A stretch of DNA of 64,000 nt from a virus (lineage: Duplodnaviria; Caudoviricetes): positions 131,572 to 195,571 of IMG/VR virus record IMGVR_UViG_3300002515_000003. One strand, written 5' to 3'. Positions 1 through 64,000 of the stretch are shown here, piece after piece. The translations under genes were made by a program, and so were the position numbers. The notes beneath the pieces are model-generated. The model was given only the letters and a program-made list of their open reading frames with translations. It was not told where the DNA came from and ran no database searches. Numbering within the stretch: position 1 is the stretch's first letter; each line of letters begins with the position of its first letter.

Positions 1-476
1 ATTAATTCGTTTATCCAGTCTGCAATTTTAGTTTTGTTTTTTTCGGGTACTGTTCCACCTAATGCGATGTATGTTTCCTTATCTTCGTTTATGTATTTTT
101 GCAACCAAATTTCGTCATCACCATAATGAAAGCAAGGTATAGGCATTAATCCTTTTATTTTCATAGTTTTATAATACCACCATGAGAATTCAGCATCTCC
201 TATAACATCTAAACTTATATATTCACCTATGTATTCCTTATTGTTGTTTACATATTGAATATAATCAACCAATGCAATATTTTTATTTTTTGTAAAAGCT
301 GAATATGCTCCCGAATCAAGTAATATATATGGCTGATAACCTATCATTTCACACCATTCTTTTAAATTCCTATTTTTAAAATAATGATAGGACAATAATA
401 TATTTGGTGGTTTAAGTTTTTTAATAACTGCAATTTCTTCTTTTGTATTGCAAGTGACAAAATACATTTTTTTCAT
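1..476 (-). CDS. DpdA/TGT-like 7-deazaguanine transglycosylase (partial, runs off the window edge)
   Basis: Not in the ORF track; translated by hand from ATG at 476 behind a GGGGGA RBS: MKKMYFVTCNTKEE...NILLSYHYF...ILLDSGAYSAF...YISLDVIGD...PIPCFHYG...YIALGG. These motifs are typical of phage DpdA/TGT-fold proteins, and the gene lies directly downstream of queT. Confidence 0.75.
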   Translation of the reverse strand, partial: MKKMYFVTCNTKEEIAVIKKLKPPNILLSYHYFKNRNLKEWCEMIGYQPYILLDSGAYSAFTKNKNIALVDYIQYVNNNKEYIGEYISLDVIGDAEFSWWYYKTMKIKGLMPIPCFHYGDDEIWLQKYINEDKETYIALGGTVPEKNKTKIADWINEL

Positions 477-500
477 ACTATTCCCCCCTAAAATTAATTA

Positions 501-965
501 TTATATTTTATCCGTCTTTAAATTAATTAAAATCATACCAAAAGTATAAGCTGAAATTATTTGACCTACCAATAAACTCGGCATTAATACCATATAAGGA
601 ATATGTAGTAAGTAACTCAGCCAAATTGGAACTATTAGAGAAGGGATAATTGCTATAGGTAACACACAAATCCATTTAGGGGCTTTTAGTTTCTTTAATA
701 AAACAACTCCTAATGTGGTAATTATTCCTACAAAACACCCTCCAAACATATCAATCAACCCTAAACCACCCATTAAAGTATTACTTATTAAATTTGCTAC
801 TCCTAATGGAATTATTAGAAATGGAAATTGATATCCCAATGCATAAATACCTGTAGCTATTCTTACTTGAAATTGACCGAATGCAAAAGATTGCGTTAAT
901 AACATTAAAATAATGTAAAGTGCTATTGCTATAGCTGATATTGTTAATTTTTTTGTTTTATTCAT
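501..965 (-). CDS. queT: QueT-family queuosine precursor transporter
   Basis: Hydrophobic 154 aa with AIAIALY...FAFGQFQVRIA...GVANLISN...GLIDM motifs. Confidence 0.85.
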   Translation of the reverse strand: MNKTKKLTISAIAIALYIILMLLTQSFAFGQFQVRIATGIYALGYQFPFLIIPLGVANLISNTLMGGLGLIDMFGGCFVGIITTLGVVLLKKLKAPKWICVLPIAIIPSLIVPIWLSYLLHIPYMVLMPSLLVGQIISAYTFGMILINLKTDKI

Positions 966-1052
966 GATTTTTATTATCTCCTCTTATTTAAATATTTTAT
1001 TATTTTGTTCTATATGATTGTGAATAAAATTTGATTTTTAAATGGTTATGTA

Positions 1053-1508
1053 TTATTTTAAATACTCAATTACTTTTTTCATTAACTCTAAATCTACATC
1101 CTTACCATTTATCTTAAACTCACCTTTTGCTTTAGATAACACAGTTGCAGTTACGCGAAATTTAATAGGGGTTTGATAGTATTTTCCATAACCACCCATA
1201 ATAATATCTTTCATAGGATTTATTTCATTGTAAATACTCAAAATATAATTATCAATTTTATTTATATTCATTTTAGTTACATATGGCGTATATAAGTTTG
1301 AAATTTCATCTGTTTCTATATCTGTAATAGTAATTAAGTATTCTTCATCAGTAAATTCAACTTGGTCACTATTCACAGTAATTGTATTATCACAATCTAC
1401 AATTACATCTATTTTGAAAACTATATCAGGATTAAATTCAATTCTTGCAATAACTCCTTCAATTCCCTTAAATATACCATTTGTAATTCTAACGTTTTTC
1501 GTATTCAT
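1053..1508 (-). CDS. hypothetical protein with KOW-like N-terminus
   Basis: VRITNGIFKGIEGVI at the N-terminus; AGGAG RBS. Confidence 0.5.
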   Translation of the reverse strand: MNTKNVRITNGIFKGIEGVIARIEFNPDIVFKIDVIVDCDNTITVNSDQVEFTDEEYLITITDIETDEISNLYTPYVTKMNINKIDNYILSIYNEINPMKDIIMGGYGKYYQTPIKFRVTATVLSKAKGEFKINGKDVDLELMKKVIEYLK

Positions 1509-1543
1509 TATTTTATAATCTCCTTCATATATGTATTATTTTC

Positions 1544-1720
1544 TTATTTAATTTCCTCAATCTCATCATGGTATAAAATATATTCTTTTTTATCTTCATC
1601 TAATAAAACTGTATATTGGTTATATCCCCATCCTTCATAGAATAAATCAATAACTACACCTGTTTTACCCTTTAAGTCGCCCTCTGTTATTATAATGTGC
1701 TTACCTTCCAAATATATCAT
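1544..1720 (-). CDS. small KOW/SH3-like protein (58 aa, not in ORF track)
   Basis: AGGAG then ATG ATA TAT TTG GAA GGT; translation GKHIIITEGDLKGKTGVVID resembles the N-terminus of the neighbouring gene. Confidence 0.5.
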   Translation of the reverse strand: MIYLEGKHIIITEGDLKGKTGVVIDLFYEGWGYNQYTVLLDEDKKEYILYHDEIEEIK

Positions 1721-1756
1721 CTCCTTTTATTTCCTAAATAAATTGACCATTTTATA

Positions 1757-3843
1757 TTAATTTATTTCATATACTGTATAAGAACTTTTAGATATTGTCT
1801 TTATTAGTTCACCTAAGAATTTAACTTCTAAAGAATCCTCATCTACCATAATACTACCTTCTTTGCAATTATCTTTTAATAAAGAATCTAATACACTAGC
1901 TTCATATTGTCTATAGTTTGTAGTTATTGCCTCAGAAAAATCTTTAGTAAAACTATTAGTTTTTAAATATTCTTCAACTTGTTCTTTTAAATTTAAAGAT
2001 TTTAAAGTTTTATAATTTTTAAGTTTATCTTCAATGCCATACATAAAATCTCTTAACCATTCTTTTATCCCTTCGATATGATATTCTTTAGCTTGTTCTA
2101 TAGTTAATTCATTCTCACTAGCTTCATCAAAATAATCAAGATAAGTAGTTTTTACACATTCCATTAAATCAGACGATATTATTTTTTCTTTTATATTATC
2201 TAGTTTTTCTGAGTCTATTAAATGAAAATTAAAAGAATGTCCTGAGCCACCTCCATGATTCTTACCTAATGTCATAATATGAAAATCTAAATCAAAATAT
2301 TTATGAGAATTATCATTTTTATCGCTATATGTAATTTTACGTAGGTTAAATTTTAAGTTCATATCATTATTTTTGTTCCAATAACTAATAAAGCATTCTG
2401 AAATAAAACTATCTTTATCCTTTAAACTATCTATAATATTGTTTGACATAGTTTGTAAAAATTGTTTTAATTCAGTGATACATTTATCATTAAGTTTTTC
2501 TTTTAATTCTGCATTATCCTTAAATCCAAATAACTCATATAAGTTTTTATTCATTCCACCTGTTCTTATTATGTATTTCTCATCAATATCTTCTATAACA
2601 CTTAATAATGATTCATATAATGTACCTTTCCCCATTTTAAGTAGTTCTTCTTTATATTCAAAATTCAATTCTAATTTCTTAGATTTCATAATATCTCATC
2701 TCTCCTTTTATTCTGACTTTTCTCTTTTCAAATATTCTTCATAAACACAATCATTTTTCTCATCAACTTCTGAATATTTAATTGTGTAAAAATCTAATAT
2801 ATTAATTCTATCAATTGTATTATATAAATCATCATCCATATTTTCCTCAATATTTTTTACATGAGCTTTTATATAATGTTTAGCTACTTCAAAAGCAAAT
2901 AACTTTGCTACAAAATGTTTATAATAGTAATTTAATCCACATTCGTGATAGTAAGGATATATTTCTTCATCTGAAAGATAATCTTGCCCTTTATACCAAA
3001 AATGACTACATCCATCCCATTTTATACTACAACTTAATAAAAAAACTTCTCCATATACTGTATTGTCCATTGACCATGAATTAGGAATTGTTATGAATCC
3101 TCCAAATGAATGTGTCCACGTTTCTGTTTGTCTAACTGTTGCTATTATTGTTCCTGTTTTATCAATTAATTCTGCTTTTAACATATGTAATTATCACTCC
3201 TTTTTAAATTTAATTAATTACATTCTCTATATTCTTCTCTATATAATTCAATGTTATCATCTCTTAAATCAACTATGTACCATTTATTGCACTTCGGACA
3301 CATAAACCATGCATTGACTTTCTCTTCTCCCGTTAGCTCTAATTCAGTGTTATCATCAGGACATTTATACATTTTAATTTATCTCCTTTTAATTTATAAT
3401 TTATAGTCGTAATCTTCATCTATAAATACTGTAGTTATTCTATTTTTTTTAATAAACCTACTAAAATCAATATTGATTATTATTTTATCGTCTACACCCG
3501 AATGTCTTTCTTTTAATATATCAACTATATTTATATATTTTTTACTCATTTCTTCGTCACAATAAATATTAACTACTTTATCTGTTTCTATTACAATATT
3601 ATTAAAATTGTTCACTTCATCCTTTCTAATTATATTCCTATCGCCTCTGTTTTTTATTACATGACCGTCTTTAATATATACACTTGATAAATCTTTAATT
3701 GCTTTAGTATATGCTGGAAAATCCTCTTGTGCACAGATACACTCTTTTTCTGATTCATGACATTTTGCACAATATATTGTATTTGAATAACTCATTATTA
3801 ATACAACTCCCTTTTCTATTTTAATTTTATATGTAGTCCTCAA
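1757..3843 (-). CDS. three hypothetical phage proteins (1757-2689, 2708-3184, 3394-~3795)
   Basis: Co-oriented ORFs with RBSs; no recognisable motif. Confidence 0.6.
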
Positions 3844-3855
3844 TTAAGAGGAACA

Positions 3856-4884
3856 TTATAAACTTACTTCAGATTCATCTCTTTGTTCAATCTCCTCATG
3901 CATTTTTGCAATGTTAAAATTAAATGGACTATTATCAATTGCTTTAGATGTTTCTTCAGAATCTACATCAATATATATCTGAGTTGTTGAAATATTGGAA
4001 TGACCAAGAATTTTAGAGATTGTGAGTGTGTCAATTCCTTGTTTGTGCATAGTTGTGGCACATGTTGATCTGAATTTATGGGTGCTAAATTTATTAGGAT
4101 TTAATCCTGCTTTAACTACATATTTTTTAACTAAATCTCCAACCGATTTTTTAGAAAGTCTAACTCCTAATCTATTTATAAATAATGCATCTTCGTGACC
4201 TATTTTAAGTTCTCTTTCTTTTCTTTCTTCTAACCAATCATTTATTGATTTCATACAAAAACTGTTAATTTTTAAAAATCTCTCTTTGTTTCCTTTTCCA
4301 ATAACTTGCAACATATTCCCTTGAATACTATCAAGATTTAATACACTTATTTCTTCTCTTCTTAATCCATCATTTAATAATAAAGATATAATTGCCATAT
4401 CTCTTTTTGAATTGCAATATCCATCTTCGATTGCATCAATTACTTTCTTAACTTCTTCCATTGTTAAAACAGTTGGTTTCCTTTTTTCTAATTCAGGTAA
4501 TTCTAATCTTAATGTAATATTTTCATTTGCAGTTATAGCTTCATTAATTTTTTCTAAATAAGTATAAAATGATTTCAATGAACTGGTCTTCCTTGACCTA
4601 GCACACTTTCCATTCTTTCTTTCTGTTGTTAAAAATCCCATGAATGCGTGAATATCAGTTAATTTAATAGTTTTAATAAAAGTTACATCAACATCAGAAA
4701 TATCAATATCTTTAAATTCAACATTACCTAAATCACATTTTTGTTGTTTCATGTATTTAAAATATAAACTTAAATCTGTAGAATATCCATCAATAGTGTT
4801 TTGTGATTTTCCTTTGATAATATCCAAATAAGTAAAAAATTCTTTAACTGATTTTGGTAAGTTTGTATTTGATTTATTATTCAT
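3856..4884 (-). CDS. XerC-like tyrosine recombinase
   Basis: SAM-like N-terminus, GLRREE, GKGNKER, HKFRSTCAT, ILGHSNISTTQIY: full R-K-H-R-H-Y catalytic set. Confidence 0.92.
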   Translation of the reverse strand: MNNKSNTNLPKSVKEFFTYLDIIKGKSQNTIDGYSTDLSLYFKYMKQQKCDLGNVEFKDIDISDVDVTFIKTIKLTDIHAFMGFLTTERKNGKCARSRKTSSLKSFYTYLEKINEAITANENITLRLELPELEKRKPTVLTMEEVKKVIDAIEDGYCNSKRDMAIISLLLNDGLRREEISVLNLDSIQGNMLQVIGKGNKERFLKINSFCMKSINDWLEERKERELKIGHEDALFINRLGVRLSKKSVGDLVKKYVVKAGLNPNKFSTHKFRSTCATTMHKQGIDTLTISKILGHSNISTTQIYIDVDSEETSKAIDNSPFNFNIAKMHEEIEQRDESEVSL

Positions 4885-4975
4885 AATATTCAGCCCCTTT
4901 TATTAATTTATGTAGATAGAAATTGTTTCGTTTAATATTTATTTTATATTTTTGTTATCTTAATCCTTATACCTT

Positions 4976-5035
4976 ATTATATGCAATTATTGGTAAAGTG
5001 TCAATACTTATTACAAATATATTTTATATTATTTT
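4976..5035 (-). promoter_or_regulatory. sigma-A promoter of the recombinase, with upstream operator-like motif
   Basis: TTGACA (5004-4999), 17 bp spacer, TATAAT (4981-4976); AAAATAATATAAAA upstream. Confidence 0.65.
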
Positions 5036-5079
5036 AAAGTTAATATAAAAACAATGAAACTGATGTTCTATTTACTAAT

Positions 5080-5358
5080 TTAATTGTATAAGCTTTTGTC
5101 AATTTCTGATATACTATTTGCATAAATAAATCTACTAATAGATATATCCTTATTACTTTTTAATATTAATTCGTCAGTATATTTATTTTCGTAATATTTT
5201 AACCTATTAAGAAAACTATCTTTAGGATTAACGATTTTAGGATTGATTATTAATTCTTCATGTATTTTATTCTCATATTTTATTAAAATAACAATCCATT
5301 TTGTGTTGTTGATTTCTGCATCATTAAAACATTTCTTTAACATTTCCATATTCCCCAT
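5080..5358 (-). CDS. hypothetical phage protein
   Basis: ORF with RBS; ELIINP...YYENKY...LILK pattern common in clostridial phage proteins. Confidence 0.6.
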   Translation of the reverse strand: MGNMEMLKKCFNDAEINNTKWIVILIKYENKIHEELIINPKIVNPKDSFLNRLKYYENKYTDELILKSNKDISISRFIYANSISEIDKSLYN

Positions 5359-5525
5359 ACATAAATGCTCCTTTCTTTAAACTGGTTTTAAACCCTAATG
5401 CTATAATAAGACTTATAAGATTTAATTACCTTTAAAGTAATTACTTTCCTACAAGTCTTATTATAAACTATTGAATTATAGATGTCAATACTTTTACTAA
5501 GTTTATATTAATATATTGTTACTAG

Positions 5526-7823
5526 CTAAATCCAAGCAGTTTTCAATAAATCTACTAACCATGTACTTCTTTCAAGATTCTCTTTTTTCTTTATAGACCT
5601 ATTAACTGTTATGATGTTGCCTAACATATAAACTCTTTCTTTAGCTCTAGTTCCCGCAACATATAAAAGATTTGAATTAAGCATGAATGTGTGTGATTTA
5701 GGAGCTATACAGATAACTTGTTTACTAGAATCTCCTTGTGATTTATGTATGCTTATACAATATCCTAATTCTAATTGGTTTAACTTATCCTTGGTATATA
5801 CTACATATTTTCCTTTTCCAAAGTTTACTGTCATATCATTATATCCTACATCACATATTATTCCTGTATTGCCGTTAAATACTTCTGTAGTTTCCTCTTC
5901 TACTTTACCAGTCATTGGACTTATCTTTTTAATTTTAGATTTTAAATATTCTGGTATACTTGCTTTATAGTTGTTTTCCATTTGCATTACTTTATCATCT
6001 TTATAAAATTTATCTTCACCTCTTAAAAGAAATTTATTATCTTTTCTCTTTTGGATTATTTTCTGAACTTCTTTATTAACTGCCTTAGTACCATATTCTC
6101 CTTTGTTTTGAGAAGATAAAACCATAATATCATTTGTACTATATTTATCTGTTAATAATTTATTATATATTTTTATAAGTTGGTGTATTATCTTTTGTTG
6201 TTGAAGTTCTACAAATATAAAATCTTTAGAAGTACCACATATTTTTACACCATTGAATTCATTATCTAAAAATTTATCTCCATTTCTAATTTTTGTTACA
6301 ACTTGCATTAATCCACCTTCAGCATATCTAAATATCTTAGTTAATCTAGTAATAGGAATTACTTCTGAAGTCAATAGATTCTGTGCAATATTACCACACC
6401 CAACCGAACAGAGCTGATATGAGTCAAATACTAGCAATAGTTTTGTTTTAGTTGCATCTATTGCATCTAATAAATGCTTGAATAAGAAAACATCTACCAT
6501 AGAAAACTCATCAACTACAACCATATCAACATCTAATTTATTTTTCTCATTAAAAGTCCAAGGATTATCATTTGCAGGATTATAATGTAGTTGTCTATGG
6601 ATAGTACCAGATTTCCTTCCTGTTTGTTCTTGCATTACCTCACTAGCTTTTCCAGTGGGCGAACATAACATATATGTCTTCTTATCTTCGTCTAGCATAG
6701 TTAATAAGTTCTTAACACTTGCAGTCTTACCCGAACCAGCAGGAGCTGTTAATATACTAACATTATACTTACATACGTTATCTAAAGCTTTTAATTGTTC
6801 ATCTGTTAAGATAAATCCATTATCTTCTCTGTATAATTCAGTTTGCATATTAAAATCATAACTATTTTTAAGCATAGATGTCAAAGTATTAGCAATGTAG
6901 TTTTCAGTATTATATGTAGACATTATAGCCATTTCCTTAGTTTTCTTATTAACGTAAATATCTTCATCGTTTTCTTTTATAATAGTTACAAAGTGAGTTA
7001 TACATTCAGGAGTTAATAAGTTACATTCTGTTCTTAGTTCTTTTATGCTTATTTTTGTATTTCCCTCACTCTCATTCTCTTCTAATATAAAATTCACACA
7101 AGCTTTCATTCTTTGTTTGGATATTAATAATTTTTCTGCAAATTTAAAATCATTGTCCTCTTTATCATTTTTATCTAATTCTAATAATATCTTATCTGCT
7201 GTGCGAAATCCTATCCGATTTAATTTACACAAACATCTATACGGGTTATTGCATAATTCTTTTTTAATTTTTGTAACAGATTTATATTTTTCATATAATT
7301 TTTTTATAACATTTATTGATATTAAGCCTTTAAATAAGTTAACTACTTCTATTAATGCAAAATTTTCTATTACTTTTCCTTTTATCCTATCAAATGTAGC
7401 ATCCTTTATACCTTTAGTTAAATTCAAATCAACATCTGATAAGTCGTTTTTTATTATTTTATCTATTATGTTTGGATAGACTTTTAATAAAATATCTACG
7501 CTATTAACATTTATACCAATTTCACACAAAAATGTTTTAGAGGAATTCAAGTCTGTAGATTTGTCTTTCGTTGCTGAAGTAGCTTTATATTGTGCTCCAA
7601 AATTTTTATTAATTTCTAAACTAGCTTTAACCTTATATTCTGCATGAGGTATTAGGTTTTGAATATCACCTACTATTATATACTCCCCATTTTTATTACT
7701 AGCTAATTGTGGATATAGCTTTTTATCTACATCCACAACATATATTTTAAAATTCTCTGAGTTAAATCTTTCTCTTTTTATAGTACATTTAAAATCAAGC
7801 ATAGTATTGCTCAAAACAATCAC
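5526..7823 (-). CDS. recD2: RecD2-like SF1B helicase
   Basis: Walker A APAGSGKT, VVVDEFSM, IGFRTAD HhH region, ISIHKSQG, LLYVAGTRAK. Confidence 0.92.
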   Translation of the reverse strand: MIVLSNTMLDFKCTIKRERFNSENFKIYVVDVDKKLYPQLASNKNGEYIIVGDIQNLIPHAEYKVKASLEINKNFGAQYKATSATKDKSTDLNSSKTFLCEIGINVNSVDILLKVYPNIIDKIIKNDLSDVDLNLTKGIKDATFDRIKGKVIENFALIEVVNLFKGLISINVIKKLYEKYKSVTKIKKELCNNPYRCLCKLNRIGFRTADKILLELDKNDKEDNDFKFAEKLLISKQRMKACVNFILEENESEGNTKISIKELRTECNLLTPECITHFVTIIKENDEDIYVNKKTKEMAIMSTYNTENYIANTLTSMLKNSYDFNMQTELYREDNGFILTDEQLKALDNVCKYNVSILTAPAGSGKTASVKNLLTMLDEDKKTYMLCSPTGKASEVMQEQTGRKSGTIHRQLHYNPANDNPWTFNEKNKLDVDMVVVDEFSMVDVFLFKHLLDAIDATKTKLLLVFDSYQLCSVGCGNIAQNLLTSEVIPITRLTKIFRYAEGGLMQVVTKIRNGDKFLDNEFNGVKICGTSKDFIFVELQQQKIIHQLIKIYNKLLTDKYSTNDIMVLSSQNKGEYGTKAVNKEVQKIIQKRKDNKFLLRGEDKFYKDDKVMQMENNYKASIPEYLKSKIKKISPMTGKVEEETTEVFNGNTGIICDVGYNDMTVNFGKGKYVVYTKDKLNQLELGYCISIHKSQGDSSKQVICIAPKSHTFMLNSNLLYVAGTRAKERVYMLGNIITVNRSIKKKENLERSTWLVDLLKTAWI

Positions 7824-7837
7824 CCCAATTTATATTT

Positions 7838-10800
7838 TTAATATATTTCCCATCCATCTAAACTATTGTTAAATTCATTTTTCTTTGTCTGCCATTTGTC
7901 ATTTTCATCCTTATACTTTTTAGGTTTCTTGGACTCTGATAAGATATGAACTATATCCCCTACTATTATAGGATTTTCAGAGAATAACATATAGTCAGAT
8001 AATTTATATCTTACTTCTATACCTTTTTTAATATCATACATATTTAGATATCTAGTAGTACCACGTTTATTTTTAAACTCATCAATTTTTATTACATAGT
8101 ATAAGTCTTTAACATCTAATTGTGTTATAGGATAGCCTAAATACTCTATTTCAGCGAATAATTTATCTTTGAGAAGGATGTCTTTATCTTCTATTTTCTC
8201 TATTAGTTCTTTTATAAGACCACTTATATCAACTTCCTTATATGTTTTTGCAGTAGATTTTCCTGCGTACTTATCCATTAATGCTTCTGTTAAGCCTAAC
8301 TCTTCTAAATCTGATTTTTTAAATTGTTTTCTTGTATATAAATTAGTATAATAATCATTAATATCTAATAGTTTTTTTGACTTACCAAATTCAGAAAAGT
8401 AATCGAGTTTAATTAATGCTGTTAATTGACGTATATTTATATTAATTTTTTCAGTTATATCTTTTAATAGGTCTAAGAAATCATTATAAGTATTATCTCT
8501 TAACTTATATAGTTGATTAGCACATAATTCATTTAAGTATTTAATAGAACCTACGCCTTTATATATTATATTAGTTTCTTTATCACATTTATATTGACCT
8601 ATGGAATATCTAAATTGACAATTTTTAAGTTTAAATCCTTTGACTTTTACTAATTCTACTCCATTTGTTATGTCATCTTTAGTTTCAGCCCAATTTAAAT
8701 ACGAAGTAGTAAATTCTAATGGATGATAACATCTTAGATAAGCACAGTAATAACCATTCATAGAATATCCTGTGGAGTGATTGTATCCAAATTGATATTC
8801 TGAAGAATCTGATATAATTTGAATAAACTCTTTTGCTTCTTTTTCTGCAATTTCTCTAGGCTGAGAAGACACCTTACAATATCCTTCTAGTATTTTTGGA
8901 AGTTGTTCTTTAAGTCCTTTAATATCCTTATGTCCAATACATCTTCTAGTTGTGTCTGCATCTGAACCACTAAACCCACAAATATCTGTTAGGAATTTTA
9001 TTGTATCTTCCTGAAATATTAACCATCCTTTGTTATCCTTTAATAGTGTGTCTATTTCCTCTGATGGATTAACGTTATACTCACCACGGATTAACTTATC
9101 TCTGTAGGATTTACCCGAAGGTCTCAGCGAGGCATTCACCATCGACATATTATTGATTGTTTTACACTTGAATTGAGATATTAAGTCAAAGGCAAATTTA
9201 CTTTCAAATTGAAATAAACCTACATTACTACAGTTCATATCATTCCACACTAATTCATCGTTCCAATCCATCTTATCTGCATACTGCCAATCTTTATTTA
9301 TAAGTTTATAAGTGTCCTGTATTACACCTACAGTTTTTAATCCAAGTATATCAAATTTTACGAAATTTAAATGTTCTACAGCTTTCATAGAACAAAATGA
9401 TATAGGGAAATTCTCGTCTCCACCCTTATAATATATGCCCAAATTATCATAAAGAGTTATAGGACTTCCTATCATACCTGCTGGATGATTTCCTTTTGAA
9501 ATTATAGTTCCTTTTATTCCATCAAAATAATAAAATAATTCCTTATTGTCTTCTCTAAGTTTGTCCCAACCTTCTTTTAATTCTCTTATTCTATTCTTTT
9601 TTTCTTTATTTCTTATTATATTAGTATATATATCATAATCGTCAAAATTAGGAGATTTACTTGTAGCCTCCTCTAATTCTTCGAGATTAACTTCTTCTTG
9701 AATTATTTTAGAATATTCTTCAAATATACTATCAAAGCTATTTTTTATTGTTTTAACAAAACCTATGTCATCATATTTTAATCCTTTTGAAAGCACATCA
9801 ATACTTCCTCTATCTTGTATGGTGCTTAAAGACAATATGTATGATACATTTTTATTTCCAAATCTATCTATTATGTATTGATAAACTTTTTTTCTATCTG
9901 AGGGAGCGAAATCAGCGTCTATGTCGGCAAGAGACACTCTATCTGCGTTACAAAACCTTGAAAATACTGTATGCCACACTATAGGGTCTACATCTGTTAT
10001 GTCTGTTATATATGCTATTAAACTACCTCCCACTGAACCTCTACATGGGGATGAGTGTATTTTATTTTCTCTACACCAAGTCATTAACTCTGACATAAAC
10101 ATCATAAAGCTACCCATCTTTTGACCACTCATAGCTTTATATTCTTCGTTTATTTTCTGCTTATATTCTTTTATTTTGCTTTTATCTATAATATGTTTAT
10201 CTAGTTTCTCTTTTAACTTATTTTTAATAAGAGTCTTCCATTGCTCATTTTCATTATCTCCATAAAGAGTAGGATATTTAAATGTTTTATCTAATGTGAA
10301 TTCTTCTACCATATCAGCAAATTTGTTTGTATTATCAATAGCTTCCATATATACTTCTTTTGGTAAAGCGTCTTGATTTTCATAACTTTTAATTAATTCA
10401 TCATAGTTTTTCCAAGTTAAGTCAAAAGCATCTTCATCACCATAAAAACTTTCTTTGGCTATTTGAAGTATTTTTCTACATTCAGCCTTATAAGCAGTTG
10501 ATGAATGAGTGTCTGTCCCAGAAATCAATGGAATGTTGTATTCTTTAGACCATTTATATAGTTGTTTATTAAATTCAATTTGATGGATATGGTTATGATA
10601 TTGTATTTCTAAAAAACACCTATCATTATTTTTAGATAACCATGCTAATAATTCATTTCTTTTTTCTATATTATAATCGTATAATTCTTTTCCATCTTCT
10701 TTTTCTAGAATCTCTTTATCACTAAGCCTCCATAGAGGAGAAGATATACAAGCAGTTGTAATTATAATATTCACACTAGTATTCATTAACTCTTCAAAAG

Positions 10801-11182
10801 ATATTCTAGGGTTATAATACATATGTCTATCAGTTTTATCTTCTTTTATTCCTTTAGAAGTAGATAAAGCCATCAAAGTGTTGAGTTCCTTAACTCCTTC
10901 CCAATTCTTAGCATATAAACCTATATGCCATCCTCTGATATTGTCCTTTAAATTAATACATAAATAAAGCTCAACGCCATGTATATATTTTATATTATTT
11001 TTATCGCAAGATTGTTTCTTTTTTACCCAATCATATATTCCTCCATGATTACTAAATGCAATAGCTTTCATATTACATTTTTTAGCTAATTGAATATATT
11101 CATCAAATTTAGTACATGAGTCGGCATATCCATTACAATTTGATGTATCGTCATGTAAATGTTGCACCACATAGTTATCCAT
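7838..11182 (-). CDS. dnaE: DNA polymerase III alpha subunit (phage DnaE)
   Basis: PHP domain (HLH, TDTH), RGSVGGSL, ADIDADF, KFDILGL, FQFES, YQFGYNHS. Confidence 0.95.
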   Translation of the reverse strand: MDNYVVQHLHDDTSNCNGYADSCTKFDEYIQLAKKCNMKAIAFSNHGGIYDWVKKKQSCDKNNIKYIHGVELYLCINLKDNIRGWHIGLYAKNWEGVKELNTLMALSTSKGIKEDKTDRHMYYNPRISFEELMNTSVNIIITTACISSPLWRLSDKEILEKEDGKELYDYNIEKRNELLAWLSKNNDRCFLEIQYHNHIHQIEFNKQLYKWSKEYNIPLISGTDTHSSTAYKAECRKILQIAKESFYGDEDAFDLTWKNYDELIKSYENQDALPKEVYMEAIDNTNKFADMVEEFTLDKTFKYPTLYGDNENEQWKTLIKNKLKEKLDKHIIDKSKIKEYKQKINEEYKAMSGQKMGSFMMFMSELMTWCRENKIHSSPCRGSVGGSLIAYITDITDVDPIVWHTVFSRFCNADRVSLADIDADFAPSDRKKVYQYIIDRFGNKNVSYILSLSTIQDRGSIDVLSKGLKYDDIGFVKTIKNSFDSIFEEYSKIIQEEVNLEELEEATSKSPNFDDYDIYTNIIRNKEKKNRIRELKEGWDKLREDNKELFYYFDGIKGTIISKGNHPAGMIGSPITLYDNLGIYYKGGDENFPISFCSMKAVEHLNFVKFDILGLKTVGVIQDTYKLINKDWQYADKMDWNDELVWNDMNCSNVGLFQFESKFAFDLISQFKCKTINNMSMVNASLRPSGKSYRDKLIRGEYNVNPSEEIDTLLKDNKGWLIFQEDTIKFLTDICGFSGSDADTTRRCIGHKDIKGLKEQLPKILEGYCKVSSQPREIAEKEAKEFIQIISDSSEYQFGYNHSTGYSMNGYYCAYLRCYHPLEFTTSYLNWAETKDDITNGVELVKVKGFKLKNCQFRYSIGQYKCDKETNIIYKGVGSIKYLNELCANQLYKLRDNTYNDFLDLLKDITEKININIRQLTALIKLDYFSEFGKSKKLLDINDYYTNLYTRKQFKKSDLEELGLTEALMDKYAGKSTAKTYKEVDISGLIKELIEKIEDKDILLKDKLFAEIEYLGYPITQLDVKDLYYVIKIDEFKNKRGTTRYLNMYDIKKGIEVRYKLSDYMLFSENPIIVGDIVHILSESKKPKKYKDENDKWQTKKNEFNNSLDGWEIY

Positions 11183-11200
11183 ATCTATTATCTCCTCTTT

Positions 11201-12415
11201 TTACAAATCTTTCAACCAATCATCGTCTTCTTCATTTTCTGTACTACTTTTATATTCTTCTTTTACAAAGAAATCTAAGCTATCCAAATACTCTTTGTAT
11301 GGTTTATGCACTTTAGCCGAGTACCCACAGAGGTTCGAAAAGAAAAATTGATTAGTACCATCTATTTCAGTCCAAAATAGTTCTTCAGCTAAATCTATGT
11401 ATTCGTTTTGTATTTTTTTATCATTTGTTTCTTTAACCATAAGCATTAATTGATTATATTGATGGGTTTTTACATTTATTTCATCAAGTGTATTTTTTAC
11501 ATTAGATTTTAAATCATCTACAACTTCTTGAGTTAAAGGTATTTCTACATAACAATCAGATACATTATATTTTTCTGATATATCTTTAGGAATATTATCT
11601 AAGTTATTATTTTCTATAGCAGTTTGAACCATATCTTCTATTTCTAATTCATCATACCCACTTTCTTTTAACCACATTTTTAAATTATTTTCTAGTTTAC
11701 AAACATATTCAGTTCTTAATCCTTTAGTTGTTTTAGTTTTATGCATTCCTGTTTCTTTATCAATTCCTTTTAATTGATATTCTATTAAACAGTATTTAAG
11801 AAACGACCACCTGATTATGATTTTATCAATAGGAATTCCTTTTTGTATTAGTGATTCTGCATATAATATTAACTGAGCAGATTCTTTTTGAATCTTTTTA
11901 CCAACATACATAGTCGAACTCTTCCAATCTGTAATTATAAAATTTCCTTTATCATCCTTATGTACACAGTCAATATAGCCCTGAAAGATATATTGACCTA
12001 CTTTTATCGTCACAAATTGTTCTGTAATTACTTTAAAAGGTATAACATTATGTTGCTGAAAGAATAGTCTCATGTTTGCTTCATATTTGTCTCCAAGCTT
12101 TCTATTTGCCTCTTCATCTTTTCTATTGTATTTGAGTTCTGCTACATTCATCTCAAATAACTTATTCTCATATTGTGGCAACATTTCATCATAAGTTATT
12201 TCATTAGTGTATAGCTTTTCAATAATATCATGTATGCCATTTCCTGAAACTCCCCAAATTGACGTTTTAGTTTCTTTTTCATGTTTTAGATATTTTAGCA
12301 TCCAACCAAACGGGTCTGTTTTATATGAATTGTATTTTGAAAAACTCCATAATTGGTCTACGTTATATTTCTTTTTAATTTTTTCTAATACTTGTTTAGA
12401 TTTTCTTTCTCCCAT
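11201..12415 (-). CDS. PD-(D/E)XK (RecB/Cas4-like) nuclease
   Basis: WSFSK, GNGIHDIIE, GYIDCV, ITDWKS, QLILYA. Confidence 0.8.
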   Translation of the reverse strand: MGERKSKQVLEKIKKKYNVDQLWSFSKYNSYKTDPFGWMLKYLKHEKETKTSIWGVSGNGIHDIIEKLYTNEITYDEMLPQYENKLFEMNVAELKYNRKDEEANRKLGDKYEANMRLFFQQHNVIPFKVITEQFVTIKVGQYIFQGYIDCVHKDDKGNFIITDWKSSTMYVGKKIQKESAQLILYAESLIQKGIPIDKIIIRWSFLKYCLIEYQLKGIDKETGMHKTKTTKGLRTEYVCKLENNLKMWLKESGYDELEIEDMVQTAIENNNLDNIPKDISEKYNVSDCYVEIPLTQEVVDDLKSNVKNTLDEINVKTHQYNQLMLMVKETNDKKIQNEYIDLAEELFWTEIDGTNQFFFSNLCGYSAKVHKPYKEYLDSLDFFVKEEYKSSTENEEDDDWLKDL

Positions 12416-12438
12416 ATTTCTAACTCCTTTTTATATTA

Positions 12439-13458
12439 TTATATGTATATTACTCTATTTAATAATACTTTGAATATTCTAATTCCCTTATCAATGCAAC
12501 TATCTTTCTCTCCGAGTAATCCATACTCATCGTATATATAACCTGTTTTTCTAAATATCTTAACTTTATTGCACATATCAATAGATAATTCTTCTTCCAT
12601 ATCTTTGTCCATTGCAAATATTAAAGTAACATCTAAACTAATAAGTATTTTTATCTGTTCGTCAGAAAGGATATGACCTCCTAAAGCAACAGTGTTTTTA
12701 ATACCCAGTGAGTGACATTTTAAAGTGCTTTTCTCCGCTTCAAAAATTATAACATAACCTGCTTCTTGTATATGTTTATAGTTTTCTTGTAATCCATATA
12801 TATTCATAGATTTTGGAAACGATACTAATGGAAAATATTTGGGAATTCCTAATTCTTTATAGTTTTCATCTATTGTTCTTCCTATTATTCCTGTATATTG
12901 ATTATTGTTATTACTTGCCCAGTAACGCCAAGGCAAACAAACTCTATTTCTTAATCTACTATAACCTATACCAAATTCTTTCTGTGTATAAGGCATTATG
13001 CCCTCTCTAATCCAATCTATATAAGGAATACATATAAACTCTCTACATATATCTTCATTATATATTTGTAAATCTTCATTGGTAAAATCTATATGTTTTC
13101 TTTTAGCTTTTTTAAATATTTCTAATATATCTTTTTTGCTTTCAACTTTTGTGGTTATAGTGTTTGTATACTCTAAGCCTAAGATTTTATGTATCACTCT
13201 AAGAGCTTGTGGAAATATTAGACTTTTTATGTCCATAGTTAAAGTGTATATGTCGCCACTCATTTCATTACTTTTAGAATATACAATAGTTTTTAGTGTA
13301 TTCTTCTTTATACAAACTGCATTACAATCATCTCCATCAGGCAAAGCACACCTGTATTCTTTCTTATGTGGCTTTATATTAGTACATCCTAACCATTCTA
13401 ATATAAGTACTATTTTCTCATTCTCTATTATATATTGTTTAAGGTCATAGGGTTTCAA
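12439..13458 (-). CDS. DNA primase (SPbeta YorJ-like)
   Basis: Toprim motifs IFEAEKS and AMDKD; adjacent to the helicase. Confidence 0.85.
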   Translation of the reverse strand: MKPYDLKQYIIENEKIVLILEWLGCTNIKPHKKEYRCALPDGDDCNAVCIKKNTLKTIVYSKSNEMSGDIYTLTMDIKSLIFPQALRVIHKILGLEYTNTITTKVESKKDILEIFKKAKRKHIDFTNEDLQIYNEDICREFICIPYIDWIREGIMPYTQKEFGIGYSRLRNRVCLPWRYWASNNNNQYTGIIGRTIDENYKELGIPKYFPLVSFPKSMNIYGLQENYKHIQEAGYVIIFEAEKSTLKCHSLGIKNTVALGGHILSDEQIKILISLDVTLIFAMDKDMEEELSIDMCNKVKIFRKTGYIYDEYGLLGEKDSCIDKGIRIFKVLLNRVIYI

Positions 13459-13560
13459 AACTCTCCCTCCTAATACATATCGTATTTATTTTGTATTCTT
13501 TTATTGTATCACAACTTTATTATTATGTATATGATTAACAATTAATTTTATATTATTATT

Positions 13561-15072
13561 TTACCAATCTGGATTAACAACGCATAATCCTACTTCAGAG
13601 TATATATTTCTCGAAAGGTCTACTTCCGTTACTATACAAAACTCATTAGAACGACCAAATCTATTTTTAACTAAAAATATCAATTGATAATGTTTGTCTA
13701 AATCCAATACAACTGGAAGTTTAGTTTTTTTGTTTTTACCACCTAATTTATATACTTTTAATTCATGCTTTTCACCTTCATATTCATCTGGTAGAACCCA
13801 TCTTGTCATATAGCAACCACTTGCCACGTCTGCTACGTTCTTAGCTCCTGATATAGATTCCATTGTTAAGCATCTTTGCTTAACCGATTGCTTTGTCAAT
13901 TGCATTGTACATAATAAACATACATTTCTTGCACTTGGCTTAATTAAATCATATAGCTTAACAGAATTCATTTGTAGTTCCAACCAATTATTATCACCTG
14001 CTTTTGATGTAGCATCGTATTTGAAGGTATCAATAATATAGTATACTACTCCCATTGATGAGTATTTTTTTATTATTTTCATAGCTTTATCTGTCGTATA
14101 ACTTTCTAAAGGTACAATATAAATTTGTTTATTATGCTCTTTTAACCATACAGCAGATTTTTTTAATTTATCCATATCTTCTTTACTAAAGTTTCCATTA
14201 TTAATCTTATATTTCTGAAAATCCATCTTATAAATGTTATTGGCTACCCATACTAATAATTCGGCTTTAGTTTTTTTATGGTCTTCTTCATTTATCATTA
14301 TACATATTTTTTCACCTTTTTCTAATATACTAGGCAGAATTAAACTCCTACAAAATGAACTTTTACCTGTTCCACTACTTCCTAATAACAAATAAAAGTT
14401 ACCCCTATTTAAGCCATTTACTTCTGCATTAAAGATAGGCATATCATAATAAGGTAAACCAATTGAACTTCCCTCATTAAGTTCTTGTATAAGGTCTTCT
14501 AACCCCTCTGATACATCGTAACTCTTATCTTCGCCTTCTGCATTTATAAATATATGATTAAACACGGCGTCATACTCGTCATATATGTCAGATGTTTTCA
14601 TGTCAACAAAATCTTTTAATCTGTGTGCTATTGGAAATTTTGCTTTAGCTAAACTTATAACCGTATTCCACTTCGTTAGTTCTTGTATATATCCATCAAT
14701 ATTTTCAACTTTTACATAAGTTTTAGCTAATTCTATGATTTCATATCCACCGTATTCTATATATTTTTCTCTTAGTTTTGGATGTTTTTCTAAGTATAAA
14801 TTTATAGTAATTTCATCTAACACAGTTTTATTTTCTTTTACCATTAATGCGTTCCCAATAGCAAAATATACTTTCCATTCATTATGTAAAAAAGAAGATA
14901 CGGTAAGTTTATCATAGTCATAAAATAAATCTGGTTGCTTAAATAATATAGATACGATATTACTTTCACATATCTTTTTATATTCTCTTATTTGCTTTAA
15001 AGCCTTTATTTCTGCTTCGCTAAAATCAGGTTTATCTTTTTTTATTGCCATAATGCATCTCCTTTTTACCAC
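13561..15072 (-). CDS. DnaB-like replicative helicase (YorI-like); likely start about 15051
   Basis: Walker A GSSGTGKS, IIDTFK, TMQL, KNRFG. Confidence 0.88.
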   Translation of the reverse strand: MVKRRCIMAIKKDKPDFSEAEIKALKQIREYKKICESNIVSILFKQPDLFYDYDKLTVSSFLHNEWKVYFAIGNALMVKENKTVLDEITINLYLEKHPKLREKYIEYGGYEIIELAKTYVKVENIDGYIQELTKWNTVISLAKAKFPIAHRLKDFVDMKTSDIYDEYDAVFNHIFINAEGEDKSYDVSEGLEDLIQELNEGSSIGLPYYDMPIFNAEVNGLNRGNFYLLLGSSGTGKSSFCRSLILPSILEKGEKICIMINEEDHKKTKAELLVWVANNIYKMDFQKYKINNGNFSKEDMDKLKKSAVWLKEHNKQIYIVPLESYTTDKAMKIIKKYSSMGVVYYIIDTFKYDATSKAGDNNWLELQMNSVKLYDLIKPSARNVCLLCTMQLTKQSVKQRCLTMESISGAKNVADVASGCYMTRWVLPDEYEGEKHELKVYKLGGKNKKTKLPVVLDLDKHYQLIFLVKNRFGRSNEFCIVTEVDLSRNIYSEVGLCVVNPDW

Positions 15073-15527
15073 AATCCATTTAATCTGTCATTTTTAATTT
15101 CTTTAGTCTTTTTTTTATAAATCGCCTTGCCATCGTCAACATTAACTTCAACTTTTGAACCTTGTATTTTAGCCTTTTCAACTCTATTCATTTTATCAAC
15201 TACATCATTAATTTTATTTTCAATTATTACCATCATATAGTTAAATTTATGTCCTTCATTCTGAAAAACTCTTTCATTATTTTTAAATCCATTAATTATC
15301 TCGAATTTATATAATTTAAAAGTGGTTGATATTTGTTTATAAGTATAATGTGCTAAAGGTTTTGTACGTTTATTTGCCATGAATTTTCCTTGTGAAAGAC
15401 CTTTGAGCCGAAGAACTAAATTTTTAGGCAAGTTTTTATCAGTATATCCCAATACACTTCTTTTTACATACTCATATAATTCATTCCATTCTTCAATTTC
15501 TTGTTTTGTCATACTTTCGCTTTCCAT
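15066..15527 (-). CDS. conserved replication-module protein (YorH-like)
   Basis: Sits between the AAA ATPase and the helicase as in SPbeta; WNELYEYVK...LVLRLKGL. Confidence 0.55.
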   Translation of the reverse strand: MESESMTKQEIEEWNELYEYVKRSVLGYTDKNLPKNLVLRLKGLSQGKFMANKRTKPLAHYTYKQISTTFKLYKFEIINGFKNNERVFQNEGHKFNYMMVIIENKINDVVDKMNRVEKAKIQGSKVEVNVDDGKAIYKKKTKEIKNDRLNGLW

Positions 15528-15601
15528 ATATTTATCACCTCTTAAAATTAAAAATATAAGGACAGAATTAATCCATCCTTATTAAGTTGTATATTATTAT
15601 T

Positions 15602-16567
15602 TTATTTTAATGTTTTAAGAAAACTAATTAATTGTTTTAAAACATCAACATCAGTTGTATCTAATTGCTTTACATCTATGTTTAATTCACTTAATTTATC
15701 TTTAACAGTATTAGTTTTATCCTTATCGGCTCTATTTTCTTTTAAGAATGATATAATTTCTAAGCCTAATTCATGTGATAATTCTGCATTGTTTAAAACA
15801 CCTTTTACTGAATCTTTTAAGTTTTTAGAATAATTAGCATCCATAGTTTTACCTGATTTTCTTTCTTCAAAAACGGGTTTCCATATATCAAAAGTGCAAT
15901 TTTCTATTATCGCTCCTACTTTTGTAGCGTGAGTTCTATCTTTTACTACTTCTGCAAAATATTTTATGTCCTTAGTTTTTTTATCCATTTCTGTGTAAAA
16001 TCTAAGAATAACATCATAATCAAAAGGTAGTTGTTTATGAACATCTGGCTTATATCCTATAACTACATTTTTATCGTCTGTTAAATCTAAACCCTGAGCA
16101 GTTGATACTATATGTATACCTTTAGCCGATGCAGTTATTTTTGCTTGTTGTAGCTTCATACTTATATTTTTTATTCTTGACCACTTGGCTCTTGCATCTA
16201 CCGCTTTACCATTAGTTCTTGCTTTTTTCTCTTCTACTTCAGTAGCACTAATGTCCATTGTGTTATAAAACTTAGTTTCACTATCTATCATCAAGGTTTC
16301 TACGCCTTCAACGTCTCCTTCTATAATAGCATCTAAAGATTCTTCTAATTCGTCTAAGTCTGATGTGTTATTTACTAAAAGTAGATTGTTATAAGTTTTA
16401 CCACCTATAACAATATCTTTGCCTTCATCAAATGCTAATCCTGCCTCAGAATCTATGCAGGCTATGGAGGGACATGAAAGTCCAAACCAGCTCTTACCTT
16501 CATGTGTTTTACCAAATACTAAAAATTTACCACCTATTCTTGTTGTTTGTGCTTTTCTAAATCCCAT
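15602..16567 (-). CDS. AAA_24/Sak4-like ATPase (YorG-like)
   Basis: GKTHEGKS, IDSEAG, IDSETK, VVKDRT. Confidence 0.8.
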   Translation of the reverse strand: MGFRKAQTTRIGGKFLVFGKTHEGKSWFGLSCPSIACIDSEAGLAFDEGKDIVIGGKTYNNLLLVNNTSDLDELEESLDAIIEGDVEGVETLMIDSETKFYNTMDISATEVEEKKARTNGKAVDARAKWSRIKNISMKLQQAKITASAKGIHIVSTAQGLDLTDDKNVVIGYKPDVHKQLPFDYDVILRFYTEMDKKTKDIKYFAEVVKDRTHATKVGAIIENCTFDIWKPVFEERKSGKTMDANYSKNLKDSVKGVLNNAELSHELGLEIISFLKENRADKDKTNTVKDKLSELNIDVKQLDTTDVDVLKQLISFLKTLK

Positions 16568-16667
16568 TAATAATTCCTCCTCTAAATATATTTATGATTT
16601 AACTTTATATTTTTTTATATTATTATATTAATAAGGGGAATTGCACCCCTATTTATGTATTTTTATA

Positions 16668-17954
16668 TTATAAATCTGATAACCAATCTTCGTCCTCATC
16701 ATCATCTTTACTGTCATCTTTTAATGCTTCGTCTAAATCCTTATCCTCTTTATCACTTGTTTGTTCGTCCTTCTTTTCCTCTTTATCCTCAACAATAACC
16801 TCTTCTTTATTGTCTTGTTTAACAGGTACTAATGCACCAATTATCATAAGTGGATTAACATCATCTTCCTCATAAGCATCTATAACTTTATCTATAGAAG
16901 GCATTTTTACATCCTCACCAATATATTTAATATGAGGCTTACTTATTACCATTGTTTCAGGTTTCTTACCACCATTTTTTAATGCAATTTGACCTAAAAT
17001 TTCATCTTTATCTATGTAACCTAAATCTATTAATTCTTTAATGTCATCTGGAATATCATCTTCTGTAACTGAAACAGTGTTTAAATCACCTTTTGTAAAA
17101 TAGCCATCTACAGTTAATTGAGTTAATTTCTTACCTTTTACTTTAAATACTCTTAACATTTTTTTAACTTGCTCCATATCTTCGCCCATTTTGAAATCAA
17201 GTGTTTTTACTATTGGTAAATTAGTTCCTTGTTTAGTTTTACCTTTAACAAGATGTCTTATAACTTTGCCATCAAATTCTTTCATATAATCTACTACTAA
17301 TCCTGTAATTGGTACTGTCATAGTTTCTTTGTCTGGTTTTCCTATAGAGTCTGAGTCTAATATAATAGATTGTGTAAAGGATGCTCTGAAATCTTTGTAC
17401 TCAGCCTTTGATAATACTAATGATGTAATTTCTTTCTTAACTTGTATTGCATCATTGTATCTTGAATACTTTAAATCGCCTTTGACATTAACCACAGTAC
17501 CATCTTGTAAGTTTTCTTCAGCATATTTAATACCATCATAAGCTGATAAGAATTTCTTATATTCAACTTTATCATTTTCTTTAGTTAATCCTACTGTAAA
17601 GAAGTTTCTATCTCCACAAGAAGCTACTATCTCTTCGTCAAATCTATCTTCCCAATCAATAGTGAAAAAGTTTTTAAAATCATCTACATCAAACCCTGCT
17701 TCATTTTTCTTCTTACCATGTACCATAATTTTATTTTGTCTTTCTGTGCCATAACCAGACATTACATCAGCATAAATCATTCCATTGTCTCCGCAATCTA
17801 CTGCTAAGTTCATGTGATTATATACCCAATCAGAATCCTCTTTTTTACTTTCCATATCTATTTTAAATGTAAAGTCTGAAACTTTAGCTTTTCCTACTAA
17901 ATTAAATGATGCAGTACCTTTTTTTAATTGTGTTAAAACTACTTCCTTAGCCAT
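16668..17954 (-). CDS. putative ssDNA-binding protein
   Basis: Acidic C-terminal tail DDDEDEDWLSDL; position at the head of the replication operon. Confidence 0.5.
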   Translation of the reverse strand: MAKEVVLTQLKKGTASFNLVGKAKVSDFTFKIDMESKKEDSDWVYNHMNLAVDCGDNGMIYADVMSGYGTERQNKIMVHGKKKNEAGFDVDDFKNFFTIDWEDRFDEEIVASCGDRNFFTVGLTKENDKVEYKKFLSAYDGIKYAEENLQDGTVVNVKGDLKYSRYNDAIQVKKEITSLVLSKAEYKDFRASFTQSIILDSDSIGKPDKETMTVPITGLVVDYMKEFDGKVIRHLVKGKTKQGTNLPIVKTLDFKMGEDMEQVKKMLRVFKVKGKKLTQLTVDGYFTKGDLNTVSVTEDDIPDDIKELIDLGYIDKDEILGQIALKNGGKKPETMVISKPHIKYIGEDVKMPSIDKVIDAYEEDDVNPLMIIGALVPVKQDNKEEVIVEDKEEKKDEQTSDKEDKDLDEALKDDSKDDDEDEDWLSDL

Positions 17955-18065
17955 ATGTATATACTCCTTCTGCGTTAGTCGCCACTAAATTATTGTATTA
18001 TTGATTTTATATTATATTGGTTTTAATGGATTTCTGAATCAAATAGATTTTCTATTGTCTTTACA

Positions 18066-18266
18066 TTAATTGCCATATACTGATGCAATTCCTGCTATAA
18101 TCAATATAATACCCATTAATCCTAGTGGAATCCATAATGGACATAATACCCATAACCAACTCCATGCAATATAATGTGTTAATTTTAATCCTACAAATAA
18201 GATTGTTAATAATCCACCAAATCCTATTCCACCTGTCGATGTGCTATTGTTTGAACTACTACTCAT
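18066..18266 (-). CDS. small phage membrane protein
   Basis: AGGAG RBS before ATG at 18266; GGIGFGGLLTILFVGLKL...WSWLWVLCPLWIP. Confidence 0.7.
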   Translation of the reverse strand: MSSSSNNSTSTGGIGFGGLLTILFVGLKLTHYIAWSWLWVLCPLWIPLGLMGIILIIAGIASVYGN

Positions 18267-18468
18267 AATAATTCTCCTTTTATATGTATTGTTCTTTTGT
18301 ATTATTATAGTTTTAATACTTCTAAATATTAGGTGCTCGACTTCTCTTAATCGGCTTCCAATTATATCTTGAATTTGACATTCTCTCAGCTCCTTATTTT
18401 CTAATCGCATATCACCTCTCTGAGTGACCAATTAATGCAATTTTTAATTCTTATTTCCTTACTCTTTT

Positions 18469-18518
18469 ATTCTACCATACATTTCCTTGACTTGTCAATA
18501 CTTATTTTATATTATTAT
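18469..18518 (-). promoter_or_regulatory. sigma-A promoter with ATAATAATATAAAA motif
   Basis: Motif at 18505-18518; TTGACA 18498-18493; TAGAAT 18474-18469. Confidence 0.65.
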
Positions 18519-18637
18519 CAACTTATTTTATTCGTAATTTACATTTTACCTCTCTGAGTAACCATTAATGTAATCTACTTCTTTATTGTATCATAGCATT
18601 ATTTCTAATACAACCATTATTTTATATTTTTATAAGT

Positions 18638-20103
18638 TTATTTTAAACTACCCATTATACTATTGACTCTATCTGTATCTCTAATAAGTCTTTCAGCATT
18701 CTTCTTATAGAAATCACTTCTAGCTCTTAACTCAGCAATTCCAACCCCAACCATATAATCAAATGTATCTTCTTCACAACACCTTGATATTCCTTTTCCT
18801 ACAATATAGTCGTTGCTAAATGTACATATAACTTTATTTCCTTTTCTTCTGTATGTAATATCATAATTCATTTCTTTGCTGTTATCTAAATTCAATTGTA
18901 TTTTATCCTTGCTTATGTATTGTTCACCTGTTATCACTTCAGTTCTTTTTACTTTATAAGTAGCAATTTTTTCATCAATTTGATTAATTTTATCAATATC
19001 TTCTTGTTTGATTTGTGCTTCTATCTCTTTAGTTTGTAATTGTAACTCCTCTAATTGTTCTTTTAAACTTAATGGTTTCATAATAGTAGCTCCTTCGGTT
19101 TTATATTTATTTTCTTCTTTATCAAAAACTACTTTTATAAAATTTATAATCTCTTTGTTCTTTAATTCCTTATATGATTTTATTTTTCTAACCTCGAAAT
19201 GTTCAATATCATATTGAGTTGTTCCCCATATACCCATAATATTACCGTTTTTAGTACATACTATAGATATAGAATCATTAATATATTCAATTGTATCACC
19301 TGTGTATAATGGTTTCCCATCTATATCAAATAAAGGGGTTAACATACCTATGTAATCATATTCCTCATTTTTGTCTATTAATTTAGCTTTAATTTCATTT
19401 TTCATATCAATATTGTCTCCTTTTTATGTACTGTTAATTTATTTTATCTAAATACCTTCTTGTATTTTTGATAATTTTATTTAGCTCATCTCTTTCTGAA
19501 TAAGTTATTCCTGCATTTGTTCTAATATTTTTTAAACAATCTAGTAGATTTTCTAGATATGTATTTGTTACTGTAATTTTATTCAAAGATTCTCTCTCCT
19601 TTTGCTTTTGAATTATCAATTAACAATTATAAAAAAATCTTTATTTCTACAATATACACCTTCGCCAGTATTAACCTCATAAACAGTATCATATTCAAAT
19701 ATAACATCATAAATATCACCTTCAATAAGATTAAAACCAGTAAATAAAGCCTTAACTTTCATATTCAACACTCTCCTTTATATCATTTTAATAACTGAAT
19801 AGAAGTTCAATTTGATTCAGTTTATTTTATTTAATCTTCCTCTTTTTCAAACTCATCTACAATGTCAAACACTCTCCCACATATAGGACATTTGCAATCA
19901 TAAATTGATACATAATTTTCATTTGTTTCATATTCTTCTTTAGGTTCAAATACTTTAAATATATTACGTGTTTTACAATAAGGACATGCCTCAGATGTTG
20001 TCATACTCCCACCAAAATAATTATTTGGAGTAGGATTATTTATTGAGTATATAGTATGAATCTTTTGATAAAACTCTTCTTTAATCGGTGTTATAGTAAT
20101 CAT
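18638..20103 (-). CDS. hypothetical proteins (18638-19405, 19434-19619, 19831-20103 with Zn ribbon)
   Basis: Co-oriented ORFs; CPYC/CPIC in the last. Confidence 0.55.
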
Positions 20104-20142
20104 TATTTATCTCTCCTTTATGTAATTATTTCTTATTCTTTT

Positions 20143-20189
20143 ATTATAGTTTATTTACTTTTGATTGTCAACACATTTTATATTATTAT
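20143..20189 (-). promoter_or_regulatory. sigma-A promoter with ATAATAATATAAAA motif
   Basis: TTGACA 20171-20166, 17 bp spacer, TATAAT 20148-20143; motif at 20176-20189. Confidence 0.75.
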
Positions 20190-20204
20190 ATTGTTATATT
20201 GTTA

Positions 20205-20789
20205 TTATTTAAGTTTAATTTTTAAGCAAACTTTATTCTGTCTTTCTTCCTCTGTGGTCATTGGTATCTCTTCTTTTATTCTACTTTCCATAGCATTCTT
20301 AAATATACTACATCCACCTTTTAATCCTATCTTATTACCCTTCTTACATTTGTTACAATATGTATTTATAAAACTATCATAGTCTTCTTTATCGTTGAAT
20401 ATTCCCATGCTAGGAGATACAGACAATATAATCTCTAGTCGAGGGTTAAGACTATCTATAAAAACTCTTTGAGTTCTAGCCCAACAATAAGTGTCATCTG
20501 TCCACACTATGTTAGATTCGGTCAAACAATCTTGTGTTAATTTTTTTAGATTATCGCTATCTCTGCCGACTTTATTCATATATACAACTTCATCTAGATA
20601 TAGAAACTGATTCTCTACTTTTGTCCATTGTTGCTCTTCTACTGCAATTTGAATAACTTTTATCATTTTCTTTTTATAATCCTTACCTTCTTTTTTAAGA
20701 TATGTACTACCAAACTTATTCCTTCCATAGATAAAATTAATAGACTTGGGTAAATCTAATGTTAATTTAAGTGTCTTATTCATTGCCAT
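20205..20789 (-). CDS. rusA: RusA-family Holliday junction resolvase
   Basis: LPKSIN, RDSDNLKKLTQDCL, WTDD, NPRLEI. Confidence 0.85.
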   Translation of the reverse strand: MAMNKTLKLTLDLPKSINFIYGRNKFGSTYLKKEGKDYKKKMIKVIQIAVEEQQWTKVENQFLYLDEVVYMNKVGRDSDNLKKLTQDCLTESNIVWTDDTYCWARTQRVFIDSLNPRLEIILSVSPSMGIFNDKEDYDSFINTYCNKCKKGNKIGLKGGCSIFKNAMESRIKEEIPMTTEEERQNKVCLKIKLK

Positions 20790-21565
20790 CTACTTCCTGC
20801 ATTATTCCCAATTGGTTTACTCAATTGGTTTATATCAAATCCATACTTATAGTATCTACCCATAAAAGTCTTATATTTTATATTAAAGTATCTTGACCAT
20901 TCAGCTAAACTTAAAGTTTTATTATCATATGTAAACATTACGAATGATTTGTTTTCTTTACCAAATAGAAACACTAAATCTATTTCTTCATTATTGTTTT
21001 GCATTTTTATGTATCTTCCATAAACAGTATGATAATTTATTTTCTTGTTTTCACACCATTCTTTTAAAGTTTTTGTTTCTGTTCCAATTGTTATATTTAT
21101 ATTTGTGGTTCTATTATTGCCTTGTACTTTCATAGTTACCCATCTACAGTTGTTTGGCTCATAATTACCTTCTACATTCATCCTATCAATAGTTAATACG
21201 TCAGTATATCCATTGTTTATTGACCAATTATAGAAACTTGTAAAACTATGTAACCATTCATCACAGATTTTAATACCCTTGTCTCCATAGTATTTATATT
21301 CTTCTTTGTTTTTATTATAGCAACGAGTTTTCATATTTACCCATGTTTCATATAATCTACTTCCCGTCATTCCATGTTTCTCTCCACTTAGGCAACCACA
21401 CGATTTTATAATACTATGCTTTAAGCAATAACTTCGCACAATTGTAGTATTACCACAGTCACACAAACATTCCCATTGAGTTCTACCATCACTAGTATTA
21501 GCTACTCTTTTAATAGCTGTTAATAAATTAAATTTTCGATTTGTAAAATCTTCAATCTTACTCGT
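20780..21565 (-). CDS. HNH-type homing-endonuclease-like protein
   Basis: CDCG...SCGC, WVNMKTRC, GIKICDEW, TIDRMNVEGNYEPNNCRW. The frame stays open upstream to an ACG at 21565 placed behind an AGGGAG RBS. Confidence 0.75.
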   Translation of the reverse strand, partial: TSKIEDFTNRKFNLLTAIKRVANTSDGRTQWECLCDCGNTTIVRSYCLKHSIIKSCGCLSGEKHGMTGSRLYETWVNMKTRCYNKNKEEYKYYGDKGIKICDEWLHSFTSFYNWSINNGYTDVLTIDRMNVEGNYEPNNCRWVTMKVQGNNRTTNINITIGTETKTLKEWCENKKINYHTVYGRYIKMQNNNEEIDLVFLFGKENKSFVMFTYDNKTLSLAEWSRYFNIKYKTFMGRYYKYGFDINQLSKPIGNNAGSRWQ

Positions 21566-21642
21566 ATCTTTCAGCTCCCTTTTATTGTATCATACATCTA
21601 ATTTAATTACAACACTTTATATTATTATATTTTTAATTAATT

Positions 21643-24600
21643 TTATAATCCAAATATATCTTTACTTATTTTTCTTCCTTCTTTCATTCCATCTCTATAA
21701 GCTTTATCCACACATTCATTATGATTTTCAATAATATAATTAATAAATTCTTTATCAAGATTATCCACTATTCCAATTACTTTCAATAATTCATTATCAT
21801 ATAAAACCCTGTGCATATCATTATTAATATTTATTATTTTCTGACTCCAACCCATATTAATCTTCCTCTTCAATATCAAAATAATATCTTTCAAAAGGTA
21901 AAACTTCATATATTTTATGTTCAGATAATTGTCTACTTAAATCTTGAAAATCAATTTCAGATACACATATATTTTCATCCTCAACATACTTTTGATTTAT
22001 ATTTGCCATTATATTAACTAATTCCTTATGTGAGTAATTCTCAATTGTAGAAAATATATGTGTAGTATAATACTTGTAATAAGCATCGTCTTGTAAATGT
22101 GTTTCTACTTTAACTTCAATTAATTGTATTCCATTCATACTAATCCTCCCTCACAAACCATCTACCCTTAGTAGTAATCTCTTGTAAATCTTTATCACAT
22201 ATACAACCTAATATAGCAAACAGTGTCGAAATACTGATATATTTACCTTGTTGTAGAGCTTTTAGTCCCTCTGTTATAAATCCATTAAAAGGAACAAAAT
22301 AATCATCTAAATATTCATGTTCAACTTTTATTTCTTTTCCACTTGTAATAGCTGTTATAAAAGCAACTGATTTATCTTCAAGTTTGATAAACTTCTTTAG
22401 TAAGAAACTCGGTGTATTGTCTTTAACTTCTTCCCATATATTATTATGTATAAATTTTAATTTACCACATATTAATGCATATTCTAGCTTCTGAGTTTTA
22501 ACATCTATAAAATGGCATTTTGTGTCTTTCATTTCTTGAGTTGCCTCTACTAAATTATATTCTTTTGGTTTTTCTATATCATCAAACCATTCGTAGACAT
22601 TAATTTTATACTTTTCAGTTTCTATTAATTTAACGCTATGACTTATACCACCAGAATTTAATACATTTAATGAAATTCCATTCACTGTGCATACGCCAGA
22701 ATAATTTTCTTTATCAGTTTGAGTCCAACAATCACCTACACAATCCACATAAACTTTTTTACCTTCTATATCCTTTAAATTATTTATAGTTAATAAGTTA
22801 CCTCTCATAATAATTATCTCCCCTTTAAATTTTTTATATTAATTATTCTTCTGTCCTATCATAGTGTTGCCATTTCATTAATTGATTTGTAAATATTAAT
22901 ACTTTATCTCTTAATATATCTATGAGTTCTTCTTCAGTTTCTACACTTTCATCGTTTTCAGTATTATAAATACTTGTTCCTGCAAATGAAATATTATCAA
23001 CATAACATCCATAATTATAATCAAAATAGAATAAAGCATTTGATGTTTCTTCACATATTTCATTATTCAATATATCAACGACATTTATATAATTTTGCGA
23101 TTTCATAATTAATCTCTTTTAATATTTGTTAATAGTTTTCTCTTTTCTATTTATATCGTCAATTAAATATTGCAATTCTTGTATAACTGCATCATATTTT
23201 TCAGGGTCTCCATCGTCATACCATCCTCTCTCCATTATTTGATTTTTCTTGTTCTGTTCGATTCTTAAATATAAATATTTTTTCAATTCTTCAATGTTTA
23301 TAGATTTATTAATCTTCAATTTGCTATCACTCCTTTTTATATTTTTATACTTTCGAATAAAACACAAACTTTATTGACTTATTATGTTAACAATAAAACG
23401 TTATTTTTCTCTATTAGAATAACAATTTCTATCTTTTAATAGACAATATTTATTTTTATAAAGAAAACTACATTTGGTTGGTAATTGATTGCATTTTGTG
23501 AATTTACACTTTATAGCAGTACAGAAATTGACAATCGGATTTCTTATAAATATATACCATAAATTACTAACTGATGGACATTCTTTTTCACAATGACTAT
23601 AACAATATTCAAAATCATTGTGATGTTTGCAAAATACAAAATTGAATTTTTGATTCATAATTTGACAATCCTCCTTAAATTTATTGTGCTACCATATTTT
23701 TGCAGTAACCTATTAACTACTTTCTAAATTTGATTGCCATTTTCTTTTTTCTGAAAAACTCTCACAATGTCCATTTCTTATTTCTATTTCTGTCACAACA
23801 CAACCACTCTCACCATTGTTATAATCGCAACCACATGAATTACAAATTATGGCATGGTCTGTCTTTTCTAATATTTCATTTTTAGATTTTACAAACTCTA
23901 ATGCTAGTTTATAGGTGTCTAGCTCATCTAGCAGATATTTAAACTCAAGTTCTTTTAAACATTGATTGTATGCTTCTATTTGCCCTGTTCTTGCATTTGA
24001 AGTAGCAGTTATTCCACTATCTATTATTGTTAAAGTAACTATAAAAAAACGATTGTTATATTCATCATATTTGCTTTTAGTTTCAATTTTAATGGTTTCT
24101 GGTTTTATTAAGTCGCTTTTATTTTTCTCCATATCATTCTCCTTTTATATTTATATTATTATATTTGTCTCATTTCGATTACACTTGCCATTGGAATTAT
24201 TTCTAATGATCCATTATCTTTTCTCAAGAAAAATCTACCTGTGAATGGATTATCATAATTTATTAATGTTCCTACAACAGTTTCTATGTATTTACCATTT
24301 GCAGTAGATTCTTTATAACTTCCACCTTTGAAATAATTAATTGTATATTTCTTTTCACAACCTAATAAGAAATCTTCTTCTATTTCTTCATTTAACATCT
24401 TATTTATATTATCTCTTACATTCATTAGTTCATCTTTATTAAATTTCATTTGTGATTGTTTATATTCTCCTATATCTCTACCTCTGCCATCTTGCCTTAA
24501 AGAAATTATAAAACTCCTATCACCAACTCCTCTAAGACTATTTATTTTATATTCTGCTAAAAACAAAGTTACTTTTCCAATATTAAATTTGCCATTATGA

Positions 24601-26454
24601 ATATTGTATTGTGTTAATCCTTTATATTCCTTGCTAAAATTAACTCTTGGTTTGCCATTATCACCTATTTTATAATTCGTTTCCACATGTATCGTTCTCC
24701 TTTATATTTATATTATTATATTTTATCTTCAATAGACAACACGTTGCCTTTTAATGGACATTTACCATTATAACTTTCAACAATTTCATTCACAAAAATA
24801 GGTTCTTCTTTAATAGTGCAAAAGGATGATTTTCTGGTTATATTAATTACTCCACTTAATTTATCTGTACTTTGAATATCTTCGTAAAACATATTTTCTC
24901 TCCTGAATGGACATGATGAACAGCTTTCTACTTTATATTGTAATTTAATTTTATATTCATACATTTATGCAACCTCCTTTATTTATATTATTTTATTATT
25001 AAACACACCATCCACAGATAATTTCTCCACATGCAGGACAAGTACAAGCGTAACATGCATCTGAATATTCTTTAAATTGTATATTATTATCTGGAATATT
25101 TTCTTTTACTTTATGCCATGTTTCGCAAGCAATATCACAATTCCAATCTGCATTAGGATAATCTTTATTTATTTTCCCTACTTCTTTATCACAGTATTTA
25201 CACATATATTATTCCTCCTCTAATTGTTTAACTAATTCAATTAATTCATTTTCTACATATTCAGTTGTTCTGATTTCTCCACCTGTGTAAAATCTTCTTT
25301 CCATATCAACCATTGTGTTATAAGTTTTTTCATCACTTAATTCTCTTATAAGTTCTAAATCTTTTCCATCATTGTAATGACCACAATCAAATCCAATCCA
25401 ACTTCTTTCATCTTGTACTGGATATCCCGTATCATCACCTGCATATGTAAGTCCACCATGTACTTCTACATCTATCTCGTCATAACCTTTATCTTCGTCT
25501 TTATGTCCTTTTGGTAATCCTACATATCCACATCTATGTCCCATTGATAACCCTAAGATTACACATCTGTAATCACCTATTATAAAATCCTTTTCTACTT
25601 TAAAATCACTCATTAATAATTCCTCCTAAACTTTATTTTTTTATTTATTTGTTAATTCCATTATAATCCACAGTTTAATTATTGTCAACATATATTTTAT
25701 ATTATTATGATATTAATCTAAATATCTATAAATTCAGTATTTCAATTAGTTATGACAAACTATTTTTGAAATGCATAGTTAATCTATCTCTTTAAAACTA
25801 ATAACTGAACTTCCGTATACACAATTAGTTTTAATGTCTTGAAACAACTTATTTACTCGTCTGCATACAATTTTAACCTCATTTCCACCGACAATAACTT
25901 CATATAACTTTTCATTTTTATACACTTTAATCCCACCTTATTTATTTCACAATATTTTTGAAAATTCAGTTATAGTTTCTTTGAAATGTGAATCAATCTT
26001 TATAAACAACTTGATTAAAAGATAACTTTCCATGTCTATATACTTCATATTCGTACAAATCACTATCTAATTTTATGTTTTTAACTTGTATTAAATTTAA
26101 TATCAAAAGTATCTTTCCTTTTAATTTAAAAGTTCCCCATATTTCTTTAGGAATCTTACTTTTATAGAACATATAAAACCCTCCTTAAATGGTATGTCGG
26201 CATCGATTTAAAACCTTAAACATCTATATCCATCCATTAATTTTTAATTTGTTTTTATGAACTCTATATTTACCTTTGTTACTAACTATTATATCTACTG
26301 CACATAATCCACCTTTACTAATAAATTCTTTACCCATCCAATCTAAGAAAGTTAATAACTCTCGTTCTTCTTTTGGAAACTCTTTGACAGATATAGTTAA
26401 TATTTCATCTTTAAATCCTAATATTTTTGCTTCTGATTTAATCATTTTTAACAT
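21643..26454 (-). CDS. array of about 14 small hypothetical phage genes
   Basis: Tightly packed minus-strand ORFs with GGAG RBSs; several Cys-rich. 25209-25613 carries GHRCGYV...VHGGLTY...WIGFDCGH, a recurrent phage family. Confidence 0.6.
25660..25708 (-). promoter_or_regulatory. sigma-A promoter with ATAATAATATAAAA motif
   Basis: TTGACA 25688-25683, 17 bp spacer, TATAAT 25665-25660; motif at 25695-25708. Confidence 0.75.
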
Positions 26455-26484
26455 CTCCTTGTAAACTTATTTTTCTATTTTATA

Positions 26485-27369
26485 TTATTGTATTAACGCT
26501 ACATTTAATAATTTTTCTATGTATATATTTAATTTTTTCTTCTTATCTTCAGTACCTAAACAACTCAAGGGGTTTCCTTTAATATCTTTACTCCATAGTT
26601 CAAAATGAAAGTTTCCTCCTGTACTATTTTTTATTCTTTTAATTAAATATGGTAATATTATTTTAAATTCTTCATATTGTTTATAGTCTTCATTAATCCA
26701 CTTATGTATTTTATCTAATTTTTCTTGTATAAAAAATATTTGTTTTGAATACCATACTTCCATATTATCTTTATGCTTAGAAGTATTGCATATTCTACAA
26801 CTTGGAACGCAATTACTTAAATTTCCTTCCCCTTCACAATTTACATGCTCCTTGTGTAACTGTTGATTATATTTTATCTTATGGTCTTTCTCGTCTATTC
26901 CACAATATGCACAACTGTTACCAAAATATTGTTTGCAATCAATCCATTCTTGTTTGCTTATGTCATGCTTTTTATTAGAATATTCTTCATTGCTTAGTTT
27001 TAATTTTTCAGGATTATTCTTTTGCCAATTACTTAGTCTTTGTTTATATATTTCTTTATTTCTAATGTGCTCAAGCATATGCCAGTTCTTTAAATATTCT
27101 TTATGCTCACTTCTATACACCTTACTATTTTCATTGTTTTTTCCAGGATTAGCTTTATTCCATTTCTGGAATTTATCAATACTACATTGTTTACAATATG
27201 GATGTAGTCCATCGGAATGATTAGATTTATTCTTATAAAAATATTCTTCTGTACATGGAAACCACTCTTCACATATATTGCATTGTTTTAATAATATACC
27301 ATTATCGTCTATTTTATGCTTTAGATTATAAAGGTATATTTGCCTTTCTTCTTTTTTTAATATTTTCAC
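26485..27369 (-). CDS. HNH endonuclease
   Basis: CAYCG...LHKEHV...NCVPSCRICNTSKH; N-terminal CxxC Zn site. Confidence 0.85.
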   Translation of the reverse strand: MKILKKEERQIYLYNLKHKIDDNGILLKQCNICEEWFPCTEEYFYKNKSNHSDGLHPYCKQCSIDKFQKWNKANPGKNNENSKVYRSEHKEYLKNWHMLEHIRNKEIYKQRLSNWQKNNPEKLKLSNEEYSNKKHDISKQEWIDCKQYFGNSCAYCGIDEKDHKIKYNQQLHKEHVNCEGEGNLSNCVPSCRICNTSKHKDNMEVWYSKQIFFIQEKLDKIHKWINEDYKQYEEFKIILPYLIKRIKNSTGGNFHFELWSKDIKGNPLSCLGTEDKKKKLNIYIEKLLNVALIQ

Positions 27370-27456
27370 CTCTACTATTATATATTATTTTAGTTGTATA
27401 TTTCTGATTCAAATGAACTTTTTATTGTGTCAAAATATTTTTGAAATGTTCGATTA

Positions 27457-29226
27457 CTACCCTTTTACTTCCTCAACACTTTCTACTTCAACTCTACAAC
27501 GACTTCTTAATCTTGCATATATATCATTGCATTCAGATTGTGCGATTTCTTTTGCTTCTTCAATATCTCTTGCACTATATACTCCACCAACATCAGAAAC
27601 ATTTATTGTTATTTTATAATCTTTCATCTTTAATAATTCCACCTTTCTTATTTCACACTTTCTCAAAGTTCAACAATCACTTTAAAACGAACCTTTTAAC
27701 TAGTCATAATAATTCTAATTTTTGTAGTGATTCTTGCAGTCCATTTCTACAAGAGTCAATTAAAAAGTCTATAGTAGATTCTCCTAAAATAGTAGACTTT
27801 TCTTTGTTTTTTTTTAGCCTCTAATTCATTCAACTCTTCTTTATAGTATTTAATCATGTTTACAACATTAATTACTTTATTTGCCTTAGCCATATCCATA
27901 CTAATATCCCCCCTCCCAACTTTCGCAATAAAACAATTCTTTTAACAACCTATAATTTTATTCTTACATTTTTTAATATTAGATTATTATTAGAATTATA
28001 ATTGGTTATACTTGCACATATATTTATCCATGTGCCTTCTTTCACTAAATTTATTTTACTTTTTAAAGACTTCGTATACCATAAATATCTTTGTCCTTTT
28101 GCATCATCAAATCTAATAATATTTTCCCCAGTACGTTCTTGTATCTGAAAAATTTTCTTAACATACAAATCTATTCTCATAGTATCATCCTTCATAATAA
28201 TTTTCATTTCAGATGAACTATTTTTAGCAAGTATACTTGCCCTTCTTCCCCCTATTATCTCACATTTTTCACTACAATATTTATCATCATTCGAAATTAC
28301 ATTAAATATTGTCCCACATATAATACATTTTCTTTCCTTTGACATAATACCAACTTGTTGCTTTAAATACCAATCCTTTTGACATGCTCTCATTTTTTCA
28401 CGTTTTTCATCCGAAGAAACTTTGTAAGAATATATTTCTCTAAATTTCTTATTTATATCTTCTCTATGTGAGATATTTCGTTTTCTATATTCATTCTTTT
28501 GTAATTTTGCACATTGTTTACAAATCGCTCTTCTCTTAGTTCCATCTTTTTTAACTTTACCGAACATAACAATACCTAATTCCTTTTTACAATGACTACA
28601 AATCTTTTTAGCCATGATTTATCCCTCACTTTAAAACCATTCATTTATTACTATTTTAATGTCTTTGAATTTGCAACAACTAAAGTTTTAAATTTTTGTT
28701 TCATTACTTCTTTTGAAATCATTAAATTACATAATATTTCAGACGATATTTTATCTTCTTGTATCTCCATTAAAACTATCACACCATTTCTATTTGCTCC
28801 ATAACAACCTTTTGCAAAATTCTCTCCAACAATATAATAATCTTCTTGTAAGCATTTATCTATTGCCTCATCAAAATCTAAATTATATTCGCTTTGTGAT
28901 AGTTTACTTTCTTGTTTTACAATATTAAAAAGTATTTCCTCAATCTCACATAATGTTAATTTTTTGTTTGTAACTAAAAAATCATATTGTTCGAATACTT
29001 TAAAATTTTTAGTCGCAAACAACAGAGTTTTCATTTCATGAAATATATTATTTATTTTTTCTACATATAATTTTTGATTTTTTATATCTATAGTATTAGT
29101 GTTATAATCACTTAAAGAATACCAATTAGCAATTTCTTTTAGTTTTTTATGCGATTTATCTAAGTCATTAAACAATGTGACTTCTTTGTTTTCAATATAT
29201 TTGGCTTTTTCCATAATTATATTCAC
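27457..29226 (-). CDS. hypothetical proteins (27457-27666, 27950-28615 Zn-binding, 28651-29226)
   Basis: ORFs with RBSs; CxxC pairs in 27950-28615. Confidence 0.55.
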
Positions 29227-29265
29227 TCCTTATTTAAAATTCACGATAGATTAGTTGTTTTTAAA

Positions 29266-29619
29266 TCAAATATGGCTTATTATCCATTTTTTGATTCCGT
29301 CTTTAGATAAATCTCCCCTAGCTACATTTAATCCAAAATTAATTAATTCTTCCTGTGAGAATTTTAAATCAATTTTATTTAACTCACATATTACGCCCAT
29401 AACTATAGTTCCAACCCTTTTATTCCCATCTTTAAAGCCATGATTATTGATTAGTGAATATGTTAAAGCCGATATTTTATCTAGTGTGGTTTTATTTAAA
29501 TCTTCTCCACTAAATGTGAGAAACGGTGTCTCTAATGCACTTTCTAATAAAGATATGTTGTTAATTCCCTGTTTTCCTCCATGTTTCAAAATTGTTTGTT
29601 CATGAATATACATTAAAGT
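29266..29619 (-). pseudogene. doc: Doc/Fic toxin, 5' end separated by IS insertion
   Basis: NHGFKDGNKR Fic motif; the reading frame abuts the IS right end at 29620 and the first codons are missing. Confidence 0.85.
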
Positions 29620-29757
29620 GTGAACCTCACATGACTGAAGTCACGTGCTTCTAAGATTACTCTTAGATTTTCCCACGTCATTGTCCTCGTAACCTACTAA
29701 CTCAATGGGCGTATATTCGGATAGTACCTACCCTACTTTATATTTATTATTTATATA
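29620..29757 (-). ncRNA. putative TnpB omega/reRNA scaffold
   Basis: GC-richer, hairpin-containing segment between the tnpB stop and the IS right end, the established location of this RNA. Confidence 0.6.
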
Positions 29758-30906
29758 TTAACAAGCCATTTCTAATCCTAATTCTTTTAATCCTTGTTTT
29801 AATATATTCTTACTTGCATTTTCATCTCTATTATGGTTAGTCCCACATTCTTCACAAATCCATTCTCTTACAGATAGTAATTTTACTTTTTTATTTACTG
29901 CTCCACACTCTGAACATATTTGACTGCTTGCAAACCAAGGACTGACTTTATGATAAGTTCTTCCTTTCCATAAAGCTTTATATTCTAGTTGTCTTGTAAA
30001 TTCTGACCATGATACATCTTGAATACTCTTTGCCAAATTATGATTTTTTATCATATTGGAAACTTGAAGGTCTTCTGAAATTATTACTTGATTATCGTTA
30101 GTAATTTCATTTGACAATTTATTTGAGAAATCTTTTCTAATATTAGTTATTTTTTCATGAACTCTAGCTATTTTAACAGTCTGTTTCTTATAATTATTGC
30201 TATGAAGTTCCATCTTACATAACTGTCTTTGTAATTTTATTAATTTTTCTTCATATTTGTATAATGCTTTAGGTCTTTGCACATGATTATTGTTTGTATC
30301 TATAAGAAATTCTTTTAAACCTAAATCGAACCCTATTACATTATTACTTATAGGTAATTGAATGTTTTCTACGTCAGCTAAAATACTAACAAAATATTTA
30401 CCACTTGGAACTTTGTTTATTGTAGCTGATTTAATTTTACCTATGAATTCCCTGTGCAATTTACATTCCACCCATTTTAATTTTGGTAATTTGATTTTAT
30501 TGTTGTCAAAATTTAATTCTATATTATTATTAGTGAAGTTAGTTTTATATGAATAATTGTGGTCATGTTTAGATTTAAACTTAGGAAAACCTAATTCGCC
30601 ACTTCCTTGTTTTGCTCTTCTAAAGAAATTTTGATAAGCAAAATCTAAATTGTAGATAGAATTAGTTAGAGCAAATTTATCTATTTCTTTAAGCCATAAA
30701 TATTCTTTCTTTAATTCTCTATTACAAATATTATTACAATCAATTTTAGATAAAGATTTTTTATCATTCTTATATAATTCTATTTTCTTAGCAAGTATTT
30801 GATTATATACAAACCTACAACTTCCAAAAGTCTTAGCTAATTGTGTTTCTTGTTCTTTATTTGGGTATAATCTATATTTATAAGCTTTTAACATAAATAA
30901 ATTCAC
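29758..30906 (-). CDS. tnpB: TnpB RNA-guided endonuclease
   Basis: [14 protein letters not shown] (D), ISEDL (E), CSECG/CEECG Zn finger, HNRDENA (D). Confidence 0.95.
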
Positions 30907-30914
30907 TTCCTTTC

Positions 30915-31277
30915 CTATTTTTCTTTCTGACCTGCAATATAATTTCTTATTTGTTCTTCTGTATTTTCACTTACTGTTGCTATAAAATACGAGGGATTCC
31001 ACATATGACCTCCCCATAATTTTCTCTTTAATAAAGGATATTCTTTCATTAATAACCTAGCACTAACACCTTTTAAAGCTTTTATCATATCTGGAATATA
31101 ATGTTGAGGAGTGCATTCTATTAATAAATGTATATGGTCTAAATCTCCATTCATTAATAAAATAGTAAAATTATTATCTGTAGCTATTTTATGCAATAAT
31201 TCTTTTAAATGTGCTTCTATTGTTTTTGTTAATATTTTATGTCTATATTTTACACACCAAACTATATGGTATTGAAT
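30915..31277 (-). CDS. tnpA: IS200 TnpA Y1 transposase, N-terminally truncated
   Basis: [16 protein letters not shown] (HUH), LKGVSAR, WNPSYF, YIAGQ. Confidence 0.88.
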
Positions 31278-31463
31278 TCATTTTGACAACTCCTTTAAAG
31301 CAACGTCATTGTCTTTAATAAATTTATCAACTAAAACTTTTTGGTTCTTATTGTCTTTTGTTCTTATATATTCTGCAAAATTTATAACCTCTGCCAACAT
31401 TTCATCTGACATTTCTTTAGATATTTCCATTAATTTTTGTGCTAATGTCATGTTTAAAATCAC
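31278..31463 (-). CDS. putative antitoxin partner of doc
   Basis: EVINFAEYI...NDVALKELSK; ends in ATGA, which looks like the original doc start overlap. Confidence 0.65.
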   Translation of the reverse strand: MILNMTLAQKLMEISKEMSDEMLAEVINFAEYIRTKDNKNQKVLVDKFIKDNDVALKELSK

Positions 31464-31493
31464 ACTCCTTATTTCACTTTAAATAAATATTTT

Positions 31494-33196
31494 TTAATAC
31501 TTGTCTAATATATCTTCAACTCTACATTCTACATTAAATTTAATCTCAGCTTCTTCACTTGTGAAAGCTTCACGCCTAACATTCCACAAATCTTTGAGTG
31601 CTTGTAATAATTCTGATTTCTCTTTAGATATATCATTAGTAAATCCTTTTGGTATTAAAACTAATTCATCACCATTATCTAATTTCATTATTTATCATCC
31701 TTAGTAATTTATTTGCTTAAATTATATCATAAATCTTACTATTATTATATTAGCACATAATCAAATTTATTACAAGTATTTTATATTATTATATTTACTT
31801 TATTTTTCTAAAATTTTTCTACCACATATTTTATGAGCAAATTTTAATTCTTCTAGTCTTGTTTCTAAATCTTCAATTTCACTTTTTAAAAATCTTTTAT
31901 ATTCCTTTTGATTATATTCATTAGGGAATATATCATATGTGGTTCTGAATCTCTTTAAGAAGCTTAGTAAAAATTCATCCTTAGTCACATAATCTTCTGT
32001 TATTAAGTCAATAGTTATTCCTTTATATGTATTTGTTATAGTTCCTGTGCATTCAATGTTTTGTCTTATTAAATCACTATATTTTGTAGTTATCTCTTTC
32101 ATAATTATTTCACCCTCTCAACAAATTCTTTTATTTTGAATCTTTCTTTAGCTTTGTCTATATATTTTTGTTTTCCTTCTTCTCCTATATCATACCAACA
32201 CTTACCTGTTTTAGCTTCATCAAACATAATATGTGCATATTTTCTACAATCAGATGTTATAACTGCTTTAGCCCCACTTATTAACTTGTATGCAGTTTTA
32301 CGATTATTTTCATTGTACATTGAATTATCCAAATAAACGACATAAATTATATCTTGATTTTCCTTCTCTTTCATATTATAAATTTCACAATCATCAGTAT
32401 ATTCACATTTAGCTCCTTCATCATCAACGTTATTGCAATGATACTCCTTTTGACCACTAATACAATCTTCACAAATATCACAATCTGATTCCTCACAAAA
32501 ATACAATTTAAGTCCATACTCATTTCCACATCTATTACATGACATTATTATTCACTCCTCTTATTTTTAATTTATATTATTCTACTTATTAATAAAACTG
32601 ACATTTCATTCAGAAAAACACAAATCCGTCTAGCCTATAGCCCCATTCTTGAAACTCGTTTTCGTTAAATAAGTGTAAATATTGCTATTATTTAATTATT
32701 TTGCTTTTATATTATCATCTTGTACCATTGATTAAATCATTTTGAGTTTCTAATTCCTGTTTCCACATTTCATCTATTAAATCATTTTGTTTATCTATAT
32801 CAGATTCAACTTCCTTAAATTTGATACTTATAAGAGCTTTCTTCCAACAGTAGTCACATTCTATGTTATTACATTCTTGCTTATTTGTAGGTACTTCTAA
32901 TCCATGTATATTAGGGCATAAGTGATAACTACAATATTTATCCATGAATTCCTCATATGTATTAATTTTAGCTAATTCAACTATATCTTCTCTATTCATA
33001 ATTTAACTTCCTTTCTATTTATTCTAATACTCATAACAAATAAATTTATAATTAAACTATTTGTGCCTATTTGGAATCCAAATTCTATTTGCCAACCTCC
33101 ACCAAATCTTCTAGTTCCTTTATTACTTCTCTTTTCTAAACTAATTTCATATTTTTTAGTTTCATATTCTTTTCTAAATACCCTTTCTTTTTTCAT
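31494..33196 (-). CDS. array of small hypothetical genes
   Basis: Five co-oriented ORFs with RBSs. Confidence 0.55.
32592..32654. repeat. dispersed 63-bp element, copy 1
   Basis: ATAAAACTGACATTTCAT, 12 nt, then AAATCCGTCTAGCCTATAGCCCCATTcTTGAAA; second copy at 41772-41834. Confidence 0.85.
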
Positions 33197-33197
33197 A

Positions 33198-33794
33198 TTA
33201 TTTCTCCTTCACCTCATATGAATAACTTTTACAAACATATTCTATATCATCAGATTTAAATTCAGCCAATTCATTTTCGCAATCTGCATCATTTATATAG
33301 AAAATATACATAGGATAATCATTATTTAGTACATTTTCGATTTTATCCATTTCACTAAATTCATCAACAATTATTACATTCTTAAAATATCTACCATCTT
33401 CTAATTCATTCCCTATAAGAATATTTGTACTTGATAATTGTTTGAATAATTTAAGCCATTCACCTTTTCCTGCAAATAGATCACTCACAACTATTCCATT
33501 ATCAAATCCTAAATTCATTTCAATATATTTATTGATAAGGTCATATCTATTTTCTTTCAATAAACTCTCATATCTAATTGAACTAAAATCAAGATATCTT
33601 CTTTGCTTTTCTAATTCCATATAGTCATCAAATAATTTCTTATGTTTCTCTACTCCATATTCTTCTTTAAAAGTATTATCTAAATCTCTTTTAATACTTT
33701 GTCTTGACGCTAATACTCCTAATATTCTATATGTTTCTAAGGAGTCTGTTGGATAAAATTGTAGACAAGATTCACTTGCGAGTTGACTTCCCAT
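33198..33794 (-). pseudogene. truncated or chimeric SAM-dependent DNA methyltransferase N-terminus
   Basis: QLASES...QFYPT and DLFAGKGEWL...GNELE (motif I), with no NPPY/F-type catalytic motif afterwards. Confidence 0.5.
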
Positions 33795-33901
33795 AATATC
33801 ATTTCCTTTCTTGTAATTTATTTATATTATTATAGTTTTAATGCTATCATGTGTAAAGTAAAAAATAGTGTGACACAAACCTTAATTAAACTTATAATTA
33901 G

Positions 33902-33948
33902 AGTATATCACACTTGTGTAAATATTACAACATATTTTATATTATTAT
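33902..33948 (-). promoter_or_regulatory. promoter with ATAATAATATAAAA motif
   Basis: TTGTAA, 17 bp spacer, TG-n-TATACT; motif at 33935-33948. Confidence 0.6.
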
Positions 33949-33958
33949 ATTAACTATT

Positions 33959-35312
33959 TTAACACTCCTTAATAAACCATTGACCATTTCTAATAATATC
34001 TTTTATATCATTAGAATCTAATTGCTCACTATTTAATAAATTAATCATATAAGCATGAAATTCCATATATTTATCTAATCCTTGTGCTTCTAAATCCTCT
34101 ATTAATTCATATTCCACTTTACATTTTGAATTATAATCACTATTTAACACCCCCTCAAAAGTAACTCCTTTTTCTTTTGGAATTAATTTAAACTTCATAT
34201 TTAACCATTTTTTAATAATATAACATTGTTCCCATGTATTCTCATCACTATCCAATATAAATATTGCATCAACATCTACTTTAACTATTCCTGTTTGTGA
34301 CATAAATTTAGTTTCTCTAGGGAAATCAAATATTTCTGCTAATGTATATTCTTTATTATAATCATATGTAATGGATTGTCCTCCACCTAATTTTATTTCC
34401 TCTTGTGCTGATGTAACCCTATATTTTTCAATATCATTTTTAAAATATATACCAGATACAGAATCCATCCAACATTGTTTACAATTTCCATCTAACTCAC
34501 AAATAGCCTTACTTCTTTCGTTTTCCATACTTAAACTAGAAGGGCAATCAAGATATTCATTATTCACAACAAAACAAATCTCACTATCTTCATTGTAACC
34601 ATCTCTAGATTTCAAATAGTTACTTATAAACTCCTCTCTAGTAATTCCACTTGCAAACTTTTTAAAATCCTCTATGTTATCCATTTTAATATCCAATTCC
34701 TTTTCCATATAATTTATAATCTCCTTTTATTTATATTATTTCACAACAAAATATATCATTTGTTAACTATTCTTGTCTAATTTTCTACCACACATATAAC
34801 AACATTTAATTTCTATTCTATCTCGTTCATTTCTACAATGCTCCCATACTAAATAGTATTTACCATCTTTTTTATCATGAATAATTTCTTCATCACCATA
34901 ACTACTAAAATCTTTTTCCATATCCTCTTCATTACAACATTCACATGTACTCACTTTATTACGCTCCCTTTTTTTATATTTCACAATCTATCGTATCTAT
35001 TATACTTTTTAGATAATCAATAATTACGTCATTGTCTAATCTCTTAAATTTTTCTACTTTATTCTTTAATTCCTCGGTAACTTCCATAACTTCTCTCAAA
35101 CAACTTTCTCTGCTTTCTACGTCAAATTCTAAATCTTTATTCTCACTTTCTAATTCTTCTTTAGTATATGACATATCATCTTCCTCATATTTCTCTATTG
35201 CAAGACTTTCTGTAGCTTCAACTAATTCTCTATTATTATCTTTGTCAGCTAAATTTAAACAGTCTTGAAGATTATTAACTATCTCAGTTTTATTGTTATG
35301 TATAATTACCAT
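33959..35312 (-). CDS. hypothetical proteins (33959-34708, 34763-34984, 34974-35312)
   Basis: Co-oriented ORFs. Confidence 0.55.
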
Positions 35313-35516
35313 TTCTTAATCTCTCCTTTATATTATTTTAATATTCTTTTATCCATATATCTACATCATTATCCCAATAAAACATATCATTAGTCCCTTT
35401 AGGATTTCTTATTGTAGCTTCTCCAAATTCTTCGTTCTCATCAATTTCTACTTTTATTATTTCATAACCTTTCATTTCTGGTTCTTCAAACATATAAAAT
35501 AAACTATAGAATATCA

Positions 35517-36092
35517 TTAATAATTCCTCCTCTTTCTTACAATTCTATAAATCCCATATCCTATCCCTATTACAACCAACAAACTTAATATATCATGCCA
35601 TCTTGAATATGTTGTCATGCCACCCGTTACTATATTCACAGGATACATACTATGTTGTGATATAGCTTGATACATCCAAAAATGTGACCAATAACAATTG
35701 CTATAACTAAAACTGTAATAACTTGGACTAAAATATGTACGATAAGTTGGATGACTATAATAATTATTTATGTGAGAAGTTCTATAGGTTGTATAATTAT
35801 TGTAATTTCTTGCTTTTGTTTGAGCTTTTGCTTTAGATATATTAGAAGCTTTAGTTTTTGCTATAGAAGTTTTTGTTGGTGTTTTAACTGTTTTTGATGG
35901 ACTCTTATAACTACTACTTGATTTAAATCCTGATGACCTACTAGAACTCGAAGAATGACTTGATGAATGTGAACTTGAATGAGAACCTTTTGCTAAAGCT
36001 AATTGTGTTGGTAAAATCATTGTTAAACATAATCCTATTATTATTGGTAATTTCTTTAACCTATTCATTTTATATTGATTCCTCCTCATCAA
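35517..36092 (-). CDS. exported/membrane protein with Ser/His-rich low-complexity region
   Basis: Signal peptide ending ALA, SHSSSHSSSHSSS, Tyr-rich middle, C-terminal TM followed by RKRR. Confidence 0.65.
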   Translation of the reverse strand: MMRRNQYKMNRLKKLPIIIGLCLTMILPTQLALAKGSHSSSHSSSHSSSSSRSSGFKSSSSYKSPSKTVKTPTKTSIAKTKASNISKAKAQTKARNYNNYTTYRTSHINNYYSHPTYRTYFSPSYYSFSYSNCYWSHFWMYQAISQHSMYPVNIVTGGMTTYSRWHDILSLLVVIGIGYGIYRIVRKRRNY

Positions 36093-36269
36093 TTAATTCT
36101 AATACTTTTTCTAAAAGCTTGTAATCTTCTATTAATTTCATTTTAGAAAAATTTACTTCTTTTCTTGGTGTAGTTATCATATTGAGATATATCCAACGAT
36201 TACTTATCATTTCATTTAAAGAAAATTTTAATTCTTCAAGTTCCTTCTTATCAAATTGTCTATCCATTA

Positions 36270-36857
36270 TTAATCACTCCTCACAATTCTATAAACTTCT
36301 TGTATAGATTCCTCTAAATCTTTATTTACTACTTTATAGTCATATTCTAAATTTCTAAACATCTTAAAATCATTCCATAATCTTGATATTCCTTTTCTTA
36401 TTCCATCTCTATTAATAAGTCTTTTAATCCTTGTAATAAGAGGAACTGTGATATATATTATTCTGTAATTAATTTCATTTTTAATTACTGTCTTAAAATA
36501 ATCAATTCCTGCTTTATCAACGATATAAAAATCATTTGATTCAGCTTGTTCTATATCAGCCCAATAATGTTCTCCATTAAAATATGTATATGCTATTGTT
36601 GATATATTTTTATTTTGTTGTTTATCATATATAACTATTTTATTATTTGTATTAATAAAATCATAATCACTTCTATTTACAAATGTATGACCTTGTTCGT
36701 TTAATTGTCTAGGCTTTCTAGTTGTAAAAGAGGGAATTGACTTTAAATTATATCTCTTACAGATATCCTCTACGATAGTGGTTTTTCCACTGGCAGACTG
36801 CCCTATGATAATATTTAACATATTCTTATTTTTGTTATTATTATTTGTATTGTTCAT
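36270..36857 (-). CDS. gmk: guanylate kinase-like protein
   Basis: GQSASGKTT, SFTTRKPR, HTFV. Confidence 0.85.
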   Translation of the reverse strand: MNNTNNNNKNKNMLNIIIGQSASGKTTIVEDICKRYNLKSIPSFTTRKPRQLNEQGHTFVNRSDYDFINTNNKIVIYDKQQNKNISTIAYTYFNGEHYWADIEQAESNDFYIVDKAGIDYFKTVIKNEINYRIIYITVPLITRIKRLINRDGIRKGISRLWNDFKMFRNLEYDYKVVNKDLEESIQEVYRIVRSD

Positions 36858-37043
36858 ATTATGTATTCTCCTTTTTAATTTATTTTATATTATTGTTTTT
36901 ACAATACTCTTCAAAATCTAATCGATATTCTGCTTCACTAAACTTACCATTAATCAATAAACAAGACGAAACACATATTCCTACAAATATTATAAATAAA
37001 ATAATTAATATTAATATCATTTTAATCACTCCCCTTTTAAATC

Positions 37044-37634
37044 TTATTTATAATCCATATATTCTTCATTATCATTCCACATATTATTAAATTCTGCTTC
37101 AAATCCTTGTGCTATTTTTCTATCATTAATAATAATCAAGTTCTCATCATTAATCCGACTTGCTCCCTCGCTATAGTTATAGCTTCCTGTAGTCACTACA
37201 TTGCCATCTGCTATTGTGACTTTCATATGCATCAATCCGCTGTGATTATTAATCTTAATAGGGATATTAGCTTTCTTTAACAATATTAACATTTTCTTTT
37301 CTGATTTAATTTTAGATTGTATTTTATCACTTACAAGACGAATAGTTACTCCCTTTGATTTCGCTTGAATTATTGAATCTACTATAGATTTCTTTGTTAT
37401 AGAGTAAATTGCAATATCAAGATTTGTTTTAGCAGAGTTAATTACTTTGATTAATTGTATGTCAGGATGTTGACTTGCTTGAGTGAAATAATATTGAATG
37501 TTAGTTGATTGAGTTGTATTTATATTTTGTGATGTTGTAGAAGTTGTAGTTAAAGTATTTATAATAATACTAAATAATAAAACTACCAATATTGCAACAC
37601 CTAATAAATTTGCAAATGATTTTAACTTCTTCAC
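37044..37634 (-). CDS. membrane-anchored PLD-family (Nuc-like) nuclease
   Basis: N-terminal TM; single HMKVTIAD...TGSYN HKD motif; NDEN. Confidence 0.85.
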   Translation of the reverse strand: MKKLKSFANLLGVAILVVLLFSIIINTLTTTSTTSQNINTTQSTNIQYYFTQASQHPDIQLIKVINSAKTNLDIAIYSITKKSIVDSIIQAKSKGVTIRLVSDKIQSKIKSEKKMLILLKKANIPIKINNHSGLMHMKVTIADGNVVTTGSYNYSEGASRINDENLIIINDRKIAQGFEAEFNNMWNDNEEYMDYK

Positions 37635-37782
37635 AATATCAACTCCTTTTTATGATAATGTAGTCAAATACCATTCTTCTAATTTTGATAATAGTTGAAT
37701 TTGATTTTTAGTTATAGTATTTTTAATATTTTTATTCATTAATCTCAATAATATGTCTCTGTAATAAATTATCATATTATTT

Positions 37783-38464
37783 TCAACATATAAAATTAGC
37801 TTTAAATCTAATCTTATTTTGTTTAAGTCTTGTTAAAAGAACTTCAAAGACTATAACATCTTTAAATTTTATTAGACAATCATCACTACTTTTCATTTTC
37901 TCATATTGCATATCATGTCCTTCAGCTATAAATTCATCAAGATATTTTGGTAAATCCTTTTTACTTGACATTAGTATTCCTGTTAAAACATCTATCTTGA
38001 CTCCATATCCACCCAAACATACCAATTTCGTATCTCCCATTACTTTTCTGTATTCTTCACATAATTTACACATTTTTATAATCTCCTTTATTTTTTATAG
38101 TTTTATAATATGTATTATTATTTTATTATAGTCTATTTATAATTACTGTTCCTTTAATTGTATAAATAATTATTTTATCAGTATATACTTCTTCAATTTC
38201 TAGTATCTGCTCCCTTAAAATCCTAATAGCTAAAATATCATCTACATTGTCGTCTAAAGTAAGATAAGTTGATGTGTGTATAATCATCAGGTCGGTGACG
38301 AATCGTGAGTCTGTGGTGCATGTGTCGTCTAGGTTAATAAAGTCGATTTCTACCATACTCCCTTTATATTGATTTAACAAAGATAAACCTTCTATTTCAC
38401 GATTTGCTCCTGTAATTAGTTGAGATTGCTGAGTTGATTTAGTTTTAGTTGTTTGTAATTTCAT
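37783..38464 (-). CDS. two hypothetical proteins
   Basis: ORFs with AGGAG RBSs. Confidence 0.55.
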
Positions 38465-38960
38465 TATTGTCTCCTTTTTATTATATTATTTTCTAAATTC
38501 TTTTAGTGATTTATTATATTATTATATTGACTGTAGTTGATGAAAATTTATTGTTTTTGTTTAATTTATGTTTTTATATTATTATGCATATGTTTAACAA
38601 AATGTTGTATTGTTAGAATAACATAGTTAATTATGGAAAGCAAGGAATATTTTAAATATTTAATTTGTTTTTATTATTTTATTATGATGTAATTGCTAAT
38701 TCTGTTGGGATTGGGATTATTGGTAATGGTAAATATAATTGAGTCGGAATAGGCAATGTTATATGTAATTATCACTTCTTGACCAATCTATCCATCCATT
38801 TTCCTTTTTTGGTAAAACCTCGTAATACACTTCTCTCATTATTAATAATTCTCCTTCTCTTTTTATATTTTATATATTTTTTAATTGATAGCATATTAAT
38901 GCCCCATTTCATAAATATTATTTTGTATTATTATCATTATATATGTAAACCAAAGCAGAT

Positions 38961-39941
38961 TTATTCTTCTGCTTTAGGATTGACCAAATAATAATTAATC
39001 ATTAGGTTATTGTAATTTTTTACATTTTCATTTGCTTCAAATTGAACTTGTTTAAAATCTTCAACCTCGAGTTTTCCTTTTTCAACTTCAATTGCTTTTA
39101 GTTTATTTAATTTTGCACTCATAAATACATCACCAATACTTAAATTAGAATAACCTGCATCAACAAGTAATTTTTTAGCTCTTGAGCATATTGACTGTTT
39201 ACTAAGAAAGTCATCACCATTAACTGTTGTCGGACGGCAAATATAATCTGACGATTTTAGGTTCGCAGTAATTCTATCTCCAAATCCTGCTTTTCCTCTC
39301 CTGTAATATATATCTTCTCCCCATGCTGTATTTATTACATCAATTACTCTTCTAGGAAGTTCTACCTCTCTTACTGAACCATCCTTTTCAGTTAATTTAA
39401 CACAATTTGTAATTTCATTAATATCGGATTTAGTAAGATTTTGAATTTCATTTGTACTTACAAGAAAATACGATAATATTATTGTAACGAAATCTTGATA
39501 GTTATTGCCTACGTCTTCCATAGCCCAAACTTGTTCTTCACTTAGAAATTTTGTGGGCAAGTGTAACGCATTTAACATAGGCATGATGTGTTGATTAAAT
39601 TTTACTAATTTCCAACTATTTATCATTGTTTCATTATAACCTTCTGCTGTACTCCATGATGAGTAGAGAGTGCAAATCGTGTAAAAAGCCCTGAGAGAAC
39701 TGTAACTATCTGTAAAGTTATCAGAGCAACAGTCCATTACTTCTTCTCTGGTAAAATTTGACATATCTTTGTTTATCTTTTTTTCCCAACGTGAGCCGTT
39801 AATTAAAAACACACAATAACTAGTCCTGCTGTGGTCTTCTTCTAAATAATCTTGTAAAAACTTTTCTTTTGTTTTTCGATTGTATAATTTTTCTAATAAA
39901 TTTTCACTAACTTCCATTGGTGTTTTCTCTATAATATCCAT
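38961..39941 (-). CDS. degenerate integrase-fold protein, MrpR/YopR-like lytic repressor
   Basis: About 325 aa; WEKKINKDMSNF SAM-like domain, NYQD...EIQNL; lacks the catalytic R/HxxR set; directly after a YopQ-like gene as in SPbeta. Confidence 0.7.
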   Translation of the reverse strand: MDIIEKTPMEVSENLLEKLYNRKTKEKFLQDYLEEDHSRTSYCVFLINGSRWEKKINKDMSNFTREEVMDCCSDNFTDSYSSLRAFYTICTLYSSWSTAEGYNETMINSWKLVKFNQHIMPMLNALHLPTKFLSEEQVWAMEDVGNNYQDFVTIILSYFLVSTNEIQNLTKSDINEITNCVKLTEKDGSVREVELPRRVIDVINTAWGEDIYYRRGKAGFGDRITANLKSSDYICRPTTVNGDDFLSKQSICSRAKKLLVDAGYSNLSIGDVFMSAKLNKLKAIEVEKGKLEVEDFKQVQFEANENVKNYNNLMINYYLVNPKAEE

Positions 39942-39943
39942 TT

Positions 39944-41410
39944 TTATTCCTCTCCTTTTTCAATATCATGCAATTCTACTATCTTTTTAAAATAATCAAA
40001 AATCACACGTAAACTTTTAGGATTTTTCTTGTACATTTCCATCTCTCTCCAATTTTCATGCGTTTTATCTAAATTTAATTCGCCACTTCTAATCATATCT
40101 TTTATAATTCTTTTTACTTCTTTATTATCTCTACCTAATAATTCTTTCGATAAAGCAACATATCCTACGAAAACATTATAATTTAAGGCAATACTTTCTT
40201 TCCTTAACGCTTTTAAATCAGTGTAATCATATTTTTTTAAATATTCCCCTATTACAGTATCAAACACAGTCGAGAAAGTTTCTAGATAATCGTCATTTCT
40301 TGCCGATATACTCAAATCTATATCTGCTATTTTCAAAGCACTATTAAGAATTCCATAAGTAGTATATTTAGTATTATCTCCAATTTCATCTATAGTATTA
40401 GCTATTTTACCTTTCATTTCACCTGATTCGTTTAAAGCGTCAATAAATATATTATTATCATTCTTTTCTAATGTCTTACTATAATCAACGGATATCGGAT
40501 TACGTTTGAATTCTCGACTCACATACTCTTGGGCTTCACGAACTGTGAAGTTTGTTATGGAGACCATAAACCCATATTCTAATGTCTTACCACTTTCATT
40601 TGCTTTAGCCACTGCATCTGTGCAAGCCAGAATTCTATGAAATCCGTCAGTTATGAAAACTGTTTTTAAAATTGTTAATGTTTTTTCTTTCTCATCGTAT
40701 ATTATACCTTTTTCATTAAATTTACTTGTCTTGAGTATGTTTAGTGTGATGAGATTCGCCGTAAAATTATCATCGTATATTATTTTTCCTATCTCATCTA
40801 CACTTTTCCATGTCACGTTAGGTTGGCGTAAGAGCATACCTTTAACATTTATTATCTTAGGGTCTCTTTGCATTGCTGTATCATATCCTAGAAATCCGTT
40901 TGACATATATAAATCTATATCATAGTTTGATACAAATGGACACATATATTGATTCTTAACTTTTACAACATTTCTAAATACCATTCTATCTGTTTTAGTT
41001 TTCTTGGCATCAATATCATAATATTGTCTTATCTTTTCAATTTTATACTCAGGAAAATAATATATTGGATTAATTGATTCAACTAATTTTTGCTCTTTTA
41101 ATTTCTCTTCGCTTGACTCAAATGTACTTTTTAAAAACTCTTTTGAAACAAACTCATACAAATAAACACACCAAACTCCTAATTCACTTTCATCTAAAGT
41201 ATTTAATATTATTTGTCCTTTTAAAATCTTATCAACTTTTCTATCTACCATTTGCTTCTCTTCATATACTCCCTGCATATAATCTCTCAAGTCTTTACTA
41301 GTATTCTTCTTTGCAATTACTACAAACATATTTTCTAACAACTCTTCTATTGATTTTGTTACTTCAGTGGTTTCTTTGTTTTCTATAGTCTCACTCATAA
41401 TTATCAACAC
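39944..41410 (-). CDS. YopQ-like DndB/ParB-fold protein
   Basis: ITLNI...ITDGFHR (DGQHR-like); size and position match SPbeta yopQ. Confidence 0.7.
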   Translation of the reverse strand: MLIIMSETIENKETTEVTKSIEELLENMFVVIAKKNTSKDLRDYMQGVYEEKQMVDRKVDKILKGQIILNTLDESELGVWCVYLYEFVSKEFLKSTFESSEEKLKEQKLVESINPIYYFPEYKIEKIRQYYDIDAKKTKTDRMVFRNVVKVKNQYMCPFVSNYDIDLYMSNGFLGYDTAMQRDPKIINVKGMLLRQPNVTWKSVDEIGKIIYDDNFTANLITLNILKTSKFNEKGIIYDEKEKTLTILKTVFITDGFHRILACTDAVAKANESGKTLEYGFMVSITNFTVREAQEYVSREFKRNPISVDYSKTLEKNDNNIFIDALNESGEMKGKIANTIDEIGDNTKYTTYGILNSALKIADIDLSISARNDDYLETFSTVFDTVIGEYLKKYDYTDLKALRKESIALNYNVFVGYVALSKELLGRDNKEVKRIIKDMIRSGELNLDKTHENWREMEMYKKNPKSLRVIFDYFKKIVELHDIEKGEE

Positions 41411-41696
41411 CCCTATTTAATTTTAATTTATTATTCTAATGTCTTAAATCGTTAGACACCAAAATAAATATGTATTATTAAATCTTATCTCATTTATATT
41501 CAATAACAATAATAATATACTTTTTTCCCTAATTCCTATTAACATAATTATAATATAAATTCCTCTAAATAGCAACTTAATTTCAACATCTTAACAAAGT
41601 TTTAACAATCTTTCCCACATTTATAAGAACATTTATTCTTTAATTTAATTCTATCTAATATAATTAAACTTTAACAGGAGAACATTAACATATTTT

Positions 41697-42173
41697 TCAT
41701 TTATCTCTTAATAATTTCAACAAAATTTCATACTCTCCTGTTTTTATACATATTTCTAACAACTTTTTAATATAAAACTCGGATTTCATTGTGTTTTTAG
41801 TAAATCCGTCTAGCCTATAGCCCCATTGTTGAAATTGAAAAGTTGTATTTTTACTATTAATAAAGATATAATATCTAATCAAAAAATACAAACTTTCCAT
41901 TTTCATCCAATTACAATTTAAATTATTTGCTTTTCTTAAACTCAGTAGAATATAATTTTTAGCTTTTTCAATTTGATTTGTATTATAGTAACTTTTTATA
42001 ATTACCATTAATATCATCCATATATAATAATCGTCTTTATAGTCTTGATTTTCATTCTTTCTTAGTAATCTGTAGACTTTTTTACCTATTTTTATTGATT
42101 CTTGATAATTTTTATTTACATAAAACTCTTCAAACACTTCTTTACAAATTTTATCGGATAGTTTTTCTTCCAT
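41697..42173 (-). CDS. TPR-like helical protein, paralog of the C-terminal domain of 48345-49319
   Basis: GGGGA RBS before ATG at 42173; NKNYQESIKIG...YIWMIL...QIEKAKNYILLSL. Confidence 0.6.
   Translation of the reverse strand: MEEKLSDKICKEVFEEFYVNKNYQESIKIGKKVYRLLRKNENQDYKDDYYIWMILMVIIKSYYNTNQIEKAKNYILLSLRKANNLNCNWMKMESLYFLIRYYIFINSKNTTFQFQQWGYRLDGFTKNTMKSEFYIKKLLEICIKTGEYEILLKLLRDK
41772..41834. repeat. dispersed 63-bp element, copy 2 (inside the TPR ORF)
   Basis: ATAAAACTCGGATTTCAT, 12 nt, then AAATCCGTCTAGCCTATAGCCCCATTgTTGAAA. Confidence 0.85.
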
Positions 42174-42183
42174 ATTTATCCCC

Positions 42184-42816
42184 CTATACTGCCACACAAA
42201 CTTTTTCATTAGTATTTGTATCTACGTTCATTATATCATTATAATACACTTTATACGATTTTCCAAATTCACTACAGTATCTTTTTAATTCTGCAACTCC
42301 ATTATTATACATTCTCAATAAATCTTGATTCTGAGTAAGTTGAAAAAGTTCTTTTAACTTTTTAATTGTGAAAACTTGCTCATCTATTATCGTCATATCT
42401 ATATTTTGAACAACAATTACTTCTTTTTTTACATGAATATTTTCTTTCATTCCAAACTGAATCGCAATCGCTTTATTAACTTTTACCATTGTCTCATTTG
42501 AAAGTTTACCTATATAGTCTCCTATAAGAAACTTAGGAACATTTGTAGTTGATTCCACTTGAATTACACTATCCTTAGTTAATTTATTCATATTGTCTCT
42601 CATAATTAAAACTTGTGTAGGTAATTTACATTTGTCTGTTTTACTTGTTAAAGTACATACTTGGACATTGGGACTAAACTTATTTCCCATCTCGTTTTGA
42701 AGTATTACCGCAGGATGCTTCCCGTATTGTAAACTACTTCCCTCTATATGTGGAAAGTCTACCCAAAATATATCTCCACGTTTGATTAGTTTGTTGTTAT
42801 TCATATTTGTATTCAT
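42184..42816 (-). CDS. PemK/MazF-family protein with C-terminal helical extension
   Basis: KRGDIFWVDF, GKHPAVILQNEMGNKFSP, TLTS, LPTQV. Confidence 0.88.
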   Translation of the reverse strand: MNTNMNNNKLIKRGDIFWVDFPHIEGSSLQYGKHPAVILQNEMGNKFSPNVQVCTLTSKTDKCKLPTQVLIMRDNMNKLTKDSVIQVESTTNVPKFLIGDYIGKLSNETMVKVNKAIAIQFGMKENIHVKKEVIVVQNIDMTIIDEQVFTIKKLKELFQLTQNQDLLRMYNNGVAELKRYCSEFGKSYKVYYNDIMNVDTNTNEKVCVAV

Positions 42817-43067
42817 TTTAATTTCCCCTTTATTTTTATATTATTATTAATTTAGTTTATCCTCATTTTAATATCTTATGCAGATAATATGTTTTTGATA
42901 ACTATATTTTGCTTGTTTGTTTTATATTATCTTAATATTTGTGTGAGGTACTAATTTCTTATTCCGTTAACACTATAATAGCATACACAAATAACCTTTG
43001 TCAATGGATTTAACAAAAGTTTTTGTATTATTTTATATTTAATTTTTTAAGGGGAAATTTATAAGCT

Positions 43068-44740
43068 TTATTGTTTCTTTTCCTTACTTAAACATTTAAC
43101 TATTTCCTCAAGCTCATTCATATCACTATTCTCATACTCAAAGATATAAAAATTATTTTTAAATTGCATATTCCTATTCACGCCTTTATTCCTAATCAGA
43201 ACAATTTTACTTTCTTTAAGTAAAGAATAATCATTATCTAAAAATTTAACCATAAATTTAATTCCAATCTTATAATTATGTATTATCTTCATAAATTCTT
43301 CTAATGTTTCTATTTCAATATATTCATAATCCTTAATAGATTCTGAGTCTTCAACTTCCCATTGCCACTCAAAATTCTGTATCAAATATGGCTTATGTGT
43401 TTTCCAATATTCTATTTGTAGTCTACTTTGATTTAAATCAAATTCATTTTTATTTTTACTCATTTTATTGTATCTCCTTTAAATAATTTTATATTTTATT
43501 ATCAGAATAGTAGTTCTTATTAATATGGAAACTACTATTATCAAGCCACTATTTATATGGTATATGCTATTTCTTCTTTTCTTTTAGTTTAGCTTGACTT
43601 AATGCCGAACCTGCAAAAGTTTTAGTTACTTTGCTTGTCTTTTTACTATGTAATGCTTTTGAGGCTTTGCTTGCCACTTCCTCTAATGTTTGTTTAGTAT
43701 TTTTCTTTGTCATTATAATCATCTCCTTTATATATTATTATTTTATATTAAATTTAAACTAAATCAATACCTAATATATTAGACAACAAAACTCTTTCGT
43801 CATGTTCGGCTATATCAACATAAACTGGATAGTATTCTTTTAAATCTCTATCATTTTCAATTGCCATTCTCATATAATCTATATTTGTAAAACTTGACAC
43901 TCTTGCAAATATCTTTAGTTCATTAGAAACTATAAATAATATATCAAACTTTTCTAAGTTCTCTCTTTGGTATTTCCATATGTATTTAGCAGTATCATCA
44001 TATGTTCTAATACAGTTTTTATTATTAATTACATCTATACATTTAGCTTCATCTTCTCTTCCTTCTTCACTATAAGCACCTATTAAAAAATATTCATTCA
44101 TTATTAATTGCTCCTTCTATGATGGTCATAACCCTATATTTTATTATTTAAAGTTAATATATTGATTTTTCAACATATATTAATTTATTTATAACTTCTT
44201 CTGAAAAAACTTCTCTTAACTTCTCTTTATTTGTATTAATTAAATTAGTAATAATGTTATCTAAATTTATCTCAAATATATAATGTGCTAAATTAGGATA
44301 TTTAGTTAATATCAATACATAAGATTCGCATGTTAATCTCTTACGTAGTTCAATATCCTCTAAGATAAACAATAAATCTATTATTTCTGTAGTTATTTTA
44401 TCATACACACCAACCTCGCTTTTAGTAGGTTTTATATCTTTATTCATATATTTATCACCTCTTTTTTTATGTTATTATGTGTTTCAATTTTCCATAAAAT
44501 AATCCTTTCAGTTACTTATATTGATTCTTTATAATGTATTTCGCAAACATCTATTGCCTCATAACCTTCATCTCTTCTTGTTTCATCTAAATAACTACCT
44601 ATAGCAAGGTTATTGCAATAGTCGCACTTTAATTTAATAATATTTCCAATACTAAGTTTATGAAATTTTAAACCTTCAATATCTTCTTTAATTGACATTT
44701 TTACCATCCTCTCTAACTTTAAAATATTTAATTCCAACAT
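43068..44740 (-). CDS. small hypothetical genes, including an unlisted basic 48-aa ORF at 43567-43713
   Basis: Hand translation MTKKNTKQTLEEVASKASKALHSKKTSKVTKTFAGSALSQAK with AGGAG RBS; the other ORFs are in the track. Confidence 0.55.
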
Positions 44741-45239
44741 AATCAGTTAAATAAACACCATTCTCAGAACAATAAAATTTACATCCATCTTTTAACATTT
44801 TCTCTACATCTAATTCTAATATCACGACCTCTCCATGTCTTTTTCCTACTTTAATAGATGTTTCAATATCTTTTGATAAATGAACATATTGTCTAGAACC
44901 ATGTTTAATTCCTTCTTTAAGGATAGTATTTAAGAATCTTCTACTTGTTCCATGATATAATTCTGTAGGTGGAATAATTTCTTTAAGACTTAAATTTACT
45001 TTAATAGAATGTCCTTGGTTAGCTCTAATCATATCTCCATTTAAACTATATGAATAGCGTTGCTTATCATCCTCATTTACAATTCTATTTAAATCTATCT
45101 TTGTAATATTCATTCCTGTGATAAGATTATTTACACTTATGTAACCATTTTTATCCATAGTCAATCCTATTACTTCAGGTTTATGTCTTAAAACTAAACT
45201 TAAAAACTTACTAAATTTCATATCTCTATTATTTATCAT
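44688..45239 (-). CDS. kptA: RNA 2'-phosphotransferase (KptA/Tpt1)
   Basis: SLVLRHKP, DKQRY, IRANQGHS, LYHGT, RQYVHLS. Confidence 0.93.
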   Translation of the reverse strand: MINNRDMKFSKFLSLVLRHKPEVIGLTMDKNGYISVNNLITGMNITKIDLNRIVNEDDKQRYSYSLNGDMIRANQGHSIKVNLSLKEIIPPTELYHGTSRRFLNTILKEGIKHGSRQYVHLSKDIETSIKVGKRHGEVVILELDVEKMLKDGCKFYCSENGVYLTDYVGIKYFKVREDGKNVN

Positions 45240-45279
45240 TTTAATTCTCCTCCTTTATCTCTCAATATTTGCTACTTAT

Positions 45280-46411
45280 TTAATCTTCCTCCATATATTC
45301 TAAAAACTCTTGCTCTGAAAATCCTTTTGGATGACCTATTGAATATTCTTCTTTAGGTAAATCCATATCTAATTGTTCAATTATTTTATTTTTTATATAA
45401 CACAAATATCCTAATACTATTTCATTCTCAGAGGGTACTGCAATTATTGCTTGATTAAGCATTTCAATATCGTCACCTCTTGTTAGGAATTTAATTTCAA
45501 GGTCATGTGAATTTTCTATCATATTATTCTTCCTCTCCTTTATTACTTTATTAAATTGTCTTTTATTATCCACATATATAATCAAGTGCGGATACTTATT
45601 TACACTTTAAATTTTTCTTATTTCTTATTCATTTTCTTAAATTCCCTATTCTTATTAATCATATCCTCTAAATCTTTGTTAATAGATTCCTTTTTATCTT
45701 TATAGTAATTTTTCCTATCCTCGTCAACTCTACTTTTCATTTCTTCCCATGAAATTTTTGTGACTTCATAACATTCTTCTACAGATTTTTTAATAATGTT
45801 ACCAAAGTTTTCGACGTCTACATTTCCTTCTCCATCAGAACATTTAATGAGAATTGACATCATATCACCATATGAACTAACTGCTCTTGAATATAAATCT
45901 GTACTTAGAGATTCTTTAATTTCATTTATAGAGTCAACTAAATTATCCATATCTACAAAATCTTTAAAAGCCTTTTGAGTTGATTTTATTAATCTATCAT
46001 TTATATTTTGTTCATGTTTATTTTTATGTCTCTTCTTATTCTTCTTAATAGATATTGGTAAAGTTATTAACTTTATTACCCAATAAAATAATCCCCATCC
46101 AAGACTCTTCCCAAAATCATCAGAACTTATAAAATCCATAAGCATACAATTTATTAACGTACCTAATCCCCAATTAACTAATAATGTTATAAACATAATA
46201 AAAAGTATATTTTCTATCATTATTATTCTCCTTCTATATTATTATATTTTAAATTTTTATTATTACTATCTAATTTCCTTTTAATAACTCCTAATCCCTC
46301 GTAACTTACATTTTTTAATTTACCATCACAGTTTTTAGTTTCACAAATATTATTCTTTTCAGAGCTTGAATACCAAACTGTTTTACATTTTTCGCATCTA
46401 AATTTTTTCAT
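45280..46411 (-). CDS. hypothetical proteins (one membrane protein, one Zn ribbon)
   Basis: Co-oriented ORFs. Confidence 0.5.
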
Positions 46412-46543
46412 TTATTAATACATCTCCTTTTATTAAATTATAATATTTAATTTTATATTATTATTACCTATTGCAATTATTATATGCTTAGTTGGGAATA
46501 AATGCAATAGGTAATCGATAATATTATGTATTATTTTATTTTG

Positions 46544-47947
46544 TTATATGTATATAAATGTGAAACCTTCGTATTGTTTTTGTTTACCTCTGCACATCAA
46601 TGATACACTAGACCTCTTAAATTTTATCCCATATTTTTCTTCGGAGTCATTGCAAAGTTTTTTTATACTAATAAATGAATCTAAATATACTTTATTTTTA
46701 AATACGCTTACTTTTTTACCATTTGTTATTTTAGCATCATATTCACACCAACCTAATTCATTCCCTTTTTTAAGATACTTTGTAACAGTAACCCTAGCTA
46801 GTTTCATTAAAATTGCAATATCTTTTGTACCCCATAAGGGATTTTCTTTTTTTTAATCACATACTACCTTAACTAAATTACTCAACGCAAATTCCTCAGC
46901 TTTATTCCAATTTATCTGACTTAAATCAAAAAGGTTATTTAAAATGCTATCTTGTATATTATTCTTTATGTATTTTTGTTCTGATTTTTCACAATCAATT
47001 CTTATCATTTCAAACCCATACCTATCAGCCATATCATCCTTATAATCATCTATCATTCTAATTTCTTCTTTTGTTTGTCCATTCATTTTATTATCTTTTG
47101 TATGGAATCCTCCATCTACTTCAATTATATAATCTATATTATCTTTTTTGAAATAGAAGTCATACTTACGAGGTTTTATCCAATCAGGAATATATTCTGT
47201 AGAAAATTCTATATCCAATTGCTCTAATATAGAAAATGTAAACTTTTCAGGATATGATTTCCCATCACCACATGAACAATTCATTGAATGAACCTTATAA
47301 ATTGCATTTAATGACATTAACTTGTTTTTTACTCTTCCACAATCAGGACAAATAGGGTAAATCTTCTTATCACTTGCTTTAGAATAAGTTTTTGCAATTT
47401 CTTCACCAACAATCGGTATCATCCAAGGTGTAGTATCCCATATTGTATTAAATCCTAATACAGTTTTTTGAGGAAAAGGACAACATACAGGACACCCACA
47501 TTTTTGTGTAATAAGTGAACTTTCAACCATCCAATCTTCATAATCACATTTATTACATTTATATTTATACCATTTTTCATTTTTATTATACTTACTTTTA
47601 CCACTCTTTGTTCTATATTCTCTATTCAATATAATTAAATCCCTTTTTTCATCTTTGAATATAGTTTCAACTTTAATTTTAAAATCTCCACTTCTTAACC
47701 CCAATACAGTTCTAATATTTCCATTAACAAAAACAACTGTGTTTATTTTAATAATTTTACCTTTAATATATTCAGTAGAAAGCATATGTGTTTTTGCGTT
47801 GTAATCTACAATTTCTATTTCTCCTTCCAATCCATCATAAATAAATTTAACCCTAATCCCGATACTATTCCTCCAATCAATTACTCCACTAGGTTGACCT
47901 TTTCCGAATCTCCATCTTGGCAAATCTTCTGTAAATACTTCCCTCAA
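46544..47947 (-). pseudogene. Zn-ribbon/PD-(D/E)XK (Vsr/DUF559-like) endonuclease with one in-frame stop codon
   Basis: SYPEKF, YDFYF, IIEVDGGFH, IRIDC; TAA at 46853-46855 is followed in frame by KKENPLWGTKDIAILMKLARVTV (HTH-like). Confidence 0.7.
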
Positions 47948-48031
47948 TATTAATAATGCTCCTTCTAAATTTTATTTTCTCGTTTGGCATGTTAATCTCT
48001 CTCCTTTTTGTTTTCAATTTTATATCATTTT

Positions 48032-48066
48032 AAGTATACTCAAACCAATAATATTTGAGTATACTT
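48032..48066. promoter_or_regulatory. perfect 13-bp inverted repeat (operator or terminator)
   Basis: AAGTATACTCAAA-N9-TTTGAGTATACTT, downstream of the peptide gene. Confidence 0.6.
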
Positions 48067-48120
48067 TTCATCATGTGTGTATTACGTCAATTCCTTGTTT
48101 ATCTTAGGTATGGTATGTAC

Positions 48121-48273
48121 CTATTTTGATACTGTAGAACTTATGAAACATGATGGACTTCTCATTGCAAGCAATTTTTGACCTGCTTGTTGTGAGGTAA
48201 ACACTATACCTGCAACCACCAATACAAGACACACCATTTTCAATACTTTTTTTAATACCATTTTCTTTTTCAT
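48121..48273 (-). CDS. putative secreted signalling pro-peptide (50 aa, not in ORF track)
   Basis: AAGGAAG RBS; MKKKMVLKKVLKMVCLVLVVAGIVFTSQQAGQKLLAMRSPSCFISSTVSK: basic N-region, hydrophobic core, short polar tail. Confidence 0.75.
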   Translation of the reverse strand: MKKKMVLKKVLKMVCLVLVVAGIVFTSQQAGQKLLAMRSPSCFISSTVSK

Positions 48274-48344
48274 TCTAAATCAACTTCCTTTTGATATATA
48301 TTTAAAATATCTGTTTTTAGGCAGATATCTCATTGCCATTTATA

Positions 48345-49319
48345 TCAAATACACAAGGCTTCTATTTCATCCTCCATTGCATTGATAATTTCTTCTTTAT
48401 ATTTAGCACAATTGTGAACCGTCATGTCAGTAACTACAACCGTTTTTGTTATATTACATATACTTTTCATACGATTCTTATTTAATTTCATAGATGCTAC
48501 AGAAAATATGCATTGTAATCTTAAAATTGTCTCATTTTCATTTTTGTAATGATGACTGAGGGAAGTATAAATTTTTGAAGCATCATTTATTTCTCCCATA
48601 GATTCATAGGTGTTGGCTAAATTCCACATAGAAATACTATAATTATGGCTAAACTTTTCAGGGTCTGAAATATGACTAAGAGCTTCTTGAATTTTAATCA
48701 GTGCTAATTCTTTATTTCCCAATCCTAAATTTGCAGTAGCTTGAATATATAAGCTATACCAAATAAATTCCAGTCTTTTTGCAATTTTAGACTTAGTAGA
48801 CAATTCATGCAGTTCTAGAGCAAGTGAAATCGCTTTTTTGTATTCTCTATTGTGGTCACATGCATATACTCTAGACCTTAAATTTTCTAATTTGACTTTA
48901 TCATTATCAACTTTAGTGTTATCTAAAAACAAGTTTTCTAAATCTAGAGCATTAAAATTATTACTTGAAAGGTCTAATTGTTTCTCTATAGCATTTTGTA
49001 TTTCTATTTGGTCTTTTATGTTTGTAATTTTATCTACAAAGGATAATACATCAGCTTTGTCGATTGTTAAAATCTGATTACACATCAGTTTCGAACTTTT
49101 GTCAAGATTATATGTTTCTTTTAAATCAATATGAGTATCTAAATACTTAACTAAATTTGAGGTCAAAGGTATAACGTTGACACTGCCACCTACACGAATG
49201 TTTGTTCTCCATTGAGAAATTATGACAGCTGGGTGTTTCCCATTAATGACACTTTTACAATTATTTTTAAAATCACAAATCCATATATCAAATCTATATA
49301 TATTCTTCTTCTTTGCCAT
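48345..49319 (-). CDS. PemK/MazF domain fused to a TPR-like domain
   Basis: N-terminal DIWICDF, GKHPAVIIS, VIPLTS, QILTIDK; C-terminal TPR helices (ATANLGLGNKELAL, WNLANTYESMGEINDASKIY). Confidence 0.8.
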   Translation of the reverse strand: MAKKKNIYRFDIWICDFKNNCKSVINGKHPAVIISQWRTNIRVGGSVNVIPLTSNLVKYLDTHIDLKETYNLDKSSKLMCNQILTIDKADVLSFVDKITNIKDQIEIQNAIEKQLDLSSNNFNALDLENLFLDNTKVDNDKVKLENLRSRVYACDHNREYKKAISLALELHELSTKSKIAKRLEFIWYSLYIQATANLGLGNKELALIKIQEALSHISDPEKFSHNYSISMWNLANTYESMGEINDASKIYTSLSHHYKNENETILRLQCIFSVASMKLNKNRMKSICNITKTVVVTDMTVHNCAKYKEEIINAMEDEIEALCI

Positions 49320-49440
49320 TTAGTAAACACCCCTTGTATATTCAGGCATCGCCCGATAATTTTTGTTTATAAGTTACTGCATTGCATGTAACTTTTTGAT
49401 TCTTATATATTTCTATATTCAACCATTCCATTTCATTCTA

Positions 49441-49911
49441 TTATACTAATTGCAAACTATAAACCAATAAATCTTTATCCATCATAGTTTCATTTTTAAT
49501 TATTGGCTCTTCGTCCTCATTTCCAAACCATATATTAAACATATACACAAATTCTTGTTTAAAGTCTTGTACTATTGTTGTTAAACAATATTCCCCTAAG
49601 TTACATTTTATAATGTCTAATCCTCTGTCGTTCACATCTTCCATTAAGCTTTCATATAATTTATTCTTTTCTTTTGATATTAAAATGTATTCCATTATTT
49701 CTCCAATATCTTCCACTGATTCTTGATTGTTAGTGTTATCTACCCACATTACCACTCCTTCCGTTGTTTGGATTAAAGATTTTATAGGTTCATTACCTTT
49801 GCATACTTCAAAATTTAAGTCTGCTACTGTAACCATCCTTCCTAATCCGTTCTCATTTATCTCATTGTTTTTATCAATGAATACATTTTTGTACATTAAT
49901 AATTCCCCCAT
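49441..49911 (-). CDS. hypothetical protein, paralog of 50331-50744
   Basis: MYKNVFIDK...ADL...CKGNE...EGVVMW...ESVEDIGEIMEYI. Confidence 0.6.
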   Translation of the reverse strand: MGELLMYKNVFIDKNNEINENGLGRMVTVADLNFEVCKGNEPIKSLIQTTEGVVMWVDNTNNQESVEDIGEIMEYILISKEKNKLYESLMEDVNDRGLDIIKCNLGEYCLTTIVQDFKQEFVYMFNIWFGNEDEEPIIKNETMMDKDLLVYSLQLV

Positions 49912-50078
49912 TCATTATTATTATAGAAAGTAAATTTTTTAAATTACTATTATAATAATGAATTTATTAGGAGGTATTCTTCCAATTTGTTTCCATAAAT
50001 TCCTCCTTGTTTTATTCAATTTTCAATTAACATTTGTGCTAATATGTTGTTTGTCTTGTTTCCTTATCTGTTAAATTA

Positions 50079-50126
50079 AGTATATCACCCCGTTTAATCT
50101 TTGTCAATTACTTTTTATATTATTAT
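50079..50126 (-). promoter_or_regulatory. sigma-A promoter with ATAATAATATAAAA motif
   Basis: TTGACA 50107-50102, 17 bp spacer, TG-n-TATACT; motif at 50113-50126. Confidence 0.75.
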
Positions 50127-50280
50127 TAACTTATTTTGAAACTAATTTTTTCTTGCGTTATTACAACTTGTTTTACCACAATATGAGTATATCTTAAAAT
50201 AATATAAAACGCAATACCATTTTAAGAAATATTTTCATTTTATTTTAACAAACTATTCCAAATACATTTTTAATATAAAA

Positions 50281-50320
50281 ATAGATAGAATTTAGGTTTT
50301 GCCCTAAACCCTGTCTGTAT
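50281..50320 (-). terminator. intrinsic terminator
   Basis: Imperfect hairpin followed by a T tract on the minus strand, after 50331. Confidence 0.55.
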
Positions 50321-50330
50321 GATATTGCTA

Positions 50331-50744
50331 TTATATTGCAATTAATTTACCAAACCTATAAAAATATATAATTAGATGTAATATTACAACTCCTAATATA
50401 TATGAAGCCATAAATAAGTGCTTTCTTATTATTTCCCTAATTTTTATTATATTTCTTTTATTTTCTTTTTTAACAACAATATTTTCTATCTCTATTGGAA
50501 TAGATATCTCAGACATTATATCACTTATTTTTATATACTCACAGATTTCACCGACCTCTTGAATGCTTTCCTCATCGCTGAAATTACACATCCATACAAA
50601 TATTCCATCAGATAATTCAAGCACTCCCAAAACCTCTTCTCCACCTTCGCATAAACTTTCTCTTAAATCTGCACTACTTGCTAATAAATCACAACCTTTC
50701 AATACTAAATCCCCATCTTTATTAATAAAAACTTTTTTATACAT
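50331..50744 (-). CDS. hypothetical protein with C-terminal TM
   Basis: MYKKVFINK...ADL...CEGGE...DGIFVW...ESIQEVGEICEYI. Confidence 0.6.
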   Translation of the reverse strand: MYKKVFINKDGDLVLKGCDLLASSADLRESLCEGGEEVLGVLELSDGIFVWMCNFSDEESIQEVGEICEYIKISDIMSEISIPIEIENIVVKKENKRNIIKIREIIRKHLFMASYILGVVILHLIIYFYRFGKLIAI

Positions 50745-50888
50745 TAATGTTTCCCCCTTTTATATGTTAACTAATCTTAAATGTTATTTCCCCAATAATT
50801 TACAATAACTTTAGTTTCATATATATTCTTCCTTAGTGTAAAATTTTTTCACTAATCATTCCCCCTTTTATTATTTATTAATAGCATA

Positions 50889-50900
50889 GAACAGATGTTC
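50889..50900. promoter_or_regulatory. LexA (SOS/Cheo) box
   Basis: GAAC-AGAT-GTTC just downstream of a minus-strand TTGCTT-17-TATAAT promoter. Confidence 0.7.
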
Positions 50901-51182
50901 GTATTGTTATTATAATACTTATGAAGGAATAAAGCAAATTTATTTTATATAAATCATTATATATTATTGCTATAAGAATTTATTTATAAGTTTGATTTAC
51001 ACACTAATTATACCACTAATCTCAGATAAAATTTAAGCACCACTACTGCTATTTCCCCTATATTTCTGATATTTTGTGAAATTATGGTCAAAAATTGTCA
51101 AATATTACACTTGTCTGTCTATATATAATTTAGTAGAATTAAATTATATATAATAAAAATATACACATAAAGGAGCAAAGAT

Positions 51183-51473
51183 ATGTTTATAAGTAGGATA
51201 AAAGAACTTAGATTAAAAAAAGGAATTTCTCAATATGAACTTGGAATATTATCCAAAATTAGTCAAACTCAAATTTCAAATATCGAGAGGAATAATACTT
51301 CAACCACCCTCTCGACATTAGAAAAACTTAGTGTGGCGTTAGATGTATGCGTTTACGAAACTTTTTATTTTAAATGTAATAAACACCGTATTTGTAATAA
51401 TAATTCCAAAATAGGATTAAATTGTTATATGAATATAGAATATGAGAAGGATAATGGAAAGAATAAAATTTAG
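51183..51473 (+). CDS. XRE-family HTH regulator
   Basis: IKELRLKKGISQYELG...ISNIERN...TLEKLSVAL; AAGGAG RBS; hairpin terminator at about 51478-51508; the only convincing plus-strand gene. Confidence 0.9.
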   Translation: MFISRIKELRLKKGISQYELGILSKISQTQISNIERNNTSTTLSTLEKLSVALDVCVYETFYFKCNKHRICNNNSKIGLNCYMNIEYEKDNGKNKI

Positions 51474-51936
51474 TTTAAAAGTGCATGGATTAATTTCTAT
51501 GTACTTTACTTATTTTATAAAACTCATTGTAATCAATTCTAAGCATATGTAATTTTTGTACATGCAATCACACAGTCAATATTAAACAAACCCATCACAG
51601 TTAATCCTATGGCTATATAAAATAAGAATAATGGAATATTTTATAGTAAAAATAAATAAAAAAAGACTTAACATATGAGATGCTAAATCTCTTAAATTAA
51701 TTATTAATTCCTATTGAAATAATTCTAACAGTATTTTTGCATCTGTGATATTTTCCTTAAATTCTCTGCATAATTTATTATCTTCAGTTCCTTCGCACAA
51801 ACTAATTTTATATTTATTTTCTGACATATCTTCTTCTAAAATATGTATGAAATATTTCTTTTGTCTTTTACTTAATTCCATTTATTATAATCTCCTCTCC
51901 TTTTCAATTCCTCGCAATTATGTATTATTTCAAACA

Positions 51937-54900
51937 TTAATAATCACTCCTTAAAATTATTTGTATATTACTTTTTTCACATGGTTCAATAATTTCAATT
52001 CCACATTTAATTAAATTATCCTCAAATTCCTCATCTGTAATATTTTTGAAATGTTCCTCAATTTTTTTAAGTCTAGCTTCACTTTTAACATCCTCTATGC
52101 TATTACTAACCAACATTGCTACAGGAGCTATATCAAAGTTCCATTTAGAAATTAATTCACAATTAGAGCATTTAAAAGTTACGAATTCCTCATTAGAAAC
52201 AAAACTTTCACTACTTACTAATTCATTTTTACAATGAGGACAATAACAGAAAGTAGTTTGCTTATTTATTTTACTTTTTGACTTAACTTTCTTTAATAAA
52301 TTCATATTTAACACTCCTTTATATTATAAAATCAATATAGAATCCAACAAAATTACCACGCAAGCTTACTCTTGTACCTTTTGGCAATTCCTTATGTTTT
52401 TTAATGTGTCTTATAGCTTGTTTAAGATTGTTAATATTCATATTACTAGAACTAAATCCTCTATCACCTATTTCTTCTAATGTACACCATTTATCTAATT
52501 CATCACACCACCAACAATTATCTAAGCAACCCATTATAGTTAATCCGCCAAATATAGGAATTCTATGCTTTCTTCCTTTTACTTTATAAGAACCTTTCAT
52601 TGTTCTATTTCCTTTTGATTTACTGAATTGTATTTTCATAATCAATCTCCTTATTTATATTATTCTATTTAAAATAATGTGTTTATTGGGTTATTTTATC
52701 AAGTTATCTATTTTCACAGTATTTTTGTATTATGAAGCAACCATTCTCATAAAACATTTTTCTAAACTTTCTTTTGCTATTTCAATCCAAGCCGATTCAT
52801 CATTTTCAAGTCTTATTTCTCCACCAAGAAATCTATAATCTTCATCTTTTGGGATATGCCAAAGAGAATCTTTTTCTATATCTTCATATTCTCCCTCTAT
52901 GGTAAATCCATTATCATCACATTTTTCTAATGAAAATCCTTTAATACATTTATACATTGCAAATCCTCCTTTATAATTAAAATTAGTTTTTAACCCACTC
53001 TTTATCTTCCCACTTATACCACATATAACCACTACCATAAACAGTTTCATATTTCTGTGTATATGTAGCTTTTTCTAGCCATCTAACTTCTCCATTTATA
53101 TTTTTGGGAAATAATAGAAATTTACATTTAGTTCTCATATCACCAATTTCTAATTCCTTTTTAGCTTTCCATTTCATTCTGATTCACTTCCTTCCAATTC
53201 TCTCATCATTTTATCCAAATCTAATTTTACCATATTTTCAGGATGCTCCTTCATTTCTTTTATACTATTCATTAATTTATCTTTTTCACTTGCTAAGTCT
53301 TCTTGTGAGTATCCATTATAGGTTAGTTCCCAAATTATTCCTGCTAATATAGTAATCTCACTTAATTTATTAAAACAACTTTCTTCTATTTCTTGTGCTA
53401 ACCAATCTTCCCAATCATTAAATTCAATTGCCCATCTTATCATTTCACCGTCTTCATTTAATCCTATTCCATCACATGATAGATAAATTTCTTCATTATC
53501 TTTATCATAGTCATCTTTAAAAAATTCTACCACTATTTTAATATCTTGAATTTCTGTACTTGGTTTTAATACTCTTAATTCTTGTAATGCAGATATGTAT
53601 GCTTCTTCATTTATGTCATCAAAATTTACTTTTAGTCCTTCTATTATTTCTGTATTAGAATATTTTGTTAATAATTCATGAAATTTCATTTATATTATTC
53701 CTCCTTTAATACATCCATGATATTTTCATTTAACTCAACCATAAGTGGTTTAACTTTTAAAAATTCCTTCTTTAACATATTTGAAAAAGCTGTTTCTGCT
53801 GACATATTTTTATTAAGCATTTTTAATTGTTCAGCATTAAAATTAGGAAATGTTTCTTTTGTATATTCGCTCAATACTTTATTTGTACTATTTCTATTTA
53901 CAAAATAAACTACATTATTTCTAACTGCCACAAACATAAATTGTAATAAGCTTGAATTATTATTTACAAATTGAACACACTTTTCTAATTCTTTATTATA
54001 TTTTAAATAATCATAAAATCTACTTATGGCATTTTGTAAATCTTCTACATAATATATTTTATCAAATTCAATTGACATTCTCTCATAATTTGCACTTACA
54101 AATAATTTATCCATTATTAATCTTCCTCCTTTTTAAACTTCTTTATCTTTATGACTTCTAAAATAATGATTCTCAATTGAATTTCTATTAATTTCCCCTG
54201 CTATGTCACCTAATAATTTCATCATGTCATTTACTTTTACTTGAAGCTTATTATTTTTATTATCTTCGTCATTAGAAATTATTTCTATACCTCTACCACT
54301 TATATTTATTATATCTTCAAAAATTTCTGTAATTAATTTATAATCCATTATTTACTCCACTCCTTTTACTTCTATATTACTCTCAACTACTACTTTAATT
54401 GATTCTATATTCAATAATTTGCATAGTAAATATGTTATGTATCCATCTTGTAATATATTCGCTTTATCAATTATAATGTCCTTATCGAACTTTTTATTAA
54501 GTATATAATAATCTAATTTGACTTGAATTTTACTTGGAGTAGAATGAGATTCTTTAAAACAATCTTGAATTATTATATCCTCTATTTTAATAAATTTCTT
54601 TTCTTTATTTAATTCATCACATCTAATTTGTGCCTCTTCTTTTGTTGAGAATAGACTACCTTCAGCTCTATTCAAAGGAGTGAATACTCCACAAGAACCT
54701 TTATATTTTACTGTTATACCTTCGTTACTATTAATGCTAATCTTAGTTGATGAAATAGTAAATAACTCATCACAAACGATATTAGTAAGTTTTTTAGATA
54801 TAAATTTTCCTGTTCCCATACATTCAGGACATTTCATATCTTTATTATTATATTTAATTGTCTTTTTACCCTCACATATAGGGCAAGGTATATCTATTCT

Positions 54901-55994
54901 CACTTGCTTAGTTGTATAGATTATATCTCCATGTCGAAATTTTACTGGTATTTCTAATTTTCTCATAATTAATCTCCTTCAGCTATTTGATAGCTACCCA
55001 TATATTATTTTACATTAAACTTTTCTTTACCTTCTCATACATCCTCATTTCTTTTTGTATCCTTTTAAGTTCCTTATTATTTTCTTTTATTCTATAATCC
55101 ACTAAATATATTTTTGTTGCTTCAATATCTTTTTCATATGATTGTTTAACAATTCCTACACATTTATATTCACAATCAGTCCCACTTATAAATCTACTCA
55201 TAATATCATTGTTATACATCATTTGACTATCAGATTTTGTTACTTCAAGTTCACCATTGTCTTGTAAAAATACATCAAAAATTACTTTATTCATTATTAA
55301 CAACTCCTTTTTTAATTCAAGCTCCATTTTATTAAACTATCTCTATCTTTTAATTTCCTTTCATATTCACATATAGTACATAATGTAATATAATCATAGT
55401 CAGGAGTCATCATTTTTAAAGATTTATGAGAATGTATTTTACGATATCCTATAAATATTTTCTTTAGTATGTAACAACTAAGATGATTTTTGGATTCTGT
55501 TATACCTATCGTATATTTTGTGCCGTCTGTATATGATATTTCTTTAATGAACATTTTTAACGTCTCCTTTTTGTATCTAATATCATTATATCATAATTTG
55601 AATAAATTACAATACATATTTTATATTTTTATAGTCTTATTATTTATATTTTCTATATACAGTTTTCGTAAGAATCCATATCCACATATCATCTAATTTC
55701 ATTCCAACTCTTAACCTTAATTTTTGATGCCATTTTAAATCCTTTAGACAAATATTTATAAGTTCATTCATAAAATCACTATGAGGTCTTAATAATTTCT
55801 TATTCATAATTTCACTTCCTTTCTAAATAATCCATACATTGTTTACAAACACATCTATCTTTTCGTCTACTATATAATAAATCTATATTCTCTATCTCTT
55901 TAAATTTTCTATTACAGACAGAACATCTATATATTATTGGTTTGAGAGGGATTTTTACTTTTCTTTTAAATATTGCGAACATTATTATAATCAC
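51937..55994 (-). CDS. array of small hypothetical genes; 54352-54966 has a Zn finger plus a ParB-like C-terminus
   Basis: Packed ORFs with RBSs; CPICEG/CPECMG and ILQDGYITYL in 54352-54966. Confidence 0.55.
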
Positions 55995-56377
55995 TCCCTT
56001 TCATTCACTTATTTCTAATGAATTTTCACATCCACATTTTGTACAAATATATAATAATGTTTTATCAGTCATTTCTTTAATAAACTTTTGTATTCTATAT
56101 CCATCACAATCTGTGCAATAAAAGTCTTCTAGTTCATTGATTTGAATTTTTTTATTATTCATTAATATCACATCCTTTTCATTATAAATCCCATTTACTT
56201 ATTCATCTTTAAATAATTTAAGTCCTTTTATTCTAGAATTGATTGCTTTTAACTGCATACGTTTTGCTACTTTTCTTTTTGGATTAAGATTATTAGGAAG
56301 TTCCATCCTTTTTAAAATATAATTTCTTTCCTCATTTAACTGTTTCAATAATTCATTATACTTTGTATTATCCATTT

Positions 56378-56869
56378 TTAATTACTTCCTTTTTTAGTTT
56401 TATACTCTAATTCAGGTGTCAATCTACCATATTTTTTCATTTGAGCTGAATGTCTCGCACAATAACCACGAATATCTCCTTTAGACGTACATCCTTCTGA
56501 TTTACATTCAATACCATTATGCTCTAATTCAGGAGTTAGTCTTCCATGTACTTTTATCTGCCTAGAATGTTTTTTACAATATCCATTAGCCTCATGTTTA
56601 TTGTCACAATCTTTTACTAAACATCCTATATATTTATGTTCTAATTCTGGTGCAAGTCTACCTCGTCTAACTATTTGAGAATAATGTTTAGAACAATATC
56701 CTTTTTTATTACCTTTTAATGTACATCCTTCTGCCAAACACTCGTTAGGTTCGGAATATTCAAGTTCAGGAGTTAATCTTCCATGTCTTGCTGTTTGTTG
56801 ATAGTGCTTTTGGCAATATCCTTTGGCATAGTGTTTATTGTTACATCCTTCTATGGAACATTTTTTCAT
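56378..56869 (-). CDS. protein made of four Cys/His Zn-binding repeats
   Basis: Four copies of CxxxGC...GYCxxH...GRLTPELE. Confidence 0.75.
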   Translation of the reverse strand: MKKCSIEGCNNKHYAKGYCQKHYQQTARHGRLTPELEYSEPNECLAEGCTLKGNKKGYCSKHYSQIVRRGRLAPELEHKYIGCLVKDCDNKHEANGYCKKHSRQIKVHGRLTPELEHNGIECKSEGCTSKGDIRGYCARHSAQMKKYGRLTPELEYKTKKGSN

Positions 56870-57286
56870 ACTATATAACTCCTTTTCTTATTAAATTATT
56901 TTTACAATTTTATTTTACCACATTAATACATAAAAAGTCAACTATTTTTTATATTTTTATAATCTTATTTTTAAAACCAATTAAAACAGTAAATTCAATA
57001 AAATAAGACCTAATATACTTCTATATTAAATCTATATAATATCTCCTACTTTTATTTGATCTTTAATTTTTTCGGTATATTGATTAAAATCTAATGTTCT
57101 ATCATGTATCTTGTTTAACTTATCATTTAAAGTTTTCTTATCTCCATATTCTCTATTACTAAATGTGTATTCAATTATCATATCATCTTGCATACATATT
57201 GCAGTTAACATAGTGACACCATCGCTACTTTTTTCTGATTCTAATTTAGTTATTCTAAAATACAAATCTCCTAACATATTAACCCC

Positions 57287-58210
57287 CTAATCCCATTTTT
57301 TCCATTCAATTAAATCTTGATATTCTTCTTCTGTCAATACTACATCACTAATATGGAATCTTGTTTCTCCTATATCATCCATCTTAATTCTTGTCCTGTG
57401 GTACACTTTACTATTACAAATATTACAAATTCCAATAAATTTATATTTATTCTCTTGTTTTCTAACATACAAATATTCTTTAAAATCGTTACCACAGTTT
57501 GGACATTTGAATTTCCATTTGTATTCTCCATTATTTGTATAAGAAATCTCATGTTCAAATTGAATCCCTTGTTTACTAGAAATACATTTGATGGTGGATT
57601 TGATAGCAGTTTTAAGTTCATTACTATCAAATAACATAAACCCCTTGAAATTATCTTGAATCACAATGTTTTGTAGGAGTTTTGAAGCATAATATACATT
57701 ACTTAATCCTTTTCTAATTTCATAAATATGCTTAATATTAAAATAATCAATTGAACTTTCTAATCCTATTTGTTTACCCCTGTCTAATCCTAAAATTATT
57801 CCCATTTCATATTGAATGTCAATATAATTACCTAACCATAAACTATCTATATTATAATATAAACAGTTTCTCCTAATATCTAAAATAGGATTCATAGAAT
57901 TAACAACTATTAAATAATCCTCTCCCATAAATTCTTTTAAGGATTTTATAGCATTTATAAAAGAATCTCCATTATTAATTTCTGTTTCAGTAATTCCTAA
58001 TTTTATTAACACTGTTGGATTTATATCATATAGCTGAGGTTTTATATAGTTTATATATTTATCAACTTCTTTAAAATTTTCATCTAATTTCATAACACAT
58101 ATACGAACAATTTCAGCATGAAGTAAATCATTTAAATCTGGCATTTTCTTATCTTTGTACATACTGGGACGTATTTCATTTGCTTGGATATCTAAAATAA
58201 TATAATTCAT
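57287..58210 (-). CDS. DEDD 3'-5' exonuclease-like protein with C-terminal Zn ribbon, probably degenerate
   Basis: MNYIILDIQAN, YIKPQLY, GITE, YIDIQ; CPNC/CNIC. Confidence 0.65.
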   Translation of the reverse strand: MNYIILDIQANEIRPSMYKDKKMPDLNDLLHAEIVRICVMKLDENFKEVDKYINYIKPQLYDINPTVLIKLGITETEINNGDSFINAIKSLKEFMGEDYLIVVNSMNPILDIRRNCLYYNIDSLWLGNYIDIQYEMGIILGLDRGKQIGLESSIDYFNIKHIYEIRKGLSNVYYASKLLQNIVIQDNFKGFMLFDSNELKTAIKSTIKCISSKQGIQFEHEISYTNNGEYKWKFKCPNCGNDFKEYLYVRKQENKYKFIGICNICNSKVYHRTRIKMDDIGETRFHISDVVLTEEEYQDLIEWKKWD

Positions 58211-58649
58211 TCAATCACCTCTATTAGCATTTATTAAATTTGTGAAGATTCCATAGACTGCCAATAATTTTACCTTTAACTTTAGATAATTCCCATTTAT
58301 TGTTTATATAATTAAATACAACTTTTGTTGCTCTATTATGCAAAATTACTTTAGTATTATCATTTTTAAAATATATATAATCTCTATCACTTAATTTATC
58401 TGAATATTGTTCCTCAAATTGTTCTACTCTCATAATATAATAGTCCCCTTTTCTGATTCTCACTTAATATTATATCACAAATGTAAAAATATTAATCAAT
58501 GTAAATATTGTAACCTCATATAACCAATTCTAAGCCACTTAAATATCTTACCTTATAACTAATCCTCTTATAAATAAAAAGACTCAACCTATCACAGTTT
58601 AAGCCTTTTCATACTATTCTATTTCTGCTATTTTATCAATATCTTCTAC

Positions 58650-59122
58650 TTATTTTAAGTTATCTTTAGCGTATTGAGCCTCTGACGGTGTAAATTTCTC
58701 ACCATTTTTTGATATTAATTGGTCATAAACTGCACTTGGAGACATTGACATGTCTTTTTGATATGTTTGTGCTTTTTTTAATGCATTTTCTTTCCAATCA
58801 ACTTTTACATTATCTACTGCATATTGAGCAGATTCTTTTGAAAATTTCTCTCCATTCTCTGATGTTAACTGGTCATATATTCCTGCTTTAGACATTTGCA
58901 TAGTATCACCATATGTTTGTGCTTTTGCTAGTGCTGAAATATACTCTGTTGGAACAGATGGTTTTGTAGGTGCAGGAGTTTGTTTTGAAGTAGTATCTTT
59001 ACTTGCAATTGGTGCAGTAGACGCAGAATCTACTTTTGTAGGTGTATTACTTCCTGTTGAACCTGCAATACCTATAAGTACTACTATAGCTAATCCTGTT
59101 ATTATCTTATGTCTCATGAAGA
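58650..59122 (-). CDS. Ltp-family (superinfection-exclusion-like) protein, exon 2
   Basis: Two Ltp repeats AL.KAQTY...MS...YDQL.S.NGEKF...AQYA; joins exon 1 to read KDQRN-F-FMRHK (187 aa spliced). Confidence 0.85.
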
Positions 59123-61793
59123 ATATGAATAGGTAAGTTTTTGATGTTATCTCCAACTTTTCCCCTCATCCACACCGTACGTGAGACTTTCATCTCATAC
59201 GGCGTTCCCTCAATTATTATTTTACTTTTATTTTATATACAATTCACAATTTCCAACCAATTTACGAAGTTTATTAATCTTTTTTAAATTTTCTTTATTG
59301 AAAAATTTACTAATTTTATTTATATATTTTTCTATGGTTTCTTTTGTTATAGCATGAATTAGTTTATGGATATCTGAAATGACAAATGTTAAATTTGAAT
59401 ATTCATCTTTCCCACCAATGTTCCTAGGTATCTTATGATGTGAATCCATATTACTTATTTGTAACGATTCTCCTGTTATACTGCATTTACCCTTTTGTCC
59501 TACATATAGTGATATCCTATTATCGTTGTATTCAGTTGTTTCACCTTGTATTGGGTTTTCCATGATATATCTTAACGTTTGAAAATTGACACCATTAAGT
59601 TTATCATGGATTATTTCTCTACCTTCTTTAGTAAAGTTACATATATTTTGCGAAAAATTCATTACATTTTTAGTTTTTATTCCTGCTATTGGAAATAGTG
59701 CTATACCCTTTATATATATTGTTTTGTACTTGTATTCACCATAGTATTTCATATAAGCTTTACTTTTAGTACCTGTACTACCTCGTATTTGGATGGTACT
59801 ATTAAATAGGTTTTTGCTTACTAAGAAAGCAATTTTGGAAAAGTCTAAGTTTACATATGTTGCATATCTGTAGTAGTTATGCAATCCTAGTATGGATGCA
59901 TTATATCTATTTACAGTTGATACAGTTGGACTTTTCTTTATCTCCTTGATTCTTTCCAATATACTTTTTATAACTTTCTTTGTTGCTTTATCATTGATGT
60001 TGGACTTAATAACCTTTTTCTTGCCCTTTTTGATAACTTTCAGTTTGAATCCTAGGAAATTTGAATAATTCTTTTTGATATTAATTACTTTTGACTTTTC
60101 TAGACTAATATCTAAATACAACCTTTGTTTTAACCAGTTTTTAGTTGCAATAAATGCCTTTTGAGCCGTCTCATAATCTCTACACATTAATTTGAAGTCG
60201 TCTGCGTATCTGACTATAAACATTTCTTTGAGATTGGTGGTTCTTAATGCTCTACCTTTGTGGGTATCATTATATTTATGTTTAGTTTCAAATGTTTCCC
60301 ATTGACTACTAATCCACCAATCCAACTCATTTAGCACTATATTGCTTAATAAAGGTGATAAAATTCCACCTTGAGGTGTACCTTTGGTTGGGATACCTAT
60401 TCCTTTGATTTCAGCCTTTAGCATTTTTGAGATTATTGATATCAAACTTTTGTCTTGCACACCTAAAGTCCACATTTGTTTTAACAACTTACCATGATTT
60501 ACATTATCAAAGAAACCTTTAATGTCAATATCCACTACATAATGTAGATGGTTTCTATTAGCCAAGGATGTCATTCTTGATATTGCATGATGTGTGCTTC
60601 TATTAGGTCTAAATCCATAATTGTGATTATGAAATTTTGCTTCACATATAGGTTCTAATATTTGTTTGATACATTGCTGAATAAGTCTGTCCTCAATACA
60701 TGGTATTCCTAACGGTCTTGTACCTGTGCCACCGTTTTTAGGTATATCCACTCTTCTAACTGATTCGGGTTTATAGTCTATTAGTCTTTCTTTTACATAT
60801 TTAACAAGAAATTTAGGGTCTGTTTCTGCTAAATTCATTATATTGCTGAAATTAGTTCCAACTGTTATGCTCCCTTTATTTCTCTTTATATTTCGATATG
60901 CTAAGAGTATGTTTCTATCATCAGTAATTAATTCCATAAGATTTTTAAATTTCAAGTTGTCTTTGCTTTGTTTATATAGGTTATCTTGCACCTCTTGAAA
61001 GTCGTAATATTCGTTATTTCTCAGTAATCTTTTCTTTTTAAACTTCTTCAGTTTGACTGTCATTAGTCAGCTAATTCCTCATTTCTGCTGAATTTTGCTT
61101 CTCTTAGTCTTACTCGAACCTAATAATAATTGTTTTATTGTATTTTTTTTATAAAATAATATTGACTTGTGGCTATCCCTCCACTTCTTATTATCAAAGT
61201 TTCATAGGTACTATGCCACTACTTTACATCAATTAAGATAAGTTATAATTTTACTCTTTCCTTATCAACACTTCATAGATATTAAGTTCTCCATGTTTGA
61301 TGCTTACAACGTTCCAATAACTCTTATCCATACATATACTTTTAGGTAATTCCTTTAAGCCTGTGTGCTTGATACTGCCTATAACAGTATAAGGTTGTTC
61401 ATAGAAACTATTTTTACTTAACCTCACACACCCTACATCTTGAGTAGTGGGAACATTTCTGTTCTTTCCAAATTTAGACTCGTACATTCGGAATTTCGTC
61501 AGTTCCAATGGAACATTCTTACCATGAGTATTTTATGGACTCCCGACCTATCGTACACTCGACTACCTCTAGTTCGCTTTTCCTTTACTTTGTATATAAC
61601 ATAGCATTAGGGTGTACTCTCAGCCGACTTCACCGAGCTTATAACCATTTTATTCTTAACAATAAAATCGCTATTCGGAGTATTAGAGAAAGCCCTTCAA
61701 GACGTTACCCCCTCATTTGACTTTTAAAGTTATTAGTTCTCTTAACTCTTATTGAGTTAATGGCTAATCTTTTCAATTAGCAACGTTTCGCAC
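59123..61793 (-). mobile_element. group II intron (Ll.LtrB-like)
   Basis: 5' GTGCG at 61793; domain V/VI GAACGCCGTATGAGATGAAAGTCTCACGTACGGTGTG...CCTATTCATAT ending at 59123; putative EBS1 AGTTTCT (61409-61403) complementary to the exon end AGAAACT. Confidence 0.93.
59228..61063 (-). CDS. ltrA: group II intron reverse transcriptase/maturase with HNH domain
   Basis: RPLGIP, GFRPNRS, GTPQGGILSPLL, RYADD, HHKIP...NL. Confidence 0.96.
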   Translation of the reverse strand: MTVKLKKFKKKRLLRNNEYYDFQEVQDNLYKQSKDNLKFKNLMELITDDRNILLAYRNIKRNKGSITVGTNFSNIMNLAETDPKFLVKYVKERLIDYKPESVRRVDIPKNGGTGTRPLGIPCIEDRLIQQCIKQILEPICEAKFHNHNYGFRPNRSTHHAISRMTSLANRNHLHYVVDIDIKGFFDNVNHGKLLKQMWTLGVQDKSLISIISKMLKAEIKGIGIPTKGTPQGGILSPLLSNIVLNELDWWISSQWETFETKHKYNDTHKGRALRTTNLKEMFIVRYADDFKLMCRDYETAQKAFIATKNWLKQRLYLDISLEKSKVINIKKNYSNFLGFKLKVIKKGKKKVIKSNINDKATKKVIKSILERIKEIKKSPTVSTVNRYNASILGLHNYYRYATYVNLDFSKIAFLVSKNLFNSTIQIRGSTGTKSKAYMKYYGEYKYKTIYIKGIALFPIAGIKTKNVMNFSQNICNFTKEGREIIHDKLNGVNFQTLRYIMENPIQGETTEYNDNRISLYVGQKGKCSITGESLQISNMDSHHKIPRNIGGKDEYSNLTFVISDIHKLIHAITKETIEKYINKISKFFNKENLKKINKLRKLVGNCELYIK

Positions 61794-61884
61794 AGTTTCT
61801 TTGATCTTTACCACAACCTACACATTTTTTTACACCTTTTGCTATTTCTTTTCCACACGCTTTACATTTAGTCATTCCATTCAT
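61794..61884 (-). CDS. Ltp-family gene exon 1 (Zn ribbon)
   Basis: GGGGAG RBS; MNGMTKCKACGKEIAKGVKKCVGCGKDQRN plus 1 nt. Confidence 0.85.
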
Positions 61885-61951
61885 TAATAACTCCCCCTAA
61901 TATTTTCTTTTATTGTTTTAGATTTACTTGCTACTTTATTATTTTTAAATA

Positions 61952-62654
61952 TTAAATTGCTGTTTCCTTTCCCTTAATTTTAAATTCTTTAATTCCTAAA
62001 GATAAACATATGCCAAATGTTCCATAACCTAATCCTTTAGCCATAGTACCAAGTCCTATACTTATATTGCCTACGTCTTGATAATACACTTCTGCAAGTG
62101 ATGTACCACCTTCAGACTTTAACTCTTGCATAGCAAGTCCTGTAATATTCAAATGTTTACCTGCATCTACAAGTAACAAACAAGAATATAAACCTATTGC
62201 GATTACAACTATACCTAATACTTTTCTCATTAATAATCCCCCTATAATTTTATTATATATATTAAATTTATTTCTTGTTCTATTGTATATTATTATATTC
62301 TTAATGTCAAGTATAATTTTCAAACTATTTAAAATATTCCCAATATAATTATAATATCACAATCTTATATTTACAATCAAATTTGCTCACCTCTGTATCA
62401 TTTTTAGATTTCTGAATTTGAATTACTTTTGCTTTAGCTAATCCATTTATACTTTCGAATCTGTACAAATCAACTCCTAAATTAATTACTTTAATTGATA
62501 ATATTAATGTTAGTAGAATTGTCATCCTTTTTAGCTTATTATTTTGTATCATTTTAACTTTATTCCCCTTTGGTTGATTAATTATTTTATATGTTTTTAT
62601 CTCATGTGTATAATTATACTCCAAATTAAGGAATAAGTCAATATAATAATACAA
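61952..62654 (-). CDS. two small membrane proteins (true starts probably at the internal Mets MRKVL and MIQNN)
   Basis: Hydrophobic segments; GGGG RBSs before the internal ATGs. Confidence 0.55.
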
Positions 62655-62791
62655 AACATTTTAATATTATTTAGGGGATTATTTGAGATTAAAGAGAAAT
62701 AAAAAAGATATTACCACATTATATTCAATGCAATAATATCTTTATATTATATTATGTAATTATTTTTATGACGATATATTTAAAAGATGCC

Positions 62792-63160
62792 TTAATCATA
62801 TTTACGGCAATAATCAATTTCTTGCTTTATTAATTCTTCTAAAATTTTTCTAAGTTCGTTTCCTTTGGTTTCTGTATCGTCAGCACTTTCTAAAAGATGA
62901 CTTGTTATTTGTCTAAAGTCCATTTCGTCTCTTATTCTCATTTAAACCTCCTTCTGTTGATTTTCAAATCTCGAAATATCTTATCTTATATGTGCTTTAT
63001 TTAATGCCTTATATTCCTCATCAGTTTCTCTTTCAGCTTCAGCATCATAAACTTTATCGTCTGCAATGGCGTTGATTAATAAAGATATAGCAGATAACTT
63101 TTGTTTCTTATTGAGTAAGAATAATTCCTTTAATTTATAATCTAATAAATGTGTTTTCAT
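62792..63160 (-). CDS. two small unlisted ORFs (62792-62941, 62981-63160)
   Basis: AGGAG(G) RBSs; MRIRDEMDF... and MKTHLLDYK... Confidence 0.5.
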
Positions 63161-63254
63161 TTTATACTATTCTCCTTCAAATATCTAGTGTACAAGATAC
63201 TAAGCCCCTTGTCATGGCTATGTTCTTACATAGCCTACATATAAACAGTGTAGC

Positions 63255-63629
63255 CTATAATTTTTCATACAATTTACCTCTAAGAAGCTCTAGTTGTTCT
63301 TTAAGTTTCTTGTTTTCTTCTGTGAGTTCTCTAATCTTTTTATCCTTAGCCATAATGATTATATCTTTTGACTTAGCTGTTTTATCATACTTGGCTCTTT
63401 GATTCATAGTTCTACTTGTTTGCTTATCCCTAAGTTCCTCAATTCTCTTTTTAATATCTTCATTATTATAAAGAAAGGTTTTAGAAACTCCACCTAATTG
63501 GGAAACACTATTAAAGTTAATTTTTTGTTCAGTTAGAGAAAGCTCCCTAATGGCTTTATCCACCTTTTCTAAAGTAATTACACTTTTATTTTTTGCATAT
63601 TCTTTTAATCCTTTAGTGTGGTCTGCCAT
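63255..63629 (-). CDS. tnpC: Tn554 TnpC-like (DUF6262) protein
   Basis: INFNSVSQLGGVSKTFLY plus coiled coil. Confidence 0.8.
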   Translation of the reverse strand: MADHTKGLKEYAKNKSVITLEKVDKAIRELSLTEQKINFNSVSQLGGVSKTFLYNNEDIKKRIEELRDKQTSRTMNQRAKYDKTAKSKDIIIMAKDKKIRELTEENKKLKEQLELLRGKLYEKL

Positions 63630-64000
63630 TACGAATCCTCCCTTGATTTACCGTTCTTATGAACCAACTTTTGTTCTCTAACATTTCCTAATGTTTTCTC
63701 TAATATATTTAAATATTGCTTATTCTTTTCTTCCCAAAGTTCTCTCCCATATCTATTACTAACTTCTATCTGTGTTTTAACTTTTAGTATTTCTTCCTCA
63801 TATTCAGGGATATTCTTGGTAGCAGTACAGAAACTTGCACAAGTTAAACAATGATTCATTTGTTGCTTACATGGTATCTTAGAAGCTTTAAAACATATTC
63901 CAAACGGGACTCTTACAGCGTCTAAATTTTTTTTAACAAATGCATACTTAACTAAATTTTCTCCTGCATCAGTTGATGTGTCAACCTCTATAAGTTCATT
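63629..64000 (-). CDS. Tn554-type integrase C-terminus (partial)
   Basis: AVRVPFGICFK...PCKQQMNHCLTCASFCT Cys-rich tail; frame open to the window edge. Confidence 0.75.
   Translation of the reverse strand, partial: NELIEVDTSTDAGENLVKYAFVKKNLDAVRVPFGICFKASKIPCKQQMNHCLTCASFCTATKNIPEYEEEILKVKTQIEVSNRYGRELWEEKNKQYLNILEKTLGNVREQKLVHKNGKSREDS

Follow-up and report, generated by a model that had tools for sequence, protein, structure and literature searches.

A MazF/PemK-family gene of a large phage is followed directly by a gene for a TPR-like helical protein, and the conserved pairing supports a functional link between PemK and TPR-like domains. The two genes, A and B, lie in a 64,000-nucleotide stretch (the window) of virus record IMGVR_UViG_3300002515_000003 (Duplodnaviria; Caudoviricetes; positions 131,572 to 195,571); coordinates below are window positions, and all features are on the minus strand. 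A and B would make up an operon of two genes in a large temperate phage, or phage-plasmid, of clostridial type. We give about an even chance to the reading that B is a protein inhibitor or regulator of A within a lysis-lysogeny control region.

A PemK/MazF-family protein with a conserved helical extension

As originally predicted, positions 42184 to 42816 hold a PemK gene. The 210-residue product of this gene (A) matches PF02452 (PemK_toxin) over profile positions 1 to 109 of 109 (E 1.2e-22; 80.6 bits, cut-off 23.1) and phrog_1936 over residues 5 to 174 (E 1.6e-26). Its PemK domain spans residues 12 to 121 (42454 to 42783) and, among solved structures, is nearest to the S. aureus and B. subtilis MazF proteins (E 2e-19 to 4e-17), residues 9 to 130 aligning with S. 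aureus MazF (E 2.2e-19) and B. subtilis EndoA (E about 3e-17). The last ~85 residues form a helical C-terminal extension (residues 125 to 210; 42187 to 42444) that is kept in six relatives and in CST027 of phage c-st. Searches with the extension returned nothing below E 0.06 from PDB sequences and, among 5.8 billion proteins searched at near lengths only, two matches, itself and one relative at 72% identity.

At the position of the MazF catalytic arginine, which in S. aureus MazF is the Arg of GGVRP, A has His34. This position is His in all eight members of the A family and of the family of C, the fused gene described below, and Arg in six of six other phage MazFs; the Thr/Ser catalytic partner is retained. 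Mutation of Arg25, which together with Thr48 makes up the catalytic residues of B. subtilis and B. cereus MazF, is reported to leave these enzymes inactive or severely reduced, and M. tuberculosis MazF4 is reported to function with Lys at the Arg position (PMC7354611). Because its catalytic Arg is replaced by His, A may, judging from the alignment, be weak or inactive as a nuclease, and an antitoxin would then be unnecessary.

A sigma-70-like promoter of the A-B operon is predicted at 42975 to 43004 (TTGACA, 18 nt, TG-TATTAT) by consensus match only; it was the top site of the scan, with 11 of 12 hexamer matches and an extended -10 element. The promoter region, including TTGAC and the ribosome site AAGGGGAAATTAAA, is kept in two related loci (L003 and L004). 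The 250 bp upstream of A contain no ORF of at least 40 residues on the coding strand, the PF04014 MazE profile has no match in the whole 195,571-bp genome, and a genome-wide search with an RHH profile gave a single sub-threshold match (16.4 bits) about 113 kb away. PADLOC matched none of five proteins and returned nothing for A, B, or C. Megablast of positions 38900 to 50000 against phage and plasmid collections found no near-identical DNA.

A TPR-like protein encoded directly downstream

The helical protein predicted directly after the PemK gene proved to be all-helical B, a 158-residue protein encoded at 41697 to 42173. Its start, earlier placed at 42209, is corrected to the ATG at 42173 (N terminus MEEKLSD), which has a GGGGG ribosome site and lies 10 nt past the TAG of A; all 16 family members start with MEE or MEG. 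The AlphaFold2 model of B (pLDDT 81.7, pTM 0.79) has seven helices and is TPR-like over residues 5 to 156. Foldseek ranks LGN/Pins, Rap phosphatases, and Sec72 TPR domains as its best matches (TM-score by query 0.60 to 0.68, rmsd 2.5 to 3 Å, about 140 residues, E 0.01 or weaker). B is predicted to be a TPR-like superhelix of about 3.5 repeats and, as modeled, folds with confidence.

Profile searches point the same way: the B family profile matches two long proteins of TPR repeats, one in four stretches (E 5.4e-5) and the other in six (E 2.0e-4), and the neighbors of B in the ESM Atlas are TPR clusters, which we treat as a lead only. No Pfam family matches B at threshold, the best being TPR_2 at E 0.59 in one of eight family members. 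The B profile found nothing below E 0.06 among PDB sequences, tblastn of B against phage records gave no match, and none of 154 pattern matches in species-representative genomes was confirmed as a family member. B contains no effector or DNA-binding domain, the candidate effector, PemK, being encoded by a separate gene, and neither Pfam nor PADLOC assigns it to an antitoxin family.

Linkage of the two genes is tight. In all five loci with a B homolog (the window and L003 to L006), the gene for an extended PemK protein of 200 to 226 residues ends 10 to 41 nt before MEEKLSD. Prediction of a complex of two A chains and one B chain, each with its own alignment and run with no controls, gave run scores of 0.78, 0.00, and 0.00, which weigh on neither side of the question of binding.

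The fused PemK-TPR gene and its peptide ORF

Gene C (48345 to 49319) encodes a PemK domain (residues 9 to 114; 48978 to 49295) and a TPR domain (residues 139 to 321; 48357 to 48905) in one chain. This architecture, proposed in the original prediction, is borne out by a Pfam PemK match (E 6.8e-17) and by weak matches to SNAP (5.4e-5), TPR_2, and TPR_12. In the AF2 model, pLDDT is mostly 70 to 96 in the TPR block and below 50 in the PemK part, and Foldseek matches C to BtubC, Sec72, Rap of pLS20, LGN, and KLC. All four C-type fusions combine PemK with TPR. One of them, the G001 homolog (36% identical, E 9e-64), was found by a PF02452 search; a pattern search of viral contigs for the C family confirmed no member and thereby missed it.

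Directly after C lies a 50-residue ORF with a signal-peptide-like N terminus (48121 to 48273), whose ATG is preceded by the ribosome site AAAGGAAG. At the same position after the G001 homolog of C lies an ORF whose N terminus is similarly hydrophobic. BLASTP gave no alignment between the two peptides; an "RSP" motif is common to both by eye only. Like the phage of the window, a related 181-kb phage carries an A-B pair plus a C homolog with a signal-peptide ORF after it. Both modules occur, about 5 to 6 kb apart, in two phages whose proteins of these modules are only about 36 to 50% identical. The functional link that had been proposed between PemK and TPR is upheld by the A-B pairing in five of five loci, the fusion in four proteins, and the presence of both forms in two phages.

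The claim that A-B is a split copy of C did not stand in that form. By eye, B had been aligned with the TPR part of C, and the register of that alignment is reproduced by hhalign, at E 0.027 with 8 versus 3 sequences, E 0.0043 with 16 versus 3, and E 1.7e-4 to 2.8e-4 with 16 versus 4 (108 columns, B residues 18 to 147 on C residues 155 to 263). None of 100 column-shuffled decoys reaches the observed score in either of two tests. However, BLASTP of B against C found nothing (best E 0.72, in the wrong region), a B-family HMM searched against the phage's own genome recovered B alone at E ≤ 1, and the B profile found no C-family protein at E ≤ 0.001 among 1.84 billion representatives. The profile-profile score of B is also higher with an unrelated TPR protein, P0019, than with the TPR of C (36.1 versus 33.0), and with single-sequence targets C ranks third among 58 other window ORFs. 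Since the score beats decoys but not an unrelated TPR protein, the B-C likeness is, on these alignments, a remote kinship at the level of the TPR superfamily, beyond chance.

The PemK halves align at 29% identity (E 1e-5; profile E 9.9e-17). In a PemK tree built from 14 rows, with the partial L006 row excluded, an A+C clade is neither recovered nor rejected (p-AU 0.149). Residues 125 to 210 of A have no counterpart in C or in B (hhalign E 0.45 and 0.28, respectively); the idea that they are the missing piece between PemK and TPR of C was rejected on the former value. A-B therefore looks like a loose two-gene counterpart of the fused C about 6 kb away, not a true second copy.

Neighboring lysogeny genes

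The prediction that no peptide gene follows B holds. The 286-bp spacer after B contains a single 43-residue TTG ORF, which overlies a conserved promoter; L003 and L004 show no conserved small ORF at this place, and no ORF of at least 20 residues with a signal-like N terminus is conserved after B in the three loci compared (window, L003, and L004). The promoter-like element lies at 41547 to 41575 (TTGCTA, 17 nt, TATAAT; 10 of 12 matches). TTGCTATTT...TATATTATAAT and the subsequent GTATATTATT are conserved in the window, L003, and L004, and partly in L006. This conservation suggests that the YopQ/YopR-like genes downstream may be driven by their own promoter, which weakens the case for co-regulation with A-B.

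Those downstream genes encode a 488-residue YopQ/SroE homolog (39944 to 41410; phrog_5732, E 7.8e-48) and a 326-residue YopR/MrpR/SroF-like integrase-fold protein, a candidate master repressor (38961 to 39941). The former matches SPBc2 yopQ by tblastn at 24% identity (E 8e-16, 75% coverage) and finds 35 phage records, all SPbeta-like or related; these are Bacillus, Geobacillus, Psychrobacillus, Staphylococcus, and Mammaliicoccus phages, SPBc2 included. The latter matches MrpR_N_CB (35.1 bits, cut-off 27), phrog_5830 (E 4.1e-29), and, by BLASTP, SPbeta YopR (E 2e-5, 21% identity over 238 residues). YopQ homologs lie directly downstream of A-B in four of four readable loci and YopR homologs in two of two. 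An earlier view of these genes as a "ParB/resolvase plasmid-maintenance module" is replaced by the YopQ/YopR homology. The lysogeny-gene context was overlooked in the original prediction, and we find it the most informative.

Phage c-st has a similar arrangement: CST027 to CST030 are an extended MazF-like gene, one further gene, a YopQ homolog, and a YopR homolog, and CST027 (220 residues) is 26.5% identical to A over residues 11 to 202. In contrast to the window, the slot of B holds CST028, an unrelated, non-TPR protein of 218 residues with no Pfam match (hhalign E 0.28 versus B), CST027 retains the catalytic Arg, and c-st has one PemK gene only and no C-type fusion. An unrelated gene in this slot resembles the partner swapping that is typical of toxin-antitoxin pairs. 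Faecalibacterium phage Lagaffe has an extended MazF without such a partner.

MazF activity is reported to settle the choice of lysis or lysogeny in phage phi3T, with the sro operon spared (PMC10769878; 10.1101/2025.11.27.690993). The A, B, YopQ-like, and YopR-like genes together contain a single UACAU, the site of B. subtilis MazF, against about six expected (Poisson 0.015), a weak signal that ranks 4th of 230 four-gene runs, with a borrowed motif and a post hoc test.

Discussion

Several observations favor A and B as partners: B homologs are tightly paired with extended PemK proteins in every locus, there is no other antitoxin candidate (upstream ORF, PF04014, or RHH), and both modules co-occur in two diverged phages. 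Domain-fusion logic points in the same direction, as C joins PemK to a TPR with which B is colinear (E 1.7e-4). We propose that A would be a MazF/PemK-type endoribonuclease in which His replaces the Arg that acts as general acid/base and to which a helical hairpin is added at the C terminus, and that B most likely binds and restrains it, acting like an antitoxin in a toxin-first order. The adjoining YopQ/YopR homologs and the phi3T MazF precedent argue for a role in lysis-lysogeny control, in which the A-B cassette would stand in place of SPbeta sroA-D. Freed A activity would cut transcripts, either tipping the phage toward lysogeny, the effect that host MazF has on phi3T, or stabilizing the prophage or plasmid. 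C shows the same pairing of PemK with TPR within a single polypeptide, there linked to a gene for a secreted peptide.

An antitoxin role for B meets several objections. The usual partner of a MazF toxin is a small MazE-type antitoxin encoded upstream; for mazEF/pemIK, a TPR-like antitoxin of MazF and a toxin gene in first place are both unusual. B lacks a DNA-binding domain through which it could autoregulate, its similarity to the TPR of C is no better than to an unrelated TPR protein, Lagaffe has an extended MazF with no partner, and A, B, and C have no PADLOC match. The regulatory element of A could instead be its own C-terminal extension.

Comparison with known systems yields likenesses and differences. 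As in MazEF/PemIK (Kis-Kid), A has a full PF02452 domain and the Thr/Ser partner residue in a two-gene operon with a small partner; in those systems, however, the partner is an AbrB/RHH-type MazE, usually upstream, whereas B is downstream, TPR-like, and devoid of a DNA-binding domain, and A has His for the catalytic Arg and an extra 85-residue helical extension. The SPbeta/phi3T arbitrium/sro system (aimR-aimP-aimX, sroABCDEF) shares YopQ/SroE and YopR/SroF homologs directly downstream, a TPR protein with a signal-peptide ORF behind it a few kilobases upstream, in a layout like yopK-yopL...yopM-R, and the involvement of a MazF-family RNase, with host MazEF as the effector there. Unlike in that system, the MazF-like gene here is phage encoded and fused (C) or adjacent (A-B) to a TPR element, C is without an AimR-like HTH domain, no AimX/YosL-type MazE mimic was identified, and sroA-D homologs were not found at that position. 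With RRNPP receptors (Rap, AimR, PlcR, PrgX, and NprR), B and C share the TPR fold, Rap being among the best structural matches of both, and C has a cognate-looking propeptide gene. B, in contrast, has 158 residues and about 3.5 repeats, and two defining features of the class, an effector/HTH domain and a propeptide gene, are missing from it.

No title or abstract that we found describes a TPR partner of MazF; supplementary arbitrium/RRNPP catalogues might list PemK-fused receptors. Searches joining RRNPP and PemK returned the phi3T preprint only, and those joining yopQ, yopR, and Clostridium gave nothing relevant (Yersinia only).

A and B may be mere neighbors, with B an adaptor or anti-repressor-type regulator of the YopQ/YopR-like repressors or of host factors; this is unlikely, as is the accompanying possibility that A is controlled by its own extension or by a host MazE-type antitoxin. 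The position of A-B corresponds to that of the small regulatory sroA-D genes of SPbeta, the extension is kept in c-st as well although B is missing there, and small phi3T proteins are reported to bind host MazE and MazF (PMC10769878). These points have to be set against the 10- to 41-nt spacing, the strict co-occurrence of B with extended PemK, and the cis fusion in C, which argues for a direct relationship. We consider it improbable that B is instead a split-off sensor, or "orphan receptor," whose TPR groove binds a peptide or other ligand and switches A on or off in trans, which would make A-B a true two-chain C; the signal-peptide ORF downstream of C might then encode this ligand. The colinear profile alignment with the PemK-TPR architecture of C, the signal-peptide-type ORFs after C and its G001 homolog, the shared matches of the B and C models to Rap/RRNPP-type and LGN TPR structures, and the co-occurrence of both modules in two phages favor such a sensor. 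Yet no peptide ORF follows B in three of three loci, B is small next to the matched Rap-type receptors (chains of about 360 to 380 residues), the B-C similarity is TPR generic, the extension of A is absent from C, and a non-TPR protein occupies the slot in c-st.

It is very improbable that A and C merely resemble MazF, are catalytically disabled, and serve as decoys for a host MazE-type antitoxin or for RNA, and just as improbable that such a decoy frees host MazF, with B modulating it. His replaces Arg in all eight members, a position at which mutation cripples the Bacillus enzymes (PMC7354611), and titration of MazE by phage proteins has a precedent in phi3T_93, which is reported to free host MazF by binding MazE (PMC10769878). 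Against this stand the retained Thr/Ser partner, the otherwise strongly conserved RNA-binding core, and the Lys of functional MazF4. Further, His can be used as the general acid/base in other RNases.

Beyond B as a regulator of A, the arbitrium-MazF logic of phi3T might be internalized here, with TPR modules directly gating phage-encoded MazF-like RNases, a conjecture that we hold to be improbable. In phi3T, by contrast, a TPR receptor is reported to control transcription of a MazF inhibitor. Of similarly low probability are its components: that C is gated in cis by the secreted peptide and A-B in trans beside the YopQ/YopR repressors, and that the His-for-Arg site is tuned for regulated, not lethal, cleavage. 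If true, cell-cell signaling would act post-transcriptionally on lysis-lysogeny via a peptide-gated ribonuclease.

If a downstream TPR-like protein is the one plausible partner of a conserved MazF-family gene, MazF partners would gain a new class, and C, a cis-fused sister form with a secreted-peptide gene, hints at the way in which such a protein could operate. The Arg-to-His change common to both PemK families poses a simple biochemical question about MazF catalysis. Host MazF was only recently reported as an arbitrium effector in phi3T, and A-B adjoins homologs of the SPbeta master repressors in phages related to the c-st group. With a phage-encoded MazF at this location, the connection of RNA cleavage with the lysis-lysogeny decision would become testable in a second, distant phage lineage.

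A conserved MazF-family and TPR-like gene pair

A lysogeny region of the SPbeta/c-st type contains a tight, conserved pair of genes, one of the MazF family and one TPR-like, that has a predicted promoter to itself. Gene A (42184-42816, minus strand) encodes a 210-aa protein with a complete PemK/MazF domain. Gene B begins 10 nt past the TAG of A on the same strand, and the best reading places its start at ATG 42173, behind a GGGGG ribosome site, giving a 158-aa protein with the N terminus MEEKLSD. All 16 collected members of the B family begin with MEE or MEG. A start at 42209 would instead give a frame of 170 aa that overlaps A. The family is small (8 proteins at near lengths among 5.8 billion) and further includes six representatives and two locus-derived members.

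An extended PemK protein of 200 to 226 aa ends 10 to 41 nt ahead of B in all five loci readable upstream (the window and the relatives L003, L004, L005, and L006, the last partial). Downstream of B, a 488-aa-type protein is present in four of four readable loci, followed by an integrase-fold protein in two of two. A strong sigma-70-like site upstream of A (43004-42975, minus strand; TTGACA, 18 nt, TG-TATTAT; 11/12) is conserved in relatives, and no intrinsic terminator is predicted in 38800-43600. Farther upstream lies a gene for a 131-aa protein without a known family (43068-43463, minus strand), which has a counterpart at L004:2686-3078; L003 carries a different 153-aa protein in its place.

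Gene A has histidine at the catalytic arginine position

Residues 12 to 121 of A match PF02452 (E = 1.2e-22), and residues 5 to 174 match phrog_1936, "MazF-like growth inhibitor" (E = 1.6e-26). The nearest solved structures are S. aureus MazF (E = 2.2e-19) and B. subtilis EndoA (E ~3e-17). Residues 125 to 210 are an extra conserved segment beyond the PemK domain for which Pfam, PDB sequences, and protein families gave no match; over this segment the ESM Atlas model of A has a generic helical-hairpin likeness (TM ~0.5), which we treat as a lead only.

The GKHP of A aligns with the GVRP of S. aureus MazF, so that His34 (window 42715-42717) stands at the position of the catalytic arginine, as does a histidine at residue 29 of C, the fused PemK-TPR protein at 48345-49319 (minus strand). 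A 15-row alignment has histidine here in all eight A- and C-family members covering the site and arginine in all six other phage MazFs (c-st CST027, Lagaffe, a Coprococcus phage, LpeD, PMBT24, and a Staphylococcus record), with the Thr/Ser catalytic position retained. The shared histidine is the one derived character joining A and C. In B. subtilis and B. cereus MazF, Arg25 and Thr48 are described as the key catalytic residues, and lysine is reported at the arginine site in M. tuberculosis MazF4 (PMC7354611). The replacement of arginine by histidine may alter RNA cleavage by A and C, both putative RNases. A search for a canonical antitoxin of A found no ORF upstream and no PF04014 match in the whole genome. 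By sequence, A is a PF02452 member that fails the catalytic-arginine feature and stands without a canonical antitoxin.

Gene B is TPR-like by predicted fold and remotely similar to C

Gene B belongs to no Pfam family, and a Pfam scan of eight family members gave a TPR match no stronger than E = 0.59, seen in one of the eight. The AlphaFold2 model of B, built from an eight-sequence alignment, is confident and all-helical (pLDDT 81.7, pTM 0.79), with helices at residues 5-19, 23-38, 45-64, 68-84, 88-109, 130-145, and 149-156. Its top PDB matches in Foldseek are the TPR domains of LGN/Pins, RapF/H/I, Rap of pLS20 and phi3T, and Sec72 (TM by query 0.60-0.68, rmsd 2.5-3 Å over ~140 residues), at Foldseek E-values of 0.01 or weaker. 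An exhaustive search of 1.84 billion representatives with the B profile returned eight proteins, none of the C type: six family members and two long TPR-repeat proteins matched in four and six stretches (E = 5.4e-5 and 2.0e-4). In its modeled fold B is TPR-like, though without a match to any curated TPR model, and it lacks two defining features of RRNPP receptors, the propeptide gene and the fused effector.

The original prediction held that A-B is a second, split copy of C. For C, confident modeling is limited to the helical region, residues 139 to 321 (block pLDDT mostly 70-96), which matches a set of TPR structures overlapping that of B; its PemK part falls below pLDDT 50 because the alignment had only three rows. 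BLASTP gave no match between B and C, and a B-profile HMM searched at E ≤ 1 recovered B alone from the genome of this phage. The hhalign profile alignment has exactly the register proposed by eye (NKNYQESIKIG with NREYKKAISLA, YIWMILM with FIWYSLY), and its E-value improves with profile depth, from 0.027 (8 versus 3 sequences) through 0.0043 (16 versus 3) to 1.7e-4 to 2.8e-4 (16 versus 4; probability 41-50%; 108 columns, B18-147 versus C155-263), the fourth C sequence being a 36%-identical homolog from a second phage. None of 100 column-shuffled decoys reached the observed score in either round (maxima of 23.0 versus 25.5-26.0 and 20.1 versus 33.0), and the reversed C profile scored 15.7. An unrelated TPR protein, P0019, scored 36.1 against B, and with single-sequence targets C ranked only third among 58 other window ORFs. 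B and C are thus both TPR-like and probably distant homologues, and nothing shows them to be mutual closest relatives.

A and C have clearly homologous PemK domains (29% identity, E = 1e-5; profile E = 9.9e-17 over 116 columns), and a clade uniting them was neither recovered nor rejected in a 14-row tree (p-AU 0.149). The extension of A has no match in C or B. Since the tree points neither way and the extension is unmatched, "split copy" is too strong a term, and the remote kinship of the TPR parts also speaks against a copy. It is fair to describe A-B as the same two-domain theme as C in two chains.

SPbeta-type repressor genes adjoin the pair

Downstream of A-B lie homologs of YopQ/SroE (488 aa, 39944-41410, minus strand; phrog_5732, E = 7.8e-48) and of YopR/MrpR/SroF (326 aa, 38961-39941, minus strand). 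A tblastn search with the former hits 35 phage records. Every one belongs to an SPbeta-like or allied phage of Bacillus, Geobacillus, Psychrobacillus, Staphylococcus, or Mammaliicoccus, and SPBc2 yopQ is among them (E = 8e-16). The latter scores above the Pfam MrpR_N_CB cut-off and matches SPbeta YopR (E = 2e-5). SroE and SroF are the final genes of yopMNOPQR in SPbeta, downstream of aimR (yopK) and aimP (yopL); SroF is described as the master repressor and SroE as a second repressor (10.1101/2025.11.27.690993). The presence of both homologs in a 26%-GC clostridial-type 196-kb phage, and as a pair in c-st (CST029, CST030), suggests a wider reach, and the SPbeta-type YopQ/YopR repressor system appears to extend well past Bacillus phages.

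The spacer between B and the YopQ-like gene holds a conserved promoter-like element (41575-41547, minus strand; TTGCTA, 17 nt, TATAAT), so that A-B may be transcribed separately from the repressor genes. In an alignment of four loci, the element falls within a conserved block upstream of the YopQ-like gene (window 41547-41620, minus strand) that reads GGGAAAG.TTGTTAAAA...TTGCTATTT...TATATTATAAT...GTATATTATTAT and is likely the promoter and operator of the repressor genes.

Related arrangements in other phages

The window is the final 64 kb of a 195,571-bp IMG/VR virus record, with a G+C content of ~26% and nearly all genes on the minus strand. The best clue to kinship and likely host group is a predicted DnaE-type DNA polymerase III alpha subunit (window 7838-11182, minus strand), with 66% identity at 88% coverage to its counterpart in Clostridioides phages LIBA6276 and LIBA2945. 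A Tpt1/KptA-family RNA 2'-phosphotransferase (window 44688-45239, minus strand; PF01885, E = 3.1e-51), an RNA-repair-type enzyme, sits between the two PemK modules, close to two putative RNases.

Clostridium phage c-st, which has a single PemK gene, shares the layout: CST027 (extended MazF-like, 220 aa), CST028, CST029 (annotated YopQ homolog), and CST030 (annotated YopR homolog). It differs in the slot of B, where CST028 bears no relation to B and belongs to no Pfam family. The related phage G001 (180,693 bp) has three PemK genes: an A homolog with B after it; a C homolog of 315 aa lying ~5.3 kb upstream (36% identity to C, E = 9e-64); and a canonical 116-aa PemK (L018:1247-1836; PF02452 E = 2.7e-5, under the cut-off). 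Directly upstream of the last is a 75-aa ORF with an acidic WFEDDDE C terminus, a canonical-looking pair, and G001 therefore has three PemK-type genes in three partner arrangements. Fused and split forms thus co-travel in two diverged phages.

In both phages, C is followed by an ORF of ~47-50 aa with a Lys-rich, hydrophobic, signal-like N terminus (window 48121-48273, 50 aa, and L017:645-785, each on the minus strand). BLASTP gave no alignment between the two peptides, and an "RSP" motif is common to them by eye only. C and its following ORF resemble an RRNPP-style receptor/propeptide layout, but a nuclease-type domain replaces the HTH.

Possible roles of the A-B pair

We propose that B would bind A and keep it restrained, and that regulated release of the RNase activity of A could serve the lysis-lysogeny choice or prophage or plasmid stability; we give this reading an even chance. 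The same two domain types occur fused in C. For the lysis-lysogeny option phi3T offers a published parallel, in which host MazF activity is described as promoting lysogeny and as tuned by AimX, YosL, and phi3T_93 (PMC10769878). The sro operon is said to be spared by MazF (10.1101/2025.11.27.690993), and UACAU is given as the B. subtilis MazF site (10.1101/2023.04.27.537455). With this borrowed motif, A, B, and the YopQ- and YopR-like genes hold one site versus ~6 expected (Poisson 0.015); the four are only the fourth most depleted among 230 four-gene runs, and the depletion is suggestive at best.

That B acts on the repressors and not on A seems unlikely. It is rather improbable that B is a ligand-sensing orphan receptor for A, a role that the Rap structures among its fold matches would suit and that would have to operate with no propeptide gene beside it. 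We consider it very doubtful that A is an inactive decoy; the histidine substitution would fit such a role, and the retained Thr/Ser position and the lysine of MazF4 would fit a working enzyme.

Literature searches at title and abstract level turned up no TPR-type partner of MazF, no PemK-fused RRNPP-like receptors, and nothing on the c-st MazF/YopQ/YopR neighborhood. The generic character of the B-C similarity tempers interest in the A-B pair, which matters because of its tie to recent arbitrium-MazF work.

Follow-up and report, generated by a model that had tools for sequence, protein, structure and literature searches.

A MazF-fold/TPR fusion gene and its adjacent pro-peptide gene in an SPbeta-like clostridial phage suggest an arbitrium-type unit with a toxin-fold output

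The window, a 64,000-nucleotide stretch of a 195-kb phage record, carries on its minus strand an open reading frame (orf) of 324 aa, followed 71 nt later by one of 50 aa. The features of this cassette and of its surroundings are as follows.

48345..49319, minus strand: MazF-TPR fusion gene, 324 aa, encoding a putative cytoplasmic peptide receptor/effector (orf, Pfam PemK and AF2 model)
48978..49295, minus strand: MazF/PemK-fold domain, aa 9-114 (Pfam; HMMER alignment to S. aureus MazF)
48906..48977, minus strand: linker, aa 115-138, whose acidic/hydrophobic motif NALDLENLF is conserved
48351..48905, minus strand: TPR-type domain, aa 139-323, putative peptide-binding module (AF2 model)
48274..48344, minus strand: spacer with a hairpin (~48303-48332), the conserved motif TTTAAATATATA (48295-48306) and a Shine-Dalgarno (SD) sequence, AAGGAAG (48283-48289)
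48121..48273, minus strand: 50-aa pro-peptide gene, tail ...LAMRSPSCFISSTVSK (orf, SD and homologues)
48032..48066, minus strand: 13-bp perfect inverted repeat, ~55 nt past the peptide stop (read from the sequence)
49441..50744, minus strand: two genes of 156 and 137 aa upstream of the fusion, paralogous by alignment
51183..51473, plus strand: XRE/Cro-C1-type HTH gene, divergent and heading the operon (HTH_3, E 1e-11)
41697..42816, minus strand: split pair of a MazF-like gene (210 aa, 42184-42816) and a TPR-like gene (170 aa, 41697-42209) with a 26-nt overlap
38961..41410, minus strand: yopQ-like (488 aa) and MrpR/YopR-like (326 aa) lysogeny-core genes, downstream of the cassette

The N-terminal part of the fusion protein is of the MazF/PemK type. 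Pfam PemK_toxin matches aa 9-114 with 62 bits (E 6.8e-17; cut-off 23.1), and the PHROG family 'MazF-like growth inhibitor' matches the same domain at E 4e-15. S. aureus MazF is a PDB match of the protein by phmmer (E 8e-6), and Foldseek of the model matched MazF-mt1 (E 3e-4); the AF2 confidence of this domain is low (pLDDT 50-70). We take the catalytic Arg of MazF to be R25 in B. subtilis and R29 in E. coli, and the catalytic Thr to be T48 and T52, respectively. The HMMER alignment to S. aureus MazF chains sets H29 of the fusion opposite R24, and T53, which stands in the motif PLTSNL, opposite T47. His instead of Arg occupies the catalytic-Arg position in 25/26 family representatives (Arg in the remaining one), in 7/7 genome copies, and likewise in the two split MazF-like genes, and the split gene of the window reads GKHP too; the RNase activity of the fusion is therefore uncertain. 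Thr53 is invariant in six close relatives, and the adjacent Ser54 is nearly invariant over the 26-sequence family, with Ser-Ser at the two positions in locus L001. Since His is a common general acid/base of RNases, the near-invariance of His29 and Thr53/Ser54 is in keeping with a maintained active site. Pfam detects no HTH in the receptor, and NCBIfam gives it no match. Four linker residues, A124, L127, E128, and F131, are invariant in seven close relatives, and the linker, modelled at pLDDT <50, could conceivably serve as a built-in MazE-like segment.

The C-terminal domain was modelled by AF2 as nine helices (pLDDT 81-97), or ~4.5 TPR repeats, which is fewer than in most RRNPP receptors. Pfam gave sub-threshold sequence matches only (TPR_2, E 0.004; TPR_12, E 0.006; SNAP, 5e-5), and the structural neighbours of the model are all TPR domains. 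Among them, NprR and the LGN/KLC-type eukaryotic TPRs tie within 1 Z unit, so the fold alone does not mark the domain as that of an RRNPP receptor. At the sequence level, no link to the named RRNPP families (Rap, NprR, PlcR, PrgX, Rgg, AimR, and Qsr) was found, Pfam giving generic TPR only; RRNPP chains were absent from the 27 PDB sequence matches of the fusion protein, hhalign against clostridial HTH+TPR regulators gave a probability of 8%, and ESM Atlas returned generic TPR clusters only, at 0.81 (lead level). Co-folding of the TPR domain with pro-peptide residues 21-50, run with 5-row alignments for each and without controls, scored 0.02 (mark 0.32), a model result that counts neither for nor against the putative peptide binding.

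The 50-aa orf begins with a K-rich N-end and continues with a hydrophobic core free of charges and a tail of 20 aa; AAGGAAG lies ~12 nt 5' of its start. When the window's start-to-stop orfs of 35-70 aa were passed through a crude signal-peptide filter as a chance control, 5/475 passed; two of these are the pro-peptide orf read from two starts, and the background is therefore 3/473 others (~1%). Compared with locus L002, the peptide gene has a dN/dS of 0.46, and the spacer is 86% identical in nucleotides against 68% for the receptor orf. Within the pro-peptide, pN is 0.29 for the tail and 0.16 for the signal part, the tail being the faster-evolving of the two. The spacer motif TTTAAATATATA was found in 8/12 loci. 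The spacer hairpin of the window folds with a z of -1.9, and single folds gave a hairpin in 4/5 spacers with z values of only -1.0 to -2.2; RNAalifold of five spacers yielded no consensus structure. A promoter scan was not above chance (12 found versus 11.1 expected). The inverted repeat past the peptide stop, which has a similar hairpin as its counterpart in L001 and L002, marks the end of the unit and is not a canonical terminator, because a U-tract is missing on the minus strand; the terminator scan did not call it. The earlier note on this DNA had placed the two orfs at these coordinates, and had described the first as a MazF-fold/TPR fusion and the second as preceded by a ribosome-binding site and shaped like a signal peptide; all of this held up.

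Relatives of the fusion protein occur in phages and Clostridium genomes, and two family clusters bear the names of Clostridium isolates. PemK was detected by Pfam in 26/26 long-form cluster representatives; for this census, 25 long-form rows were taken out of 144 profile matches, leaving aside short forms, multi-repeat generic TPR proteins, and the probable fragments P0093 and P0117. Fused forms >567 aa were not found. Scans of genome contigs returned plain MazF-domain proteins only, and GenBank phages held no full-length relative (0/8 matches cover at least 80%). The stand-alone TPR proteins P0034 and P0010 had no match in phages or viral contigs, and the stand-alone TPR profile, searched against genomes at class level, gave only weak matches to HTH+TPR proteins of ~430-470 aa, which represent generic TPR similarity. 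One candidate member, L009, was rejected: it is a canonical MazF from a high-GC phage, unrelated to the family.

The receptor/pro-peptide order, which the earlier note had likened to the RRNPP layout on the strength of the window, recurs across this family; homologs without a neighbouring signal-peptide orf, which the note had named as a refutation, did not turn up among the loci counted here. In all 12 loci with downstream sequence (the truncated loci L004 and L005, which end before it, were left out of the count), a small orf of 41-70 aa with an SD and a Pro-containing tail (RSP, DPP, DSP or GGGP) lies 16-76 nt behind the receptor gene on the same strand. The receptors of these loci diverge down to ~27% identity, and the phages and flanking genes differ. 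The signal-peptide filter passed 11/12 of the downstream orfs as against 3/473 in the background, and the exception, from L038, fails only because its tail exceeds 30 aa; this 70-aa precursor has a repeated tail with three copies of DPPM. One genome, G671, holds three receptor-peptide pairs with different tails (L036, L041, and L042). The receptors of L039 and L040 are 65-76% identical and their tails 31%, and over the loci the Spearman correlation of tail identity is 0.51 with TPR identity and 0.33 with MazF identity. These traits, like the dN/dS of the peptide gene, resemble those of RRNPP systems. Receptor and tail diverge together, which is indirect evidence for the putative peptide binding, and the TPR-peptide pairing persists without MazF: L047 has a stand-alone TPR homolog with a peptide gene and without any MazF. 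Separate MazF and TPR genes are found side by side too, both in the overlapping split pair of the window and in L045, where the two lie 6 nt apart and the peptide gene looks decayed. No peptide gene follows the split pair of the window, which, like the decay in L045, counts against the receptor-peptide reading. The existence of split pairs makes the TPR domain a plausible candidate antitoxin.

The phage is supported as an SPbeta-like clostridial phage, in agreement with the earlier note. Its DNA polymerase is 66% identical to those of Clostridioides phages, the nearest phages by this gene; the yopQ-like gene matches the annotated yopQ of SPBc2 by tblastn (E 8e-16), and the MrpR/YopR-like gene matches Pfam MrpR_N_CB (E 2e-8) and phrog_5830 (E 4e-29). 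The cassette lies ~6.9 kb, or ~11 genes, from this core, which also counts against the receptor-peptide reading. In L038, a phrog_5830 (MrpR-type) gene directly follows the peptide gene, and its product had no significant BLASTP similarity to the MrpR-like protein of the window (E 0.07). SPbeta AimR was unmatched in the 195-kb record at E<=0.1, in a search run without a positive control, and the PADLOC defence families (2023 library) gave no match for six proteins at E<=0.01.

No recognisable MazE/PemI lies nearby, as had also been proposed: the two paralogous upstream genes match no Pfam or PHROG family, and no antitoxin family appears in them even at Pfam E<=1. A homolog of these genes also lies 5' of the receptor in L042 (hhalign probability 99%); a conserved third, upstream component was rejected as a general feature, with homology in only 1/8 upstream proteins elsewhere (that of L042) and an hhalign probability of 2% between the 82-aa upstream protein of L008 and the family of the window. 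The small upstream proteins are non-homologous across lineages and mostly acidic, and could be unrecognised antitoxins. Divergent HTH genes also stand upstream in L001 and L002 (by eye), in L008 (PHROG repressor/regulator families), and in L041 and L042 (Pfam HTH matches). Cassettes occur in prophages and plasmid-like contexts; L036 adjoins a response-regulator-like gene (by eye), with nothing phage-like in the flanks that were read.

Several known systems resemble this arrangement in part. As in arbitrium, a phage gene for a TPR-type receptor precedes, on one strand, a gene for a Sec-type pro-peptide of ~40-50 aa (in SPBc2, yopK of 386 aa and yopL of 41 aa), homologs of yopQ and yopR/MrpR lie further downstream on that strand of the SPbeta-like element, and the pathway meets a MazF-type RNase, which is the host MazF for SPbeta and would be a fold within the receptor here. 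Published accounts bear out the tie between arbitrium and host MazEF that the earlier note had named: AimX and YosL are MazE-like antitoxins of the host MazF, lysogeny needs MazF activity, and SPbeta YopM binds MazE. Unlike AimR, the receptor here lacks an HTH and detectable AimR homology and carries the MazF fold itself, so a transcriptional step (aimX) would not be needed. Moreover, the host is clostridial rather than Bacillus, the tails contain Pro and exceed those of arbitrium in length, and the cassette is not adjacent to the repressor core. With Rap-Phr and NprR-NprX, the cassette shares a TPR-type receptor domain of Rap/NprR-like form, an adjacent pro-peptide gene, and residence in Bacillota hosts or mobile elements, but its N-module is a MazF/PemK beta-barrel instead of a three-helix bundle or HTH, and it differs in repeat number and lacks sequence-level homology.

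The fold, most motifs, and the position of the catalytic Thr are those of MazF/PemK toxins (S. aureus, B. subtilis, and M. tuberculosis MazF), from which the fusion differs by its His at the catalytic Arg, its C-terminal TPR, the lack of a MazE/PemI partner gene, and the secreted-type peptide gene behind it. CapRel-type fused toxin-antitoxins have a toxin domain at the N-terminus and a regulatory domain at the C-terminus of one polypeptide; the fusion likewise has a toxin-fold N-domain and a regulatory C-domain that could restrain it until a ligand binds, but here the regulatory domain is a TPR, a dedicated secreted-type peptide gene is linked, and PADLOC finds no match. A published precedent for peptides acting on MazF is found in the EDF quorum-sensing peptides, which are reported to raise directly MazF endoribonuclease activity (PMC5930309, PMC3668371) and of which NNWNN derives from zwf (PMC4742708). 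EDF differs in that it is reported to act on MazF itself without a TPR receptor, and it is chromosomal, with no adjacent pro-peptide gene.

We lean, with modest confidence, towards reading the cassette as a receptor-pro-peptide unit of the RRNPP/arbitrium type whose output module is a MazF fold in place of an HTH; the linked pro-peptide gene suggests a cell-to-cell switch wired to a toxin fold and not to a DNA-binding domain. In such a unit, the pro-peptide would leave the cell, be trimmed to a short C-terminal peptide, and return by an Opp-type import route, and the peptide would build up as infected or lysogenic cells become denser. It would bind the concave face of the TPR domain, and binding would alter the restraint that this domain, perhaps together with the acidic linker helix, places on the MazF-fold domain, whose activity would thereby be switched. 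That activity may be RNA cleavage via His29/Thr53 or else binding of host MazE. The output in this phage is likely a density-dependent push toward lysogeny or dormancy, by analogy with phi3T/SPbeta, in which the arbitrium peptide leaves host MazF active and favours lysogeny; the switch could run in either direction. More broadly, and only tentatively, we propose that clostridial phages and prophages possess a one-step system in which the secreted peptide would bind a TPR sensor linked to a MazF-fold RNase, covalently or, in the split forms, non-covalently, and density would be turned straight into cut RNA or captured MazE with no transcription factor in between. An arbitrium short-circuited in this way would set lysogeny, dormancy or altruistic shutdown, with pherotypes diversifying among co-resident elements.

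Three other explanations bear on the same evidence. The cassette may be a fused or split toxin-antitoxin or abortive-infection module, with the TPR as an antitoxin in cis or trans or as a sensor of an invading-phage or host protein, on the model of CapRel-type fusions or of TPR-sensor defence proteins, and with the small membrane-targeted protein as an anchor, exclusion factor or toxic peptide rather than a diffusible signal. The order of the separate MazF and TPR genes in the window and L045, overlapping or adjacent with the toxin first as in some toxin-antitoxin pairs, agrees with this, as do the undetected MazE, the prophage and plasmid-like contexts, where defence genes cluster, and the window's split pair without a peptide gene. 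We nevertheless regard it as unlikely: the small orf, with its signal-peptide shape and co-diverging tail, is kept in 12/12 fused loci, the stand-alone TPR of L047 retains the peptide gene without MazF, several pairs with different tails within a single genome and a precursor with a repeated tail are what pheromone precursors typically show, and none of the components matches a PADLOC defence family. Very unlikely, in our judgement, is the reading that dispenses with signalling altogether, in which the small orf encodes an unrelated co-transcribed membrane protein and the fusion is a phage 'moron' RNase, constitutive and equipped with a domain for protein-protein interaction. Small membrane proteins resembling signal peptides do abound in phage genomes, but conservation of the small orf at 12/12 loci among receptors down to ~27% identity, in different phages and beside different flanking genes, speaks against coincidence of this kind, and so do the common Pro-containing tail motif and the faster evolution of the tail.

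A catalytically dead MazF fold would preserve the peptide-receptor logic and change its output: the domain would soak up host MazE as a decoy or sponge, or would bind RNA, and would modulate or free host MazF. The Arg-to-His change throughout nearly the whole family, the genome copies, and the split genes points this way, and SPbeta offers parallels in YopM, which binds MazE, and in AimX and YosL, which bind MazF. Against these stand the near-invariant His29 and Thr53/Ser54 and the Arg kept in one member, and we consider this reading quite unlikely.

To our knowledge, all characterised RRNPP/arbitrium receptors act via DNA binding or the binding of a regulator protein. If our preferred reading of a peptide-responsive unit is true, the fusion of a receptor to a toxin-type RNase fold would add a new class of output to Gram-positive peptide signalling, and clostridia would have a direct, phage-encoded counterpart to the arbitrium-MazEF connection, which to date is known from Bacillus phages only and leads there indirectly to a host toxin. 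A full-text literature search returned no comparable MazF-TPR plus peptide system in print, and MazF/PemK has no occurrence in the main text of PMC10075063 and PMC12700828, whose supplementary tables might list such pairs uncommented. The fusion protein, if peptide-gated, would be a compact ligand-switchable RNase, and the split and fused forms constitute a natural experiment on TPR restraint of the MazF fold.

The earlier note described a PemK/MazF-like N-terminus joined to TPR-like helices, followed about 70 bp later by a 50-aa ORF with a ribosome-binding site and a signal-peptide shape. We confirmed this two-ORF arrangement on the minus strand. The genes concerned are as follows:

51183-51473, divergent: XRE HTH gene at the head of the minus-strand order
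50331-50744 and 49441-49911 (-): paralogous unknown proteins without Pfam or PHROG match
48345-49319 (-): ORF of the MazF-TPR fusion protein, 324 aa (the receptor)
48121-48273 (-): pro-peptide ORF, 50 aa, 71 nt downstream of the receptor

The PemK/MazF assignment was borne out: Pfam PemK_toxin matched receptor aa 9-114 (E 6.8e-17; 62 bits, cut-off 23.1), the PHROG 'MazF-like growth inhibitor' matched the N-domain (E 4e-15), and the N-domain sequence matched solved MazF toxins (S. aureus MazF, E 8e-6). For the C-terminal half, TPR matches at the sequence level were all sub-threshold. In an AlphaFold2 model from a seven-sequence alignment, this half (aa 139-323) forms nine helices with pLDDT 81-97; the same model is weak elsewhere (N-domain pLDDT 50-70, linker <50). 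The structural neighbours of the modelled C-domain included LGN (17.7), NprR-NprX (17.6), phage phi3T Rap (16.3), RapF (16.2), and RapH (15.6); peptide receptors of the RRNPP type (here NprR and Rap) ranked at the top, but eukaryotic TPRs were tied with them within 1 Z unit. These neighbours point to a Rap/NprR/LGN-type TPR fold, in keeping with the note's TPR domain.

A word-indexed search found only five relatives (36-68% identity), each of 314-326 aa and each with PemK. A C-domain profile run against 1.84 billion representatives retrieved 144 proteins (E<=1e-3; 44 of them at <=1e-10), which comprised ~25 long forms (253-336 aa, matched at about residues 125-320), ~50 short forms (150-235 aa) equal to the C-domain alone, and generic multi-repeat TPR proteins. 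PemK was present at E<=1e-3 in 26/26 aligned long forms, the window's protein included. Two family clusters are from cultured Clostridium isolates and carry 'PemK/MazF family toxin' as their sole annotation; no family describing a MazF-TPR protein was found in NCBIfam, PADLOC, or Atlas.

In the HMMER alignment, receptor His29 and Thr53 align with R24 and T47 of S. aureus MazF, which we take to be its catalytic Arg and Thr. At the catalytic-Arg position, 25 of 26 representatives have His and one has Arg; all seven genome copies and the two split MazF-like genes likewise have His. Within the family, His29 and Ser54 are near-invariant. Such conservation would fit either a retained, His-using active site or a conserved groove that binds RNA or MazE. 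As the earlier note had observed, no MazE/PemI-type gene was detectable near the receptor. The small proteins upstream are mostly acidic and non-homologous between lineages, except that of L042 (a bacterial genome locus), which is homologous to the window's; four loci (the window, L001, L002, and L042, 957-1442) have a member of an unknown 120-161-aa family upstream of the receptor. The linker carries a conserved acidic motif, NALDLENLF, which, speculatively, might serve as a built-in MazE-like segment. Like the window's second MazF (210 aa), proteins encoded on two other Clostridia genome contigs (L011 2968-3651 and L014 588-1154) have a MazF domain extended at its C-terminus, there by 60-100 aa.

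As the note had proposed, the presence of a peptide gene next to the receptor was checked at three viral loci (the window; L001, a 180-kb IMG/VR contig; and L008, a 34-kb viral contig with a receptor 27% identical), two metagenome loci with the complete gene (L002 and L003; L004 and L005 are cut before downstream DNA and were left out), and seven full-length copies from five of the 393 bacterial genomes scored within one family (L036-L042). A same-strand ORF of 41-70 aa is present at each of the 12 loci for which downstream sequence exists; it starts 16-76 nt past the receptor stop, is preceded by a Shine-Dalgarno sequence (AAGGAAG, AGGAGG, GAGGTG, or AGGGGG), and encodes an N-end with 2-6 K/R, a hydrophobic core, and Pro in the tail. 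In the window's own copy, the Shine-Dalgarno sequence is AAGGAAG, the N-end is K-rich, the hydrophobic core is uncharged, and the tail is 20 aa long. A crude signal-peptide filter passed 11/12 of these ORFs, L038 failing only through a tail >30 aa, against a background of 3/473 other small ORFs in the AT-rich window. By eye, most have an (A/V/S/T/I/L)-x-A motif past the core. The tails fall into four classes: ...RSPSCFISSTVSK (window), ...RSPGGFISFTVLK, and ...RSPGGSIILMNSLK; ...DPPTGGVILQLLK, ...IDPPIVFLQQQ, and ...VDPPMP; ...TDSPIVWSIKQPQVSK with two related tails; and ...GGGGPIPTGAFFMTR and ...GGGGVVPINGIYLIK. Of the note's conditions for refutation, neither an absence of neighbouring signal-peptide ORFs from homologues nor a C-terminal domain other than TPR was borne out.

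The receptor-peptide spacer is 86% identical in nucleotides between the window and L002, above both ORFs. In 8/12 loci (window, L001, L002, L003, L008, L037, L041, and L042), a hairpin with lineage-specific stems adjoins a conserved TTTAAATATATA immediately 5' of the peptide Shine-Dalgarno sequence (window 48295-48332, -); candidate roles for this element are attenuator, promoter, and processing site.

Several traits are pheromone-like. In genome G671, three receptor-peptide pairs coexist, and their tails differ. The 70-aa precursor of L038 (2459-2671, +) combines an evident signal peptide (ASA|Q) with a tail in which DPPM occurs three times, suggesting that several mature peptides may come from one precursor. 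L039 and L040 share 76% of the MazF part and 65% of the TPR part but only 31% of the tails, whereas the corresponding values for L037 and L041 are 77%, 74%, and 94%. Across 66 non-independent pairs, tail identity correlated more strongly with TPR identity (Spearman 0.51) than with MazF-domain identity (0.33); this pattern is consistent with co-evolution but confounded by shared ancestry. When the window is compared with L002, dN/dS of the peptide ORF is 0.46, and replacements are more frequent in the tail (pN 0.29) than in the signal portion (0.16).

The domains also occur apart. L047 has a stand-alone TPR gene (163 aa) with no MazF gene upstream, followed by a small K-rich/hydrophobic ORF with a weak Shine-Dalgarno sequence that ends ...EPPLPHGVTT. 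L045 is a clean split, with a MazF-like gene (181 aa), a 6 nt gap, and a TPR gene (183 aa). Past the latter (~1300-1449, -) lie a Shine-Dalgarno sequence and one frame with a hydrophobic stretch and ...MIDPPGG; this frame lacks an in-frame start and an N-region, the SD-spaced TTG being out of frame, and probably represents a pro-peptide gene that has decayed or suffered a frameshift. Judged from gene arrangement, L047 and L045 argue that it is the pairing of TPR and peptide that stays constant and that MazF and TPR work together, fused or split.

The best-supported reading is that MazF-TPR and its pro-peptide form an RRNPP-type signalling pair with a MazF-fold output. In this reading, peptide binding, the direction of switching, catalytic competence, and a role in lysogeny are all inferential. 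The connection between SPbeta arbitrium and host MazEF that the note invoked has precedent in published work: in phi3T, the arbitrium peptide acts by withholding AimX, which resembles MazE and is an antitoxin to the host's MazF, and lysogeny requires MazF activity; in other arbitrium phages AimX acts differently; in SPbeta, YopM binds MazE and arbitrium controls the yopMNOPQ-mrpR operon. EDF peptides are reported to enhance MazF activity directly (PMC5930309, PMC3668371). Full-text literature searches found no published account of a MazF/PemK domain joined to a TPR receptor and accompanied by a peptide gene, and the main texts of the RRNPP_detector and RRNPPA structural-phylogeny papers contain neither MazF nor PemK (PMC10075063, PMC12700828).

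The virus contig of the record spans 195.6 kb, has an estimated completeness of 95%, and carries PolIII-type replication genes. The proposed clostridial SPbeta-like phage agrees with a DNA polymerase 66% identical to those of Clostridioides phages LIBA6276/LIBA2945, a yopQ homologue (E 8e-16 to SPBc2 yopQ), and a gene of the MrpR/YopR type (Pfam MrpR_N_CB, E 2e-8); no AimR homologue was detected in the record. The minus-strand order runs from the divergent XRE HTH gene through the two paralogous unknowns, MazF-TPR, the peptide, and the hairpin to a homing-endonuclease-like gene, ~10 small genes including Tpt1/KptA, and then MazF2, TPR-like, yopQ-like, and MrpR-like genes; the SPbeta order, for comparison, is aimR-aimP-(aimX)-yopMNOP-yopQ-yopR. 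A divergent HTH gene is also upstream of the receptor at L001, L002, L008, L041, and L042. At L038, the peptide gene is directly followed by a member of PHROG 5830 (E 2e-6), to which the window's MrpR-like protein also belongs; pairwise BLASTP between the two proteins was not significant. Such a setting would fit a decision module without proving one: at L036, for example, the neighbour is a response-regulator-like gene (by eye). The Tpt1/KptA-family RNA 2'-phosphotransferase (44688-45239, -; Pfam E 3e-51) lies between the window's two MazF-like genes, which puts an enzyme of RNA-repair type near genes with an RNase fold.

At four related loci, the next gene 3' of the peptide is homing-endonuclease-like, though not always of the same family, and the window has further mobile genes:

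Window 46853-47947 (-): homing-endonuclease-like gene, phrog_4538/9084
L001 7333-8745: homing-endonuclease-like gene, resembling the window's (by eye)
L002 5387-6208: HNH gene, phrog_559
L003 1393-2190: homing-endonuclease-like gene, resembling that of L002 (by eye)
Window 29758-30906 (-): transposase gene, phrog_506, E 3e-127
Window 59228-61063 (-): reverse-transcriptase gene, phrog_1423, E 7e-74

Insertion seems to have occurred repeatedly at the site after the peptide gene. The transposase and reverse-transcriptase genes place mobile elements inside the phage genome.
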